A stretch of DNA of 64,000 bases from Octopus vulgaris (taxonomy: Eukaryota). The first letter of the stretch is position 1. Each line of letters begins with the position of its first letter. This document shows, piece by piece, positions 1 through 64,000 of the stretch. Under the pieces are notes generated by a model. It was not told where the DNA came from. It made no database searches and saw nothing but the letters and a program-made list of their open reading frames with translations. The DNA is taken from positions 22,320,001 through 22,384,000 of the forward strand of contig OX597828.1 of assembly GCA_951406725.2 (NCBI GenBank), in the 5' to 3' direction. The translations under genes and the position numbers were made by a program.

Positions 1-52
1 GTAGAAAACAACAGGAAGGTATTGTGCAAAGAAATGAAGATGGAATGCAACA

Positions 53-472
53 ATCTTTTCTACTCTAGGTACAGGGCCCGAAATGGTGAGGGAGGCGGAC
101 CAGTCGATTAGATTGACCCCAGTACGCAACTGGTACTTAATTTATCGACCCCCGAAGAATGAAAAGCAAAGTCGACATCGACGGAATTTGAACTCAGAAC
201 CTAAAGACAGACGAAATACCGCTAAGCTTTCCGACCGGCGGACTAACGTTTCTGCCAGCTCGCCGCCTTACACTTGGTAATATTCTTTTCTACTCTAGGC
301 ACAAAGACCAGAGGTTTGGGGGAGGGGGCCAGCCGATTAGATCGACCCCAGTACGCAATTGGTACTAAATTTATCGACTCCGGAAGGACGAAAAGACCGT
401 GGCGGAATTTGAACAGACGAAATACTGCTAAGCATATCGCCCGTGTGCTAACGTTTCTGCCAGCTCGTTGCC
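53..472 (-). mobile_element. Two adjacent copies of tRNA-derived SINE family A
   Basis: The minus strand shows a Pol III-like head (ggcgagctggcagaaacgttag, gagttcaaattcc) and the body gtcgactttgc..ttcatcctt..ggggtcgataaattaagtaccag, which recurs more than 10 times in the window. Confidence 0.9.
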
Positions 473-631
473 TAGGACGGAATGTAATAATGAAGAAAAT
501 GAGGGGCTGGAGTAATGAGTGCGTATATCCATATACATATATATACACACTCACATATATATATCCACACACCTACACATATATTTATATATACACATGT
601 ATACTACGTTATGTATGTTTATGGCTGAATA

Positions 632-734
<103 letters not shown>

Positions 735-758
735 GTGTGTGTGATTGTGTATAGAAGA

Positions 759-1077
759 ATATATTAATAAAAGGAATTCCAATCTTGTCTGATTTTCACG
801 TTTTATTTACAATCTTATAATGATATATTATAAGATAATATATTATAATAGAATAAAATAAAATAAAATAGTAGAATGTTAAATGTTCATTCTGATTGAA
901 CTAGTACTTTCATGCATTCAATTCTGCAATCTTCGGGTTCATGTAGTAGTGGTGACAGTCATGCTTAAAATTGTTTTATTTTATTTTATTCTATTATAAT
1001 ATATTATCTTATAATATATCATTATAAGATTGTAAATAAAACGTGAAAATCAGACAAGGTTGGAATTCCTTTTATTA

Positions 1078-1083
<6 letters not shown>
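759..1083. mobile_element. Fold-back element: ~110-bp inverted arms (759-868 / 974-1083) around a ~105-bp spacer; probably Penelope-derived
   Basis: The arms are reverse complements with one mismatch seen (ccaatcttgtc vs gacaaggttgg). The right arm runs into (TA)n. Confidence 0.85.
897..941 (-). ncRNA. Type I hammerhead ribozyme motif (U4C variant)
   Basis: Minus strand reads ugaac-CCGAAGA-u-ugca(gaauugaa)ugca-u-GAAA-guac-UA-guuca: 5-bp stem I, 4-bp stem II, palindromic stem III (aguacu). Confidence 0.7.
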
Positions 1084-1112
<29 letters not shown>

Positions 1113-1138
1113 TATATGTGTGTAAGTATGTGCATGTA

Positions 1139-1201
<63 letters not shown>

Positions 1202-1991
1202 TCGTGTGTATGAGCGCGTAAATATATGTTCACAGACTCGTAGGCAAAGAGGAAACATGGTTGACACAATTCTATACAGAAACCCTTTACATGGTGAGAA
1301 AAAAAGCAAAGGAAAAAAACAAAACAAAATGAACTGTTAAAAAACAGACGAGATATAAAAACGAGAGAAGAAACCAGACAAACTATACGTTTTAAACTAG
1401 TAGATATATAGATAGAGGGAGAGAGGGGAGGGGGGAGAGACAGAGCTAGATAGACAGAGGGGGAGAGATAGGCATAGAACAGATTTGAGAAAATAGTACA
1501 CTGATAGAAGCAGCGAAAAAAAAAAAGCTGTTTCTAACAGTAACACTAATATCTGATGAAGTCAGAATACTGTGACGTTTATTCCTCGTTATTTAATAGC
1601 GATCATGTTTATCTTCAATTATCTCTTATATAGCGAGATGTACAAATGTGTCGAGATATCCAGCTCCACAAAAACATGTACCTCTCTCTCACTCTCACAC
1701 CCTCTCTCTCTCTCTCTCTCTCTTTCTATCTCTACCCCGCTGTGCCTCTCTCTCTCTCTCTCTCTCACTCTCTACTTCCCTCTCTTGCACGTATATATTA
1801 AAAGAACATCAAATTTAATCAAATATGCATTACGGTGCAGCACAATATATCTTCGTCGTCAGCGATTACAAGTGTATATGCGTATATACACACACGCACA
1901 TACACACATGCACACACTCTCAGGCACACATACTCACATACACATACATGTTTAGTCCTTGCGTATAGTAAATATATATATAAATATATAC

Positions 1992-2047
<56 letters not shown>

Positions 2048-2170
2048 GCGTATAAACATATATATGTATGTATCTTTATGTAAGTATGTATGTAAGATTA
2101 TGTATGTACGTTTATATACACGTGTAGATCTATATAGACATATACGTACATGCATATATATATATATGAG

Positions 2171-2260
2171 TATGTCTGCCTGCTAGAAATAACAGTCAAA
2201 ACACATATTTAAATCGCGATTTGAATAAGTTTTGACTGTTATTTCCAGCTGGCAGACATA
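2171..2260. repeat. ~90-bp near-perfect palindrome (MITE-like fold-back)
   Basis: tatgtctgcc.gct.gaaataacagtcaaaac...aaatcg|cgattt...gttttgactgttatttc.agc.ggcagacata, with TA at both ends. Confidence 0.8.
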
Positions 2261-2471
2261 CGCAGTATGTCCTTTGATTAATTTTAATTCTAATCCTTTA
2301 GCTATTCAATTCATTTGTTGGGCCAGTATATTATTGGTCGCGTATATTATTAATTAAGTTATTATCATTTTAAAAATAGTCATTCCAGATAATAACAAAA
2401 TTAATAATATCTTAGCAAATTAAATTTCGTGAATTTATATTTTTCTCGCGAATTGTTTGCCCCTGTATGTG

Positions 2472-2519
<48 letters not shown>

Positions 2520-3434
2520 ACACACACACGCACACACACATACACATATTTGCATATGCATATACACAAAAGAAACCACAAATGTGAAACTCTCTACTTC
2601 ATATATACTCATAAGTATATATATATGTATACATATTCAAAATAAGCAACAAGTTATCAAGTAGTGTTGCTGTACAACTGTTTCAAGCGACTCCATTTAA
2701 TTGGACAAAGCAATTGTTACATGAATTTAAATGCAATGCCATCTTCAGCTGCACAAATAAATACATAGAATTTTAACCAGTTGGACACATTAATATATTT
2801 TTTCTCGAATACTTTAACAGAGCACGAAGATGTCACAAAGTTATGTTGTCGCTATTGTAGCTGAGAATAGACTACACTTCCAAGAACGGCATGAAGCCCA
2901 TTGGGGTCATAATGTTGTAAAGGAATGCAATTCAGTTCTATTTCATTTATCTCTTTATCAACTACTAAATCTAAGACTAGAAGACTCTCTCTGTTTTCAG
3001 TAAAGGACAATGCTACGTATTGTCATACATAATGTCTATGTATCTCTTTTCATCAGAGAGGAAAGAAGACATGAGGAGTAGCCAATTGGATATAAAGTAA
3101 CTGTCTATAAAAAGAGACTGGGTACAGGAAGACTTTAAATCGTGATGTTAATTACCAGTTAAAGGGGCAAGACGTTAAGAAACCTAAGATGTTAATACAG
3201 AGGAAATTATTATTTTGGGGCACTATGGGTGATTGTATATAAACAATATTATTATGTTGTATAAAACAATATTGTTATGTCGTATAAAACTAAAATTTAA
3301 GATTTCCAAAAATAATATCGTAACCAAACACACACACATGACAGAATTAAATAGGCACATTTTTAATCATTAAAATTTATTTAAATCTGAAATTATCCAT
3401 TCAAATTATTTATCAATTATTATAATGTGAATAT

Positions 3435-3765
3435 CTAATATTTAGTTGACATGCCCTTTGCATTTATCAATACAAGGATCCTATAAGGCATGCTACTGAT
3501 CAGATGGGGAATCTCTTGCCAAGTTTCATGTAGTAATCTCAAAAGATCTGGCTTTGAAGATGCCTTCATGTTCCTTTTACCAGAGGTGTTGAATAGGTTT
3601 CATATCTGGTGGCTGGCTTTGTCATGGAAGTTTTTTAACGCCACTCTTTTCCAACCAATCTTGTGTCTTTCTAGCCGTGTGAGAAGGAGCCCCATATTCA
3701 ATAAATAAAGAGACTTTAATCGTTTTACCATTAGGAAAGATTGAAGGAGTCCTTTTTGCAATGAC
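3435..3765 (-). pseudogene. Tc1-like transposase C-terminal remnant
   Basis: With frameshifts and stops the minus strand reads APSHTARKTQDWLEKSGVKKLP*QSQPPDMKPIQHLW...TWQEIP..LISSMPYRILVLINAKGMSTKY*, matching the Tc1 motifs WPxQSPDLNPIEHLW and KGxxTKY. Confidence 0.85.
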
Positions 3766-3786
3766 ACATATTTATCTAAGTTTATG

Positions 3787-4200
3787 TTTCTTTACTACCC
3801 ACAAGGGGCCAAACACAGAGAGGACAAAGAAGGACAAACAAACGGATTAAGTCGATTATATCTACCCTAGTGTGTAACTGGCACTTATTTAATCGACCCC
3901 GAAAAGATGAAAGGGAAAGTCGACCTCTGCGGAATTTGAAGTCAGAACATAGCGGCAGACGAAATACCTATTTCTTTGCTATTCACAAGGGTTCAAATAC
4001 AGAGAGGACAAACACGGAAAGACAAACGGATTAAGTCGATTATATCGAAACCAGTGTGTAACTGGTACTTATTTAATCGACCCCGAAAGGATGAAAGGCA
4101 AAGTCGACCTCGGCGGAATTAGAATTCAGAACGTAGCGGCAAACGAAATACCGCTGAGCATTTCGCCCGACGTGCTAAACTTTCTGCCAGCTCGCCGCTT
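3787..4200 (-). mobile_element. SINE family A dimer
   Basis: Two head-to-tail units, joined at aaagaaata|ggtatttcgtc on the minus strand. Confidence 0.9.
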
Positions 4201-5217
4201 TGTATTTGTAAAGTTTTTTGATTGTATTTAGAAGGACAATCATATACTATCATGTCATCATGTTTTCCTGCTCTTCGCAAACGAGTTCTCTTATTCATCC
4301 TTATTTTTCCGATTTGTTTGTCGTTGAGTGTCCTCTCTACAGGTGGTCTTGTGCCAAATATCACGGGAACAAAAATACACGTCAGAATATGTACACAGAT
4401 ACACACACATGCAAATGCACATATACATTCACACACAAAATCTAACACACACTAAGAGATATATGCGTGTGTGTATGTGTGTGTATTTATATACTTCAAT
4501 GCATATACTCATGTACGTATTTAGAAATATATTTCAGTTTAGTGTATATATCTGTGTGTGTGTGTGTGTGATTTCATATGTAAGTATGTATACAGTTACA
4601 CATACATTCACACATAACGTCCACATGGCTGTTTGCTCTTTTGTTACGCAAAAAAAGAATTAGAATCTTAATATTTGTAACTGAACGAAAGTTTTCCGAA
4701 AATGTTTTATATACTTTTCTTCTTAGATTTCTCTCCCTCTCTCTTTCTCTCCGTCTTTGTCTCTCTCTCTCTCTCTCTTTCTCTCTTTCTCTTTCTCTCT
4801 TTTATTCCTATTTTTATACTACTTCTACAAAAACTCATTCTTTCTGTATATCACACGTCTTCTATACCTCAATCTCTGCATTACACATTACAATTTAGTT
4901 TCTATTTTTAATATTATCTGACCCGCACTCACTCCGTCACTTCATCTCTATATTCTTATCATTCCGAATCGCTCTATCTTTTACTACGTTTTCCTTTTCC
5001 TCACACTATCACTCTCTCACTGCATTCTACAATGTTGCAGTAGCTCTTTTTTTTTTTTTTATATATCGGTAAATGAAGATTTGTTTCTTCGTTGAAATAA
5101 ACATATTTTTGTATGAGTAAGTGTCTGTGTGTGCTTATGTGAAAATGACTGTAATATTAATGGTCATAAAGATGGTTGTACACTTGTAGCCGATGCGGTA
5201 GTGGTAGACGTGGCGAT

Positions 5218-5283
<66 letters not shown>

Positions 5284-5740
5284 GTCTGTCTGTCTATTTG
5301 TCTCTCTGTCTGTCTATCAATACATCCATGTTCCTATGTATCAATCTTTCTATCTGTGCTATCTGCATGTGTTTGTGCGTCTATGCGTGTGTATGATTGT
5401 GCATGCACGCATACATACATATATATATATAATATATATATATATACGTATATATACATATAAAATATACCTCTCTCTATTCTTTTCTTTTTTTATTTAT
5501 TTCAGTCATTTGACTGCGGCCATGCTGGAGCACCACCTTTAGTCGAGCATATCGACCCCAGGACTTATTATTTGTAAGCCTAGTACTTATTCTATTGGTC
5601 TCTCTTGCCTAACTACTAGATGACGGGGACGTAAACACACCAGCATCGGTTGTCAAGCGATGTTGGTGGGACAAACACAGACAAACAAACACACACCCAC
5701 ACATACACACATATATATATATAAATATATATATATATTT

Positions 5741-5849
5741 ATTTATTTTATAGAAGGAGCTTCTACAGGACTAGAACTGTTTCATTCAAAAGAAATCATC
5801 AGGAATGAAACAGTTCTAGTCCTGTAGAAGCTCCTTCTATAAAATAAAT
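5741..5849. repeat. Perfect 47-bp inverted repeat with a 15-nt loop
   Basis: 5741-5787 is the reverse complement of 5803-5849. Confidence 0.95.
5761..5805 (-). ncRNA. Type I hammerhead ribozyme motif
   Basis: Minus strand reads uuc-CUGAUGA-u-uuc(uuuu)gaa-u-GAAA-cag(uucuaguc)cug-UA-gaa: intact core and GUA triplet. Confidence 0.7.
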
Positions 5850-5914
5850 TAATTTACTCTGCTATGTATTGAGCACCTTATTTACTGTGGTTAACCCCGA
5901 CTCAACCCGGGACC

Positions 5915-5970
<56 letters not shown>

Positions 5971-6827
5971 CGACGGGCTTCTTTCAGTTTCCGTCTACCC
6001 AAATCCACTCACTAGGCCTTTGTCGGCCTGAGGCTATAGTAGAAGACACTTGCCCAAGGTGCCACGTAGTGGGACTGAACTCAGAACTATGTAGTTGGTA
6101 AGCAAGCTACTTACCACACAGTCACTCCTGTCTATGTATATATATATTATTTACATATGTATATATGTGTGTGTGGGTGTATGTGTACCTATGTGTCTGT
6201 GTGACTCGTGAGTAGACGTGAGTGACTGCGTGATTACATGTATACATACAAGTATAAATGCATGTGTAAATATATATATACACACATATATACATATTAA
6301 TGTATGTGTGTGTATATACATATATGTGTATATATGTGTGAGGGGGTTATGTATATACGCACATACATATAAAAGATATGTTAGTTGAAAGAGAGAGAGA
6401 GAGAGAGAGCGAGAAAGTGAGTGAGTAAGAGAAAGAGAGAGAGTGAGAGAAAGAGGGAGAGTGAGAGAAAGGAAGCGATAAGAAATATGTGTAATGATCT
6501 GTTCTACTTGACATCATCGATATAGACATGGAGAGCAGTTTTCTATCAGTGGCCATCTTTATGATAAACCAAATATATTTAGAGTTATCAAATGTCTGTC
6601 TGGTTGAGCATTAGTAAACTATTTCAAGATATGAATTATGTAAGAAAAAATGAATAAAAAGCACGAAAGAAATTGGGGGAAAAATGCTACGTAGATTTGA
6701 ATTAGAAAAGTAGTAAGCTATGCTTAAATATATTTCATAAAATTATATTATTAAAAATCTTATAATTTGAATCCCTATACTTGACTTCAGCGCCCGCTAA
6801 ATATTTACATATGAGATGCAGGTATTG

Positions 6828-7026
6828 TCTTCTTCTTCTTCTTCTTCTTCTTCTTCTTCTTCTTCTTCTTCTTCTTCTTCTTCTTCTTCTTTTTCTTCTT
6901 CTTCTTCTTCTTCTTCTTCTTCTTCTTCTTCTTCTTCTTCTTCTTCTTCTTCTTCTCCTCCTCCTCCTCCTCCCTTCTTCTTCTTCTTCTTCTTCTTCTT
7001 CTTCTTCTTCTTCTTCTTCTTCTTCT
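6828..7026. repeat. (CTT)n/(CCT)n compound microsatellite
   Basis: Direct trinucleotide runs. Confidence 0.99.
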
Positions 7027-7029
7027 CAC

Positions 7030-7410
7030 AATCAGGACTCACGCCATCAACCACAAAGAATAATCTCTAATTCGAGTCTACTCTAAGCTACTAAGATTGC
7101 GTGTGGCAACTTGAAGATCCACCCACCACACGCAATAGCCTGGCGGTTGCACGGGCGCGAATGCTACGTTCTTATCCTCATTTCGTAAAAGGTGGCTTTT
7201 AGCGGGTGGAGAGCTGAACCACCGTGGGTTACAAAGGATTCGCAATCTAGACTAGGGTCTGAAAGTTTACCACACCATAGTGGATCACACTATGGTTCCT
7301 CTGCTTTGTGGCAGAAGTAGGAAGAAAGAGTGAGAGAAAGTTGTGGTGAAAGAGTACAGCGGGGTTCACCACTACCCCGCAGGAGCCTTGTGGAGCTTAG
7401 ATGTTTTTGC
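7030..7410 (-). mobile_element. 5'-truncated SINE family C with a distinct hairpin-rich tail ending in (GAA)n
   Basis: 7320-7410 matches the family C body (gagagaaagttgtggtgaaagagtacagc). Tail hairpins: ccatagtg/cactatgg and attgcgtgtgg/ccacacgcaat. Confidence 0.7.
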
Positions 7411-7748
7411 TTGACAACTGACGTTAGTTTATTTACGTCCTTAAATCACAGATGCTCAGCAAAAGAGATCAGTAGAATATGTAATCTTAACGAAATAACA
7501 AAAAAAAAAAGGACTGTATCGATTTGTTTGAATAAACTGTTTTTTACAGAATGTCCAAATATGGACATTCTGCGGCTGTCTAGGGATTATGTTCTATAAT
7601 AACTTATCTCTCATATGCATTGTTTTAAAATAATATCCTCGTAATGTTATATAATATTTTTGAAAATAAATTTGTAATACTTTATCTCTCATATGTGTTA
7701 TATTAAAATAATATCCCCTTAGCAATATCAATTTAACCTTAAATTCTT

Positions 7749-7798
<50 letters not shown>

Positions 7799-7806
7799 AG
7801 AACTCT

Positions 7807-7869
<63 letters not shown>

Positions 7870-8071
7870 TATATATATATTTGCCCAATTTGTTTTATGT
7901 TATCGGTTTTCAATTAACCAACTATAACAAATTCAAGACCTTTTAAAACAATAGATGATCAATTAGATTACGCGACTGAACAAAAGTAACCCTTCCCCAC
8001 TTCCTGCAGGATTTCAACTACTCCGTCAACAAAAGATAACGGAGAAATAAACATATTACATATTTATATGA

Positions 8072-8117
<46 letters not shown>

Positions 8118-8122
8118 ATTTC

Positions 8123-8156
<34 letters not shown>

Positions 8157-8598
8157 TGTTCCTTTTTGTATCACCTAGTTGTCCGGATGTTTTGCGTTCT
8201 TGTCCCATTTTGTATTATATATATATATATATGTATAGGCATAGGCATATGTGTGTATTCTTCATGTATATACAGTTTCACTCTTACATAACTAAAATAA
8301 TCTTAAGATATATTGATTTTATAAATTACAATATTACTCCTCTTATAATAACTTCCTCATACCTCTGTTTATATTTTATCTAATATGAATAATATTATGC
8401 ATGTTATAATAATAATAATTGATTCAATTGCTCGCATATACATACACATATGCATGTACATTTAAGTGTAGGTATATGTATTGATATATATTTAGGTATA
8501 TGTATTGATATACATTTATGTATATGTATGTAAATGGAAAAGTATGTATATATGTGTGTATTTATAATTTATAACTTAAAGTTATGTACTTTCTAAAA

Positions 8599-8720
8599 TC
8601 TCTGACGAAGCCTCGAGTAACACTCAAGTACCTCCATTTCATCTACTAATTACTTCAGTCCACTAGAAGGATAAGAGTAGTATGAGGTATTATTGCCTCT
8701 TGGGTCAAACAGCTATAAGA
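8599..8720 (+). ncRNA. Degenerate hammerhead motif with a long stem II
   Basis: ucu-CUGACGA-~98-nt structured insert-(G missing)AAA-cagcua-UA-aga, within a TA-flanked cassette. Confidence 0.45.
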
Positions 8721-8935
8721 TAATATCCCACTTTCTGTTGGTCTATGTTATATATGTTAATAATTACTGATATTTTTACATTTTATATATTATATATGTA
8801 AAGCATTTGTTAGACATGTATGAATGTATGTATATTGTTATAATTGTCTTTTTAGTAAATAAATAAATTGTCTAAAAGTTGATGAACACCACCTATTGAT
8901 CCCCTCCATTTTCTTATTGCTCTCTCTCTCTCTCT

Positions 8936-8972
<37 letters not shown>

Positions 8973-9619
8973 TACGGACGTGTGCATGTATCAGCATCTG
9001 TATCCGTGTATCTGAATATTTTATCGTTCATCCTAAACTTTATCGTTCTATATTCGGTCATATTTCTACGTTCGTAATAGGACACGCAAGTCGTTAAAGA
9101 TTGAAGCAAATCCAATCTCTCGACGACGGCTATAATATTTATTGACTGTTTTTTTTTTTTCGTTTTGGTTTTCTTAAAGGCAAAATTTATAGCTACAAAT
9201 TTTCGTTTGCTAGATTTCGACTCCATCCATATTATATTTTGCTTCTCAGATGTTGTTATTCGTCTTCTATAGATCATTCCAATGTCGTCTGCCTGCCTTT
9301 ACGTTTCTTCTCTCATGTTTCCGATTTTCTGAGAATTGCTAAGTTCTTTATTTCTGTTTCAATGTTCGTTTCAGTATTTATCCCGAGTCTACTTGTTAAT
9401 TACTTCATCCTTAACCTTTCCCCCCCCCCTAAACATGTTGCTTTTTATCGTACATAAAATATTATTCTATATCAAAAGTGACTTCAAGTCGTTGAGCTGT
9501 CTGTATGGTCATCACACTGGACAAGATGCTTTACCACAATTCTCCGGCTTTGCGTTCTGATTTAACATTTTGTCAAGGACTTTTCCTTTTTAACATTTCG
9601 TAGTAGATAAAATAAGTAC

Positions 9620-9850
9620 TTATTTCTTTATTGCCCACAAGCGGCTAAACACAGAGGGGACAAACAAGGACAGACATAGGTATTAAGTCGATTACATCGA
9701 CCCCAGTGCGTAACTGGTACTTAATTTATCGACCCCGAAAGGATGAAAGGCAAAGTCGACCTCGGCGGAATTTGAACTCAACGTAGCGGCAGACGAAATA
9801 CCGCTAAGCATTTCGCCCGGCGTGCTAACGTTTCTGCCAGCTCGCCGCCT
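9620..9850 (-). mobile_element. Young SINE A with a 15-bp TSD, inserted in an older opposite-strand SINE A
   Basis: TSD agataaaataagtac at 9605-9619 and 9851-9865; the flanks (~9530-9940) resemble degenerate family A. Confidence 0.9.
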
Positions 9851-10671
9851 AGATAAAATAAGTACCGTTTGAGTACTTGGATAGTCGTAATCAACTAACC
9901 ACTGCCCCATTATGTAAGCCTTGTGCCTATAGTAAACAGTATATCAGAAGCGACATACCATGACTTTTATATTATTTTCAGCGAGGTATGTTTCAAACTG
10001 CCATTCTATCTCACGCGCTATATAGATTTCTTATTTCATTGTATGTATAACAATGTAGCATTGTTATTCCTACATTAATATTTGACATGCATGTAGACAA
10101 TTTTGAACAATGAATTTGTTCTGGTGTCTGCAACGTGATATAATATATTTTTATACTTTTCAGAAATCACAATAAACATGCAGTTATTATTCACGTGTCA
10201 TTAGCATTGTTGTTTTTGAAAATGTAGGGCATATTCAATGTGAATGTTTATAATCCACAATTCTATCTGTCTATACATTGAGCAATCCTGGCGTCTCCCA
10301 AGTGAAATTAGGCAACATAGGTTTGAAACGAGCATGTTTATAAAGTAAACTAGGAGACAAAGAATCTATTGAGAAATGTGATATTTCTCTAAACGTATCA
10401 ATTGAGTATCATAACAAATGAGATTTCAATTTTTCTTTGCAAATCAAAATATCCTTTATAATACAGAAGCATTTTCATAAGATATAACTTACAACGAACA
10501 ATTAATTGAAGAAGCATATCTCTTCCAACAGTTATCACTGTATATACAAATATTACGTATGAGCATATTCTTATATGTGTGTGTGTTTGTGTTTTTTTTT
10601 GCGCGCACGTGCACGTGTGTGTGTATGAGTGTGCATGTCTGTACCTTCATATATATATGTATATACATATA

Positions 10672-10716
<45 letters not shown>

Positions 10717-10764
10717 GTGTATATATGTATAAATAGATAAGCAAATATAGATTGGTTGATGGAA

Positions 10765-10806
<42 letters not shown>

Positions 10807-11015
10807 GCACAGACACGCACAGACACACACACACACACATATGTAAGATACATGAGTATATGTAAACAAATGCATGTCTTTATATCTGTATATGTATGCA
10901 CACATTTCAAAGAATATATACATACATGTATGTACATGTATATATACGTAAGCATCCACATATATGTAAATGTACACTCATGTATAAAGATGTATATACA
11001 TACACACACACACAT

Positions 11016-11061
<46 letters not shown>

Positions 11062-11737
11062 ATATGTATATTTATATATACTCACACTTACATATATATA
11101 CGTATGTATGTTGACATGTTTGCACACATCGGTTTATGCGTGTTTGTACGTATGAGTGTACCTGTTTGTGTCTGTGTGTGTCTGTTTGTGTGTGTGTGTG
11201 AGTGTGTTTGTACGTGTGTGTGTGTGTGTGTGCGGGTTTCGTGTAGGTATTTATCCAATTAAATAACGGAATTAAGTTGTAAGATAGGAAGTAAACAATT
11301 AAACCGATACGAAGAAAACTCTATTAAACATCTGCTATTGTGCTGAATCTCATTATACCAAATGTTCTAAATATAATTTTACAATAGCAAAAGTTTCATT
11401 TTGAATGGTGTATTGTACACAAAGCTCGCTTCCCCTATATATATATGTGTGATGCGTGTATGCACACACGGGCACACACACGCACACACGGACACACACA
11501 CACATATACTTTCAAACATAAACATGCGTATTCATTTTTTGTTTGTGGTATTTTCTCGATATGTTTTTCATTGAGATATTTGCGTCAACTGTATGGCATA
11601 GATTATTCAGCATGTAATAACAAAATACTATGCCTTTCTTAATTTTAAATATTTATATAGATTTTAATTGCTGAGGAAACTCTCTATATTCATTATATAT
11701 ATATACATACATATATATATATATGTATGTATATATG

Positions 11738-11802
<65 letters not shown>

Positions 11803-12291
11803 GTGTCTGTGTATGTATGTATGTATGTATGTATGTATGTATGTATAATGTATCCATTATTGAAACATGTACTACATTCCTTCAAAGAACTTTATTTACA
11901 TATTTTGCATATACACATATGGACATACGCACACACACGCACCCTTACACACGCGAACACTTATATATAGATATATACATAAATCTTCTATTCAAATGTT
12001 GGTAAGAGGCCGTTAATTCGGTGGATGGGTTAAGTCGATCACCAATATCGAACTGGTATTTATTTATTTCATATAATCTTTTCCAATATGGACACAAGGC
12101 CTGAAATTTTGGTGGAATAGTGCTAGTTTATTACATCTACTCCAGTGCATAATTGGCACTCATTTCTTCGAACGCGAAATAAGGAGAGTCAAAATTGATC
12201 TCGGCGAAATTTGCATTCTGATCGTATAGACGAACGAAATGCCACCAAGCAATTTGTACAGCGTACAACCGATTCTGTCAACTCACCGCTA

Positions 12292-13061
12292 TAATCTTTT
12301 CTACTCTAGGCACAAGGCCTGAAAATTTTGGGGAGGGGGCCAGTCGATTAGATCAACCCCAGTACGCAAATGGTACTTAATTTATCGTCCCCGAAGGGAT
12401 AAATGGCAAAGTCGACCTCGGTGAAATTTGAACTCAGAAGTTACAGACAGACGAAATACCCATTTCTTTACTACCCATAAGGGACTAAAAACAGAGGAGA
12501 CAAACAAGGACAGATAGACGGATTAAGTCGATTATATCGACCCCAGTGCGTAACCGGTACTTAATTTATCGACCCCGAAAGGAGAAAAGGCAAAGTCGAC
12601 CTCGGCAGAATTTGAAATCAGAACGTAACGGCAGACGAAATACCTATTTCTTTACTACCCATAAGGGACTAAAAACAGAGGAGACAAACAAGGACAGACA
12701 GACGGATTAAGTCGATTATATCGACCCCAGTGCGTAACCGGTACTTAATTTATCGACCCCGAAAGGAGAAAAGGCAAAGTCGACCTCGGCAGAATTTGAA
12801 ATCAGAACGTAACGGCAGACGAAAGACCTATTTCTTTACTACCCACAAGGGGCTAAACACAGAAAGGACAAATAAGAACAGACAAACGGATTAAGTCGAT
12901 TATATCGACCCCAGTGCGTAACTGTTACTTATTTAATTGACCCCGAAAAGATGAAAGGCAAAGTGGACCTCGGCGTAATTTGAACTCAGAACGTAGCGGC
13001 AGACGAGATACCGCTAAGCATTTCGCCCGGCGTGCTAAGGTTTCTGCCAGCTCGCCGTCTT
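12292..13061 (-). mobile_element. SINE A tetramer (184-bp period) with a 12-bp TSD
   Basis: Unit starts at 12462, 12646 and 12830; TSD aactcaccgcta at 12280-12291 and 13062-13073; an older SINE A lies at ~12075-12291. Confidence 0.9.
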
Positions 13062-13235
13062 AACTCACCGCTACAGTACAATATTAACAACTTAGTAGAG
13101 GCGGTACTTTCTATCCCATACCATGGTTCCCAACCGTTTCACAATGGTTTCCAACCTATTCACGGTGGTTAGCAACCCTTTATTTTACATGAGTTTTCCC
13201 ACGGACCCATTTTAATGTGCCGGTCCTTATGAATA

Positions 13236-13830
13236 TACAAGGTTTGATCAATAAGTATCCGCACTGCTGTCATTGTAACGACGCTAATGCACACAGAGTA
13301 AAGCCGCTAGGCAAAGATTAACCTTGTACTCTGCTGTGCATGCGCGCTAAGTCTTAACGTTCTAGCTTACTTCCGCTATTTACAGCATTTCTTGGAAGGA
13401 AATGGTTTAGCGTATGGTCGTGGCATTTACCAGGACAGACAAAGTTGTCATGGCCATCGTTGCTCGGGGGTCTACACAAAGTTGCTGGAGGTGTTTGAAG
13501 AGGAGAGTATGTGCCGCACATAAGTGTAACAGTGTTTCAGACGTTTCCAAGATGGCCGAAAAAATGTCGATAATGACGAACGTTCTGAGAGATCTGCAAC
13601 CATCAGAAGAGAGAGAGAGAGACAATCATCGCAGATGTGTGAGCAGCTGTGAATGGAAATCGTCGTATCACCATCCGTGAGATATCAGAGGATGTGCAGA
13701 TTAATTACGGTTCAGTTCAGTTGATTATCACTGACAATTTGGGTATGAGAAACGTGTCTGACAAGTTTCAGAGAAAATGATTTCAGCTAACCAAAAAGAC
13801 AATCGGGTTTCTGTTTCACAAAAATCTCCT
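13236..13830 (+). mobile_element. Mariner-like element, 5' part (TIR plus transposase HTH remnant)
   Basis: TA-caaggtttgatcaataagt start; peptide remnants RFQDGRKNVDNDERSERSAT and NRRITIREISEDVQINYGSVQLIITDNLGMRNVSDKF. Confidence 0.85.
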
Positions 13831-13926
13831 GTATCGGCTTTTCCCTAGCATAACACCAGTGGCGCGGAGAGCGGACGCTGGTGAGTGCTGGTGACCCATA
13901 CATAACTTTTCCAGGATCTGAAAGGC

Positions 13927-13958
<32 letters not shown>

Positions 13959-13961
<3 letters not shown>

Positions 13962-14351
13962 GAAATAGAAAGATGAATAATCTTGTTGCAGATTAATCAA
14001 AAGTTTAGTTTCGGTCACAAAGAACATCTAAGCACCCCGTGCTCTCACCCGCCGGAATGACCGCTGCCTGACCCGTTAAAATCTTCAACGCACCCACCAC
14101 CCGTTTTCAACATACATTGATAAACAGTTTGGCCATGGGCTCTTAGGAGCCTCGTTCGATTTGTTTTGCTCCGCCTCTGTTCTGCTTTTGTTTTTTCCAA
14201 CGGATTTCCTATTTCTTCCTGAAGAGAAAGACACAATATGGTCTCCTTATTCAATCGGAATTTGGTAAATTGTGCCTTTCGAAACACGTGTAGAATGCAA
14301 TAAAACGATTTCTGTTCAATCTTCGTTCAACTCCATTTCTTCAATTCACTA

Positions 14352-14355
<4 letters not shown>
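13959..14355 (+). mobile_element. ~400-bp cassette between (TA)n tracts, probably a Penelope pseudo-LTR remnant
   Basis: Unique sequence bounded by TA runs; it contains an intact hammerhead followed by aataaa. Confidence 0.6.
14216..14295 (+). ncRNA. Type I hammerhead ribozyme, intact core
   Basis: uuc-CUGAAGA-gaaagacacaau(loop)auugugccuuuc-GAAA-cacgug-UA-gaa; stem II pairs 11 of 12 positions; palindromic stem III acacgugu; predicted cut after 14292. Confidence 0.85.
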
Positions 14356-14404
<49 letters not shown>

Positions 14405-14453
14405 TGCATGTTTGTATATAAATATACATGTATATGTATGTATATATATATAC

Positions 14454-14495
<42 letters not shown>

Positions 14496-14512
14496 TATAA
14501 TATATATATACA

Positions 14513-14546
<34 letters not shown>

Positions 14547-14661
14547 CATGTATAATTATATATAAACATGCATTCATATATGTATATACATATACATATA
14601 AATATACATATACATACACACACACGCACACACACAAACACACACACATACGCACACATAT

Positions 14662-14696
<35 letters not shown>

Positions 14697-14844
14697 AAGA
14701 GAGAGAGAGAGAGAGAGACTCACACATCTGTAATCCTATGACCGCCAGAATTCACAATTGATTGGAACACAGGTTACCTGTGACCAGGTAATGCTTAGGA
14801 AAATATTGCTGTACTCATTACTCTCTACTCTTTACCCTTCTACT

Positions 14845-15217
14845 TTGTTCAGTCATTTGACTGTGGCCATGCTGGAGCACCGCCTTTACTCGAGCAAGTC
14901 TACCCCAAGACTCATCCTATGTAACCCTAGTACTTATTCTATCGGTTTCTTTTTCCGAACCGCTAAGATACGGGGACGTAAACACACCAGCATTGGTTGT
15001 CAAGCGATGTTAGGGGGACAAAGAGACACACATACAAACATATATACACACATATATATATATATATATATATTCATATATACGATGAGATTTATTCAGT
15101 TTCCGTCTACCAAATCCACTCACAAAGATTTGGTCGGCCCGTGGCTATAGTAGGACTGAACCCGGAACCATGTGGTTCGTAAGCAAGCTACTTACCACAC
15201 AGTCACTCCTACGCCTA
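14845..15217 (-). mobile_element. SINE family B (internal deletion)
   Basis: Matches 5500-6130 and 39480-39877. Confidence 0.9.
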
Positions 15218-16424
15218 TAGAAAATATTTATTCTAATATGGTCGTTTGTTAAGGAATATGATGATATTTCTTTTTTTTAAGCATCTTGTCCTCTGTGTAT
15301 GTTTTCTGCGTTCAAATTTGTCTTCATTTCCGTTTCATAACGCATTTCACATCGTTCCTTCATAGGAAAATTTCATTGCCGGAAGATTTCCGCTTTGCCT
15401 GCATAAAAAATGATTTTTAGCATGGCCTTTGCTAATGACGTGGAAAACTGCGGATGTGTTTTCAAAAATAATGAAAATCCGAAGTATCGAAAGTAATTTA
15501 GAGCTGACTGATGTCAGTTGAACGATAAAACAGTGACATGGGAAAATCGTGGAGGCGTTTGATAAAACTGTTCGCTATATTTGTTACAAAACATCGCTAT
15601 CTGAGATTTAAATCGCATAGAGGTCAATTAATCCAGGTACGGTGGATTAGCATAGATTTTGGAGGATCGGCCGCAAAAATCTGAGTATCTCCCTCTTCTA
15701 TTTGCATTCTGACAGCAACACCCGCAACCTGACTGATACCTCCTTGCATCGGCCCAAGTTGGTTGCACTTGCTTTGGATAGACATGACGAGCGCAGAAAG
15801 GGAAGTTTATGTGCAGGTGCAGAAGCCATCATCACCGAAATATCATGGCCATACCTTCTTTAAAAATGCTGTGATGCATGGTCATCCTTGACCGACGGAG
15901 ATCCCTTACTAGCCTTAATTAATTATCTAAGTGAAAAAAATCATCTCACTAAATCTGAGAAAAGATAGGTTAAGGCTCGATTACATATATATGCACTTCC
16001 ATCTATAATTACATTGTAAAGCAATCGCAGATATCAACAATCTTTCGAAGAATCTCAAGACAATCAGGATCAAATGTTATATTGGCGAGTGAAGAGGGTA
16101 TAACATTCGATAACTGAGATATGATTACGTAAGATGAACAATTTGCCTTACTGTTACATCCCATAATAATCGGAAGGTGAATCTAAACTTAATATTGATT
16201 TGCAGCATATGCTCAAGGCTGCGCATTTTGTGCAAAAAGGATATTGCGGATTAAAATGCATGGCTGAAATGAAAAAGCCAGGGACCACTCGAGGCGTAAT
16301 TCGAAGACCAAAAGGAAGTGATTAAATAACGCAAAGATTTGTCTTTGACGCTTTAGCTGTTTTCCCAATACACAGCGTATTGTGTCATATTGTCTCAATG
16401 CGCGCGCACGTGAGTGTGTATGTG

Positions 16425-16460
<36 letters not shown>

Positions 16461-17326
16461 ATGTATACGTACACACATATATATACATATATATACACAT
16501 ATATTTGTATATTTGTATACATATGTACATATACATACATATATATATATATGTATGTGTGTTTATTTATACATGTATATACATGTGTGTATGTGTGTGC
16601 ATATTTATGTATGTATATATGCAATAATAAAGGAATTTCTGGAATGACCGGGTTAATACCATCGTAGGTTTGAGCTGGGTCGGGGAATAAATATCAGGTA
16701 CACCACCATGACCATCACTCCACTGCTGTACGCTTTGACCATCATCAGCACCACATCACAACTCATTTTACAGTAATCTTCACCAACAGTAGCACTACTA
16801 CTAGATCAACTCCCACATCAATGACACCCATCACCGCCACGGCCACAATTCATCTTCGACTCCGTAAGAACATATACTTACTTTCCTAAAACAGTGCACT
16901 GCGATTTAAGAAATAAATGAATACTATTTCTAGCAATGTGAATTAATACATATTGAATCATAGATATAAATGTTTCAAGTTTTGGCACAAGGCCAGCAAT
17001 CTTGAAGGAATGTGGTAGAGTATGTTAATCATACCGATCGCAGTGCACAAAATATATTTATCTTACCGGTTCCGAAATGAAACGTTAGGATGACCGTGGT
17101 GACATCGGAACTCAGAACATTAAAGCTGGAAGGATTACCGGTAAGGATTTTGTCCGGCGTTCTCATGATTCTGCCAGTTCCCTGATTTACGATGAAAGAA
17201 ATGGTGGTGCACGTGGCTAAATTCAAGTACAGAGGAAATTAGGAAATCATATTGGCAAATACTCTGAGTGCAGAAGTATTTATGTGTATGAGGTCACCAT
17301 GGCGCTATAACTTCACGTATTGCCAC

Positions 17327-17341
17327 GACTACTACTACCAT

Positions 17342-17410
<69 letters not shown>
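17327..17410. repeat. (TAC)n microsatellite
   Basis: Direct run. Confidence 0.98.
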
Positions 17411-17411
<1 letters not shown>

Positions 17412-17888
17412 GCAAACACCTCCTCAAACACTGCCATTAAACGCTAATCCTGATACAACTGTTGCTTATCCTTCTTTCCATCCTTGTGCATGTATCTCTC
17501 TATCTCTCTATCTACCCACACACACATATATATACACACATGTATATATGTATACACACAGTTGTATATCTATACTGGCACACGCACATAATATCTATAA
17601 ATATATATATATGTTTGTGTGCATGTGTATGTGTGTGTATTTTTATTTGTATTCAGACATATGTTCATATATTTATATATCCGTACACACACTCACCAAC
17701 ACTCTCACACATGCACCTATTTAATAAAGAAAGTAATTTCCAGGGAATTCATTTGTCCTCTGTTGACATTTGTGTGTATATATAAAAATATGATAAATAC
17801 ATCCACACAAACACACAGGCTCACTCACACACATACAAAAACACACACTAACACACATATATAGATATATATGTGCGTGCGTGTGAAT

Positions 17889-17949
<61 letters not shown>

Positions 17950-18444
17950 TATATACATACATATAGATTTACATATATATGTGTGTATACGTGTGTCTGT
18001 GTCTGTGGTTGTGTGCGTACGTGTGTTCGCATGTACGTGCTTCTGTGTGTTTGTGTGTGCGTTTGTGTAAATAGAAGGCGATATGTATTAAAATGTTTCC
18101 TCATTCAGGTTTTCCCTGTTCCTAGTAATACAAGAATATAGATAATATGAAATTCCTGCAAGTAATCAATAAATTTCGAAAACGCTGATTAAAAACATAA
18201 CAACACGGCAATATATATGAGCAACAATGAATGTAATATATATTCCCTCCTAATCATGGATAAATATGAATACATTGCGAAGCATTAGCTATTTGCTGAA
18301 CTACAAAAACAAATTCTTAAGTATTGAGGAAGATAATATCGCTCAAATTAATGTCAAACTAAATAAACAAATGTCAACCACAAACACAATGCGCGTGTTC
18401 TCTCTGTTTGTATAATATTGATCTAAGGAATATTTATGGAATAT

Positions 18445-19168
18445 TAAACCGGTACTACGTCGGTTACGACGATGTGTCTTCCAGTCGGTTACAGTCGCTC
18501 AGAACGACAGAACAACCTACCCACTCATGATATTAACGAGCACGTGACTGAGTACTCCACAGATAGGTGTACCCGTGAATTAGTTTTCAGGAAGATTCAG
18601 TGTGACACAGAGAGGGACAAAGCTGGATCTTGTAATTAAATCGGTACTACGTCGGTTACGACGATGTGTCTTCCAGTCGGTTCCAGTCGCTCAGAACGAC
18701 AGAACAACCTACCCACTCGTGATATTAACGAGCACGTGACTGAGTACTCCACAGATACGTGTACCCATGAATTAGTTTTCAGGGAGATTCAGTGTGACAC
18801 AGAGAGGGACAAAGCTGGATCTTGTAATTAAACCAGTACTACGTCGGTTACGACGATGTGTCTTCCAGTCGGTTACAGTCGCTCAGAACGACAGAACAAC
18901 CTACCTACACGTGATATTAACGAGCACGTGACTGAGTACTCCACAGATACGTGTACCGATGAATTAGTTTTCAGGGAGATACAGTGTGACACAGAGAGGG
19001 ACAAAGCTGGATCTTTTGATAACGGGTACAACGGATTTTGCCAGCTGTATGGACCGGAGCAACATGAAGTAAAGTGTCTTGCTCAAAGACACAACGCACC
19101 GCCGGGAATTGAACTCAGGATCGTAAGATCGTGAACCGAATACCCGAAGCACTAAACCATACGCCGTC
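18445..19168 (-). mobile_element. SINE family D with a triplicated 192-bp 3' module and a 15-bp TSD
   Basis: Units at 18443, 18635 and 18827; tRNA-like head at ~19060-19168; TSD atatttatggaatat at 18430-18444 and 19169-19183. Confidence 0.88.
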
Positions 19169-19769
19169 ATATTTATGGAATATAAAATGATGTAGTCGCA
19201 GTCATTATGTTTCCATGACTGTATGACTGAGATCTGTATATGGTTTCGGGTTATACTGTGTAACATTTTGAAATAGTGTCTTGTAATTTAGCCCCGAACC
19301 GAAGCATGATTTGTGAGTGAATTTCCAAGATGGATATTCGCGTATATAACTGGGCCATATTGTAAATTGTTGTAGGTCTGACGACAGAGAACACATTTAC
19401 ATTGTGTCCATAGAAATCAATTTGAAATATCTCATATTCATATCTGAGATTCATATGTGACCCTCATTGCAATCTCCAATAAGATCGAACGCAGACACAC
19501 TGCATGCACACAAATATACACCATTAATTAAATCATTCTTATAAATAAAGAAATCATTAATTATAGGCGCAAGAACGACTGTTTGGTCACGAAGCTGGCT
19601 TTGGAACCACGTGATTTCTGGTTCAAATTTACTGTGCAGGACCGACTAAGGCCTCGCAAGTGAAGTTGACAGACAAAAAGTGTGAGAGCTTGTGTATTAT
19701 GTATGTACATCATTATTCAGTTGTATTTTAAGATTTCAACAACATCGACAGAATATTTTTGTATAAGAG

Positions 19770-20230
19770 CGTAGGCGAGAAAGATATGCCATAATATACA
19801 TCTGGAAGATCCTAGAAGGACTTGTCCCAAACTTTGGCATCGAGAGTTACACAAATACTAGAACTGGGCGCCACTGTATAGTGCCAAGGACTCCAAATTT
19901 GCCATCAAGATGTAGGACAAGATACTGTGGTAGCCTGGGCTTCAAAGATCCACAACTCTTCAATATCCTCCCGAAGGACCTGAGAGACCTGCATGGGGTG
20001 GATACAGATGTCTTTAAAATAAAACTGGATCTCTTGCTATCAGGTGTCCCAGATGAACCAACTTCACGGCAGGAGGTGCAGATGAGGGCAGCTGCATCGA
20101 ACTCTCTCATTCACCAAATGGCAATTGCTAAAACGCTTTCGTGAAGTAAAATCATGTAGCAACACCAAATGGTGGTGCCCCAGCATGGCCACAGCTCATG
20201 AGCTGAAACTAGATAAAATAAAACTAAAAA
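19770..20230 (+). mobile_element. LINE 3' end (CR1-group-like ORF2 C-terminus and 3' UTR)
   Basis: RRERYAIIYIWKILEGLVPN...FNILPKDLR...FKIKLDLLLSGVPDEP...RAAASNSL; A-rich tail; second copy at 36133-36360. The clade assignment is tentative. Confidence 0.8.
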
Positions 20231-20404
20231 AAATTTTAAATATATACATACATATATACTATATTCTCACGCATATAATTGCATATCTAAACGTCCTCAT
20301 ATATACTTAAATGATAAACTTCTGTTCACAAAATTTTACCATGTATGTATTTATGGGCGGATGTGTGTGTTTAAACCCACCATCGTTTGAAAACCCGTGG
20401 TTCT

Positions 20405-20840
20405 GTGCTCAGGACAGACTTGCCTGTGGATGGCATTGTAAATTGTTTTCGCAACAGCGTCGTGCCGCATAGAGAGGTACTACGGTGACTACATTTTAGG
20501 ACATTTTAGGTCCTCACATGCATTTAGGTCCTCACAGGAACATGACATAGCCTACACATGCGGTTGCACCTTGGAATTACAAGGGCGGCACAGTCTCTCT
20601 TGTTCACCAGGTACTTTGTGGCAATCTCCTGCTCTTGGATTACAAACGCATAGCCTTCAAAGTGTGATGGAATGTACTGGTCTTGTGTCAAGAGAGGCTG
20701 CGCTTCGTGTCATTTCTACTGTCTTCATCAAGCCTCCGGGCAACATACCCATGCATAGTCTTTTCTTCTTTATATGCTGAGTGCTTTCCATCCCATCCAG
20801 GTTTTCTCTGAGTTAAGAGAGCCGAGCTTTTGGGGGACTG
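20405..20840 (-). mobile_element. R4/Dong-like (RLE) LINE fragment
   Basis: FEGYAFVIQEQEIATKYL...CRLCHVPV...RHDAVAKTIYNAI (CCHC knuckle and RHD motif). Confidence 0.8.
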
Positions 20841-20945
20841 TATAGATCAACACGAAGAGGGTGTATGTACGTACGTACGTAAGTACAAACCCGTCTATGA
20901 GTTTATGTATATGAGTAGCCATGTGTGTATACACACACACACAAA

Positions 20946-20989
<44 letters not shown>

Positions 20990-21272
20990 TATATACATGT
21001 ATGTATATATGTATATGCGTTTTTCTTTCTATATGAGCACAACGAGAGGGAGACAGAAAAAAGTAGGATAATGTAAAAGAAAGAAAGAAAGAAAGAAAGA
21101 GAGAAAGAAAGAAAGAGAGAAAGAAAGAAAGAAGAAAGGCAGCAAGATACAGGAATAGACAGAGAAGGCATACGGGACAACATGTAAAACTCCAAATTAC
21201 CGTAAGCAGCCATTAGCGTTTTCAAATACATATACGGACATACATACATACATGTGTATGTATGTATGTACT

Positions 21273-21313
<41 letters not shown>

Positions 21314-21327
21314 ATATATATACACAC

Positions 21328-21412
<85 letters not shown>

Positions 21413-21782
21413 CCTGTAACTGCATACATACGTGTAGGAAATTATAAATTTACTTATATGTTGATTTGCATGTCTCATTTAAACATCAATTTCGTTTAAT
21501 GTCAGTTAAATCACATTTTGATTACTTTAACATATTTGTTTTTGTTGTTTTTTCTTCTCACCGTGTGTCTCTTCTTAGGTTTATGGTAGTTTCCGTGCCT
21601 GTATGTGGATGTATGTGTGTCTGAGTGCATGTTTATATGTATCCACGTGTATTTTTCGTAATGAGCGATAAAGAAACGTATACAAGGAGTATGTAATGGT
21701 TACTGATTGCGAATAAGAGAGAGAGAGAGGGGGTAGGGAGATGGAGAGAGAGTGACATACACACGCACACATATAAATGTAT

Positions 21783-21822
<40 letters not shown>

Positions 21823-21834
21823 GCATATATATAC

Positions 21835-21880
<46 letters not shown>

Positions 21881-22012
21881 TTATCTACCTACATACCTCC
21901 CTATCTACCTCCCTATCTACCTACCTACCTATCTATATATCTATCTATTTACCTATTTACCTATCTATCTACATATCTATCTACCTATCTATTTATCTAT
22001 CTATCTGCCAAT

Positions 22013-22088
<76 letters not shown>

Positions 22089-22115
22089 TTATCTGTCTGT
22101 CTATTTATCTATCTA
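21835..22115. repeat. (ATCT)n imperfect tetranucleotide repeat
   Basis: Direct run; similar runs at ~5219, ~23350, ~25750 and ~62630. Confidence 0.97.
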
Positions 22116-22489
22116 TATGTAGTTAAAAATGATGGTCGGTAACTGCGTTTCAAAGTATGTATATATAGTCCGATCTTGTGCACGTTCCGATTTTAATACT
22201 CACCGTTGTTTTTCTTTTTTTTTTTCGCCGTTTCTATGGGATGTTTCCTTGTTTATTGCGATTTAAATATTCTTCTTGCGATAATGAGGCAAAAATTTGC
22301 TCTTTATAACCTACCATACCACTATTTATTCAATCATTAAGATGAATAGTGAGAAATCACTGCGAAAAGGAGGAAGATGTTCCATGGGGAGTGTGTTTGA
22401 GTAAGAAAGAGAGACAAGAACAGATGAAGAAAAAGAGAGAAAGAGATGACGGATATATGACGAATGATATGAAGAGGATGAAGTTGATA

Positions 22490-22611
22490 ATGATGACGTC
22501 ATTTGTTGTTGTTGTTGTTGATGATGATGGTGATGGTGATGATGATGATGATGATGATGATATGATGATGATGATGATGAGAATGATGATGATGACGATG
22601 ATGATGAAGAC

Positions 22612-22654
<43 letters not shown>

Positions 22655-22745
22655 TTGATGCTGATGATCATGATGATGGTGATGGTGATGATGATGGTGG
22701 GGATGATGTTGATGGTGATGGTACTGGTGGGAATGACGATGGCTG
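22490..22745. repeat. (GAT)n imperfect microsatellite
   Basis: Direct run. Confidence 0.95.
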
Positions 22746-22859
22746 TGACGATAAAAATGATAGCAGTTACCATTAGCTATTTTGTAGATTAACTACAAAT
22801 AAATATTATTTCAGGTTGGAGTTGTAATATATACACACGCACGCATATATATATATATA

Positions 22860-22892
<33 letters not shown>

Positions 22893-22937
22893 GTATGCAT
22901 GTATGTATATATATATATATGTGCGTGTGTATAAGTG

Positions 22938-22972
<35 letters not shown>

Positions 22973-23058
22973 ATATATATATATACCTACACACACAAAC
23001 ACACGTACACACACACTCACTCACGCACCCACACATACATATATATGCATATATATGC

Positions 23059-23096
<38 letters not shown>

Positions 23097-23352
23097 CCAA
23101 TGCATGCATACATGCGTACATAGATACGTGCATTCATTTACATATATTAACGCATACATACGTACATACGTGCTTACATTGATATATATATATACCGATT
23201 TTTGCTTGCATACGTATGTACTTACATATATATATATGCATATTTAGACACACAATTATACACATATATATGTATATATAATATGTGCGTGCGTGTAAAA
23301 TGAGAGCGCTAGAGAAAGAAATAGTTTAATAGCTAGCTAGATAAATAGATAG

Positions 23353-23426
<74 letters not shown>

Positions 23427-23869
23427 CAGACAACTGAGTGAACGAATGGACATGTATATTTGGAGTTTTGTTAATTGAATAACAAGTTGAATTACCTCCT
23501 CATGCTACTTAAAGATTTGAGGGCATAGAATACGACGACCATTTCCTTTGTTATTAGCGAGCTTGTTTCAATTACCTAGCATGTAGAATGCATTTACTAA
23601 ATGAAGTAATACACGCTTAAACCTTTTGTGATTTTCGAAATTCAAGCGCCTATGCACACTGAATCGTTTCTCTTCGTTTTGGTTGATATTAGGCATATAA
23701 AACAGCCTCACAATAGTTCCATATATTTCTATATAGATAGCTAGATTTTATGCATACCTGAATTAGGAGAGGAAAGTCGCTATACCTTGGAAAACTATAA
23801 ATGCAGAAAAAAAACATGTCCACAGCTGTTCTCGGGTTTCTAGACAAAAACAGATTATTTTCGATATTT

Positions 23870-23973
23870 CCTCCTCCTCCTCCTCCTCCTCCTCTACTGC
23901 TACTACTACTACTACTACTACCGCTACCCCCACCCCCACCACAACTACTACTACTACGACTACCACCACCACC

Positions 23974-24011
<38 letters not shown>

Positions 24012-24080
24012 GACTACCACCACCACCACCACTACTACTACTACTACCACCACCACCTCTACTACTACTACTACTACTAC
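23870..24080. repeat. (CCT)/(TAC)/(CAC) compound microsatellite
   Basis: Direct runs. Confidence 0.95.
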
Positions 24081-24081
24081 A

Positions 24082-25050
24082 ACTGTTTAAGACGTGCAAC
24101 AGTTTCCAATATCGTGCTGCTGCTGATTGAAGCTACTGTATTAACTGGGAGTTTGTGCTATCTGTCAAGTTAGAAGGACCTCGGACAGACAGTACTTTAC
24201 GTAATATGCATTCTGTTCCAAATATTGACAATTTTCGCAATACACCTAGGTTAAAGGGTTTTTTTTTTTCAGGTTTGGTTGTATTGAACCCAATGACGTT
24301 AGGGGTAAAACTTTATGCTAAAACTTTAGCGATCTCATTTCTTAGATTCCATATTTATTAATCTTTTCTCCTTCTTTCATGATAATATGTTGATCTGCTG
24401 GCACTCCATCATCGATTATTAGGCACATTTGTTTGCCCCTCTTCTGGCTGTCTGGAAGTCCCAAAAGATGTTTGCCTTCTCCTTTTCGTCCATTCCTTTT
24501 TCCGTTGTATTTTGGTATCAAATACCCGTTACATCGTATCCATACCGCCGGCATAGTAGTCAGTGAAGGTTTTGGTATACCTTGTCATGTCTGCGCTTGT
24601 ACTCTTTCTGCGTAAGACTTTCACAAGCTCTAACAATGTGAGTCACGCTTCCGACCCACTTCCCACATTCTGCAGAGATTTTGTTTTGCACTTGTGTGGC
24701 TTATATCCTTTTTCATTGAGTTGGTATTCAATGCTTGGTCCTGGGGAGCGATGATTAGGCTATTATTATTCCTTTTTTATGCCACCCTTTTTTAAACACT
24801 TCCATGATGCTTCATGTTCTTTTAAGTTGTTAGTTTCGCGATGGAACTGACCATATAATTCCATGCGGAGTAGGGTTTCTTAACTCTCGTTAGCTGATCA
24901 GAATTCATGAGCAATCTCAAGTCCATTTTTGGTAAACCCTATGGCATTAGCAGCATACTGTAGCAGGTCTTGTTTGCTGTTTACCAAATATTGTGCAATG
25001 TTTCTCCTTTCACTGTTGATGCTCTCCTGTACGCTAGTCAGCCGGTGGCC
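24082..25050 (-). mobile_element. R4/Dong-like LINE 3' portion
   Basis: IAPQDQALNTN, CRMCGK..VTHIVRACESLTQKEYKRRHDKVY, IIDDGVPADQHIIMKEGEKINKY, FGTECILRKVLSV (frameshifted). Confidence 0.85.
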
Positions 25051-25059
25051 ACCTTTACA

Positions 25060-25210
25060 AAGATTTCAAATTCCTCCGAGGTCGATATTGTCTTTCATCC
25101 TTTCGGTGTCGATAAAATAAGTACCAGTGAAACACTGGGGTCGAGGTAATCGACTGTTCGCTACCCACCAAAATTTAGGGCCTCGTGGCTATAGTAGAAA
25201 ATATTATTAT
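25060..25210 (+). mobile_element. Partial SINE family A
   Basis: ttcaaattcctccgaggtcga...tcgataaaataagtaccag. Confidence 0.8.
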
Positions 25211-25761
25211 TGTTATAACTATTGAAACAAATGTGAACAATGAAATAAAATGCCCAGTTAAACAATTAAATCCTAAATATCCTCTAGATATTGTAGAATT
25301 TTTTTACCTCGGATATATTCACAAGGTATTTAAATGCCATACTGAAAATACTAACTTGATTACTAACATTATGTCTTGCGTATAGATAGATAAAAATAAA
25401 AATGAAAAGATATGTTTAAATTCTCTTAATTTTTAAAAGTTGATATGTATATATGTATATATATATATATATATGTGTGTGTGTGCGTGTGTGTACTCAC
25501 AAACACACACACACACACTCGCGGACGCGTATGTATATGATGTATCGACACATTTTGTCATGCCTGGCAGCTATTTGATATTTCCTTATACGACAACTTC
25601 CCGTTGTTCGTCAGAGCGGACATCCATTTTTCAGGTACAAAGAATTTACAATATGTCGGCGATTTTTCTATGAAATAAATTTAATCCAGTATTCAGAGTG
25701 TTGCGTACCGTTCTTACTTCGTTCCAGTAAGCGTAATATAGAGAGCATTATCTATCTATCC

Positions 25762-25827
<66 letters not shown>

Positions 25828-25944
25828 TTCTCTACCTATCTATCTACCTATCTATCTCTTTTTCTCTCTCTCTTTCTATGTATATACACGTTTATATATA
25901 TATATATGTGAATATATATTATATGCATGTATATATATATATGA

Positions 25945-26008
<64 letters not shown>

Positions 26009-26274
26009 TTGTATGTATGTATGTATGTGCGGGTTTGAATGTTTGTATCTGTGTGCAAACGTCAGTCTATATGCCTGGGTATCTCTCTGTCTATCTATAT
26101 ATAAATACTCACATACAGACACGATCTATATATTTATACACTTACATAAGTTTGTAGGTGACTATAAAGATGTAGATAGTTACGTACTTACTTTCTTTGC
26201 ATACACACATACATAGACACTAATATATATATATATATATATACATACACATACACATACATATATATATATAT

Positions 26275-26308
<34 letters not shown>

Positions 26309-26389
26309 ATTTAAGTACTTACATATACATTGTATATTCTATTCGTTAGCTTGTATATATATATATATACACACATTTACTTATACATG

Positions 26390-26424
<35 letters not shown>

Positions 26425-26474
26425 ATGTATATGTACATATCTATATATATATATGTTTATATATAGAGAGAGAT

Positions 26475-26540
<66 letters not shown>

Positions 26541-27156
26541 ATATGTATATACACGATCACATATCTATCGATATATACACATATATATGCGATCACATGT
26601 CTATAGATATATATTTTTTTCTAATTTCAAAATTTGAACCATGTTACTTAGTAAGAGAAATCAAATGAATCGTCTAATGATGGCCATAAATAACATTTAA
26701 ATAAAATTATGCTTCTATTTTTTGACCCGTATCTATACAGTATTCAGCACGACACATATATTGACCCAAGATGGAAAAAAAAAGCAAGGAAAAGAAGTAA
26801 ATGTTTTGTTTTTTTTTACTTTTTTTTTCAATTTCTGTATCTCTGTATTCAGCAATAAGCGGAATGGTAGAAATAGCAGAAATAAAAAGAAATGATTTAA
26901 AATCCTATATACTATTTTAGTAGAATTACAATCTCTTCAGTCTCTTAATCTTTTTTCGAAAGTTCTCCAACTCTCCCTACTCTCCCCTCTCTCCTTTCTT
27001 CCCCCTTTATCTCTGTATACATAGATGCATGTATATGTTTATATATATATAAGTATATATACATGTGTGTGTATACATATATATTAGTGTGTGTATATAT
27101 GTACATATATATGTATATATACACACACTTGTATATGTGTGTATATATACATATGT

Positions 27157-27207
<51 letters not shown>

Positions 27208-27429
27208 ATATATATATATTTACATATTCATATATACACACGTACACATATCACACATGCTATTTATGTTTCCCGAACACATATAAATATATTCCCACCG
27301 AGATACGCTAGCCAACTTTATGTATACTTATATAAATACTTATATACATGCATTCGAATACAAATTTAATATAGACATACACTCCTGTGCATACATAGTC
27401 CATACATATATCTACGTATACATATATGT

Positions 27430-27467
<38 letters not shown>

Positions 27468-27920
27468 GCGTGCGCGCGTGCGTGCGTGCGTGCGTGTGTA
27501 TCTGTGCGCGTGTATATATAGCCCTAGCTCTATCTTTCCTTCGTATCTTCACTTTCACTATACCTGTTCTTTTGCTTGCCCTTTCCCTCCCTTTTTCTCG
27601 TCCTCTTTCTTTCTCTCACCCCTCTGCATATACATTCTGTTCCTCAATTTTTCTAATATTTTGAGCTTCCTCCCGCCATTTTGTTTGTACATTTAACAGG
27701 AATGTCTTTTGCAATATTTGTGTGGAAAGCGCTCATTCAGTTACACACAATGTCACACAAATTCTTACACATTTACATTTACTTACAGCCATACACGCAA
27801 ACACACACACACACACTTATACATATATATATTCTACATATCTCTCCACCTCACTTTTCTCCACCTCACTCTCTATTTTGTATCCTATCTAAATTATTAC
27901 CTAACCATCCTCTCACACCG

Positions 27921-27970
27921 ACTCCGATGAAGGGATATACATAACTAATATCCTGGAAACAGCTGTAAGA
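27921..27970 (+). ncRNA. Hammerhead motif (U4C variant) in a TA-flanked cassette (~27830-28040)
   Basis: acu-CCGAUGA-ag-ggauau(loop)auaucc-ug-GAAA-cagcug-UA-aga; palindromic stem III acagcugu; weak stem I. Confidence 0.55.
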
Positions 27971-28063
27971 CTTTCTATCTATAAATTTTATAATAACTAC
28001 ACAGCCTTCATTTTTTTTTCTCATTGTGCAAAACATTCTTATATATATATATATATATATATA

Positions 28064-28975
28064 TCATGGCATCACTCCGGTGACGAAGTTTAGGCTGGTT
28101 GTTTTTCCCATCTTCTGCACGCCTGTTCGTGGCTGATAAAGCCAATGTGAGATCGACATTGCAGTCACGACAACGATTTGGTTCTTTAGGGTCTGATGAT
28201 GCAGCTGCACTTTTTTTTCGCCTCTGATATTTGCCTTCAAATGAGGAACTGTGAGAGATCTCAAATAAGGAAACAACATCGCTGATGGTATGGCGCCAAG
28301 CGACGCGCTCAGCTGTTAGAGTGGACCACTCACAATATAATCAATGTCACAAACATTAAGGCATGGGTGCACCATGTAACGCTTGTAAATATATTCCCAC
28401 CGAGATACGCTAGCCTATTGCGGTGGCCAAAGAATAAGCCACTCTACATGACGAGCTTGGGTAGGCGGTGGTCTTGTCTTTCATTTTTTTAACCTTCCAA
28501 GCCCATTGCAGTCGTGTCTGAAGTAATATGGCTTCCGGGTTTGTGGTCTTTGCTCGCTCAAGGACATCAGTTTTGATTATATAGTCACTCCAGTACGCGT
28601 CAGGGATGCTATACAGCCAGCGTTGGTGAAAACGTTCAAGAAGCCTCAGATGACAGCAACAGGAGACCCAGGGTTCAGAGTCATATAGGAACGTCGTGAG
28701 AATGCGGCCCTGTAGGCGTTGACTGTTGTGCTGATCCTAAGAAACTTGTAGCACACACGGTTTTACAGACTGACAAATAATTTTGTTGGCTTTTGCAACA
28801 GAGTTGTCAATTTTTTTGTTGACTCTCGCATCTGATGAAATGGTACTGCGAGGATTAGTGAACTGCTGTACCGACTTCTGCTCTGTTTCGCCAATGATGA
28901 TGTGGGGCAGGCGATACTCTTCCTGAGGAGCTGGTTGATGGAGGACTTCCGTCCATCACCAAAAATCATCTTCCA
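28064..28975 (-). mobile_element. RTE-clade LINE 3' fragment inserted in (TA)n
   Basis: STISSDARVNK, RLLERFHQRWLYSI, LERAKTTNPEAILLQTRLQWA, DHRLPKLV, and a C-terminal CRDC..SHIGFISH motif. Confidence 0.85.
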
Positions 28976-29199
28976 GATATATTTATGTATATATATATAT
29001 ATATATATATTTATGTATATATATATATAAGTATACATACATGCTTGTGACTACTGTTTGTGTATATGCACAGTAATCATCATTGTGTATATACACAGTA
29101 ATCATCGTGGTTTACCTATCGTGCGCTCAGTCCATCGCGGAATTTTCTGTCTAATATATGTGAATTTATATCGTGCACGCCTCAGTATATCCGTATATC

Positions 29200-31145
29200 T
29201 GCAGCGGATAGGTATTCATGTTTCTTTTAGGATGTGTGCAGTACCTGGTAGTGCTATTTTTTGTATGTTATATATATTTGTAAGTCCTGGTTGTTTTGTT
29301 ATGTATTTGTCTGAATATATTTTTTCATACCTAATGCGCTTACTATGATAGGAATTGTTTCTATTTTTAGATTCCACATTCGATTTACTTCTATTTCCAA
29401 GTCTTTGTATTTTGAAAGTTTCTCCATTTCTTTTAGAGAAACGTTGTCATCTGTTGGTATTGATACAGCAATTAGAAAGCATTTATATCTTCATGATCTC
29501 TAACAACTATATCTGGCCTACTGGCCTTAATTTCTATATCTGTGTGTATTGGCATATCGCATAGTATCGTTGCTTTCTCGTTTTGTGTGACCTTTTCTGG
29601 CGTGTGCTTATACCGTCTTTATTCTGTTGTTATTCCATAATGTTGGCATAGCTTCCAGTGTATGTAGGTCCCAACTCTGTCGTGTCTTATTCTTATGTTT
29701 CTTTTCATTTTCTGTTTTTGGTAATTTCTGGTGGGGAGGCTTTGGTCTTGTGCTGCAATTAAAAATCCTTCAGTCTCTGCTTTGAGTCCTCAACTTCTCA
29801 ACCATTGCTGGGATTTTTCTCTGTCTATTTCTTTTGCATTTAGTTTAGCCCAGTATTTGCTATGAAGGGGTTTATCTTGCCCTCGTTTTATCATGGTCCG
29901 TTGCAGTTCTAGTTTTAGTTTGGATTTCATTTGTTTTACAGCATTTGTCGTTTCTTCTTTTGCTTCATAGTTGTTACGTAGTATGACTTCTTGTTTCTAT
30001 TTGTCAGCTTCCTTAAAGACTAAGTTTTTTGTTTTGTTCGGATTTTGTGGATATTTGTATTATTAGTTTTCCTTGTTTCTGACGTAGGTATTTTTGAAAT
30101 CCTATGGTGGTTATTTTGTAATAGTTTTCTAGCTTTATAAGTCTTCTACCAGCTTCTATACGTTGTATGTATAAACTTTCTATGCCAGAATTTGGGTGGT
30201 GTATCCTAGATCCTGTCAGTATTTTTCTTCTTTTTTCTGTCTATTTTGATTAGTACATTTAGCGTCCAGTTGAGAATATCGTAGCTGTAACTTATAAATG
30301 GGACGACTAGGGTGCTGATGCCTATTAGCTTGTTTTTCGAATTGAGCTCAGTTTTCAATATAAATCTAACTAGTCCATTGTATTCTTTTTTATTTTATCT
30401 TTCATTTGTGTGTGTTGTGTCATATCTAGTTCATTGATTCCTAAATATTTACATGTCTGGCTTTGGTCTAATTTTCTTATTCCATTTGCTTTATCTAGTC
30501 TGATGTTGCTACTTTTAACTAGTTTTCCTCTTTTCAATGTTGCTTTGGCACATTTTACTAAGCCAAATTTCATATCTATTTCTTTGGTAAATCCATGTAC
30601 TGTCTCTTGTAATGTTTCCAGCAGTTTATCATATGTAGCGTACAGATTGAGGTAAGCAATATATAAGACGTGGCTGATTGTTTTGCCGTAACATTTGTAT
30701 TCGCATCCAGTTCTGGTTAGCATGTCAGATAAAGGTGTCAGTGCCAAGCAGAAAAGGAGTGGAGAAAGAGCGTGACTCCCTGGAACATACCTCTTATAAT
30801 GGGGATGGCTTTGATTTTTATGAGTCTCTATTTGGTTTGGAGCTGTAGCACTATGTGCCATTTTTTCATAGAGTTATGTATTTTATGATTATTGGTGCTA
30901 TATTGTTTATGGCTAGTGTTTCTAGGATCCATGTGTGGGGAATGCTACCAAAAGACTTTCGGTAGTCGATCCAGCGCATACTGAGGCCTGTTATCTTTCT
31001 GGGGCTGTCTTAAGTTTGGGTTTTATCGATCCTTAGTTGCTCTTTACAGCCGTATGAGCCTTTGCAGCATCCCTTCTGCTTTTCTGGAAACAGGTTGTTT
31101 TCTTCCAGATTCTTGTTCAATCTCTGCGATATAACTACAGTAAAG
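29200..31145 (-). mobile_element. R4/Dong-like LINE, decayed RT and RLE endonuclease region
   Basis: KGSYGCKEQL, WIDYRK, LSPLLFCLAL, MKFGLVKCA, KYLG, AETEGFLIAAQDQSL, RHDRVG, RPDIVV, EKLSKYKDLEIE, GTAHIL; abuts (TAA)n at 31148-31182. Confidence 0.93.
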
Positions 31146-31183
<38 letters not shown>

Positions 31184-31939
31184 TGAACTCAATTATAGGA
31201 CCCTGTCGTATAGTTCCCCCACAGACATATGTTTTTCTATCCTAAAGATAAAAAAATAGACTATATTCATTATACAGATCATGTATATATATTAGTCACA
31301 TAATTATCGCAAACATATGCTTTTCTTTCAAAGATAACTTATACGAAAAGCTATGCTGTATATGCTACTTTCATCGAAAGAGACTTACTTGGGAACACAT
31401 TCCCTTTCTTTAAATTCCCAAATTCCCACTCAATCCTTTCGGCTTTTGAAACATGTGGGTGTTTGCTGTTGCTACAAATTTTGACATCATAAATCAAGCT
31501 ATTTAAATTATTTAGAATTATATTATTTTCTTCAGTAAATTCATTTACTTTTTGAGAATTAAAGTGAAGAATTGAATACATTTAGTATTCTTCTATGTAT
31601 TGTATGTAGAAACGATTTTAATTTTTGTTCAAAGTTTTCTTGAAGGGAGGGGCATTTGTAAATGCTGTGACCATTTTTCTTGTTTGCAAGTGTTAGAAAA
31701 CAAGAAACAAATGTTTGGAGTTTACAGTTTTTGTAATTTTGTTTTTCATTCATTAGTCCAAGTGTAGAAGAGTGAATGCAAACAATTTAATTCTTACCTC
31801 TACTTTTAGAAGTTCTGCATTAAAAAATGTTTTCTTCCGCGTAGTTTCACCTTTTAAAAATCCACGATATGGAAGAGCTAACGGAAACACACACGACTCT
31901 CTCAAATCATTAACAACAACAACAACAATAATCATAATC

Positions 31940-31975
<36 letters not shown>

Positions 31976-32081
31976 GCAACAAGAGCATCGCCTACCCACC
32001 ACCACCTCCGCTGCCATCTCCACCAACAACAGCAACAACAATGATGATGAAGGTATTAATAATAACAACAACAATAACAAC

Positions 32082-32161
<80 letters not shown>

Positions 32162-32171
32162 TAATAATTAT

Positions 32172-32210
<39 letters not shown>
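31940..32210. repeat. (TAA)n microsatellite cluster
   Basis: Direct runs. Confidence 0.97.
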
Positions 32211-32977
32211 TTTTCTAACAACATCACAATTATTAAACTTGTTTGGAAAGAAAAACTCTGCTGTATTAAGACAATAGCGACAAAGGAGAAATGTAACGAC
32301 GAAAAAAATAATAACATATATAAAGAAAAAAAAATAAACATTTGTTGTTAATAAAGATTACTGGTTGTAGAAAGCTTAGAGATATCAGCGCAAGAATATA
32401 ACCGCATGAGGAATCTTGCCGGAATAAAGATGCGTTACGGAACTAAATTACCATGATTAAGAGGAATAGAAATGGCAGTAAGAAAACTTTCATGCTTTCT
32501 TGAAAACCAAAAAAAAAAAATTAGATTAAAGAAATAAAAACAAAAGAATGAAAATAAAAAAATAGAAAATAACTAAGCGTAATGACCTGTTATGTTGATG
32601 AGCAGCATTTGGCGCAGTGCTGAGTTAAATATCACGTGTTGAATTGAAGTCAAAAACATAATAGATTCCTACGGGACGAAAAAAAGAAAGACATGAACGT
32701 TAAGCTGGAAAGAAATAAAATTCATTTAATAAATCTGAGTCAGCTTTCGTTGTCTTGTGAGTAAAATTTCATGAAAAAATATGATTTGTGAATTATCTGA
32801 AAGATACTATATGAATTGTGAGAATAACTGTTCAGTGTATGATACAAGAAATATAAGAAAGAATATATTATTACGAAGACGACATGAAAAATAACTGGAT
32901 ATCTTGGATGTCAGGTGATATAGTAGAAATGAAAGGGAATATATATATGAATAATGCAATGGTATATATATATATAT

Positions 32978-34020
32978 AACGGTGGTATAACGGTGCATAA
33001 AGAACAAATAAATCTCCCGGAATACCGACAAATTCCACTGAGTGACCACTTAGACTCATGTGCCAAAGACTTAAACCCCAAATTCTATATATTCCCCTTC
33101 TACCAATGTAAAGACGGGATCACCACACAGGAGAGAATTAACAAGGAGAATCTCTTTATTGAAAAATTCCAAACACAACTTAATATACAAACTCCTCGTT
33201 GATCAAACTTCCTTTCTCTACCTCACTCTTCATGGATGGACTAACACAAATATATAAAGATACCATGCATTCACCACTTCAAGCTAAAACTTATATTCTT
33301 TAAATATCATTTTCACTATTGTTGTTGTTACTACTATCATTTTTATTATAAATGATATGACAATTTGAAATGCAATTGTCTATGCAGTTTTATATTATTA
33401 GAAAATAATATAAATAAAGTGTTAAAATCTGAAAGTTAAGTTAACAAGCAATTATATATAAAAAAGATAATGCAAATGAAGCTAAAATGATAGTTTTATA
33501 ATTTGGGTTTTATTGAAGAACTCAAAAGAGTTGTCTCCCCTTACTCACAACACAGGAACTGAAGAACCAGGACCACAATTACTACTACTTCCTGTCCTGC
33601 AACATGCTGTATTTAACAACACAACACATCACATGCTCTTAATCCCTTTGGATCTTAACACCTCAAGGTAATTTTTTGGTAAACAACCATAAAACTCAAG
33701 ATACACAACGAACTCACAATGTATCGGAGAACTTATTTTTTAATTTTTGTACATTTTTATCATTATTCTTTTACAAAAAACATTGCAATTTTCTTTTTTT
33801 CCCCTTTCTAATTTTTAAAAAAAACTTCTTAAAACATAAATATTCTTGACAAGTCATACATTGACGAAAACCGGTTGAATAAATATATATATTTATATAT
33901 TTTATCATTTTCTCATTTTATTAAAATTTTCTTTCATTTGAGCATTCTGCATTTTTAAAAAAATTTTTCCTTACTTATCATTTCTCCACGTGCGGTCAAC
34001 ACAACCCCACCATTTATTGA

Positions 34021-34021
<1 letters not shown>
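32978..34021 (+). mobile_element. 5'-truncated Penelope-like element (GIY-YIG C-terminus plus 3' region) in (TA)n
   Basis: ITVHKEQINLPEYRQIPLSDHLDSC...FYIFPFYQ...ERINKENLFIEKFQTQLN fits the PLE endonuclease tail (H...R..KE..FI......LN); TA runs on both sides. Confidence 0.8.
33842..33880 (+). ncRNA. Variant hammerhead-like motif in the Penelope 3' region
   Basis: auuc-UUGACAA-guca(uacau)ugac-GAAA-accggu-u-gaau; stems I and II pair and stem III is palindromic, but the core deviates from CUGANGA. Confidence 0.55.
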
Positions 34022-34070
<49 letters not shown>

Positions 34071-34512
34071 ATTTAGAGGTAGAAGTCCCCATGCAATTCA
34101 TCAAATCCTAATATAGATCACACCATATCATCCAATTTATTTTAATACTTACTATTTCAGTTCCAAATTTCACTTCTACACGTGTTTCATCTCTAAATGA
34201 CTAATTGACATATATTTCATTTGAATCCCTCTCAGGCCGGAATCCCTGTCACGCCGGAATATATATATATGTTTGTGTGTGTGTGTGTGTGTGTGTATGT
34301 GTGTGTATAATTATTATTTGAGGGAATGAAATCCAAACTTACAAGAAAAAAGAAATTAAGTTAGAAAGACTAAATCAAATTCCACACAATATAATATATA
34401 TATAAAATATTGTTATTTTAATTTTAACTTTTCTATTATATGTAATTTTCTAGATGGTGTAATTTATTTATTCATTTTGAATTGATAAAAGGTGTTTTTT
34501 TCCTAATAATCG

Positions 34513-34582
<70 letters not shown>

Positions 34583-34918
34583 TATGTATAGTAAATCCCA
34601 AAACAAAAAACAAAGAACAAACACAAAAAAGCAACAACGCGAGGATGTGGTACGTGTAAATTATTAGCAGAGTCATTTGTAACACTAACAACCATGTTTG
34701 AGAAATATGTAAGAAAAATCGGAATTGACATGAGAACAGAGCAAAGCCCCATAACTCTTCTAGGGGACACAGCTAGGATTTTCATGTTGGTAGTTGCATG
34801 TTGAATGTTCTACGCGATAATTAAAAACCAAGTATCAAAGATTAGAATGTGTAGAAAGAGACCCGTTGAGCTATCTGACAGCAGGTTGTTTTCTGCTCTG
34901 ACAGAATCTAAAAGAGCA

Positions 34919-35490
34919 AAGGCGGCGAGTTGACAAGAATCGTTAGCACGCCGGGCACAATACGTAGCCGTATTTCGTCTGCCGTTACGTTCTGAGTTCA
35001 AATTCCGCCGAAGTCGACTTTGCCTTTATCCTTTCGGGGTCGATAAATTAAGTACCAGTTACGCACTGGGGTAGATATAATCGAGTTAATCCGTTTGTCT
35101 GTCCTTGTTCGTCCCCTCTGTGTTTAGCCCCTTGTGGGTAGTAAAGAAATAGGTATTTCGTCTGCCGGTACGTTCTTTGTTCAAATTCCACCAAGGTCGA
35201 CTTTGCCTGTCATCCTTTCGGGGTCGATTAAATAAGTACCAGTTATGCACTGGGGTCGATATAATCGACTTAATTCGTCTGTCTGTCCTTGTTTGTAACC
35301 TCTGTGTGGGCAGTAAATAAATAGATATTACGTCTCTCTTTACATTCTGAGTCCAAATTCTTCAGAGGTTGATTTTTGCCTTTCATCCTTTCGGGGTTGA
35401 TAAATTAAGTACCAGTTGTGTACTGTGGTCGATCTTATTGACTGGCCCCCTTCCCCAAAATTTCGTGCTTTGTGCCTAGAATAGAAAATT
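34919..35490 (+). mobile_element. SINE A trimer
   Basis: Full head plus two 5'-truncated units; the first junction is aaagaaata|ggtatttcgtc. Confidence 0.9.
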
Positions 35491-35628
35491 AAAAGATTCT
35501 GTAAGAGTAAACGAGCGCTCTCAGAAGTGAAACAATAATGATAATAACTTTTTTTGTTGTAGTAGTGCAAGTGATGTCTCGATCACCTCTTAAAATACCA
35601 ATAATATTAATAATAAATGTCTCTATCA

Positions 35629-35803
35629 AATCACAGTTGTCGCGCCGTCAGCGACTAAACCGGTAATGCCATTAAGCTCGCTGTGTGAGGAGGGTGTTTT
35701 TCATGCCATTTGTCACGCTACAGGATAGAACACAAGACTTGCCTGAGGGCGGTGGAACACTTGAATCAACGATCATCCAAGTAATACACAACAGTAACAA
35801 AAA
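35629..35803 (+). mobile_element. ~175-bp short element, copy 1
   Basis: Highly similar to the reverse complement of 36628-36807; A-rich 3' end. Confidence 0.8.
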
Positions 35804-36132
35804 TTGTTTTTCATTTTGGCACTGGGTTAGCAATTTCGAGGCAAGTATGCAACTCGATTACGTTCAGCCCAGTAGGTCAAATTTACTTTATTTTATGGGC
35901 ACGAAATTGTTGGAAGGCAAAGTTAAACCAGGGCGATGTTTAATGAGGAATCGTCGCTCACGCATTATGTTCCAGTTGCCCTAAGCAGAGAGAGAAACAA
36001 AAAGAAAAAAACAAAAAAGAAAAAAACAATGCGGCTGCTTTTACAATCACAATTTGCTCGGAATTTAGGAATTCAACGCTGAACAGTTGTAGCATCTTAT
36101 ATATGTATACATATAGATATACATATATATAG

Positions 36133-36360
36133 AGTCTGAGGAACTTGCACAAAGTAGATGTAGCGGTTTTTAAATCAGTTCTGGACATCTTCCTGTCAAG
36201 AGTCCCAGATGAACCTACCTCACGGCAAGAGGTGCAAATGAGAGTAGCTATATCAAACTCCATTCTTCACCAAGTGCCACATATTAGACGAGGTTCGTCG
36301 TAATAACAGTGTAGCACAAAACGGCGGTGCATGGCCGCAGCTCTGGGCTGAAACTAGAAA
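36133..36360 (+). mobile_element. LINE 3' end, same family as 19770-20230
   Basis: LDIFLSRVPDEPTSRQEVQMRVAISNSILHQ plus the gctgaaactag tail. Confidence 0.85.
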
Positions 36361-36471
36361 AATATATATATATATATCAAGAAGTATAAGATCGTTAATT
36401 TAAAAATATAATAACGATTTTATCAAGTGGTCAGCATGAAAAAAATAACATTCAAAGGTAATAATTAATAG

Positions 36472-36950
36472 AATTATAAATTACACCATGCTGAAAATAG
36501 CAGCCATGATCTGACTCTAAAACCACCGTAATTGTCCATATATCAACACGGAGAGAAAATAAACGAACAAGATGAAACTAGTAAAAAAATAATGGATAAT
36601 TCTTTTAGTAATTTTTACTGGATAATTCTTTTTTTTATTACTGTTGTGTATTACTTGGATGATCGTTGACTCTAGTGTTCCACCGCCCTCAGGCAGGTCT
36701 TGTATTCCATCGTGTAGCGTGACAAATAGCATGAAAAACACCCTCCTCACACAGTGAGCTTAATGGGATCACCGGTTTAGTCGCTGACGGCGCGACAACT
36801 GTGATAATTCTTTTAGTAATTTTTTACTAGTTTCATCTTGTCTCTTTGTTTTCTCTCCGTGTTGATATATGGACAATTAAGGTGGTTTTAGAGTCAGATC
36901 ATGGCTGCTATTTTCAACATGGTGGTATCTCGTAGATACCCTAATTTATA

Positions 36951-36953
<3 letters not shown>
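36472..36953. mobile_element. Fold-back element with ~105-bp inverted arms (36484-36590 / 36819-36924)
   Basis: The arms are reverse complementary with a few mismatches; TA tracts at ~36361 and 36954; the spacer holds a later insertion. Confidence 0.85.
36628..36807 (-). mobile_element. ~175-bp short element, copy 2
   Basis: A-rich tail; flanking duplication gataattctttt (36621-36632 / 36803-36814). Confidence 0.8.
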
Positions 36954-36993
<40 letters not shown>

Positions 36994-37315
36994 CATACAT
37001 ATAATAATATATATATATCTTCAATATAGATATATATATTTTCATTATATATATATATATATATATATATGTACATATATATATATATACATACAAGTAA
37101 TATAAATACATATGTATACATACATATAATATAATATACTATAATATAATATATAAATATATTCAATATATATACATATATACCTATGTGTGTATATATA
37201 TATACGTACATATGATATATACACACATGTATACATACATATTCAATATATATACATATGTATATATATGTATATATATATTTATATATATACATATGTA
37301 TATATATATACGTAT

Positions 37316-37384
<69 letters not shown>

Positions 37385-38125
37385 GGGCACATCTATAAAT
37401 TAACAGTGTTATCGCTAGATGTAATAGGAAACAGAGAATTAGTGCGCTGAATTGATATAAATTCTCATTTCCAGATTCTTCAATGCCAGATAATATCCTG
37501 TATCCATGATGGAATATGGAGTTTACGATAGGAGAACAAGAGATCTAGAGCGGTTTGTTGACGATTTAAGATGAATATCTCCGACGAAGTTGAAATTAAA
37601 ATATCTAAGGAGATTATATATTCATATATTATCCCGAAGTCTTTCTATTCTTTTTATTATATCTATGTCTTACGTATTGCAAAAGAACAAACGTGCGAAG
37701 AATATAAGTAGATGGCTCGACAGAGGTTAGTGACAAGACGGAACGGATTGGAAAGTTAAATCAGACGACTAGCCATTTTAACAAATATACAATAGTCATG
37801 GCAATTATAATGCTACAGTTTGGAGAAACAAAATGAAAATTAAGCAAGAACATCAATAGTGAATATACAGAAGTAGTGAGCAAATACATTTTAAAATGCA
37901 TTATAGAAGACTTCTCTCTGAAACTATTAAATATTGTTTGTAGATGGATACCCAGGATACGCTGACTATGAAGGACAAAATGCACAATGCCTATGGCAAT
38001 TGTTATACAAAAGGAAAATTAAGCAGAAACGTGGATATATAGCGAACAAATATATTTTAAAATGCGTTATAGAAGAAATCTGTTTGAAGGTATTAAGTAT
38101 TATTTGCAGATGGAATACCCTAGAT

Positions 38126-38515
38126 GGGTGGAAGCACTCCGTCGGTTACGACGATGAGGGTTCCGGTTGATCCGAATCAACGGAACAGCCTGCTCGTGAA
38201 ATTAACGTGTAAGTGGCTGAGCACTCCACAGACACGTGTACCCTTAACGTAGTTCTCGGGGATATTCAGCGTGACACAGAGAGTGACAAGGCCGGCCCTT
38301 TGAAATACAGGTACAACAGAAACAGGAAGTAAGAGTGAGAGAGAAAGTTGTGGTGAAAGAGTACAGCAGGGATCACCACCACGTCCTGCCGGAGCCTCGT
38401 GGAGCTTTAGGTGTTTTCGCTCAATAAACACTCACAACGCCCAGTCTGGGAATCGAAACCGCGATCCTACGACTGCGAGTCCGCTGCCCTAACCACTGGG
38501 CCATTGCGCCTCCAC
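38126..38515 (-). mobile_element. Full-length SINE family C with a 12-bp TSD
   Basis: A box tggcccagtgg, B box gtttcgattcc; TSD aataccctagat at 38114-38125 and 38516-38527. It resembles the octopus OK-type SINE, from recall. Confidence 0.92.
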
Positions 38516-39023
38516 AATACCCTAGATACGCTATCGAGGACAAAAGCTCGCTTCCAATTATCTATCGTCTCACAGATTCACTCGAAGACTAGATCTATAT
38601 ACTCGGACCATGTGTCCTGATAAAAATATACTCAACTCAATAAACTTTGCGCATTTAGCTTTCTCTCGATGTAGAATTTGTTGGAGAAACTGGCCGAGGG
38701 GAAGACTGTCGAATATCATTGCTTTCATTCTTCTACAACGGAATAGCGTATTTCGATTGCTCAGCCATTATGTACAGAAATAGACTGCCCGATCATGACA
38801 ACAGACGGACTGCACCGAGATTACACTTACAACAGACGTTGCACTGGATGGGAAAGCCAGCTGTTGAGCTTAGGTCAGCAATCATCAGACACTGCATGAG
38901 TGCGTATAGACAGCTTACTACATGTCCGAATATCTGCCACTACATACTCACGCACGCACACACACGTATACGCGCACACTCATCTATATCACTACTGATC
39001 TATCTGTTTATCTGTTTATCTGT

Positions 39024-39064
<41 letters not shown>

Positions 39065-39065
<1 letters not shown>

Positions 39066-39433
39066 CTTAGTTGTTTCAGTCATTTCGCTGTGGCCATGCT
39101 GCAGCGCCGCCTTTTCAGTCAATCAGATCAACTCCTAAGCTTAATATTTATAGTAAAGGATTCTTGTTGCCGATCTGCTTGCTCTAAGTCACGGGGACTT
39201 AAGCATAACAACGGCAGATGTTAAGCGGGGGACAATCACAGACAGAATCACGCGCACGCAAACACACACACACTCACACATAATATATATGACGTGTTTC
39301 TTTCAGTTTCCTGTCCCAAAAACCTACTCACAAGAATTTGGTTGGTCCAAGGCTACAGTAGAAGTCACTTGCCCAAGTTGCCACGTATCACACGTCCACG
39401 CCTAAGCCTATATATATATATATATATATATAA

Positions 39434-39466
<33 letters not shown>

Positions 39467-39877
39467 GATATATATATATTCTCTTTTACTCCGCGGCCAT
39501 GCTGGAGCACCGCCTTTAGTCGAACTAATCGACATCAGGACTTATTCTTTGTAAGCCTAGTATTATTCTATCCTTCCCTTTTGCCGAACCGCTAAGTTAC
39601 GGGGACGTAGACATACTATCACCGGTTGTCAAGCGATGTTAGGGGACAAACACAGACACACAAACATACACACACACGTACATATACATACATATACATA
39701 TATATATATATATACGACGGGCTTCTTTCAGTTTTCCTCGACCACATCCACTCACGAGGCTTTGGTCGACCCGAGGCTATAGTAGAAGACACTTGCCCAA
39801 GGTGCCGCGCAGTGGGACTGAACCTGGAACCGTGTGGTTGGTAAGCAATCTACTTACCACAAAGCCACTCCTGCGCC
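39065..39877 (-). mobile_element. Two SINE family B copies (~39065-39400 older; ~39480-39877 younger)
   Basis: Family B head, CORE-like motif and tail. Confidence 0.88.
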
Positions 39878-39908
<31 letters not shown>

Positions 39909-41209
39909 ATAAATATTGTTTAATGGTACCATTACGAACAACAATGCTGTCGCTAGTATATTACGGATGAATACAATTCACTGCAATATAAAACCATAAC
40001 TTACTTGAGTCATGTAGCTTTAGACAACTGAACATATTGAATAAATAGATGCATGCAAGCACATCTACATTAAGCAAACGCACAAGCGCCTACACAAGCA
40101 TCGATACGTACTTAAACGCAAGTATCTATCTATATTTCCTATCTATCTATCTGTCTATCTATTCACTGACAAAATTGCTGCTGCACGAAATTTTGTCAGT
40201 GACCAGATCGCGGTTTCAAAGCAACGAAAATATTTTCACAAATTAAATTTTAATGTTAAAGTTAATCTAACGGTTTTTCTTTGTTTTTAAATGGCTTATA
40301 AACACCTTCCACGCTGCAATTGGTTTTGTACATATATATAAATAGGAAAGACAGAAGTTGAAAAAGCACTGAGAATAGTTAAAATATGTTTTATTAAAAT
40401 ATTTGAACTTTTAAAAATGGTTTCACAGATTAGACTGATTTTCAAAAATTTCGAATAGAAAAACCTGGCGTATATCACAGCTGTCTTGCTTCTGACTAGT
40501 TTTTGAAGTCGCCCTGTTTTTTATAGAGAGTGCATGGCTCAAATTAGTATATGTTTTGAATAGGATTCGATTGGTTCAGGATAGTCACATGACTGGCCTT
40601 AGAAATTTTTGTAGGCTCCCCGCTACGTCTGTGTGTTAGTATCAAGTGATAATGTTTGGCGTCGTAAGTTAAGACTGACACAGTTAAGTCCAAACAATGC
40701 CCTGAGTGTTTCCTGTCAAGCGTTTGTAGAGAATGAACGCATGATTAAGTTTATAACCTTTTGCAAGTTTCCCGCTACGTTAGTGTCACGTGAGAGTATA
40801 TCTTGCGCCTAAAAAGCGGGCCGAGAGAACATGTTCAGTTATAATCAAGACAGACCAGGTTTAATCTGTCTGGTGGGAGAGTGGACAGGAGTCGTTTGTA
40901 TGTAGTCCAATGGATAAAGTTTAGGTGGTTAGCTGTGTAGGTTTCTCATGTTCAGTGGCAGAATGAATTTTGTACCTGAATCTATATTTGTGTTTGTACT
41001 CTGTCAAGTCTCTGTACTTTTGTATGAAAGTATTTTCTTTGCTTATCCGTGCTTCATAACCCTTCATCACACATATAACTGTCTGAATGTAAATTTATGG
41101 CAAATTCGTGATCAAGAAGACTAAAGCATCATTCTCCTACAATGTGCACGCGCTCAGGTGCCTGTATTCAACGGGGTTGTATGAGACACTCACTCTATAA
41201 ATGTGTATA

Positions 41210-41419
41210 TACGAGGGAGGGGGCTGAAGGCTCCTGGATTTGGGTGAAAGAAAATACAGAAGGATCAGTTAATTATGACTTATTCAATAGATTCATACAC
41301 TTATTTGCAGTGGTCCTTCGGGTTTTCTAAGCCCTGTAAAGAAACTTGAAAAGTTGGGCTTCCAGCCAGGGCCTTTCGCAATATCCATAAAAACTGGAAC
41401 GTTTCAACAACCCCTCATA
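41210..41419. mobile_element. Mariner-type MITE
   Basis: Imperfect TIRs TA-cgaggg..gctgaaggctcc / ggaacgtttcaacaacccctca-TA. Confidence 0.65.
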
Positions 41420-41497
41420 CATACATATATATAAATATATGTATGTGTATGTGTGTGTGTGTATACCAAGAGATACTTATGTAAATAAAGTCAAACG

Positions 41498-41544
<47 letters not shown>

Positions 41545-41784
41545 AGCTACCACTATTAATAACAGTAGATGCATCAAATGCTTACAAGCAACGCCGAAGT
41601 CTAAAAGCTGCTGTCTGCTTTATGTATAAAGAAAGGACACATTTATAAACACTGACCTGCTTTGTAATAAACTGACTTGATGGGCACGTGTGGAATGGGT
41701 TTTGGGAATGTGTCTATTCAATGAATTTCTGACCCGCACCTAAACAAAACACACGCCACCATCCCCAACACAACGTTCTGCATT

Positions 41785-42800
41785 AGAATCTAGAATCAAC
41801 TCCACCATCACCTATACCACCGGCATCACTACCATCACCATCTAATACTACTACATCCAGCACCCCAGCTGCCACCATGAACACTACCACCGATACCGGT
41901 AACAGCACCAACACGAACATAAAGACAACGATCACCTGCTCTACCAACGCAACCAACAACAACAACAATAAAAACACAACACACCTCAACCATAACTAAC
42001 ACAGCCACCACCACCACCATCATTACCATCGTTACAAGGGCAACCACGACTGCATTTACCTCAAACACCATCGCAACTACAACCGCGAACACCACGAAGA
42101 ATGGCACCATCAGTACTACCACCAACAACACCAACACCACAAACAAACAAACACTACTACTAGCATCGCCACAGGCGCCATCACTGGTGCTACAACTACA
42201 TCCAACGCCACCACCACAACCAACACTACCACTTACATCACCTCAACGGCAAATACCATACCACTGACATCACCGCATCCCTTTCCAACACCGCCAAGAC
42301 TTCCACAACCACTTCCAGCACCTTCCCCACAACCACCAACAAAACCACCACCACATCCCACTCCAACAACGCAACCTGCGACCACCATCACAACGACAAA
42401 CACCATTGACACCACCACAACCACCACCACAACCACAACACTATCTCCACCACATACCATTCCAGCACCGTCACAACTGCCACGACCACAACCAAAACCA
42501 CTAAGACCCCCCCCCACGTCTCGCCCACATCAGCGCAACTAGTGCTACAGCCACCACCACCACCACCATCAACTCTACCACCACAACCATCACGACTATC
42601 CGCAGCAAAACCACCACCACCGCCACCATCGTAACCACCGCCGCCACAACCACCACCACCACTACCGCCGCCATCACCGCCGCCGCTACCACCGCTACCA
42701 CCATCACCACCACAAAAACCACCACCACCACCACCATGACAGCCCAAAACAAGCCTCCGCTACCTCCCACACCATGATCAACAACTGTAACATCAACCGC
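41785..42800. repeat. Degenerate (ACC/AAC) low-complexity tract
   Basis: Triplet-periodic C/A-rich sequence with phase shifts. Confidence 0.85.
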
Positions 42801-43097
42801 TGCCTGTAGTCGCCTAAAATATCTGGTATTTAACTATGAATCTCAACATAAAAACATCAAACGCGTTGTGTCCTGCTAAAGAGAGGACGACGTATGTGTT
42901 CGTGATTAAAGCATTTGAGAGATTCTTGTGCCGAAGATAATAAATGAATGTTATAGAATTCTTCTTCAGAGTCTCTATCAAAATATTAAATCCATTATTC
43001 AAAAGCTAAAGATGACATTGATTTTCAACGTTCCCTCTCCCCTTCTCTCCCTTCCTCACGCTACATATATATGTATGTATATATATATATATGTGTG

Positions 43098-43179
<82 letters not shown>

Positions 43180-43376
43180 GACACACATACATATATATAT
43201 ATACTCATACATATGTAATACATAAATGCATTCGCATGTATACAAACATACTAATACACAAACCCACACATATATATGATCATATCTATATATACATACA
43301 TACATACACACACATATATATAAATATATATATACACATATATATATATACACACACATATATAAATATATACATG

Positions 43377-43587
<211 letters not shown>

Positions 43588-43854
43588 ATGATGTCTCCTG
43601 TTAGTACATTACCACAACTACCAAATGTTGAATATGGTGCGTAGTTGTTTCTCTTCTACATCGGTTGAAAGTCACATATTTGAGATTAATGAGATATCCT
43701 TTGGAAAACATTACGCTCGTCTGTCGAAGACCGAACATGGCCGAGCATTTAAACGTGAATGTAGTGAGCTATAAATCGGGAAATATTTCTGGACGTCACT
43801 TGACATTGTTTTGACTGTGGCACTGCAGCAAAATGATGATTTTAGACAACGATA

Positions 43855-44134
43855 GAGAAGAAGAAGAAGAAGAAGAAGAAGAAGAAGAAGAAGAAGAAGA
43901 GGGAAGAAGAAGAGGGAAGAAGAAGAAGAAGAGGAGGGAGAGCAGGAGAAGGAGAAAGTGAAGGAAATGTTGAGAAAAAGGTAGAAGAAGAAGAAGAAGA
44001 AGAAGAAGAGGGAAGAAGAGGAAGATGAAGAAGAAGATGAAGGAGAGGAGGGAGAGCATGAGGAGGAGAAAGTGAAGGAAAAGTTGAGAAAGAGGTAGAA
44101 GAAGAAGAAGAAGAAGAAGAAGAAGAAGAAGAAG

Positions 44135-44166
<32 letters not shown>

Positions 44167-44180
44167 GAAGAAGAAGAAGA
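43855..44180. repeat. (GAA)n array with an internal duplicated unit
   Basis: gaggagggagagca..ggagaaagtgaaggaaa.gttgagaaa.aggtag occurs at ~43931 and ~44045. Confidence 0.95.
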
Positions 44181-44599
44181 AGGCAGAGGGTAAGGATGAA
44201 GCGAGAGAAATAACATGAATGTGCATAAGTTGCTAATTTGCTAGAAATACAAGCAGAACTCTCCTCGGATTACGATTACGATGTTAGACAACGCCAGAGA
44301 GAGAGGAGAAGCGAAAGGAGAGAGTATGAGAGAGAAAGAGAAAGAGAGAGATGGAAAGAAAGAGGGCGGGGGTAAGAGAGGGATGGAGAGAGAGTGGGTG
44401 AGCTTCTACGCAGTTTGCCCCTGTGTTGGAAATAGAAACCAAATTAGTTTCAGATAGCCATGTATCTTTATGGAAACGGAGCGAAACAGTATGTCTCTTT
44501 AGATGCATAATGGTAGAGTGAATATGACACTCAGGATTCCCAGCACCAAGTTTCACGCACTACTTAATCGCCTCCTGGAAATATGCAATCAGATTTCTG

Positions 44600-45580
44600 A
44601 TGCATTGCTGCAATCCACAAAACCCCCTTTGGTATCGACTGCAGATTTTACAATAGGCGAACAAAGCGCTTACTCTTTTGAAATTGCCTGCAGAAGATGC
44701 TACGAAGCGCATTGGATCTTTTCAAAATCTTCTGTGGTTGAATCTTACAGATGTTTGGTATCTGACGACGTGTGAAATGTTTATTGGCGAGGTGCAATCG
44801 CCCAACCTCATAGAAAATGATTTGCAGAGGATTTTAAAATAGTAAACAGAAAACCGTGTTTGCTATCTTGAAATATTCTGCAGGTGATGCTACGAGCTAC
44901 TTTGAATCTTTTTGCCAGCGTTTCCCGTTAGATTTATGCTAAGAAGGAAGAAATTTGGGTGTCAGGTATTGAATAACATCTAGGTTTAAAGAGAGTGATT
45001 ATAGCTAAAATGAACAATAATACATTACTAGGCCGATGGCAGAGCAAATAAAACTGCCATTAGAATAAGATGGAAAGTTGTGAGATGATCATCAGATGAC
45101 GATCACCAATTTGAGGTGAAAAGTTAAACGACTCAAATATTAGACCTAGGAAATGAATGGCCGAAATCTAACGTTCCTGTGGGCTGAACAATGTAAGGCA
45201 TCTCATTAAAAATTTGTAGAACATGGAATCAACCAGAATTTTATTTTTACTATGGTATTGGCGTATGAATATCATGTAATCCATATGCTGCCGACCAGCG
45301 TGACATATCGATGTAAGGCATTCAAATTTGCTGTATATTTTGGCATCATCTAACCCTTATTTGCAGCAGAAGGAAATTTGAATCTACATCCCAGTGTATC
45401 ACAACGGCACTGTACTATGGCAAATGCAAGAAAAACATACACGAATTTTATTGTGTAGTTTTTTTTTACAATATGTAGACACCGATAGGCTGTGAAAGAA
45501 CATCAACAGAGATACAAGAGTTTTAAGAAATGCAAATAGCTCGGAAAGACATATATTCCAAGGACATTTTGCCTTGCCAA
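44600..45580 (+). pseudogene. Possible highly decayed Academ-like transposase
   Basis: Frameshifted pieces PLVSTAD, GAIAQ/LIENDLQRILK, MLRA and PY/FAAEGNLN occur in the order expected for this family; by-eye match only. Confidence 0.35.
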
Positions 45581-46586
45581 AGCAAGATAATGTCAGTTTA
45601 TTATGAACAACCCTGGATGTCTACATCGATGTGCGCTTACAGCAAAGTAAACAGAAATTAGTCTCGAGAAAGAAAGCATACTAAGTCCAATATTGTGATA
45701 AGGACAACAGTGCGTCCTTATATACAAAATTTTGGATAACTCATACCTGCTCTTACATCCACCACATGTTACCCTTCTGAGCAAATTGCAACTAATGTTA
45801 CTGGATTAGCAATGTGGAAGGAGGGACTATTATGGACATCACGTTGATTTCTGAGAAAAATAACTCAGCTGAAATGGAAAATTGAATGCATCTCAAGTTA
45901 ATGTATTCCTGGAAAAGCAGTCATCTTTGAAATATCCCTCAGATCAAAATCACTCTCTAGTTCTTGGATAAGGCTAACAGAACGGCATATTAAATGACAG
46001 AATTGTAATCATAGATTGATGGATTCATATTGCATTGTCCAAGCTAGTTACGTGGAATTTATTTAATAGATGTATGGGTCTCTATTTCTGTATGCTCTAA
46101 TTACAGACTTGAAAAATATTTCCTAGTAATAAGCGTATTGAGTACAATGTCTACGCGAACACTCACAAACCAATTCTCATAAAATAGAGTCCAATAACCA
46201 ACGGGCTGCGCATTCACATACCACATATTCCATTATGACGCTATTTAGAATGTTTTATTAATAACATTGAATGCTATAAATAGTATATTAGATATAACAT
46301 CGATTACTAAAGAAAAAAAAATACCTCAGCTCAAACTGAAAAGAAGGCAGCGGTTCAAACATTGGCAAAAGGAAAATAACAGGTTAAAGAGGCCTAGAAA
46401 TAGCAGTCAAATTCCAAAGCGCACGCAAAACAAAATTACAGTAGTTCTCGAAAAGAGGCGGTGTTTCATTTCACAATACATGAGAAAGGAAATAAAAAGG
46501 TTGAACGTTAAATTACAGAATATAGGTAATCCTAAATATTCTAACTCACAACTGTTCTGTTTTGAAAATGTGATGAAAAACAATAT

Positions 46587-46970
46587 GGATCTTTTCGGTT
46601 TGAACGGCAGTTTTTAACATAATTTCTAGGTAACAAAAAAATTTTCAACTTCGTAAACTGGTAGAATGTGTTTATAAAACATCTTTTTCTCTTGGCTTTA
46701 TTGAGAAAATTCTATAGTTTGTAAGATATTTGTTGTTTTTTTCTTCTTCAATTTCTGCAATTTCAACCAATCAATGACGTTTATTGAGGTAAAAAACAGA
46801 TTGGGTTTATTTACATTTGTAAAGAAAAAAAGATATCCTTCCCCCTAACCCTAACTAACCCTAACCCTAAAACAGATTGAAATGCAATAGACCGATACTA
46901 GGGTCATAATTATGGGTGACAATTTCATATGACACTGCTAGAAAACCTGCCGCTCAAACCGAAAAGATCC
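46587..46970. mobile_element. MITE with ~28-bp TIRs and internal (CCCTAA) units, copy 1
   Basis: ggatcttttcggtttgaacggcag... / ...ctgccgctcaaaccgaaaagatcc; flanking aacaatat duplicated (offset by 1 nt on the right). Confidence 0.92.
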
Positions 46971-47204
46971 TAACAATATTAATGAAATAAATGCTTGTAA
47001 ATGAAGGCTAAATAGTAATTGCAGAGGTAAATAGTATTTGCAACTAGGAATGATGGAGATTTTTACGAACGAGAAACAAAATTTTTACAATCTGCGTTCT
47101 CTCGTACCGACATATGTTCATAACCTTTTACATATTTCAACATTATATTCCATATACGATGCTTCAAGCAAACTATAAAATTATATTATATATATATATA
47201 CTTT

Positions 47205-47960
47205 ATCTTTTAGTTGTTTCAGTTATTTGCCCGACACCATGTTGGGGCCCCGCATCGAAGTGTTCTTATTTAGTGTAACACATCGACCGTAGGACGTTAA
47301 AACTGGTACTTATTATATTGGTCTATTTTTCCGAACTGCTAGGTTACAGAAATCTACAGAGACTAACACCGGTTGTCATGCGGTGCTGGGTGACAAACAC
47401 AGATACATATAGGTGCAGGATTGGCTGTGTACTAAGTAGCTTGCTTACCAACCACATAGTCATGGGTTCAGTCGCGCTGCGTGGTACCTTGAGCATGCGT
47501 CTTCTAGAATAGCCGCGGGCTGACCAAAGCCTTGTGAGTTGAAGAAACTGGAAGAAGACCGTCGAATATGTATATGTGTGTGTGTGTGTGTGTGTGTATA
47601 TGTTTGTGTGTCTGTGTTTGTCCCTCCAGCATCGTTTGGCAACCGATGGTGGTGTGTTTATGTCCCCGTAAGTTAGCTGTTCAGTAAAAGAGAACGGTAG
47701 AATAATAAGTACTAGGCTTACAAAGAGTAAGCTCTGGGGTCTATTTGCTCGAATAAAGGCTGTGCTCCAGCATAGCCAGTCAAATGATTGAAACAAATAA
47801 AATAATAAAAGAATATGTGTATAATACGACAGGCTTCTTTCGTAATCAACTCACAAAGTTTAGACGAGCTGCGACTCTATAGTAGACGACACCTGTTCAA
47901 GGTGCTACGCAGTGGGACTGTGATTGCGAACCAAGCTACTTACCCAACAGCCCTGCCTAC
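47205..47960. mobile_element. Nested SINE B: a plus copy (~47410-47800) inside the microsatellite of a minus copy
   Basis: Minus-copy tail half at 47205-47405 and head half at 47825-47960 surround a complete plus copy. Confidence 0.8.
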
Positions 47961-48112
47961 ACACACTTACGCATATATATATATATATATATATACATGT
48001 GTGTGTGTGTGTGCGCGTGAGTTTGAGGAGAGAGGATATAATTATGTTTGTATGTGTTTGTAGGCGCATGAGTGGCTGCGTGGTAAGTAGCTTGCATACC
48101 TATCTCGCGGTT

Positions 48113-50845
48113 AGACGTTTTGTTTTGGCGGTGAGTTAAACGTTTTGTTGAACGTTGGATAATTTTTTTTTTCCGTGGGAATTATTTATTGTTGAACATT
48201 TTCGAACTCATGAACATTATTGAGCTGTCAAACTTTAGAATTTTTTGGTACTTTTTCTCGGTGACGGGAGAAAGTAATTGTTTGTGTAAAGCCATTTTTG
48301 CAGTTGTGAATTGTTGAAATATTGAACTTGTTAAAGCCGTTGTAAGCTTTATTGTCGCCCCCGCCCCAGTGGGGGTGGGATTGAACTGTTATCCTCATTA
48401 AGAGGAAAAATATATTATAGGTTTCCCGGTTTTTTGGGGTAATCAATTCATTGTCTGAAAAATTTAATTTTAGACATTGTAGGCTTTATTGTGGCACCCC
48501 GCCCCTAGCGCGTGTGAGATTTGAACTGTTATCCTCCTTGTGAGAACAAAAAAACAAAACATATTTCCCGTTTTTTTGGTATACCGTATTTTTATTATTG
48601 TATGAAAAATCTAATTTCGACCGTTGTATGCTTTGCTGTTACGTCTCGCCCCCAGCGGGGGTGGGATTTGAACTATTGTCCTCATTGAGAGGAAAAAAAA
48701 TAAAAAATTATAGGTTTCCCGTTTTCTGGGATTAAATTATGTATAAATTTATTTCCAACGAATATGTCGGTCGAAATAATTTCAGAGAAAAATTAACTGG
48801 AAGAGCCAATTAAGAAATTTTCAGCATTTATCGCGGTGGCTACTGAAAACGTCGAACTACCAAAGGAAAAGCTTTCCGAGCTTTTTGAAAAAATGAAAGA
48901 AGTCGGGGGTGATATAAAAATATCACAAGAAGTGAAAACGAAAAAGGAAGCACCACACCACAAAAAAAAATAAACGACCCCGCCCCATTGTCCCATAAGG
49001 AAAAACGAAAGATAACGAACAGAAAACCCTGGTAAAATATGACACCAGAGACAAATACATTGAGAACATTGTAAAAGATCACCACACCAGCACGCTGTTT
49101 GAACAGCACACGGACTTAAGAGAAAGATGTGCCTGGATAGGAGAAGGCCTTTACAGGCAACTGAAGGACAGGCATCCAAAGACCATCAGGAGTATCCCAG
49201 ACCTTCCAGGATATTTGAAGAAGGAGGAGGAAGAGAGGGCTGCCTAATGTGTTGCGAGGTCAGCCCCAACATCCCCAGTGAAGGGTAAGTTGAACCCTTG
49301 TAATTTTTTCCTTGTTTTGGCTGCACTTAATCTTGGATGTTTGAATATGCGTGGTCTGAGCAAGAAGTGAAAACAAGCTTGTTTCCTTGACGACCTCAGA
49401 TCACACGATAAGCATGTGATGTTAGTTTTAGCTGTCCACAGCTTGTCCAAGTAACTTACACTGACCATATAATGGTTAAGTGTAGACTGGACAAACATAG
49501 TACAGTTAAGAGTGGATCCGGCTACTGGAAGCTAAACGAGTCTATTTCGAATTGGGAGGCATACCGTAGCCGGGTAAAGGAATAACCGGTTAATAACCGA
49601 TGATGGTTCACCCACAAGAGAGCCATTCGTTTTGAGTCTGTTAGGTTTAGCCATCAGCTAAGACTAGATAAGGCCAGAATAGAAGAGCAGCTAGTTAAGG
49701 ACATAGAGGAGGCGTTGAGATTGGGTTGTGCATCTCATATTTTTGCAGCGAGAACGGCCTTGGGCTGTCACCTCAAAGCCAAACATGAGGGGTGCAGAAT
49801 TCGGGCTAAAGTACGCGCATTGGGCCGTGAGGGAATTAATGTTGCCGGATCGGCCCGTACGCTAGAAACCTAGCGTGGCAATAATTCAACAACTAGGTCT
49901 CTCGTTGATGACAATGGGTGTTCAGTCGATGGACAGGACGAGATATGTGAGGTGCTTCACAAGCATTTTGCCTAGTTGTTCGGGGGGGGGGGGGGCTGGG
50001 TGATGGTGTAGCCCTTAGGGACTTCCTCTCTGGTGGCCCGCGTCTCTCGGCACTAGAGGCGGAGTGCTATGAAGGGCCAATCAGAGCAGAGGATATGATC
50101 GAGGTACTGGGCGAATGCCCCGGGGAGAAGTCGTCGGGTCTCAATGGTCTGCCTTCTGAATTTTACAAAAGTATGCCAGACTTGTTCGAGCACCTGCTGT
50201 CCAGCGTCTACTCCAATTGGCAGTAGAATGGGAGATTTCCCAAGTCTGCGAGCCGTGGAGTGGTGACGGTGATCAAGAAGGACCCGAAAAAGTGGGATGG
50301 AATAGGGAGTTTCAGGCCCATAACTCTGCTGAACACAGAGTTAAAGACTTTGGCCGAGGTGCTAGTGAAAAGGTTGGCGCGGGTCGTAGACAGACTTGGA
50401 GGGGAAGCACAAACATTCGTTATCCCGGGCAGGGCGATCCACGACAATCTCCACCTTATACGATACTCCTTAGAGAGGCTGGGAAGCTTTCTGGTGCAGA
50501 GGAGGCACTGGTACATTTAGACCAGTCTAAGGCATTTAATAGGGTCGGCCATCGGTACTTGGCGGCAGTCCTCGAGAAGGTTGGCTTAGACCTGACCATC
50601 CGCGGTTGGATTGCTGCGTTGTACAGCGACAACGAGTCTATCATAAAAGTAAACGGTTTCCTTTCGAAGCCATTCAGTATCGAGCGCTCAGAGTGTCAAG
50701 GGTATACCGTATCTCCGCTTTTTTATGTGTTGGCTCTTGAACAATTTATGCGGAATTTAGAGGTACTAGGGGGCGCACCGCATGATCTATGGTGTGGAAG
50801 AGGAGCTACGGCATATGCGGATGACATCTCCATCATCGTGATAGA
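48113..50845 (+). mobile_element. Tx1/L1-like LINE, decayed and 3'-truncated
   Basis: APE remnants LGCLNMRGL and WKLNES; RT motifs SGLNGLPSEFY, FRPITLLNTELKTLA, GRAIHDN, LDQSKAFNRV, QGYTVSPLFYVLALE and AYADD. Confidence 0.92.
48338..48735 (+). repeat. Three diverged ~140-bp tandem monomers upstream of the LINE coding region
   Basis: The motif ttgta.gcttt..tgt...cgcccc.ag.g.g.gtg.gatt(t)gaact.tt.tcctc.tt..gag.a.aaaa...tttccc.ttttt occurs three times. Confidence 0.85.
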
Positions 50846-51789
50846 GAATGCTTCAGCATGGCAGCTGTCAAATAACAGAAACAAGTAAAAGAGTAAAAGA
50901 GTACATGTGTAGATGTAAAGGTAGCTGGAGATATAGATATAGATGAGAGTTGGTTACTTGAAAATGCACCTGAGTCTTGAAATGAATCTTAATATTTATT
51001 TTTCTTTTCAATTTCTAAAATTTAATAAAATTGAATAAGTTTCAATCAATTGTTCTGTTACAAAATGATAAATATAAAATGGAAACAATTCGAAAAAAGC
51101 AAAATAAAGATAATGCTCGGGAGTTAGTTTCATAATTATAAAGCATGCTGAAAAGTGAAAATCTGGAAGAGGTGCCGAAGCATATTTACTGGATGAATAT
51201 TCATGCGTTCATTAAAACACACTGCAATAAGAAATTATGAAAGTGCAAAGAACCGATAAATTCCATAGCAATAATACGCAATAGAATTTTGAAGGTTTAT
51301 TAAGATTAATAGCAATAATGTATATTTGCAATTATACGTGATGAAGATTTTAACATGCGACAAACAAAATTTTTACAACTTGCGGTGTTTCGTACGTTTA
51401 GATATTTAACTGTTTTGTCTTTAGCATCCTCATATTAATTTACGGCAGATATGCATATTCTCTATATATATATATATATATATGTATATATGTGTATGCA
51501 TATATATATATGTGTGTGTATGCGTGTATGAACTTTTATGTGATTATATATGCATATACACACTTGCATATATACACATACATGCTTATATACATGCATA
51601 TGTGTGTACACATGCACATTGACGCATAGACATACACACACATATATAGTACATATTCGAATCTGGCATTAATTATATATTATGTACATATATACATATA
51701 TGTTTGTATGTATGCATGCATGTGTGTGTATATAAGTATATATATATATATATATACATACACATATTTATATATATTTATATATATAC

Positions 51790-51823
<34 letters not shown>

Positions 51824-51955
51824 ATCAAATGAAGTAAATGAAAAACAGTAAATGAAATGAAGTAAATATGTATCAAATACATATATCGTATCACCTACGC
51901 CACTAGCTGGCATATACAGGTGCTTACATTTATTAAGTACTCACCCTGAATTTAT

Positions 51956-51994
<39 letters not shown>

Positions 51995-53324
51995 ATGTGT
52001 GTGTGTGTGTGTGTGAGTTTGTGTGTACGCGCGCACGAACGCGTGTGTCTATGTGTTTTCGTTGTGGTACAAAACACACACCAATTCCAATGCGTACATC
52101 TAAGCTCGGTCCAAGTTAATTACTGAAATTGCACAGGAATGTTTATTAGTAATGAACATTAGAGTACATCGGAAATAATTTTTAAAACTCAAATTTATTG
52201 CTTTACTTATGATGTAATCAGTCTTATCTTCCTCAAACTTGTTTCGTACATTGTTTATAAACCGTCTCTAAAGTGGGTTTCTTTCACAGCTTACGAAACA
52301 TCTTTGATTAGGTTTTCGACATTAACGTGCGCTTTTCGTTGTGATCTTTCATTTACGTCCCTTTCTTCTCAAATCGGATTTTTTTTTTTAAGAGTTTAAG
52401 GTTCGCAACAAAAGAGAAAAAAATCTCAATTGGTGTTTTGTCTACGACTTCGTTCGCCTGTGTGTAGTTTTATTATCCAGATTTTGCTACGCCAAATTTT
52501 AAGATTCTGCCTTCGTACTGCATCATTTGGACGAGTCTGGATATTCAAGTGAATGTTGTATTTGTGTTTGCTTTATTTAGAGAGTGGAACAAATTTCTAA
52601 AAAGGACACCGGAATCAAAAAGAACTAAGAAAAAATATACATAACAGGGTAACCATTCCTTTTACATTTAGGACTGTCAGACTTTTGCTTTTTAACCGTC
52701 GTTGCTCTGGTCCACGGCACTGCGACGACTGAGTCGTTACTGAACACTTATGTCTCGTGGCTTGTTTTTATACTTTTCTGGAGAAAAATAAAATACTGTT
52801 TTGATGAAAATTCAAACGAACAAACCACACCTCCTTATTAGTCATTTGATGATCACACAATTCATCAATAATATTACGCATGTCAAATTTATGCGATAAC
52901 TAGCTATTTTCAGTTCTACGTTTAGAAATTCATGATGTACGAACCGCAACAGAAGTCTGTTTCATTAGCAATACAACGTTACGAAAGCAGTGAAAATCAC
53001 ACTTTACGACGTCATCATTCTGTTTCTGTGAATATCCATTTTTTTTTATTATCTTCCATGGATATTCTGTCCAATTCGAATCGTAAAATTGCTTTTACAG
53101 AAATGTTTTATTTTGGATAGGAGAGAGTATTTAAAACAAAAATGCACTGCCAAATTTATCAGAGTTCACATTGAGAAAAATATAATCAGACACCAAGAAG
53201 GATATCGTAGTCTAATGGAGATGTCGTAATATGACTAGCATCATGTCACGTGCGTCTCATTGCAGAGCAACAACCGTTGACGGCCTAGGCTTCGCGTTGG
53301 CAAGCGGGCATTTTTGTGGGTATT

Positions 53325-53375
<51 letters not shown>

Positions 53376-53482
53376 GTATACATATATATATATATGCATA
53401 TAAACACACACACACACACACATATATGTATATATATATATATGTATACATATGTATACATATATATATATATATACACATA

Positions 53483-53528
<46 letters not shown>

Positions 53529-53635
53529 ACATATGTATACATATATATATATATATATATATATAAGCACAAACACGCACACACACATATATATATATAT
53601 ACATATACATACATATGCACATACCTATATACACG

Positions 53636-53921
53636 TGTGGAGCCGCAATGGCCCGGTGGTTAGGGCAGCGGATTCGCGGTCGTAGGATCGCGGGTTCGAT
53701 TCCCAGACCGGGCATTGTGAGTGTTTATTGAGCGAAAACACCTAAAAGCTCCACGACGCTCTGGCAGGGGGTGGTGATCCCTGCTGTACTCTTTCACCAC
53801 TCTTTCTTCTGTTGGCCTGCTCGCTTAGCCAGCGGGGTAGCGTCGTTCGAAGGCTATAAGAATGCGAACGCATTGTGACCAGCGATGTGTAACTACATCT
53901 GATGGACTGGTCGGTCACGTG

Positions 53922-53930
<9 letters not shown>
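53636..53930 (+). mobile_element. SINE family C head with an alternative tail
   Basis: A box tggcccggtgg, B box ggttcgattcc; diverges from 38126-38515 after ctctttcaccac. Confidence 0.88.
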
Positions 53931-53952
<22 letters not shown>

Positions 53953-54264
53953 CACATACATGTATATACACATTCACACATATCTCTATATACCTATATA
54001 TATATATTATATATATATACATTTATATACATATATATATTATATATATATATATTATATATATATATATTATATGTATATATATATATATATGTGGGGA
54101 GGTGTCTACTTAAACATTCATTTAAATATAACCATATAGACATATGCCTTCTATATATGCACTTACGCACACACACACATATATATGTGTATGTGTCCGT
54201 GTGTGCGTGTGTACGTGTGTATAAGCGCTTACGTCTAAACCTGTATACATATATACCAAGAGAC

Positions 54265-54301
<37 letters not shown>

Positions 54302-54887
54302 ATTATATACATACTTCAGTAAGAACCAATGCCCACGTGCAATATATTGCAATATTTCATTAGATGAATAAGGGAAATCTGAAATAATAGCTGTATGTAA
54401 CAAACACCATATAATCACTCGCCAATTGTGCTTGCAATCATTATTATTATAACACATATATTTATTACATAGCACGCCAGCAAACTTTCCGCATTTTCTG
54501 TCGTTGTGCAATGATTTTTATGTAGGTTTTATTCATATCGTTACACATTAATATTTTTTGTTTTTAAATTTTTGATAGTTTTTTTGTTACTTCATTTTGC
54601 TGTGGTTGTTGTTGTTGTTCTTCTTCTTGCTGTCCCTGTTGTCTTAGTATCTGTTATTTTTGCTAAAGTTGTATTTCTTTTGTGGTTGTTGTGTTTTTTT
54701 TTTATATCTTCTTTATCAATGGTTGGCATTTCAAACACACACAGAGTTACACACGGAACCGCACACACACAACACACAAACGCACGCACCCACACACACA
54801 CACACACATCATACACTCAACTATACCTACATATTTGTGAGTACATACGCAGGAATCAGGGACATTTATGTATATATACATAAATAC

Positions 54888-56270
<1,383 letters not shown>

Positions 56271-56334
56271 TGCAAACAAAGTAAGACATTTATTCAGTTA
56301 GCTTAAGCGTGTAGAAATGGGAAGTCGATCTTTT

Positions 56335-56620
56335 CTCAGGCGATACAATCTTCGGAAAGTGAATACGAATGAAGGAATTCGACAAGGAGACTCGTTATCC
56401 CCTTCAATATCTGTGTTATGCTTCATCCACCTCAGTTTAGAACTGAGAAAGGAAAAGGCAGGTTATCAGTTTACAGATATTAAAAATAATATTACCCATT
56501 TTCTCTACATAGATGATTTGAAGCTTTTAACTAAGGAAAACAGAGACAGCTTCTATAATACTGCCTGTGAAACTCTTCAGTAAAGACATAGGCATAGAAT
56601 TTGGCATAGATTTGTGCGAT
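56335..56620 (+). mobile_element. R4/Dong-like RT fragment
   Basis: GIRQGDSLSP, ITHFLYIDDLKL, FSKDIGIEFGID. Confidence 0.88.
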
Positions 56621-57054
56621 CTAAAGTGTTCCAGCTTTGACCATTTCTATTCTTTATTTTCTGTATCTTGGGTACGCCTCAGTATAATGTACAACGTGTG
56701 CTACTTTATTTTAAAGAATATTCCATAATCGATTTTAGGTTTGTCTCGTATTTCCAGCGATAGCTACAACAAGCTTCCAACTGTTTACCAAATCCACTAA
56801 CCAGCCTGGGGCTGTAATAGAACGCACTTGACCAACTTCTCTCGTAGTGTCGTAGTAGGACTGAAATCGGAAGCCTGTGGTTTTGAAGCGAACTTCGGTT
56901 TCATTTCATGCCTGTCCTTCATTATTGGGATCTGAAGGAAATTTAATTCTTACTTCTACCATTTGAACCATCATGTGAACTTACCCTCTTCAGTATCCTG
57001 ACGGAGGTCTTCACTCTCGTAAGGCTAGGATAATGCTTGCTTAGAGCGGAATTA

Positions 57055-57503
57055 GGATCTTTTCAGTTTGGACGGCAGTTTTTAACATAATTTCTAGGTA
57101 ACTAAAACATTTAAAACTTCGTATACTGGTAGAATGTGTTCATAAAACATCTTTTTCTCTTGGCTTTATTGAGAAAATTCTATAGTTTGTAAGATATTTG
57201 TTGTTGTTTTTCTTCAATTTCTGCAATTTCAATCAATCAATGACGTCTATTGAGGTAAAAAACATTCTGTGCCGCATGAATATGTCCCTCGTTTAAGAAA
57301 CAGATTGGGTTTATTTACATTTGTGAAGAAAAACAGATACCCTTCCCCCCACTTAATTAACTTAAAACCCTAAACCCTAAACTTAATTAACCCTAACCCT
57401 AAAACAGATTGAAATGCAATAGATCGATACTAGGGTCATAATTATAGGTGACAAACTCATATGACACCGCTAGAAAAAACTGCCGTTCAAACCGAAAAGA
57501 TCC
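57055..57503. mobile_element. MITE copy 2 with an exact 8-bp TSD
   Basis: Same TIRs as 46587-46970; TSD cggaatta at 57047-57054 and 57504-57511. Confidence 0.93.
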
Positions 57504-57644
57504 CGGAATTATTATGTCAAGTAATGCAGTCGTGACATCCATTTTTCCGTTGTTTTCTATCACAATGTAAGCACGAACAACATTCTACGACCTATGAGTC
57601 TTTCTACAAAGACTCCAATGTACTATTTTAAGGAGATTTTGCAT

Positions 57645-57860
57645 GGCGGCGAGCTGGCAGAATCGTTAGCACTCTGAATGAAATGCTTTGTAGCATTTCG
57701 CATACCGCTACGTTCTGAGCTCAAATTCCGCCGAGGTCGACTTTATCTTTCGTTATTTCGGGGTCTGTAAAACAAGTACCAGTGAAACACTGGGGTCGAC
57801 ACAATCGACTAGTCCCCTCCCCAAAAATTTCAGGCCTTGTGCCTATAGTAGACAGGATTT
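57645..57860 (+). mobile_element. SINE family A
   Basis: Complete head and body. Further degenerate copies at ~16980-17180, ~35805-35985, ~58665-58840 and ~60830-61050. Confidence 0.88.
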
Positions 57861-58628
57861 TAAGGAGATTTTGGTGTAACTTTTAAAAGGTTCAACGGCG
57901 CTCTAGGGACTACACTACATGAGCGGGTCACTTCACGAATTAGTCTTAATGTAAATGCCCTTTGTATTTTGGTCAATTAAGACAATAAAGGATAGGCACC
58001 AAAACAGGACATGTTGATCTGATTCAGAACTCATCACGATGGGATTTAAAAAAAAAAAAAAAAACAACAGCAAAAAAAAAAAAAATTGGTGTGAACGTAT
58101 AAGATAATATACAAACCAGGAACTGACACGCCATTTATTCGACCTGAGTTTATTTCACGTCACGCCAGCGCATTTTATTATATTTTTTGGAATATTTTAT
58201 TATTACTGTTCTTTTAAAATTTACTCTATTTTATTTTGTTATTTGTAGTTATGAAGAGTCTCTCTCGCTGATTTGAGTGCTTCCTGTTTGACAAAAATAA
58301 TTCTAAAACATGAAGTTGTTTATTCGGGGTGAATCAATTAGATGCAGCACTGAAAGAGTTTTAAGTGATATTGGAGAAGCTGGGTTTGTGCTGAATCATG
58401 GTGCGGAAGTGTGTGGTAGAGGTTATATCTTTTGTGGGATGCTTTTTTATTGTTTCTTAGTCGGTTTGTTTCCATCCACAACAAATGTTTACAACGGCTG
58501 TATTTCGTATTTCCTCCTTCATGTTTTCATATTACTGTTAATGATATGCTCGTTTTTGTCGCTATCCTTGTGTTCAGTATATTTCATTATGCTCTACTAC
58601 TACTAATACTACTACTATTGCTGCTGTC

Positions 58629-58666
<38 letters not shown>

Positions 58667-59207
58667 GACAGTGAGTGGGCGGAGGAGAAAGTACGTCAGC
58701 CAAAATGCTTCGCGGAATTTCGTCCACCTCTAGGTTCTGAGTTCAAATGCCGCCGAGGTAGACTTTTGCACTCATCCTTTCGGGGTAGATAAAATAAGTA
58801 CCAGTTGTGTATTCGGGTCGATGAAAGCGATTAACCCTCTCCATTAACAGTCCATTATAATTTCCTTTTTTTTTTAATGGCCTGTTCTGAATATGAGTTC
58901 AGAGCATGTCATTTCACAACAATTACATTAAAATTGAAGTACCACACAGACATATGTACCAATATAGAAGACTCCCAGCCCCGAGGTACTGAATGATAGG
59001 CTACACAGTCAGTTAAGTAATTAGAAATAGCAGTTAACACATCTTTCGGATCGCACACTGCCGCTTAAGAAATTGGAAAACTGAGCGAATAACGTGGTAT
59101 TATTTGAAACACAAAAGAAACTCGGAAAAATACGAACAAAGTATGTGTTCAATCCATAATGATCCTGCGCGTGGGGACAGGGTAAACATTATCATCAACA
59201 ACAACAA

Positions 59208-59580
59208 GGAGACGCAATGGCCCAGTGGTTAGGGCAGCGAACTCGCGGTCGGAGGATCGCGGCTTCGATTCCCAGACCGGGCGTTGTGTGTGTTTATCGA
59301 GTGAAAACACCTAAAGCTTCACGAGGCTCCGGCAGGGGATGGTGGAAACCCCTGTTGTACACTTTCGCTCCAACTTTCTCTCACTCTTTCTTCCTGTTTC
59401 TTATCCCCGACTTCCAACGCAATCACTGAGCCTGGATGCACATTCATTCATCCGTCGATGCTCTCGGTGTCCGGGTGGGGGGTTGACCTGTTTTCTCTTC
59501 TGCGGGTCTTACGAATAGCAAAGGACCACGTTTCGGACTTCTCCCACTCTGGGACGAAGACCGCTTCGCTCAACAAACAA
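59208..59580 (+). mobile_element. SINE family C head with another alternative tail ending in (CAAA)n
   Basis: Head matches 38126-38515; unrelated after cttcctgtttct. Confidence 0.85.
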
Positions 59581-59854
59581 ACAAGCAAACAAATAAACAA
59601 CAACAATAATATTACTAACGGCAACGATAAGAGCAACTACATTAGCAACAGCGAAAGTAACAACAAATTGAGCAACCACAGCAACAGCATCAACAACAGT
59701 AATTGCGGCAAAAATATTAGCAACAGCAACGATACGAACAACATCAACAATACAGATAATAATAGCGACAACAACAACAGCAACAAGAACTACTATACGA
59801 CATCAACAACAACATTCAAAATAAGCCATAACATTAAATGTTTCAAATTTTGCC

Positions 59855-60013
59855 TCAGTGGCTGTGTGGTAAGTAGCTTGCTAACCAACCACATGGTTCC
59901 GGGTTCAATCCCACTGCGTGGCATCTTGGACACGTGTCTTCTGCTATAGCCCCGGGCCGACCAATGCCTTGTGAGTGGATTTGGTAGACGGAACCTGAAA
60001 GAAGCCTGTCGTA

Positions 60014-60058
<45 letters not shown>

Positions 60059-60272
60059 TTGTGTGTCTGTGTTTGTTCCCCTAGCATTGCTTGACAACCG
60101 ATGCTGGTGTGTTTACGTCCCCGTCACTTAGAGGTTCGGCAAAAAGAGACCGATAGAATAAGTACTGGGCTTACAAAAAGAATAAGTCCCGGGGTCGAGT
60201 TGCTCGACTAAAGGCGGTGCTCCAGCATGGCCGCAGTCAAATGACTGAAACAAGTAAAAGAGTAAAAGAGTA
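59855..60272 (+). mobile_element. SINE family B, young copy
   Basis: B box ggttcaatcc; tail ends in (agtaaaag)n. Confidence 0.92.
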
Positions 60273-60319
60273 AGGGAAATGGGTTAGACGATTACACGCA
60301 CACTAGTGCTGAGATAATG

Positions 60320-60630
60320 TGAAGGTACGTGCCTTCGTTGTTAGAGTATTCCGTTCGCGTTAGAGTATTCCGTTCGGAGCGTTTTGCCTTTGAGCAAGCC
60401 ACTTTATTTTACATTGCTCCAGTCAACTCAACTGGCAAAAATGAGTTGTACTTGTATTTCAAAGGGCCAGTCTTGTCACGCTCTGTGCCACGTTAAATCT
60501 CCCTGAGAAGTGTGTGAAGGAGTACACGTGTCTGTGAAGTGCTCAACCACTTGCACGTTAATCTCACGAGTAAATTATCCCGTTCATCGGACCAACTGAA
60601 TCATCGTCGTAGTAAGCGACGGAGTACCAG
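60320..60630 (+). mobile_element. SINE family D
   Basis: ctttgagcaagccactttatttt..ttgctccagtc head region plus the 3' module shared with family C (gtacacgtgtctgtg..gacggagt). Confidence 0.75.
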
Positions 60631-62595
60631 TGTTGAGATAGCAATTTATTCTATGTGTCCCGAAAGTATGAGAGGCAAAGTTAACCCGCAAGGCATTTGA
60701 ACTCCATAACAAGAATAATAATAATAGCAACACGGTGACGAGTATGAACTTCAGAGTAGCACTTCGCTGATTGTTTTTTACCGTGTTTGCTGGCATGAGC
60801 TGCCACTTTTGGGCCGAAAGCTACTATTCTTTCAGATTTAGGCACAAAACCAATAGTATTGAGAAAAAAAGGGATTAGGTGGTATCGACGACAAATGTAC
60901 CTGATTTGTATTTTCTGTGGAAGACCGCGGAATGAAAAGAAAATTGAAAAATGATTTCGGCAGGATTTGAACACTGAACGTAAAGAGAGGGATCGCATAT
61001 TGTAATGCATTACTTCGACGCTCTATCAGTTGTGCGAATCCAGCGCCCTGACTAAGGGCGAAAATCATTGGTATGCTCCCTTGATCGTGTGTGTGTGCAT
61101 CTAGAAGAAAGCAACACCAAAACTAAATATATTGACTGAATCGATATAATTCAATGATTGGTAAATTAAATGTTTGAACGAAAATTAATAGACGTAAAAT
61201 CGATCGAGATAAGATATGAACCCAGAACGTGGAAGGTTGAGTCGGGAAGACAGAATTAGTTTGAAATATTTAATACGGTGTTCTACAGCTCTTTCAAATT
61301 AAACATGATTTTTAATGTAAATAATGTGTAAAAGATATTATAATTTAGTATGTTGTGTGTAGCAGCGAATCATAGAGAGACAAATAGTGAGAGTGATAGA
61401 AAGAGAGACAATAGAGAAAGATTTAGAATAGAGAAAGAGAGATAAATGATGATTGATGAAGGGGGAGAGTAAGTGAGATTAGTGAAAGATAAAAAGCAAG
61501 AAAGAATCACTCTTCTCTATGTGCGATTCTGTCGGTGAGAGATTTGAATAAGAGGAATCTCAGAGACGAAAAAGAAAACGAAAATTAAATACATAAATGA
61601 ATAAAGAAAATCAACAGAAAATGGCGTCCAAAAACGAATCACAAAAAGAAGCAAAGAATTCCCTCCCTTTCCATCTCAAGGAAAGTAACATTAAAAATGA
61701 TTAAAAAAAAAGAAACGAGAAGCAACAATAAAAAAAGAAGCCTGTAGCCGTAAAGGGGTGTAAAGCAGTAGTTTTCTGACACTAATTTTAAAAGTCATAG
61801 ATATTCTTTCAATTTTTTAATTATTTTTCTAAAATTTTTACTCAGCTTTCCAATTCTAGGTCGACCAACCATGACGGCAGGCCTAAATGGCACCAACCGA
61901 CTGTAATTTATTTCTATTCAATTAAAACCAATATTTGAAAGAAATTATTCATAACAGTTTTTTTCTTTTACTAAATGTATGAAAGCGAACTATGCTTGTG
62001 TGTTAGTGTGTGAATGACCCTGTGTGCTTACGTGTGCGTTATTGACTAACACAATCTTTATTCGAATACAAACATACACATGTGTATGTGTGTAATATTA
62101 GTGTGTGTATATGTGTGTGTATGTATGTATGTGTGAGTGTTAATCTTTTGCTCTCTTTAAAGTACCTCTGAAATATTTCGAAAATCTAACATGCCGCAGT
62201 GAAAAATGTTAACAAATATTACGATATCAGCGAATGCAAATACTGCAAATATGGACATCTCACGGATACTTACACACCTACATAGAGATTATATACATCA
62301 ACACAGAATCACACACACACGCACGCACACACGCACACACACACATATGTATGAACATGTGTGTGTGTATATATTTATATGTATGCATATATGTGAATTA
62401 TAATTTGTATGTTTGTGTGTGTATATATATATATATATATAAATATGTATATGAATATATATACGTATATATACATATGTATGAATATATACATATGTAT
62501 GTATGTATATATATATATGTATATAAATATGTATATGAATATATATGTATATATATATGTGTGTGTGTATATACATATGTATGTATGTATGTATG

Positions 62596-62683
<88 letters not shown>

Positions 62684-63252
62684 TTAATTACAGTAATGAA
62701 GATGATTTTGCAAATATCATGTCTTTCATATTCTTAATACATCAAAGTTGATTATACATGTTAAATTAATATAACGATGGTGAGGTAGAAGAATAGGACG
62801 ACGATGACAAAACAGAGTGATGATGATGATGGTGATGATGATCATTATAACGATGATAACTACGACAACGAACAAGATGATAAAGATGATGGTATTGATG
62901 CATGGCGTTACAGCTGTTGATAATTTTTTGCTCTGCCAATGGCCGAAGGTTGTGCTGTCATCGTTGATGGAGAGAAGAACGGCAGAGAAACCCCAGATGA
63001 AATGAGTTGCGGGAGGAGGAGAGTCAAGTTGAGGAGGAGAGGAAAGGAAAAAAGAGGAGGTGAAGGGAAGCAATGAAAGAAGGCAAAAAGGAAAGGAAAG
63101 GGAATAAGATTGACAACATTGTAAATTCTAATGATATGATTGATTACGAAGATGATGATGATGATGAAGATGCTGCTGCAGATGTTAGTGGCGGTATTGA
63201 CGGCGGTGACGTTGTTGACAAATATATTAACTCCAATTTCTGCTCACACATA

Positions 63253-63311
<59 letters not shown>

Positions 63312-63510
63312 ACAAACACACACATATGTATATGTATAATTATACATACTTATATATATATATAAAATTATACATACTTATATAGATTTATATATATATA
63401 TATATGTATATTTATACATACTTATATAGATTTATATATATATGTAATTATACATACTTATATAGATATATATATATATGTATGTATAATTATACATACT
63501 GATATATGCT

Positions 63511-63586
<76 letters not shown>

Positions 63587-64000
63587 TGTGTGTGTGTATG
63601 CGTATGTCTTTATATTATTTGTGGTGTAGTATTAGTATCTGCATTCAAATGATAGTTTTAATAAAAAATACAACAACACTCCCTGACCACATTAAAACAC
63701 TGGAGATGCAACCTAAAACAACACACCTAATACCATTCAATAAGTGGTTTTCCTTTCGTTTTTGTATTCTTTTAAATTTAAAAGCTATCAGTGGTTCTGG
63801 AAAAATTAAAACGTGTTTCTGAATATTAGAGAATATTACAACAGATATTAAACACGATGAGAGGCTGAAAAATAAAACACACACACACACATACACGAAA
63901 AAAAAAAAAATTCAAAAGAAACAACTCCATGGTGGGCGATTTCAAAAATGGAATTTTCAAAGTATAATTTATTCGGCGATAATGCAATGTTATGTTATGG

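Follow-up and report, generated by a model that had tools for sequence, protein, structure and literature searches.

A hammerhead-bearing fold-back in Octopus vulgaris, probably left by insertion of a Penelope-like element, and a U4C core variant amplified in its repeat family

Inverted pseudo-LTRs (pLTRs), in which copies of the 3' end of an element are joined head to head, have been described for EN+ Penelope-like elements (PLEs), for instance for Penelope-13_HM with its 5'-truncated inverted copy (PMC3846280; PMC8557442, Fig. 2). On one side, such a pLTR may have an optional tail of 31 bp (PMC3846280), an arrangement also described for EN+ PLEs in PMC8969392, and a tail of 30-40 bp as well as targeting of (TA)n have been reported for this group (PMC8557442). 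A PLE protein from an anole introduces nicks into both strands of AT-rich DNA and extends them, begins reverse transcription at two start sites that bound the tail, and does not depend on hammerhead cleavage in vitro (PMC11167929). The function of the PLE hammerhead is considered an open question (PMC8557442). Metazoan PLEs contain minimal type I hammerheads with a short stem I and a short palindromic helix III, which are predicted to pair as dimers without loop-loop contact, and a single minimal PLE hammerhead was reported not to cleave (Cervera & de la Pena 2014, PMC4209133). Outside PLEs, the core change U4C is a natural variant of a viroid hammerhead; it considerably reduces activity in vitro while infectivity is kept, and a U10.1-U11.1 mismatch is reported in the same source (cited in Perreault et al. 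2011, PMC3088659).

Here, we analysed a 64,000-nt stretch of Octopus vulgaris DNA, referred to as the window, whose features are collected in Table 1. A first-pass annotation of this DNA had pointed to nearly perfect inverted arms around a spacer of ~105 bp, and this description holds: 109 of 110 arm positions are paired (BLAST E 2e-52), with a single mismatch at 783/1059. What had been missed is an asymmetry: (TA)n follows immediately on the right arm, but on the left side a short extension lies between (TA)n and the arm. Within this extension, 738/742-758 match the tail of the repeat family and 733-737 have diverged. The long copy, read from 973 to 733 on the minus strand, thus contains a hammerhead and the optional tail, and the short copy, read from 974 to 1083 on the plus strand, contains neither. 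With a total of 351 bp, both copies are too short for any ORF, which distinguishes them from the inverted pLTRs of EN+ PLEs, with which they share the head-to-head copies of the 3' end, the one-sided optional tail, the hammerhead near the 3' end and the (TA)n target. The fold-back consists of two shortened copies of the same family end, joined head to head between (TA)n, and we propose that it is most likely the scar of a PLE insertion.

Table 1. Features of the two fold-backs, with positions in the window
Feature	Position	Strand	Basis
(TA)n microsatellite, left flank, likely target	635-732		sequence; loose ends with family ends next to (TA)n
One-sided 26-nt extension, matching the family's optional ~28-nt 3' tail	733-758	-	sequence and contig depth
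Left arm, 3' terminal part of the long copy	759-868	-	arm alignment; contig letters
Spacer (105 nt), further 5' part of the long copy, with hammerhead	869-973	-	alignment; contigs
Minimal type I hammerhead motif	897-941	-	descriptor search; features from PMC4209133
Stem I, UGAAC/GUUCA, 5 bp	941-937/901-897	-	
Core CCGAAGA, C4 at 935	936-930	-	
U·U pair, base of stem II	929/912	-	
Stem II, UGCA/UGCA, 4 bp	928-925/916-913	-	
Loop II, 8 nt	924-917	-	
GAAA box, then GUAC and UA	911-908; UA at 903-902	-	
Palindrome AGUACU, helix III; predicted cut after A902	908-903	-	
Junction letters, nearly private to the locus	967-973		contig depth
Right arm, short tail-less copy of the 3' end in inverted orientation	974-1083	+	arm alignment
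(TA)n microsatellite, right flank	1084-1104		sequence
Second fold-back, same build, unrelated sequence	5741-5917		BLAST, fold-back scan
Its arms, perfect, 47 bp	5741-5787/5803-5849		
Its one-sided extension, 68 nt	5850-5917		

A BLAST search of the 64-kb window found no second copy of arm or spacer, and the repeat family was followed in contigs of public sequencing runs. The queried stretch was found in part in 20 of the 24 listed runs, under 7 organism labels and with no RNA run listed. Contigs from four runs (X2, X3, X5 and X4) were aligned to 733-973 at 80% likeness, which gave 982, 722, 3439 and 8 aligned contigs; X2, X3 and X5 are DNA-sized runs of organisms A, B and C, X4 is RNA by guess only, and the best-matching DNA runs may include the window's own source. 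In this analysis, 820-879 was excluded as repeat. Filtering also removed 11 joints and 44 loose ends. Across arm and spacer, the depth of the three large runs sums to 2e5-7.5e5 per run, with listed single contigs at 18-132. Judged from these contigs, arm and spacer are one very abundant family, which may comprise roughly thousands of copies, summed contig depth being no copy number. Scans with family patterns gave 0 matches in metagenome contigs, viral contigs and prokaryote genomes.

The junction between the two copies is not shared by this family. Depth at 967-973 is 17.8, 15.5, 274 and 0 in the four runs, compared to 164k, 127k, 222k and 40 in the adjacent bin, and the other end of the stretch retains a depth of 48k-97k where 967-973 drops to 15-274. 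In all four runs, loose ends behind 963-966 have a similar, non-arm continuation (at least 26, 12, 176 and 3 contigs), which is visible for 30 letters. As one contig (X3 record 16) runs 320 nt upstream of 966, the unit from which the fold-back derives is longer than the copy in the window. A chance reading frame crosses the spacer, and the family departs from the window sequence at 967. At the opposite end, the family has two 3' ends ~28 nt apart, at 759 (at least 12, 15 and 38 contigs) and at 734-742 (at least 8-19 contigs per row); the loose ends before both positions mostly enter (TA)n, and the depth across 733-759 is 48k-420k. Variable inversion points had been suggested as a check, and one other opposite-strand joint is found among those listed, namely 809/970 (1 contig, organism C), with a different arm position from the 868/973 joint of this locus, which gives two cases. 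As a separate observation, X4 record 21 (depth 8.9) matches 781-966 with 2 differences and then continues with 71 other letters. It departs at 781 near a minus-strand AG|GT, which could reflect a splice out of the pLTR or a shortened copy.

These depths bear on two readings that do not involve a PLE. A MITE with 110-bp TIRs, the spacer of which had captured a hammerhead-like motif or contained one by chance, would match the near-perfect terminal arms and the TA-rich flanks, and MITEs are likewise short, AT-rich and have inverted ends. However, the family continues past 966 into non-arm sequence and the junction letters are near single-copy depth, and hence the fold-back is not a fixed MITE. 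In addition, neither the family ends nor the junction are fixed, the tail is optional and one-sided, the left arm is flanked by tail instead of TA, and the hammerhead motif appears in 0 of 100,000 shuffles. No TSD is readable at the locus, where the left arm borders on the tail and the right arm on (TA)n. The first-pass annotation had named many copies with fixed termini as the observation that would count against a PLE junction; instead, there are two family ends and a nearly private joint. Uniform copies with both TIRs and a fixed interior were not found, and we regard a MITE as very unlikely and largely refuted by contig depth. The second reading, an assembly or library fold-back artefact, is in line with the absence of a confirming contig for the 973/868 joint, for which repeat rows were filtered. 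Yet, the tail is one-sided and lies at the family's natural inner end, and the T at 783 in the left arm is private, the family having C there in 97-100% of the depth and the right arm agreeing with the family. Together with a second element of the same build nearby, this makes an artefact highly improbable.

The assignment to PLEs is suggested by four structural features, namely a 3' hammerhead, two termini, a head-to-head inverted 5'-truncated copy with variable breakpoints, and an AT-rich/(TA)n target. The tail of ~26-29 nt is slightly under the published 30-40 bp. The locus has no direct pLTRs in partial tandem, and none are visible in the contig tables. The first-pass annotation had suggested an inverted pseudo-LTR junction made during PLE reverse transcription. 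This proposal is supported by the continuation of the family past the fold-back point, the two ends at (TA)n, the occurrence of canonical copies and the second, different joint. As the inverted pseudo-LTR architecture is already published (PMC3846280, PMC8557442), it is not new. A Pfam match was obtained for three of the 16 ORFs of the window, all of them RVT_1 fragments 49-56 kb away from the fold-back, and there was no GIY-YIG match among these ORFs. Independently of the fold-back, to which they have no link, the broken, LINE-like RVT_1 reverse transcriptase fragments lie at 50160-50888 and 56302-56583.

We propose that a PLE protein would have nicked both strands of the (TA)n target, and that family RNA would have been reverse-transcribed with each nick as a primer, beginning in one case at the outer start, which includes the tail, and in the other at the inner start. 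Both cDNAs would have stopped early and their ends would have been joined, possibly through microhomology of A/T runs at 966-974. The hammerhead would then have come along with the pseudo-LTR as a passenger, and as a lone monomer within the hairpin it is predicted to be silent. The insertion itself is probably a dead by-product, from which dsRNA would arise only through read-through transcription. Alternatively, and still within the PLE reading, the nascent strand could have folded near 970 and copied itself, or antisense RNA could have primed itself; Arkhipova et al. (2013) argue for self-priming and proposed the route via antisense RNA (PMC3846280). At this locus, the long copy includes the whole of the short one, the arms are identical but for 1 of 110 positions, the T-run of the family just behind 966 could pair with the A-run at 865-868, and the second joint also breaks at 970. 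On the other hand, the bases inside the junction pair poorly (5 of 15 for 869-883 against 973-959). For this element alone, such a snap-back fits equally well.

The second fold-back of the window is less compatible with self-priming. Its arms lie within TA-rich/(TA)n flanks, and the first letter of its 15-nt loop is precisely C3 of a minus-strand CUGAUGA core; the inversion point on the other copy is the 3' strand of stem II. Its loop-less copy is 68 nt longer at the 3' end than its would-be template, so that a snap-back fails here unless the other end was trimmed later. We therefore place two-strand priming above snap-back within the PLE reading, and consider self-priming a possible but less favoured route. 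The first-pass annotation had noted the same U·U pair at 5761-5805 as in the first element. This pair is real (minus strand 5802-5780), but it belongs to a separate family, with no BLAST match between the two fold-backs, and to an incomplete motif: the 5' strand of stem I is replaced by the inverted arm, so that the site does not contain a whole hammerhead. Both of the two short-loop, non-simple fold-backs in the window thus share the same build, with a hammerhead core and a one-sided extension. Stem III of the second site resembles that of Hydra-1_aMil in the supplement of Craig et al. (2021), and a 10-mer of its extension has a single occurrence in this 584-kb supplement, at the 3' end of Hydra-2_Amil, which is a weak hint that the second site might belong to the Hydra clade. 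The site also matches mir-1781 (E 2.5e-13), purely as a hairpin. Further along the window, a decayed hammerhead-like core is present on the minus strand at 25581-25720 (CUGACGA, a stem-loop and an altered GAA box), and a plus-strand stretch beside it is weakly similar to the right part of 5741-5917 (local score 40, 59 columns); this is possibly an old relative of the second element, or chance.

Other inverted and repeated sequences were seen in the window. Two interleaved inverted-repeat pairs lie in 35630-36924 (35630-35803/36632-36805, 174 bp, 94%, and 36484-36591/36817-36924, 108 bp, 94%) and look like nested or overlapping TIR elements, and an imperfect 98-bp palindrome (86%) is located at 2167-2264. 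Copies of an abundant SINE-like repeat are found at 39-480 and 3787-4152, some as tandem 184-bp units; the repeat is presumably an octopus SINE. An Rfam scan of the whole window was dominated by microsatellite miRNA matches (150 of 360 shown).

The minus strand of the spacer had been read as a hammerhead with C at core position 4, and both statements were confirmed. Compared with the pattern CUGANGA...GAAA...UH, the core is not intact at position 4, and all remaining core positions match. A descriptor allowing any base at position 4, which was composed after the motif had been seen, has 1 match in the window, in the spacer, and it matched in none of the 100,000 dinucleotide shuffles of the spacer mentioned above, with or without the palindrome rule. 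The Rfam hammerhead gave no match on 865-975, even at E<=10. The motif lies ~140-165 nt from the two ends of the family. It shares a short stem I (here 5 bp), a short palindromic helix III (here AGUACU), the predicted dimer pairing and the lack of loop-loop contact with the metazoan PLE hammerheads, and differs from them by C4, by a U·U instead of the usual G10.1-C11.1 pair and by a stem II of only 4 bp (PMC4209133). The U·U pair, which the first-pass annotation had pointed out, is not special and turned out to be common: of the 26 Hydra-clade rows in File S2 of Craig et al. (2021), 14 have it at the base of stem II, and U10.1-U11.1 is likewise known from PMC3088659. Hydra-clade hammerheads also have CUGAAGA-U cores (e.g. 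Hydra-1_cRog) and (TA)n targeting (File S2), as observed here; in contrast, stem III of the first element is shorter than the Hydra-type 3-4 bp. None of the consensus sequences for octopus in the supplement of Craig et al. (2021) matched the family motifs; three of these motifs have 1-2 matches each in the supplement, in unrelated coding sequence.

The first-pass annotation had also expected a transcript of the locus to be a long dsRNA hairpin with a self-cleaving loop. The first part of this expectation is retained, as the transcript is predicted to form a 110-bp duplex (-153/-171 kcal/mol), and the second is not. The fold of the motif depends on its context: in the isolated 53 nt (893-945), stems I and II have predicted pair probabilities of 0.70-0.90, but these fall to 0.01-0.06 in the full fold-back (733-1083), and for the spacer or the whole element the stem probabilities are 0.01-0.10. 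Stem III is predicted only between two molecules, with cofolded copies pairing through AGUACU as in the published dimer model. As minimal monomers do not cleave (PMC4209133), U4C lowers activity (PMC3088659) and the hairpin is predicted to leave the stems unfolded, a self-cleaving loop is unlikely; the motif is real, yet little or no cutting is predicted for it at this locus. The same observations bear on the idea of a functional self-cleaving hairpin RNA gene, or of a self-propagating fold-back in which a loop ribozyme processes the dsRNA. The long duplex and the folding of the isolated motif would suit such a gene, but its junction is not amplified and the copy has private changes at 783 and 919, and we consider a gene of this kind extremely unlikely.

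Whether the family moves by its own enzyme is a different matter. One may tentatively suppose, within the PLE reading, that it is a non-autonomous, hammerhead-bearing short retroelement, PLE-derived and retrozyme- or SINE-like, which uses the enzyme of a PLE. PLE-derived retrozymes have been described (bioRxiv 10.64898/2026.07.22.740005), and the very high depth in several organisms without any ORF seen would be in line with this, as would internally deleted members: in four contigs from other copies, 103-120 nt are missing from the AT-rich middle (779-787 to 891-927). However, the 5'-truncated ends of autonomous PLEs would look identical, and the unit exceeds the window copy, as seen from the X3 contig. 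Non-LTR retrozymes consist of tandem monomers of 150-400 nt, each with a canonical type I hammerhead, whereas this locus has a single hammerhead and no tandem monomers, and tandem monomers are also absent among the listed joints. A non-autonomous family is therefore conceivable but, in our view, rather doubtful.

It had been suggested that other copies might have the canonical CUGAAGA core. They are indeed present and account for 38%, 72%, 19% and 73% of the depth in X2, X3, X5 and X4, respectively, and C4 accounts for ~62%, 28%, 81% and 27%, in three organisms and X4. Six sites in 877-966 are variable at a level of 3% or more. Loop II, with its 8 nt, holds five of them (p about 7e-6), and the remaining one is core position 4. 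C4 occurs in a run with a window-like loop II and in a run with a different loop II. Judged from the contigs, C4 is an amplified variant of the family and not private decay of this copy. CpG decay was considered as a source of the variation at 935 and rejected, as the partner change at 934 is absent, in any run, among the listed variants at 3% or more. In the literature searched, which lies outside the main survey of PLE hammerhead variants (reportedly Lunse et al. 2017), no report of C4 in PLE hammerheads was found. C4 is present in 0 of 34 rows of the PLE hammerhead table in Craig's File S2, and the accessible part of an octopus repeat annotation (PMC13282606) makes no mention of hammerheads. 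The viroid U4C hammerhead has the same core change (PMC3088659); here, by contrast, it is found in a retroelement family, with a high apparent copy share and no tertiary loop contacts.

As C4 is seen across subfamilies with different loop II and without the CpG partner change at 934, one might speculate that, in two of the three species examined (62% and 81%), a lineage whose catalysis is weakened by U4C has become more numerous than its canonical sister, and that PLE retrotransposition may select the fold of the hammerhead and not its cleavage. We consider this unlikely, if worth stating. The sequence beside the hammerhead (877-896 and 942-966) is as invariant as its stems, so that the conservation is not specific to the ribozyme, and a neutral change can be amplified by one master copy, which counts against a ribozyme-specific reading.

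Taken together, the fold-back alone matters little, as it is a described form of PLE insertion, one that may be taken for a MITE or for a miRNA hairpin. ORF-less, head-to-head stubs of this type record the start and the end of both primings, and a genome-wide tally of them could separate two-strand priming from self-priming. The amplified U4C core might be the sole point of specialist interest. A U4C subfamily amplified beside a U4 subfamily would be a natural experiment on the function of the PLE hammerhead and, if the reading of an expanding U4C lineage is true, the natural U4 and C4 sister subfamilies would provide an in vivo test of its role.

Follow-up and report, generated by a model that had tools for sequence, protein, structure and literature searches.

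A 177-bp inverted cassette in a (TA)n tract of Octopus vulgaris: probable head-to-head ends of a high-copy hammerhead repeat, likely of Penelope-like origin

The cassette and its host SINE

The stretch of Octopus vulgaris DNA analysed here (the window: 64,000 nucleotides, or 64 kb, of contig OX597828.1) has no N anywhere and carries, once, a 177-bp cassette (positions 5741-5917) flanked on both sides by (TA)n tracts (5711-5740 on the left and 5918-5970 on the right). An earlier note on this DNA had placed the limits of the cassette at about 5738-5918, which we replace by the exact positions given above. The cassette begins with a hairpin whose left arm (5741-5787, plus strand) and right arm (5803-5849) were found by sequence comparison to be exact reverse complements over 47 bp, with 0 mismatches and a 15-nt loop, as had been described. 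Lengthening the arms to 54 bp, the left one then reaching 5734, gives a 96% match, and the last 7 nt of the left TA part agree at five of seven places with the sequence that naturally follows the arm. The fold of the 201-nt region has a z-score of −15.4, none of 200 shuffles being equally stable. The loop (5788-5802, minus strand), which is single, contains the CUGAUGA core of a hammerhead ribozyme (5802-5796), an extra U, the 5' strand of stem II and loop II; the core had already been seen inside the loop, and its strand (minus) is added here.

The two parts of the cassette, which we read as partial copies of one element end, meet at an inversion junction with a 3-nt microhomology (GAA/TTC, 5803-5805). 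The short homology between strands of the ribozyme helices proposed earlier is therefore real, but it measures 3 nt and not 4, on the basis of loose ends that, in each of the four public runs compared below, begin after 5805. To the left lies the inverted, shorter copy (5741-5802, minus strand, 62 nt), which comprises the hammerhead core, stems II and III, the cleavage triplet, the 3' strand of stem I and an AU-rich stretch, and which is covered by contigs on its own at high depth. To the right lies the longer copy (5803-5917, plus strand, 115 nt), which starts with the right arm and is 5'-truncated within stem II, so that the core is absent from it and the plus strand is without any core. Its 3' extension (5850-5917, plus strand, 68 nt), present in this one copy only, is closed by a predicted small stem-loop with an AC-rich loop (5896-5911), and contigs continue from it into TA at 5918-5922 (runs X2 and X6).

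The TA tracts lie within a tRNA-type SINE on the minus strand, which we take to be octopus-like. Its 3' part (5481-5700) aligns with four further copies in the window over 185-223 nt at 82-87% identity, and its 5' part (5966-6140), delimited by BLAST to the other copies, contains the A box (about 6124-6114) and the B box (about 6080-6072) of RNA polymerase III. Both box patterns occur in four of the five SINE copies tested, and it is the dispersed copies together with the boxes that identify the tRNA-type SINE. The simple-repeat spacer is 296 nt long with the cassette versus 53-65 nt in four other copies (the sixth copy gave no measurement), which bears out the earlier view that the cassette interrupts the TA tract of a SINE. 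A target duplication cannot be read, because it would be hidden in this tract. The host SINE copies differ from each other by 13-18%, and these comparisons date the cassette only as younger than the SINE, because 0 mismatches out of 47 are compatible with an arm divergence of up to 6.2% (95%); for the same reason, the argument that mismatch-free arms imply a recent event is weak.

Regarding transcription, within 5741-6140 (minus strand) the surviving core runs in the sense direction of the polymerase III promoter of the host SINE, and a SINE read-through transcript would carry the whole hairpin unless stopped at the T runs in the first arm. The window contains two other inverted repeats, neither with a hammerhead core. 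The one at 750-1092 (arms of 119 bp, 96%; spacer of 105 nt) adjoins TA tracts and may be a MITE or another inverted retroelement stub, and the one at 36484-36924 (arms of 108 bp, 94%; spacer of 225 nt) has an internal 22-nt direct repeat and a TA tract nearby. A reverse transcriptase fragment (50163-50885, plus strand; Pfam RVT_1; six homologues at 35-43% identity) is unrelated to the cassette.

The hammerhead motif in this copy

Descriptor matching and fold analysis delimit a type I hammerhead motif at 5758-5805 on the minus strand. It reads, in that direction, CUGAUGA (5802-5796), an extra U, a 3-bp stem II with a 4-nt loop, U, GAAA (5783-5780), a 4-bp stem III with an 8-nt loop, and GUA (5766-5764), stem II thus having a U on either side and no G10.1-C11.1 pair. 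The core letters (CUGANGA, GAAA and UH) are all present. With a relaxed hammerhead descriptor, this is the only match in the 64 kb, and 3 of 200 dinucleotide shuffles yield one match or more; the Rfam model Hammerhead_3 gave 20.5 bits, below its gathering score of 48.5. A scan of the cassette gave 73 Rfam matches in all, none at the gathering score and the microRNA ones reflecting the hairpin only, and a scan of the whole window gave 360, of which the 150 listed were discarded as chance microRNA or snoRNA matches on simple repeats.

The description of the motif as an intact-core hammerhead holds for the letters of the core but not for the helices, since stem I has only 3 bp in this copy (+0.5 kcal/mol as a duplex) versus 6 bp in the family form (−6.4 kcal/mol), and the copy does not have three stable helices. 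Furthermore, the full hairpin is predicted at −76.4 kcal/mol versus −28.2 kcal/mol for the best fold that contains the hammerhead, which corresponds to a hammerhead share of about 7e-35 in a model that ignores tertiary contacts and was run without a family-type positive control. The proposal that the long hairpin competes with the folding of the ribozyme is in agreement with this value. The companion suggestion, that removing the upstream arm would serve as a cleavage test, fares worse: with the arm cut, the predicted share is still 9e-10 (8 nt) or 2e-7 (4 nt) under the same model limits, that is 1e-7 to 1e-9, so that cleavage would likely not be restored. These shares stay low because the natural 5' strand of stem I is lost, and partly because a local 8-bp hairpin (5823-5841, −5.3 kcal/mol), which does not need the long arm, lies over the cleavage triplet and the 3' strand of stem I. 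In the family, this local hairpin could confine cleavage to a co-transcriptional window. The ribozyme of the present copy is predicted to be dead, with no self-cleavage on either strand, and the copy itself to be a neutral stub.

A high-copy family in public sequencing runs

Parts of the cassette were found in 22 of the 24 public runs listed, which represent 13 studies and seven organism labels. Four runs were compared through their contigs, of which 10,076, 407, 333 and 99 matched at 85% likeness. The summed depths, which are not a copy number, reach 1.3e6 (X1) and 4.3e5 (X2), with single contigs at about 5-60. These contigs carry no strand; none of the listed runs is on record as an RNA source, and the RNA labels on the runs are guesses.

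The position 5849/5850 is bridged, with at least 31 letters on each side, by at least six pieces (among 32 listed, with 11,050 more) and in all four runs. Because the right arm is continuous with 5850 onward, the cassette is to be read as two head-to-head partial copies and not as a ribozyme whose upstream side was rewritten. In line with this reading, some contig pieces begin at 5803-5806, and a loose end before 5808 in X6 gives loop II as the natural upstream sequence. On the evidence of the contigs, 5803-5917 (plus strand) is one natural sense piece, whose first nucleotides lie inside stem II. The other sense piece, 5802-5741 (minus strand), is inverted; it begins with the core and lacks the last 68 nt of the first.

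Head-to-head joints recur in the family: 12 of the 15 listed, out of 18, link the left arm or loop to the right side, with differing breakpoints. All the listed joints come from single X1 contigs (depth 9-23, 85% likeness), several with unknown letters in between, and we do not interpret the clustering of their right ends because X1 holds a more diverged family. In X6, the loose ends behind 5794 (one contig) and 5805 (two contigs) give a back-to-back arrangement, core-GAAGCTTC-core, in which GAAGCTTC is self-complementary and includes the 5' strand of stem I. This palindromic form is known from these three short contigs of one run, and by arithmetic, taking 23 bp between two GAA out of the X6 palindrome gives the present copy. 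In X2, X6 and X14, contigs continue into TA, and other copies stop into TA at 5848-5851 (one contig in X2, two in X14), which is near, but not identical to, the left end of this copy. No matched piece of the four runs spans the junction of this copy with 31 letters on both sides; the closest (X2 record 19) covers it with 59 and 24 letters, four differences and a gap. The two arms agree in their allele at 5842/5748, which is in the minority in X2, X6 and X14; as an argument for a shared origin this is weak, because the window allele at 5842 is the majority one in X1.

Ten variable places were listed in the family, five of them inside the 45-nt motif and none in the catalytic core. The five are N7, three positions of loop II and one stem III change from G-C to G-U, which keeps the pair. 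Four of these five fall in the 13 free positions of the motif (P = 0.02), the count of variation being biased toward few changes by the 85% and 3% filters. This avoidance of the catalytic core suggests, at p about 0.02, that the ribozyme is constrained in the family. As a side observation, the X1 loose ends give an unphased hint of covariation in stem I (agreement of 0.43-0.6), to which we attach no weight. Beyond these runs, an exact 25-nt pattern had no match in metagenomes, and relaxed patterns gave 60 metagenome loci, 11 viral loci and no genome locus, which we set aside as chance matches because none of the 71 carries stem III or extended similarity.

Origin of the inverted ends

The earlier note overlooked that an architecture of this kind is a described hallmark of Penelope-like element (PLE) insertions (PMC8557442, PMC3846280). 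From this likeness and the data above, we propose, with a probability of about 0.8, that the cassette consists of two head-to-head partial ends of a high-copy hammerhead repeat inserted in (TA)n, and that it likely represents a 5'-truncated Penelope-like retroelement. It indeed combines a type I hammerhead near the 3' end, an inverted 5'-truncated head-to-head copy and a (TA)n target. Inverted 5'-truncated copies and one-sided tails (optional, 30-40 bp at one end) are typical of PLEs (PMC8557442), and 31 recently active Penelope-like families have been reported in Octopus vulgaris (PMC13282606). PLEs of this kind have a single frame with a telomerase-like reverse transcriptase and a GIY-YIG endonuclease. 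The 177-bp cassette has no reading frame, as expected of a truncated copy, and no reverse transcriptase or endonuclease frame is linked to the family; the pattern scans of the metagenome, viral and genome collections gave no relatives. The architecture is known and the family is apparently undescribed: no description of it was found in published papers or in the supplement of Craig et al. (PMC8557442), a scope that does not cover repeat libraries, and three short motifs of the cassette had no match in that supplement, whose FASTA line breaks could hide one.

Among PLEs, the closest comparators are families of the Hydra clade (Penelope-9_HM, Penelope-13_HM, Penelope-1_NV, Hydra-2_Amil and Hydra-1_Obim; Craig et al. 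2021), 26 of whose 27 families prefer (TA)n according to PMC8557442. The same source describes hammerheads with the core plus an extra U, a stem II of 3-4 bp and a U before GAAA, as here; a U after the core and a U before GAAA occur together in 14 of the 25 hammerheads it lists, and the same stem III strands in 4 of the 25 families. In most families some 90-210 nt separate the hammerhead from the 3' end, and here the core is about 130 nt from it. Penelope-13_HM also has an inverted 5'-truncated copy, in its case with the ribozyme on both strands (PMC8557442). In contrast, loop III has 8 nt here versus 1-3 nt in all 25 listed families, and the ribozyme stems differ from those of Hydra-1_Obim, the sole octopus Hydra family listed (PMC8557442). 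The proteins of the clade have RWK and DKT motifs and a CxCX5C linker, with no CCHH (PMC8557442). By its (TA)n target and its ribozyme, the family would fit best with the Hydra clade; having no linked protein, it is not filed there as a member, and its 8-nt loop III falls outside the 1-3 nt range that is typical, not defining, of the clade. At its 3' end, past the hammerhead, Hydra-2_Amil shares an 11-nt motif with the cassette (5866-5876), and two further Hydra 3' ends contain comparable short words; as a post hoc observation, this likeness is given no weight.

The endonuclease-bearing PLEs offer further parallels, in particular the Pen families of Adineta vaga (PMC3846280) and PAc of Anolis (PMC11167929), which share with the cassette the head-to-head inverted copy, the palindrome at the junction, microhomology deletions, the AT-rich target, the extension at one end only and, a likeness noticed after the fact, the small AC-rich stem-loop near the 3' end. 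They differ from it in that the insert here is only 177 bp and its one-sided extension measures 68 nt versus 30-40. The Adineta elements abound in palindromic head-to-head junctions, which were interpreted as self-priming (PMC3846280). At AT-rich DNA, a PLE protein cleaves the two target strands and extends both, and reverse transcription sets out about 110-130 nt downstream of the hammerhead (PMC11167929). The minimal hammerheads of metazoan PLEs (PMC4209133) resemble the present one in their type I topology, the extra nucleotide after A9 and their occurrence as solitary copies and opposite-strand pairs, the latter being reported from truncated PLEs in Schistosoma (Cervera and de la Pena 2014, PMC4209133). 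The present motif departs from them by two U in place of the G10.1-C11.1 pair, a U-U also reported at the base of helix II in the axolotl HHR_Amex2, and by a 4-bp helix III with an 8-nt loop that could fold as a monomer. Further comparison literature is found in PMC6962438 and PMC6765202.

Other origins are conceivable for the fold-back, and the earlier note had attributed it to template switching at the stem of the ribozyme. In the form considered here, a resident minus-strand hammerhead would have received 24 nt through a replication template switch at stem I, which perfected the hairpin. The minus strand does read as a stem I-like 5' strand, a 24-nt insert and the core, the stem I-like strand could pair over 8 bp with the 3' strand of stem I (−12.5 kcal/mol), and the 3-nt homology at the junction is real. 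However, what lies 'upstream' on the minus strand is the 3' end of the element itself in antisense orientation, with the whole right arm continuous with 5850 onward in all four runs, the parental form (core joined to 5827 onward, i.e. a 5802-to-5827 joint) is absent among the 15 joints listed of 18, and the loose ends behind 5805 continue otherwise than the model requires, all of which makes this scenario very unlikely. We also consider it most improbable that the junction is a sequencing or assembly artefact standing for a longer perfect palindrome or a non-inverted copy. Inverted structures of PLEs are described as a difficulty for assemblies (PMC8557442), the palindromic form occurs in X6 and no piece spans the junction under the 31-letter rule, but at least five listed pieces (X2 record 19 and X1 records 2, 3, 4 and 5), from runs of two other studies, cross it with the same or nearly the same spacing and 24-71 letters on the right; moreover, many head-to-head joints exist and the window is without N.

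The (TA)n flanks, the inverted repeat and the high copy number would also suit a MITE with a TA target and a hammerhead-like sequence by chance, the more so as other inverted-repeat elements adjoin TA tracts in the window. This reading is hardly credible given that the inverted repeat does not reach the outer end on one side (68 nt follow the right arm), that the breakpoints differ among copies and that variation in the family follows the constraints of the ribozyme. A nearer relative of our proposal is that the family is a non-autonomous, retrozyme-like RNA mobilised in trans by a PLE, rather than the end of a coding element, and inverted by the same route. Animal non-LTR retrozymes are likewise non-coding, PLE-related and endowed with a type I hammerhead (PMC7229834; bioRxiv 10.64898/2026.07.22.740005), and are reported as non-autonomous PLE derivatives (bioRxiv 10.64898/2026.07.22.740005); the family has no coding sequence attached, and its loose ends upstream of the stem I 5' strand are palindromic or mixed. 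The head-to-tail tandem units that retrozymes require are nevertheless not seen in the window, one single 'goes back' joint occurs among the 15 listed of 18, and the ends run into simple repeats, so that we hold this origin unlikely, while recognising that it overlaps the Penelope-like one in mechanism.

Returning to the Penelope-like insertion, the reverse transcriptase of the element itself likely produced the inverted half at integration. By analogy with the elements discussed above, we propose that a GIY-YIG endonuclease would nick the TA tract, and that reverse transcription would begin at the 3' end of the element (5917) and proceed through the ribozyme. In one route, to which we give slightly less than even odds, the new strand would then fold back at the self-complementary 5' strand of stem I, copy its own sequence up to the AU-rich stretch at 5741 and join the other end of the target, a later 23-bp deletion between two GAA removing the centre of the palindrome and one core. 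In the other route, a plausible but weaker candidate, the other TA end would prime a second strand at the AU-rich stretch, and both newly made strands would be joined at the 3-nt GAA/TTC match. Both routes would yield arms that are identical at birth.

Taken alone, this copy is of little import, being a neutral stub of a described architecture. More broadly, in a very high-copy, undescribed Penelope-type family, reverse transcription might fold back at the self-complementary 5' strand of stem I, an idea that is doubtful at present. If true, the sequence of a ribozyme helix, and not cleavage, would set the head-to-head palindromes, the self-priming model of PLE inversion could be tested directly on thousands of genomic junctions, and the perfect hairpins might supply a small-RNA pathway that silences the family. 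Owing to its high copy number, its stem I-centred palindrome and its putatively monomer-competent helix III, the family offers many natural junctions and an easy cleavage assay, and it may serve as a model of how the inverted ends of PLEs form and of what PLE hammerheads do.

Follow-up and report, generated by a model that had tools for sequence, protein, structure and literature searches.

The window examined here, a 64,000-nt stretch of the Octopus vulgaris genome (contig OX597828.1), contains a single match to the hammerhead ribozyme pattern when both strands are searched. The motif lies within a 0.4-kb cassette set between TA runs (Table 1). The cassette derives from a 3.62-kb Penelope-like element (PLE), of which it is a partly inverted copy truncated at the 5' side: compared with a natural copy of the element elsewhere in the genome (L061), it consists of the reverse complement of positions 8038-8090 followed by positions 7572-7933 in sense orientation. 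This copy carries one hammerhead, no ORF and no partner in cis, and the ORFs listed in the window are mostly microsatellite ORFs and retroelement scraps. The sequence directly upstream of the cassette (13250-13930) resembles a decayed mariner-type DNA transposon. Elsewhere in the window are short tandem SINE-like repeat arrays without an Rfam match (184-nt units at 3787-4152, 12342-13012 and 34970-35307; 192-nt units at 18443-19015) and open frames that, by eye, resemble fragments of non-LTR retrotransposon RT (19767-20144, 30370-30873 and 50160-50888).

Table 1. Features of the hammerhead and of the cassette that carries it (positions in the 64-kb window).
Feature	Position	Strand	Remarks
(TA)n microsatellite, left part of insertion target	13930..13958	.	
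Inverted piece covering the final ~50 nt of the 155-nt tail, up to b	13954..14007	-	98% to L061 8090-8038
TTTA, 4-nt microhomology at the inversion junction	14004..14007	.	
Sense 3' UTR / pseudo-LTR fragment, ending at a	14004..14355	+	96% to L061 7572-7933
Helix I, 5' arm	14210..14218	+	3-bp core TTC 14216-18; possible distal extension 14210-15 (inferred)
Catalytic core C3-A9, CUGAAGA (DNA CTGAAGA)	14219..14225	+	
Long helix II and 31-nt loop 2 containing a sub-hairpin	14226..14280	+	11/12 bp
Core G12-A13-A14	14281..14283	+	GAAA spans 14281-84
Helix III, perfect 8-nt palindrome ACACGTGT, dimerisation helix	14284..14291	+	
A17, predicted cleavage 3' of this base	14292..14292	+	hammerhead numbering; GUA triplet 14290-92
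Helix I, 3' arm GAA 14293-95, bulged U, possible distal extension	14293..14302	+	
AATAAA, putative poly(A) signal	14299..14304	+	7 nt past the cut
(TA)n-rich microsatellite, right-hand side of insertion target	14352..14616	.	

The motif has the complete core of a type I hammerhead (C3-U4-G5-A6-N7-G8-A9, G12-A13-A14, A15.1-U16.1 and H17) and its topology, with three helices, helix I open, and covariation that supports the pairing. Positions follow the conventional hammerhead numbering, in which C3 is 14219, G12 is 14281 and A17 is 14292. Helix II pairs 14226-37 with 14269-80 in 11 of 12 positions, with one A.C mismatch, and is closed by G10.1-C11.1. Helix I can be extended past the bulged U by five of six pairs (14210-15 with 14297-302); an A14298 allele, found in 35 of 106 copies, would complete all six, and in monomer folding this distal extension is rarely populated (P<=0.04). 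The original prediction had listed the CUGAAGA / GAAA / GUA core, an 11-of-12-bp stem II with a closing G-C pair, a palindromic stem III, a 3-bp stem I, a nearby AATAAA and a TA-bounded cassette of about 400 bp, and each of these is present at the positions it gave. Its cut site after 14292 is likewise supported as the predicted cleavage position of a type I hammerhead, and its suggestion that dimerisation may be required also stands. What it overlooked is the nature of the cassette, which is the truncated, inverted 3' end of a high-copy PLE.

For the bare core pattern, one match was observed in the window where 0.04 would be expected, and 4 of 100 shuffled windows contained it; with the helix requirements added, none of 100 block shuffles gave a match. 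No gathering-level Rfam match was obtained within the 64-kb window, and no hammerhead family was reported at E<=10 in 13900-14450; Rfam matches at E<=10 in the window were limited to microsatellite-driven miRNA-type and other chance matches. A match to Rfam is not part of the definition of a hammerhead, and the 55-nt helix II arm is atypical.

The genome comprises 2.8 Gb in 227 contigs. With the cassette (13960-14352) as query we identified at least 44 long matches at 96-100% identity, scoring the best 40 of 2067 first-look candidates, and the 126 nt around the ribozyme are unchanged at at least 41 other places (best 40 of 960 candidates scored); both counts are floors and not copy numbers. 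The window locus is therefore not special. In many copies the first 48 nt of the query match the opposite strand about 108 nt past the end of the cassette. The hammerhead was located at 106 distinct places in 120 loci and is intact in 95 of them; these 120 are drawn from 147 loci, the other 27 belonging to other families. An initial reading of the cassette as a 1.2-kb non-autonomous element with a fixed 5' start was dropped on finding that copies extend upstream into an ORF.

The parent unit (3624 nt) comprises an ORF of about 900 codons, a 3' UTR of about 680 nt, the hammerhead and, as its tail, a further 155 nt. Copies terminate at either of two sites 155 nt apart, which lie about 60 nt (a) and about 215 nt (b) downstream of the cut. 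The tail is also the beginning of the next unit, whose ATG follows about 40 nt after b, and the hammerhead lies about 340 nt before that ATG. L061 has an open frame of 908 codons that ends 683 nt upstream of the hammerhead, and in 14 of 21 loci chosen by their ORF start the frame stays open for 895-904 codons. Divergence between subfamilies reaches 9% across the unit. This is a young, high-copy PLE family with many intact ORFs. The ORF protein has 115 homologues (best E 3e-119), one of them named from Argonauta, and combines RT (YRDD) with a GIY-YIG-type endonuclease (EN; AVYQC..YVG) in a single frame, as in EN+ PLEs, and the copies show the anatomy of that group, with partial-tandem and inverted pseudo-LTRs (pLTRs), an optional tail and 5' truncation. 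Pfam gave no match for the element protein and reported GIY-YIG in one of 13 aligned members (E 0.0016); a search of PDB sequences with the ORF returned nothing useful.

Hydra-clade PLEs (Craig et al. 2021, PMC8557442) resemble the element in having a single ORF with RT and a C-terminal EN, a DKT motif, an R-W motif, a CxxC..E..N..CxH end, a (TA)n target, a 3' hammerhead, and tandem and inverted copies. In the element, DKT (in place of DKG) is present as SDKT, and the CxxC / CxH arrangement around conserved E and N, with no CCHH, is present as CNLCVSE..VN..RCPH in most copies; (TA)n insertion and the 3' hammerhead are both found. RIRWL stands at the RWK position, where relatives carry RWK, RWR, RWA or RWE. 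In contrast to the clade as described (PMC8557442), the CxCX5C linker is absent although (TA)n targeting is kept. A Ser/Asn-rich stretch occupies the linker position; Asn-rich inserts between RT and EN have been described in rotifer PLEs (PMC3846280). The unit, at 3.62 kb, is larger than the published Hydra PLEs, which are generally <3 kb (PMC8557442). The element thus departs from the clade in two listed features, the linker and the size, and we file it as a Hydra-like PLE variant and not a plain member of the Hydra clade. Closer relatives may be present in the sequence files or in figures S7-S8 of PMC8557442.

The linker is missing from all six complete proteins of this branch and present in 37 of the other 41 rows, the remaining four being cut short. 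A quick unrooted tree was drawn from 48 rows, without named Hydra references or an outgroup: 12 come from this genome, and 36 are those among the top 40 homologues with a length of at least 600 aa. In it, the linker-less proteins form one branch (SH-aLRT 100) among linker-bearing DKT proteins. The elements that encode them end at (TA)n, with a 46-62 nt and b 200-219 nt past the cut.

Conservation within the family says little about the ribozyme. The 11 core columns hold three minor cells in 1166, and variants common to at least five copies fall in loop 2 (four columns), the helix II mismatch, its loop-end pair and distal helix I; none was found in the 11 core columns, in helix III or in the 3-bp helix I. 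This test is weak, since shared variants are likewise absent from 28 flank columns, so that no excess conservation of the core over the flanks can be detected. Comparison with sister families is more informative. Among 20 sister-family loci, 13 have a hammerhead and four more have one with a CCGAAGA core; none was found at the remaining three (L132, L140 and L142). Eight related rows, out of 16 motifs, could be aligned, and in this alignment 7 of 19 pairs change on both sides (shuffled mean 3.7, with 0 of 500 shuffles reaching 7; slid controls 0-2). Six of the 12 helix II pairs show such changes, and RNAalifold finds helix II unaided; the helix I pairs are invariant or change on one side and are hence uninformative. 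AATAAA follows shortly after the cut in all eight rows.

Helix III is self-complementary in 16 of 16 hammerheads, in five sequence types, and the search pattern was blind to palindromes. Its two central bases are C-G in three rows, U-A in three and U-G in two. These bases are adjacent and cannot pair in a monomer, so the centre of helix III pairs only in a double hammerhead. The motif resembles dimeric hammerheads in its self-complementary helix III, which has no viable loop and has been kept in evolution. Together, the compensatory changes in helix II and the covariation at the helix III centre make it likely that the motif is under selection as a dimer; as the rows are related, independent events are few, and the C-G/U-G/U-A series may represent just two.

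Several other variants were observed among these loci. One sister family with frames of 778-786 codons combines a palindromic helix III with the CCGAAGA core (U4 to C), which all five copies seen share (L137:~3490-3570, L138, L139 and L146). At four loci (L133, L134, L143 and L147) helix I continues distally past an internal loop, TTCCT pairing with AGGAA, in a register no longer present in the window's family. At least four more hammerhead families, with other helices I and II and a self-complementary helix III, were seen at L128, L129/L130, L130:6029-6120 and L147:156-272.

Predicted folding agrees with the need for a partner. The monomer is no more stable than its shuffles (z = 0.20); pair probabilities are 0.84-0.94 in helix II, which forms, and <=0.02 in helices I and III. 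The active monomer is modelled at -10.3 kcal/mol against -14.2 for a competing UCUU/AAGA hairpin that buries the core. For the active dimer the model gives -35.7 kcal/mol, compared with -20.6 for two monomers; the cofold minimum, at -40.7, is 5 kcal/mol lower than the dimer. On these energies dimerisation is predicted to be necessary for the active fold, yet insufficient, and the dimer dependence put forward originally is backed both by this modelling and by the covariation at the loop-less helix III centre. That dimerisation should not suffice is in line with reports that animal PLE hammerheads cleave weakly (PMC4209133) and that the hammerhead of PAc, a Poseidon PLE of Anolis, cleaves only with the element's protein (PMC11167929).

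The ends of the copies follow a simple rule. Of the 84 ends scored in L001-L065, 82 abut (TA)n. They form 49 end clusters, of which 17 have a single end, two are complex and 30 are simple inverted insertions (one inverted and one forward end); every one of these 30 pairs an a end with a b end, with none a+a or b+b. Twenty further loci included eight that could be scored, and 8 of 8 were again a+b, bringing the total to 38 of 38 scorable simple inverted insertions. Since both element ends lie downstream of the cut, the template of the RT spans the scissile bond. A separate tally in windows of a few kb gave 75 clusters, 46 of them single, 26 inverted only and three direct, so that a partner in cis is lacking for most insertions. 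That the tail is found on one of two inverted pLTRs is known qualitatively (PMC3846280; PMC8557442 Fig. 2 legend). Our literature search, which covered few subscription journals, returned neither a count of tailed inverted pLTRs nor a twin-priming model for PLEs, and no paper on the window's PLE family.

At the 5' side, 17 of the loci chosen by ORF start have their 5' end inside the fetched stretch, and none is truncated at the cut. In six of these 17 the 5' end lies 187-219 nt before the ATG, near site a (L148-L167; the interval was chosen post hoc), which is possibly a transcript start or an AT-rich annealing hot spot. At 11 of the 21 ORF-start loci the 5' side continues across the hammerhead without a break. 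Ten of the 21 carry a pair of sense hammerheads spaced 3.6-3.7 kb; in one more locus the spacing is 2.0 kb.

A longer tandem is also present. This array on contig C1 has three whole units and a 1.4-kb partial unit, head to tail, with four hammerheads spaced 3624-3625 nt; the units differ by one or two single-base gaps. Its 3.4 near-identical units (L096-L097, C1:119.514-119.527 Mb) end at b in (TA)n, and adjoining them is an unrelated PLE fragment (RT end, Cys linker and a GIY-YIG-like part) in the form of an inverted repeat. Where both kinds of repeat are present (13 of the 21 ORF-start loci), differences number 23 in 4575 nt for direct repeats and 36 in 8979 nt for inverted arms (p = 0.41); a first impression that the direct repeats were more diverged disappeared once the alignment ends were trimmed. 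None of 66 differences between 5' and 3' repeats recurs between loci. Direct repeats are no more diverged than inverted arms, and with no recurring differences the repeats therefore look freshly copied from one RNA. Their identity fits a circle and template jumping on a linear RNA alike.

We infer that the window carries a type I hammerhead in the 3' pseudo-LTR of a young PLE, likely to cleave only as a double hammerhead; because of this, the lone copy in the window is probably passive. Where a read-through transcript covers tandem copies, two of its hammerheads, 3.6 kb from each other, would pair by way of the palindromes, probably aided by the element's protein, and a double cut would release unit-length RNA. 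Such dimer cleavage in tandem transcripts is probable. The template for the RT would be either the monomer re-ligated to a circle or the uncut read-through RNA. The endonuclease would then nick both (TA)n strands, one 3' end priming at a and the other at b, and the two cDNAs would join by microhomology into an inverted cassette like that in the window. We lean towards such priming from both strands, with a and b as the start sites; a rival route is self-priming on an antisense template (PMC3846280). Regarding the main template, uncut linear RNA with jumping is quite possible, and a circle can be put forward tentatively.

The main competing explanation accepts the hammerhead as real and selected but places its cleavage outside transposition: the template would be linear read-through RNA on which the RT jumps between the 155-nt terminal repeats, while the ribozyme trims or limits multimers or simply rides along. 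The position of both ends 3' of the cut fits this, as do the lack of 5' truncation at the cut and the post hoc cluster of six 5' ends near a. For PAc, the one PLE tested in vitro, unprocessed RNA was the dominant substrate, hammerhead mutants were reported to have no effect on insertion, and no RNA-seq reads ending at the cut were reported (PMC11167929); Naiads, moreover, proliferate without hammerheads (PMC8557442 sec. 15). Left unexplained, however, is why dimer-only pairing has been kept across families, and the 11 of 21 loci that continue across the hammerhead and the near-perfect 3.4-unit array would both arise easily from a circle. We regard this explanation as a serious contender, short of being the favoured one.

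Cleavage by double hammerheads in tandem transcripts is also preferred over a role for the window copy itself, either as an active monomeric ribozyme or as an RNA-processing signal of a host transcript beside a poly(A) signal. Its intact core with AATAAA 7 nt later and its well-formed helix II would suit such a role; nevertheless, helices I and III hardly form in the monomer, at least 41 other young copies share exactly this sequence, and the surrounding ORFs are mostly microsatellite and retroelement scraps, which makes it highly improbable. Less credible still is a non-autonomous retrozyme-type unit moving as a circle of about 400 nt. Size, TA boundaries and a type I hammerhead recall metazoan retrozymes (PMC7229834), and one locus on contig C2 (L002/L003) has two similar cassettes in direct tandem 592 nt apart; against this, 5' ends vary continuously between loci and enter the RT-EN ORF, the inversion junction of the C2 cassettes differs and so marks a separate truncation event, and the exact junction of the window occurs in no other copy among the best 40 scored. 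A chance motif or dead relic with no selected structure is scarcely tenable, for although the bare pattern arises in some shuffled windows, Rfam is silent and the fold is of ordinary stability, this would leave the compensatory changes, the constant post-ORF position in sister families and the hammerheads reported in published Hydra elements (PMC8557442 supplement) without a cause. The C2 cassettes themselves (L002:907-1297 and 1499-1889) are two truncated inverted copies of about 380 nt on either side of a TA run, and are possibly a cis-dimer or a retrozyme precursor.

A single and truncated copy such as that in the window is probably a passive, silent by-product of retrotransposition, and the working copies would be the tandem ones at other genomic sites. 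Cleavage of the window copy in vivo is unlikely, as it has one hammerhead, no ORF and no known transcript. Taken as a whole, the fullest version of the reading is that a lineage of linker-less Hydra-like PLEs uses a dimer-only hammerhead as a copy counter and moves by a two-site-primed 3.6-kb circle. A one-unit transcript would remain uncut as polyadenylated mRNA, whereas two cuts in a tandem read-through would separate it from its AAUAAA and lead to ligation into a 3.6-kb circle, to be primed from both nicked (TA)n strands at two fixed sites 155 nt apart, always one each. It is rather unlikely that all of this holds. Were it true, the tails, inversions and perfect tandem arrays of PLEs would be explained together, and the zinc-finger linker would be dispensable for (TA)n targeting.

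The role of hammerheads for PLEs is still open (PMC8557442 sec. 15; PMC11167929), and the window's family is a good test system, being young and having many intact ORFs and near-perfect tandem arrays; its 155-nt tail makes a and b ends readily distinguishable. Hammerheads in PLE pseudo-LTRs are already known and the motif alone is ordinary: that in the window is a known kind of ribozyme in a new Hydra-like PLE variant, at a locus that is one of many dead-end copies. Three results go beyond the published work found. These are the covariation at the loop-less centre of helix III, which is comparative evidence of dimer action, the one-a-one-b rule for inverted insertions (38/38), and the persistence of (TA)n targeting without the linker finger proposed to mediate it.

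The closest described motifs are the type I hammerheads of PLEs (Cervera and De la Pena 2014, PMC4209133), which share the pseudo-LTR location, long helix II, short helix I, palindromic helix III, G10.1-C11.1 pair and proposed action as dimers. Helix II here has 12 bp and a structured 31-nt loop, versus 7-8 bp in the S. mansoni motifs; further differences from the motifs described there are that no unpaired base stands between 9 and 10.1 and that the palindrome is a perfect 8-mer with a centre that covaries across sister families. Hydra-1_Obim of Octopus bimaculoides (PMC8557442) is 2507 bp long and has another hammerhead, with helix III acca-a-tggt; the tail of Hydra-clade elements is given as 30-40 nt, compared with 155 nt here (PMC8557442). 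Metazoan non-LTR retrozymes (PMC7229834; bioRxiv 10.64898/2026.07.22.740005) are alike in their type I hammerhead, size of a few hundred nt and proposed origin from PLEs. They consist of a fixed-length non-coding tandem unit with a hammerhead in each repeat, unlike the window cassette, which arose by truncation from an autonomous element whose copies vary in their 5' ends. PAc (Frangieh et al. 2024, PMC11167929) also has two ends that define a tail, an AT-rich target and a hammerhead upstream of both ends, and both DNA strands are extended in vitro. In PAc the tail measures 30-40 nt and the hammerhead extends over the start of the ORF (PMC11167929), whereas the hammerhead of the octopus element lies about 340 nt before the next ATG. 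Set against PAc, the strict one-a-one-b pairing of ends in genomic copies is a feature of the window's family.
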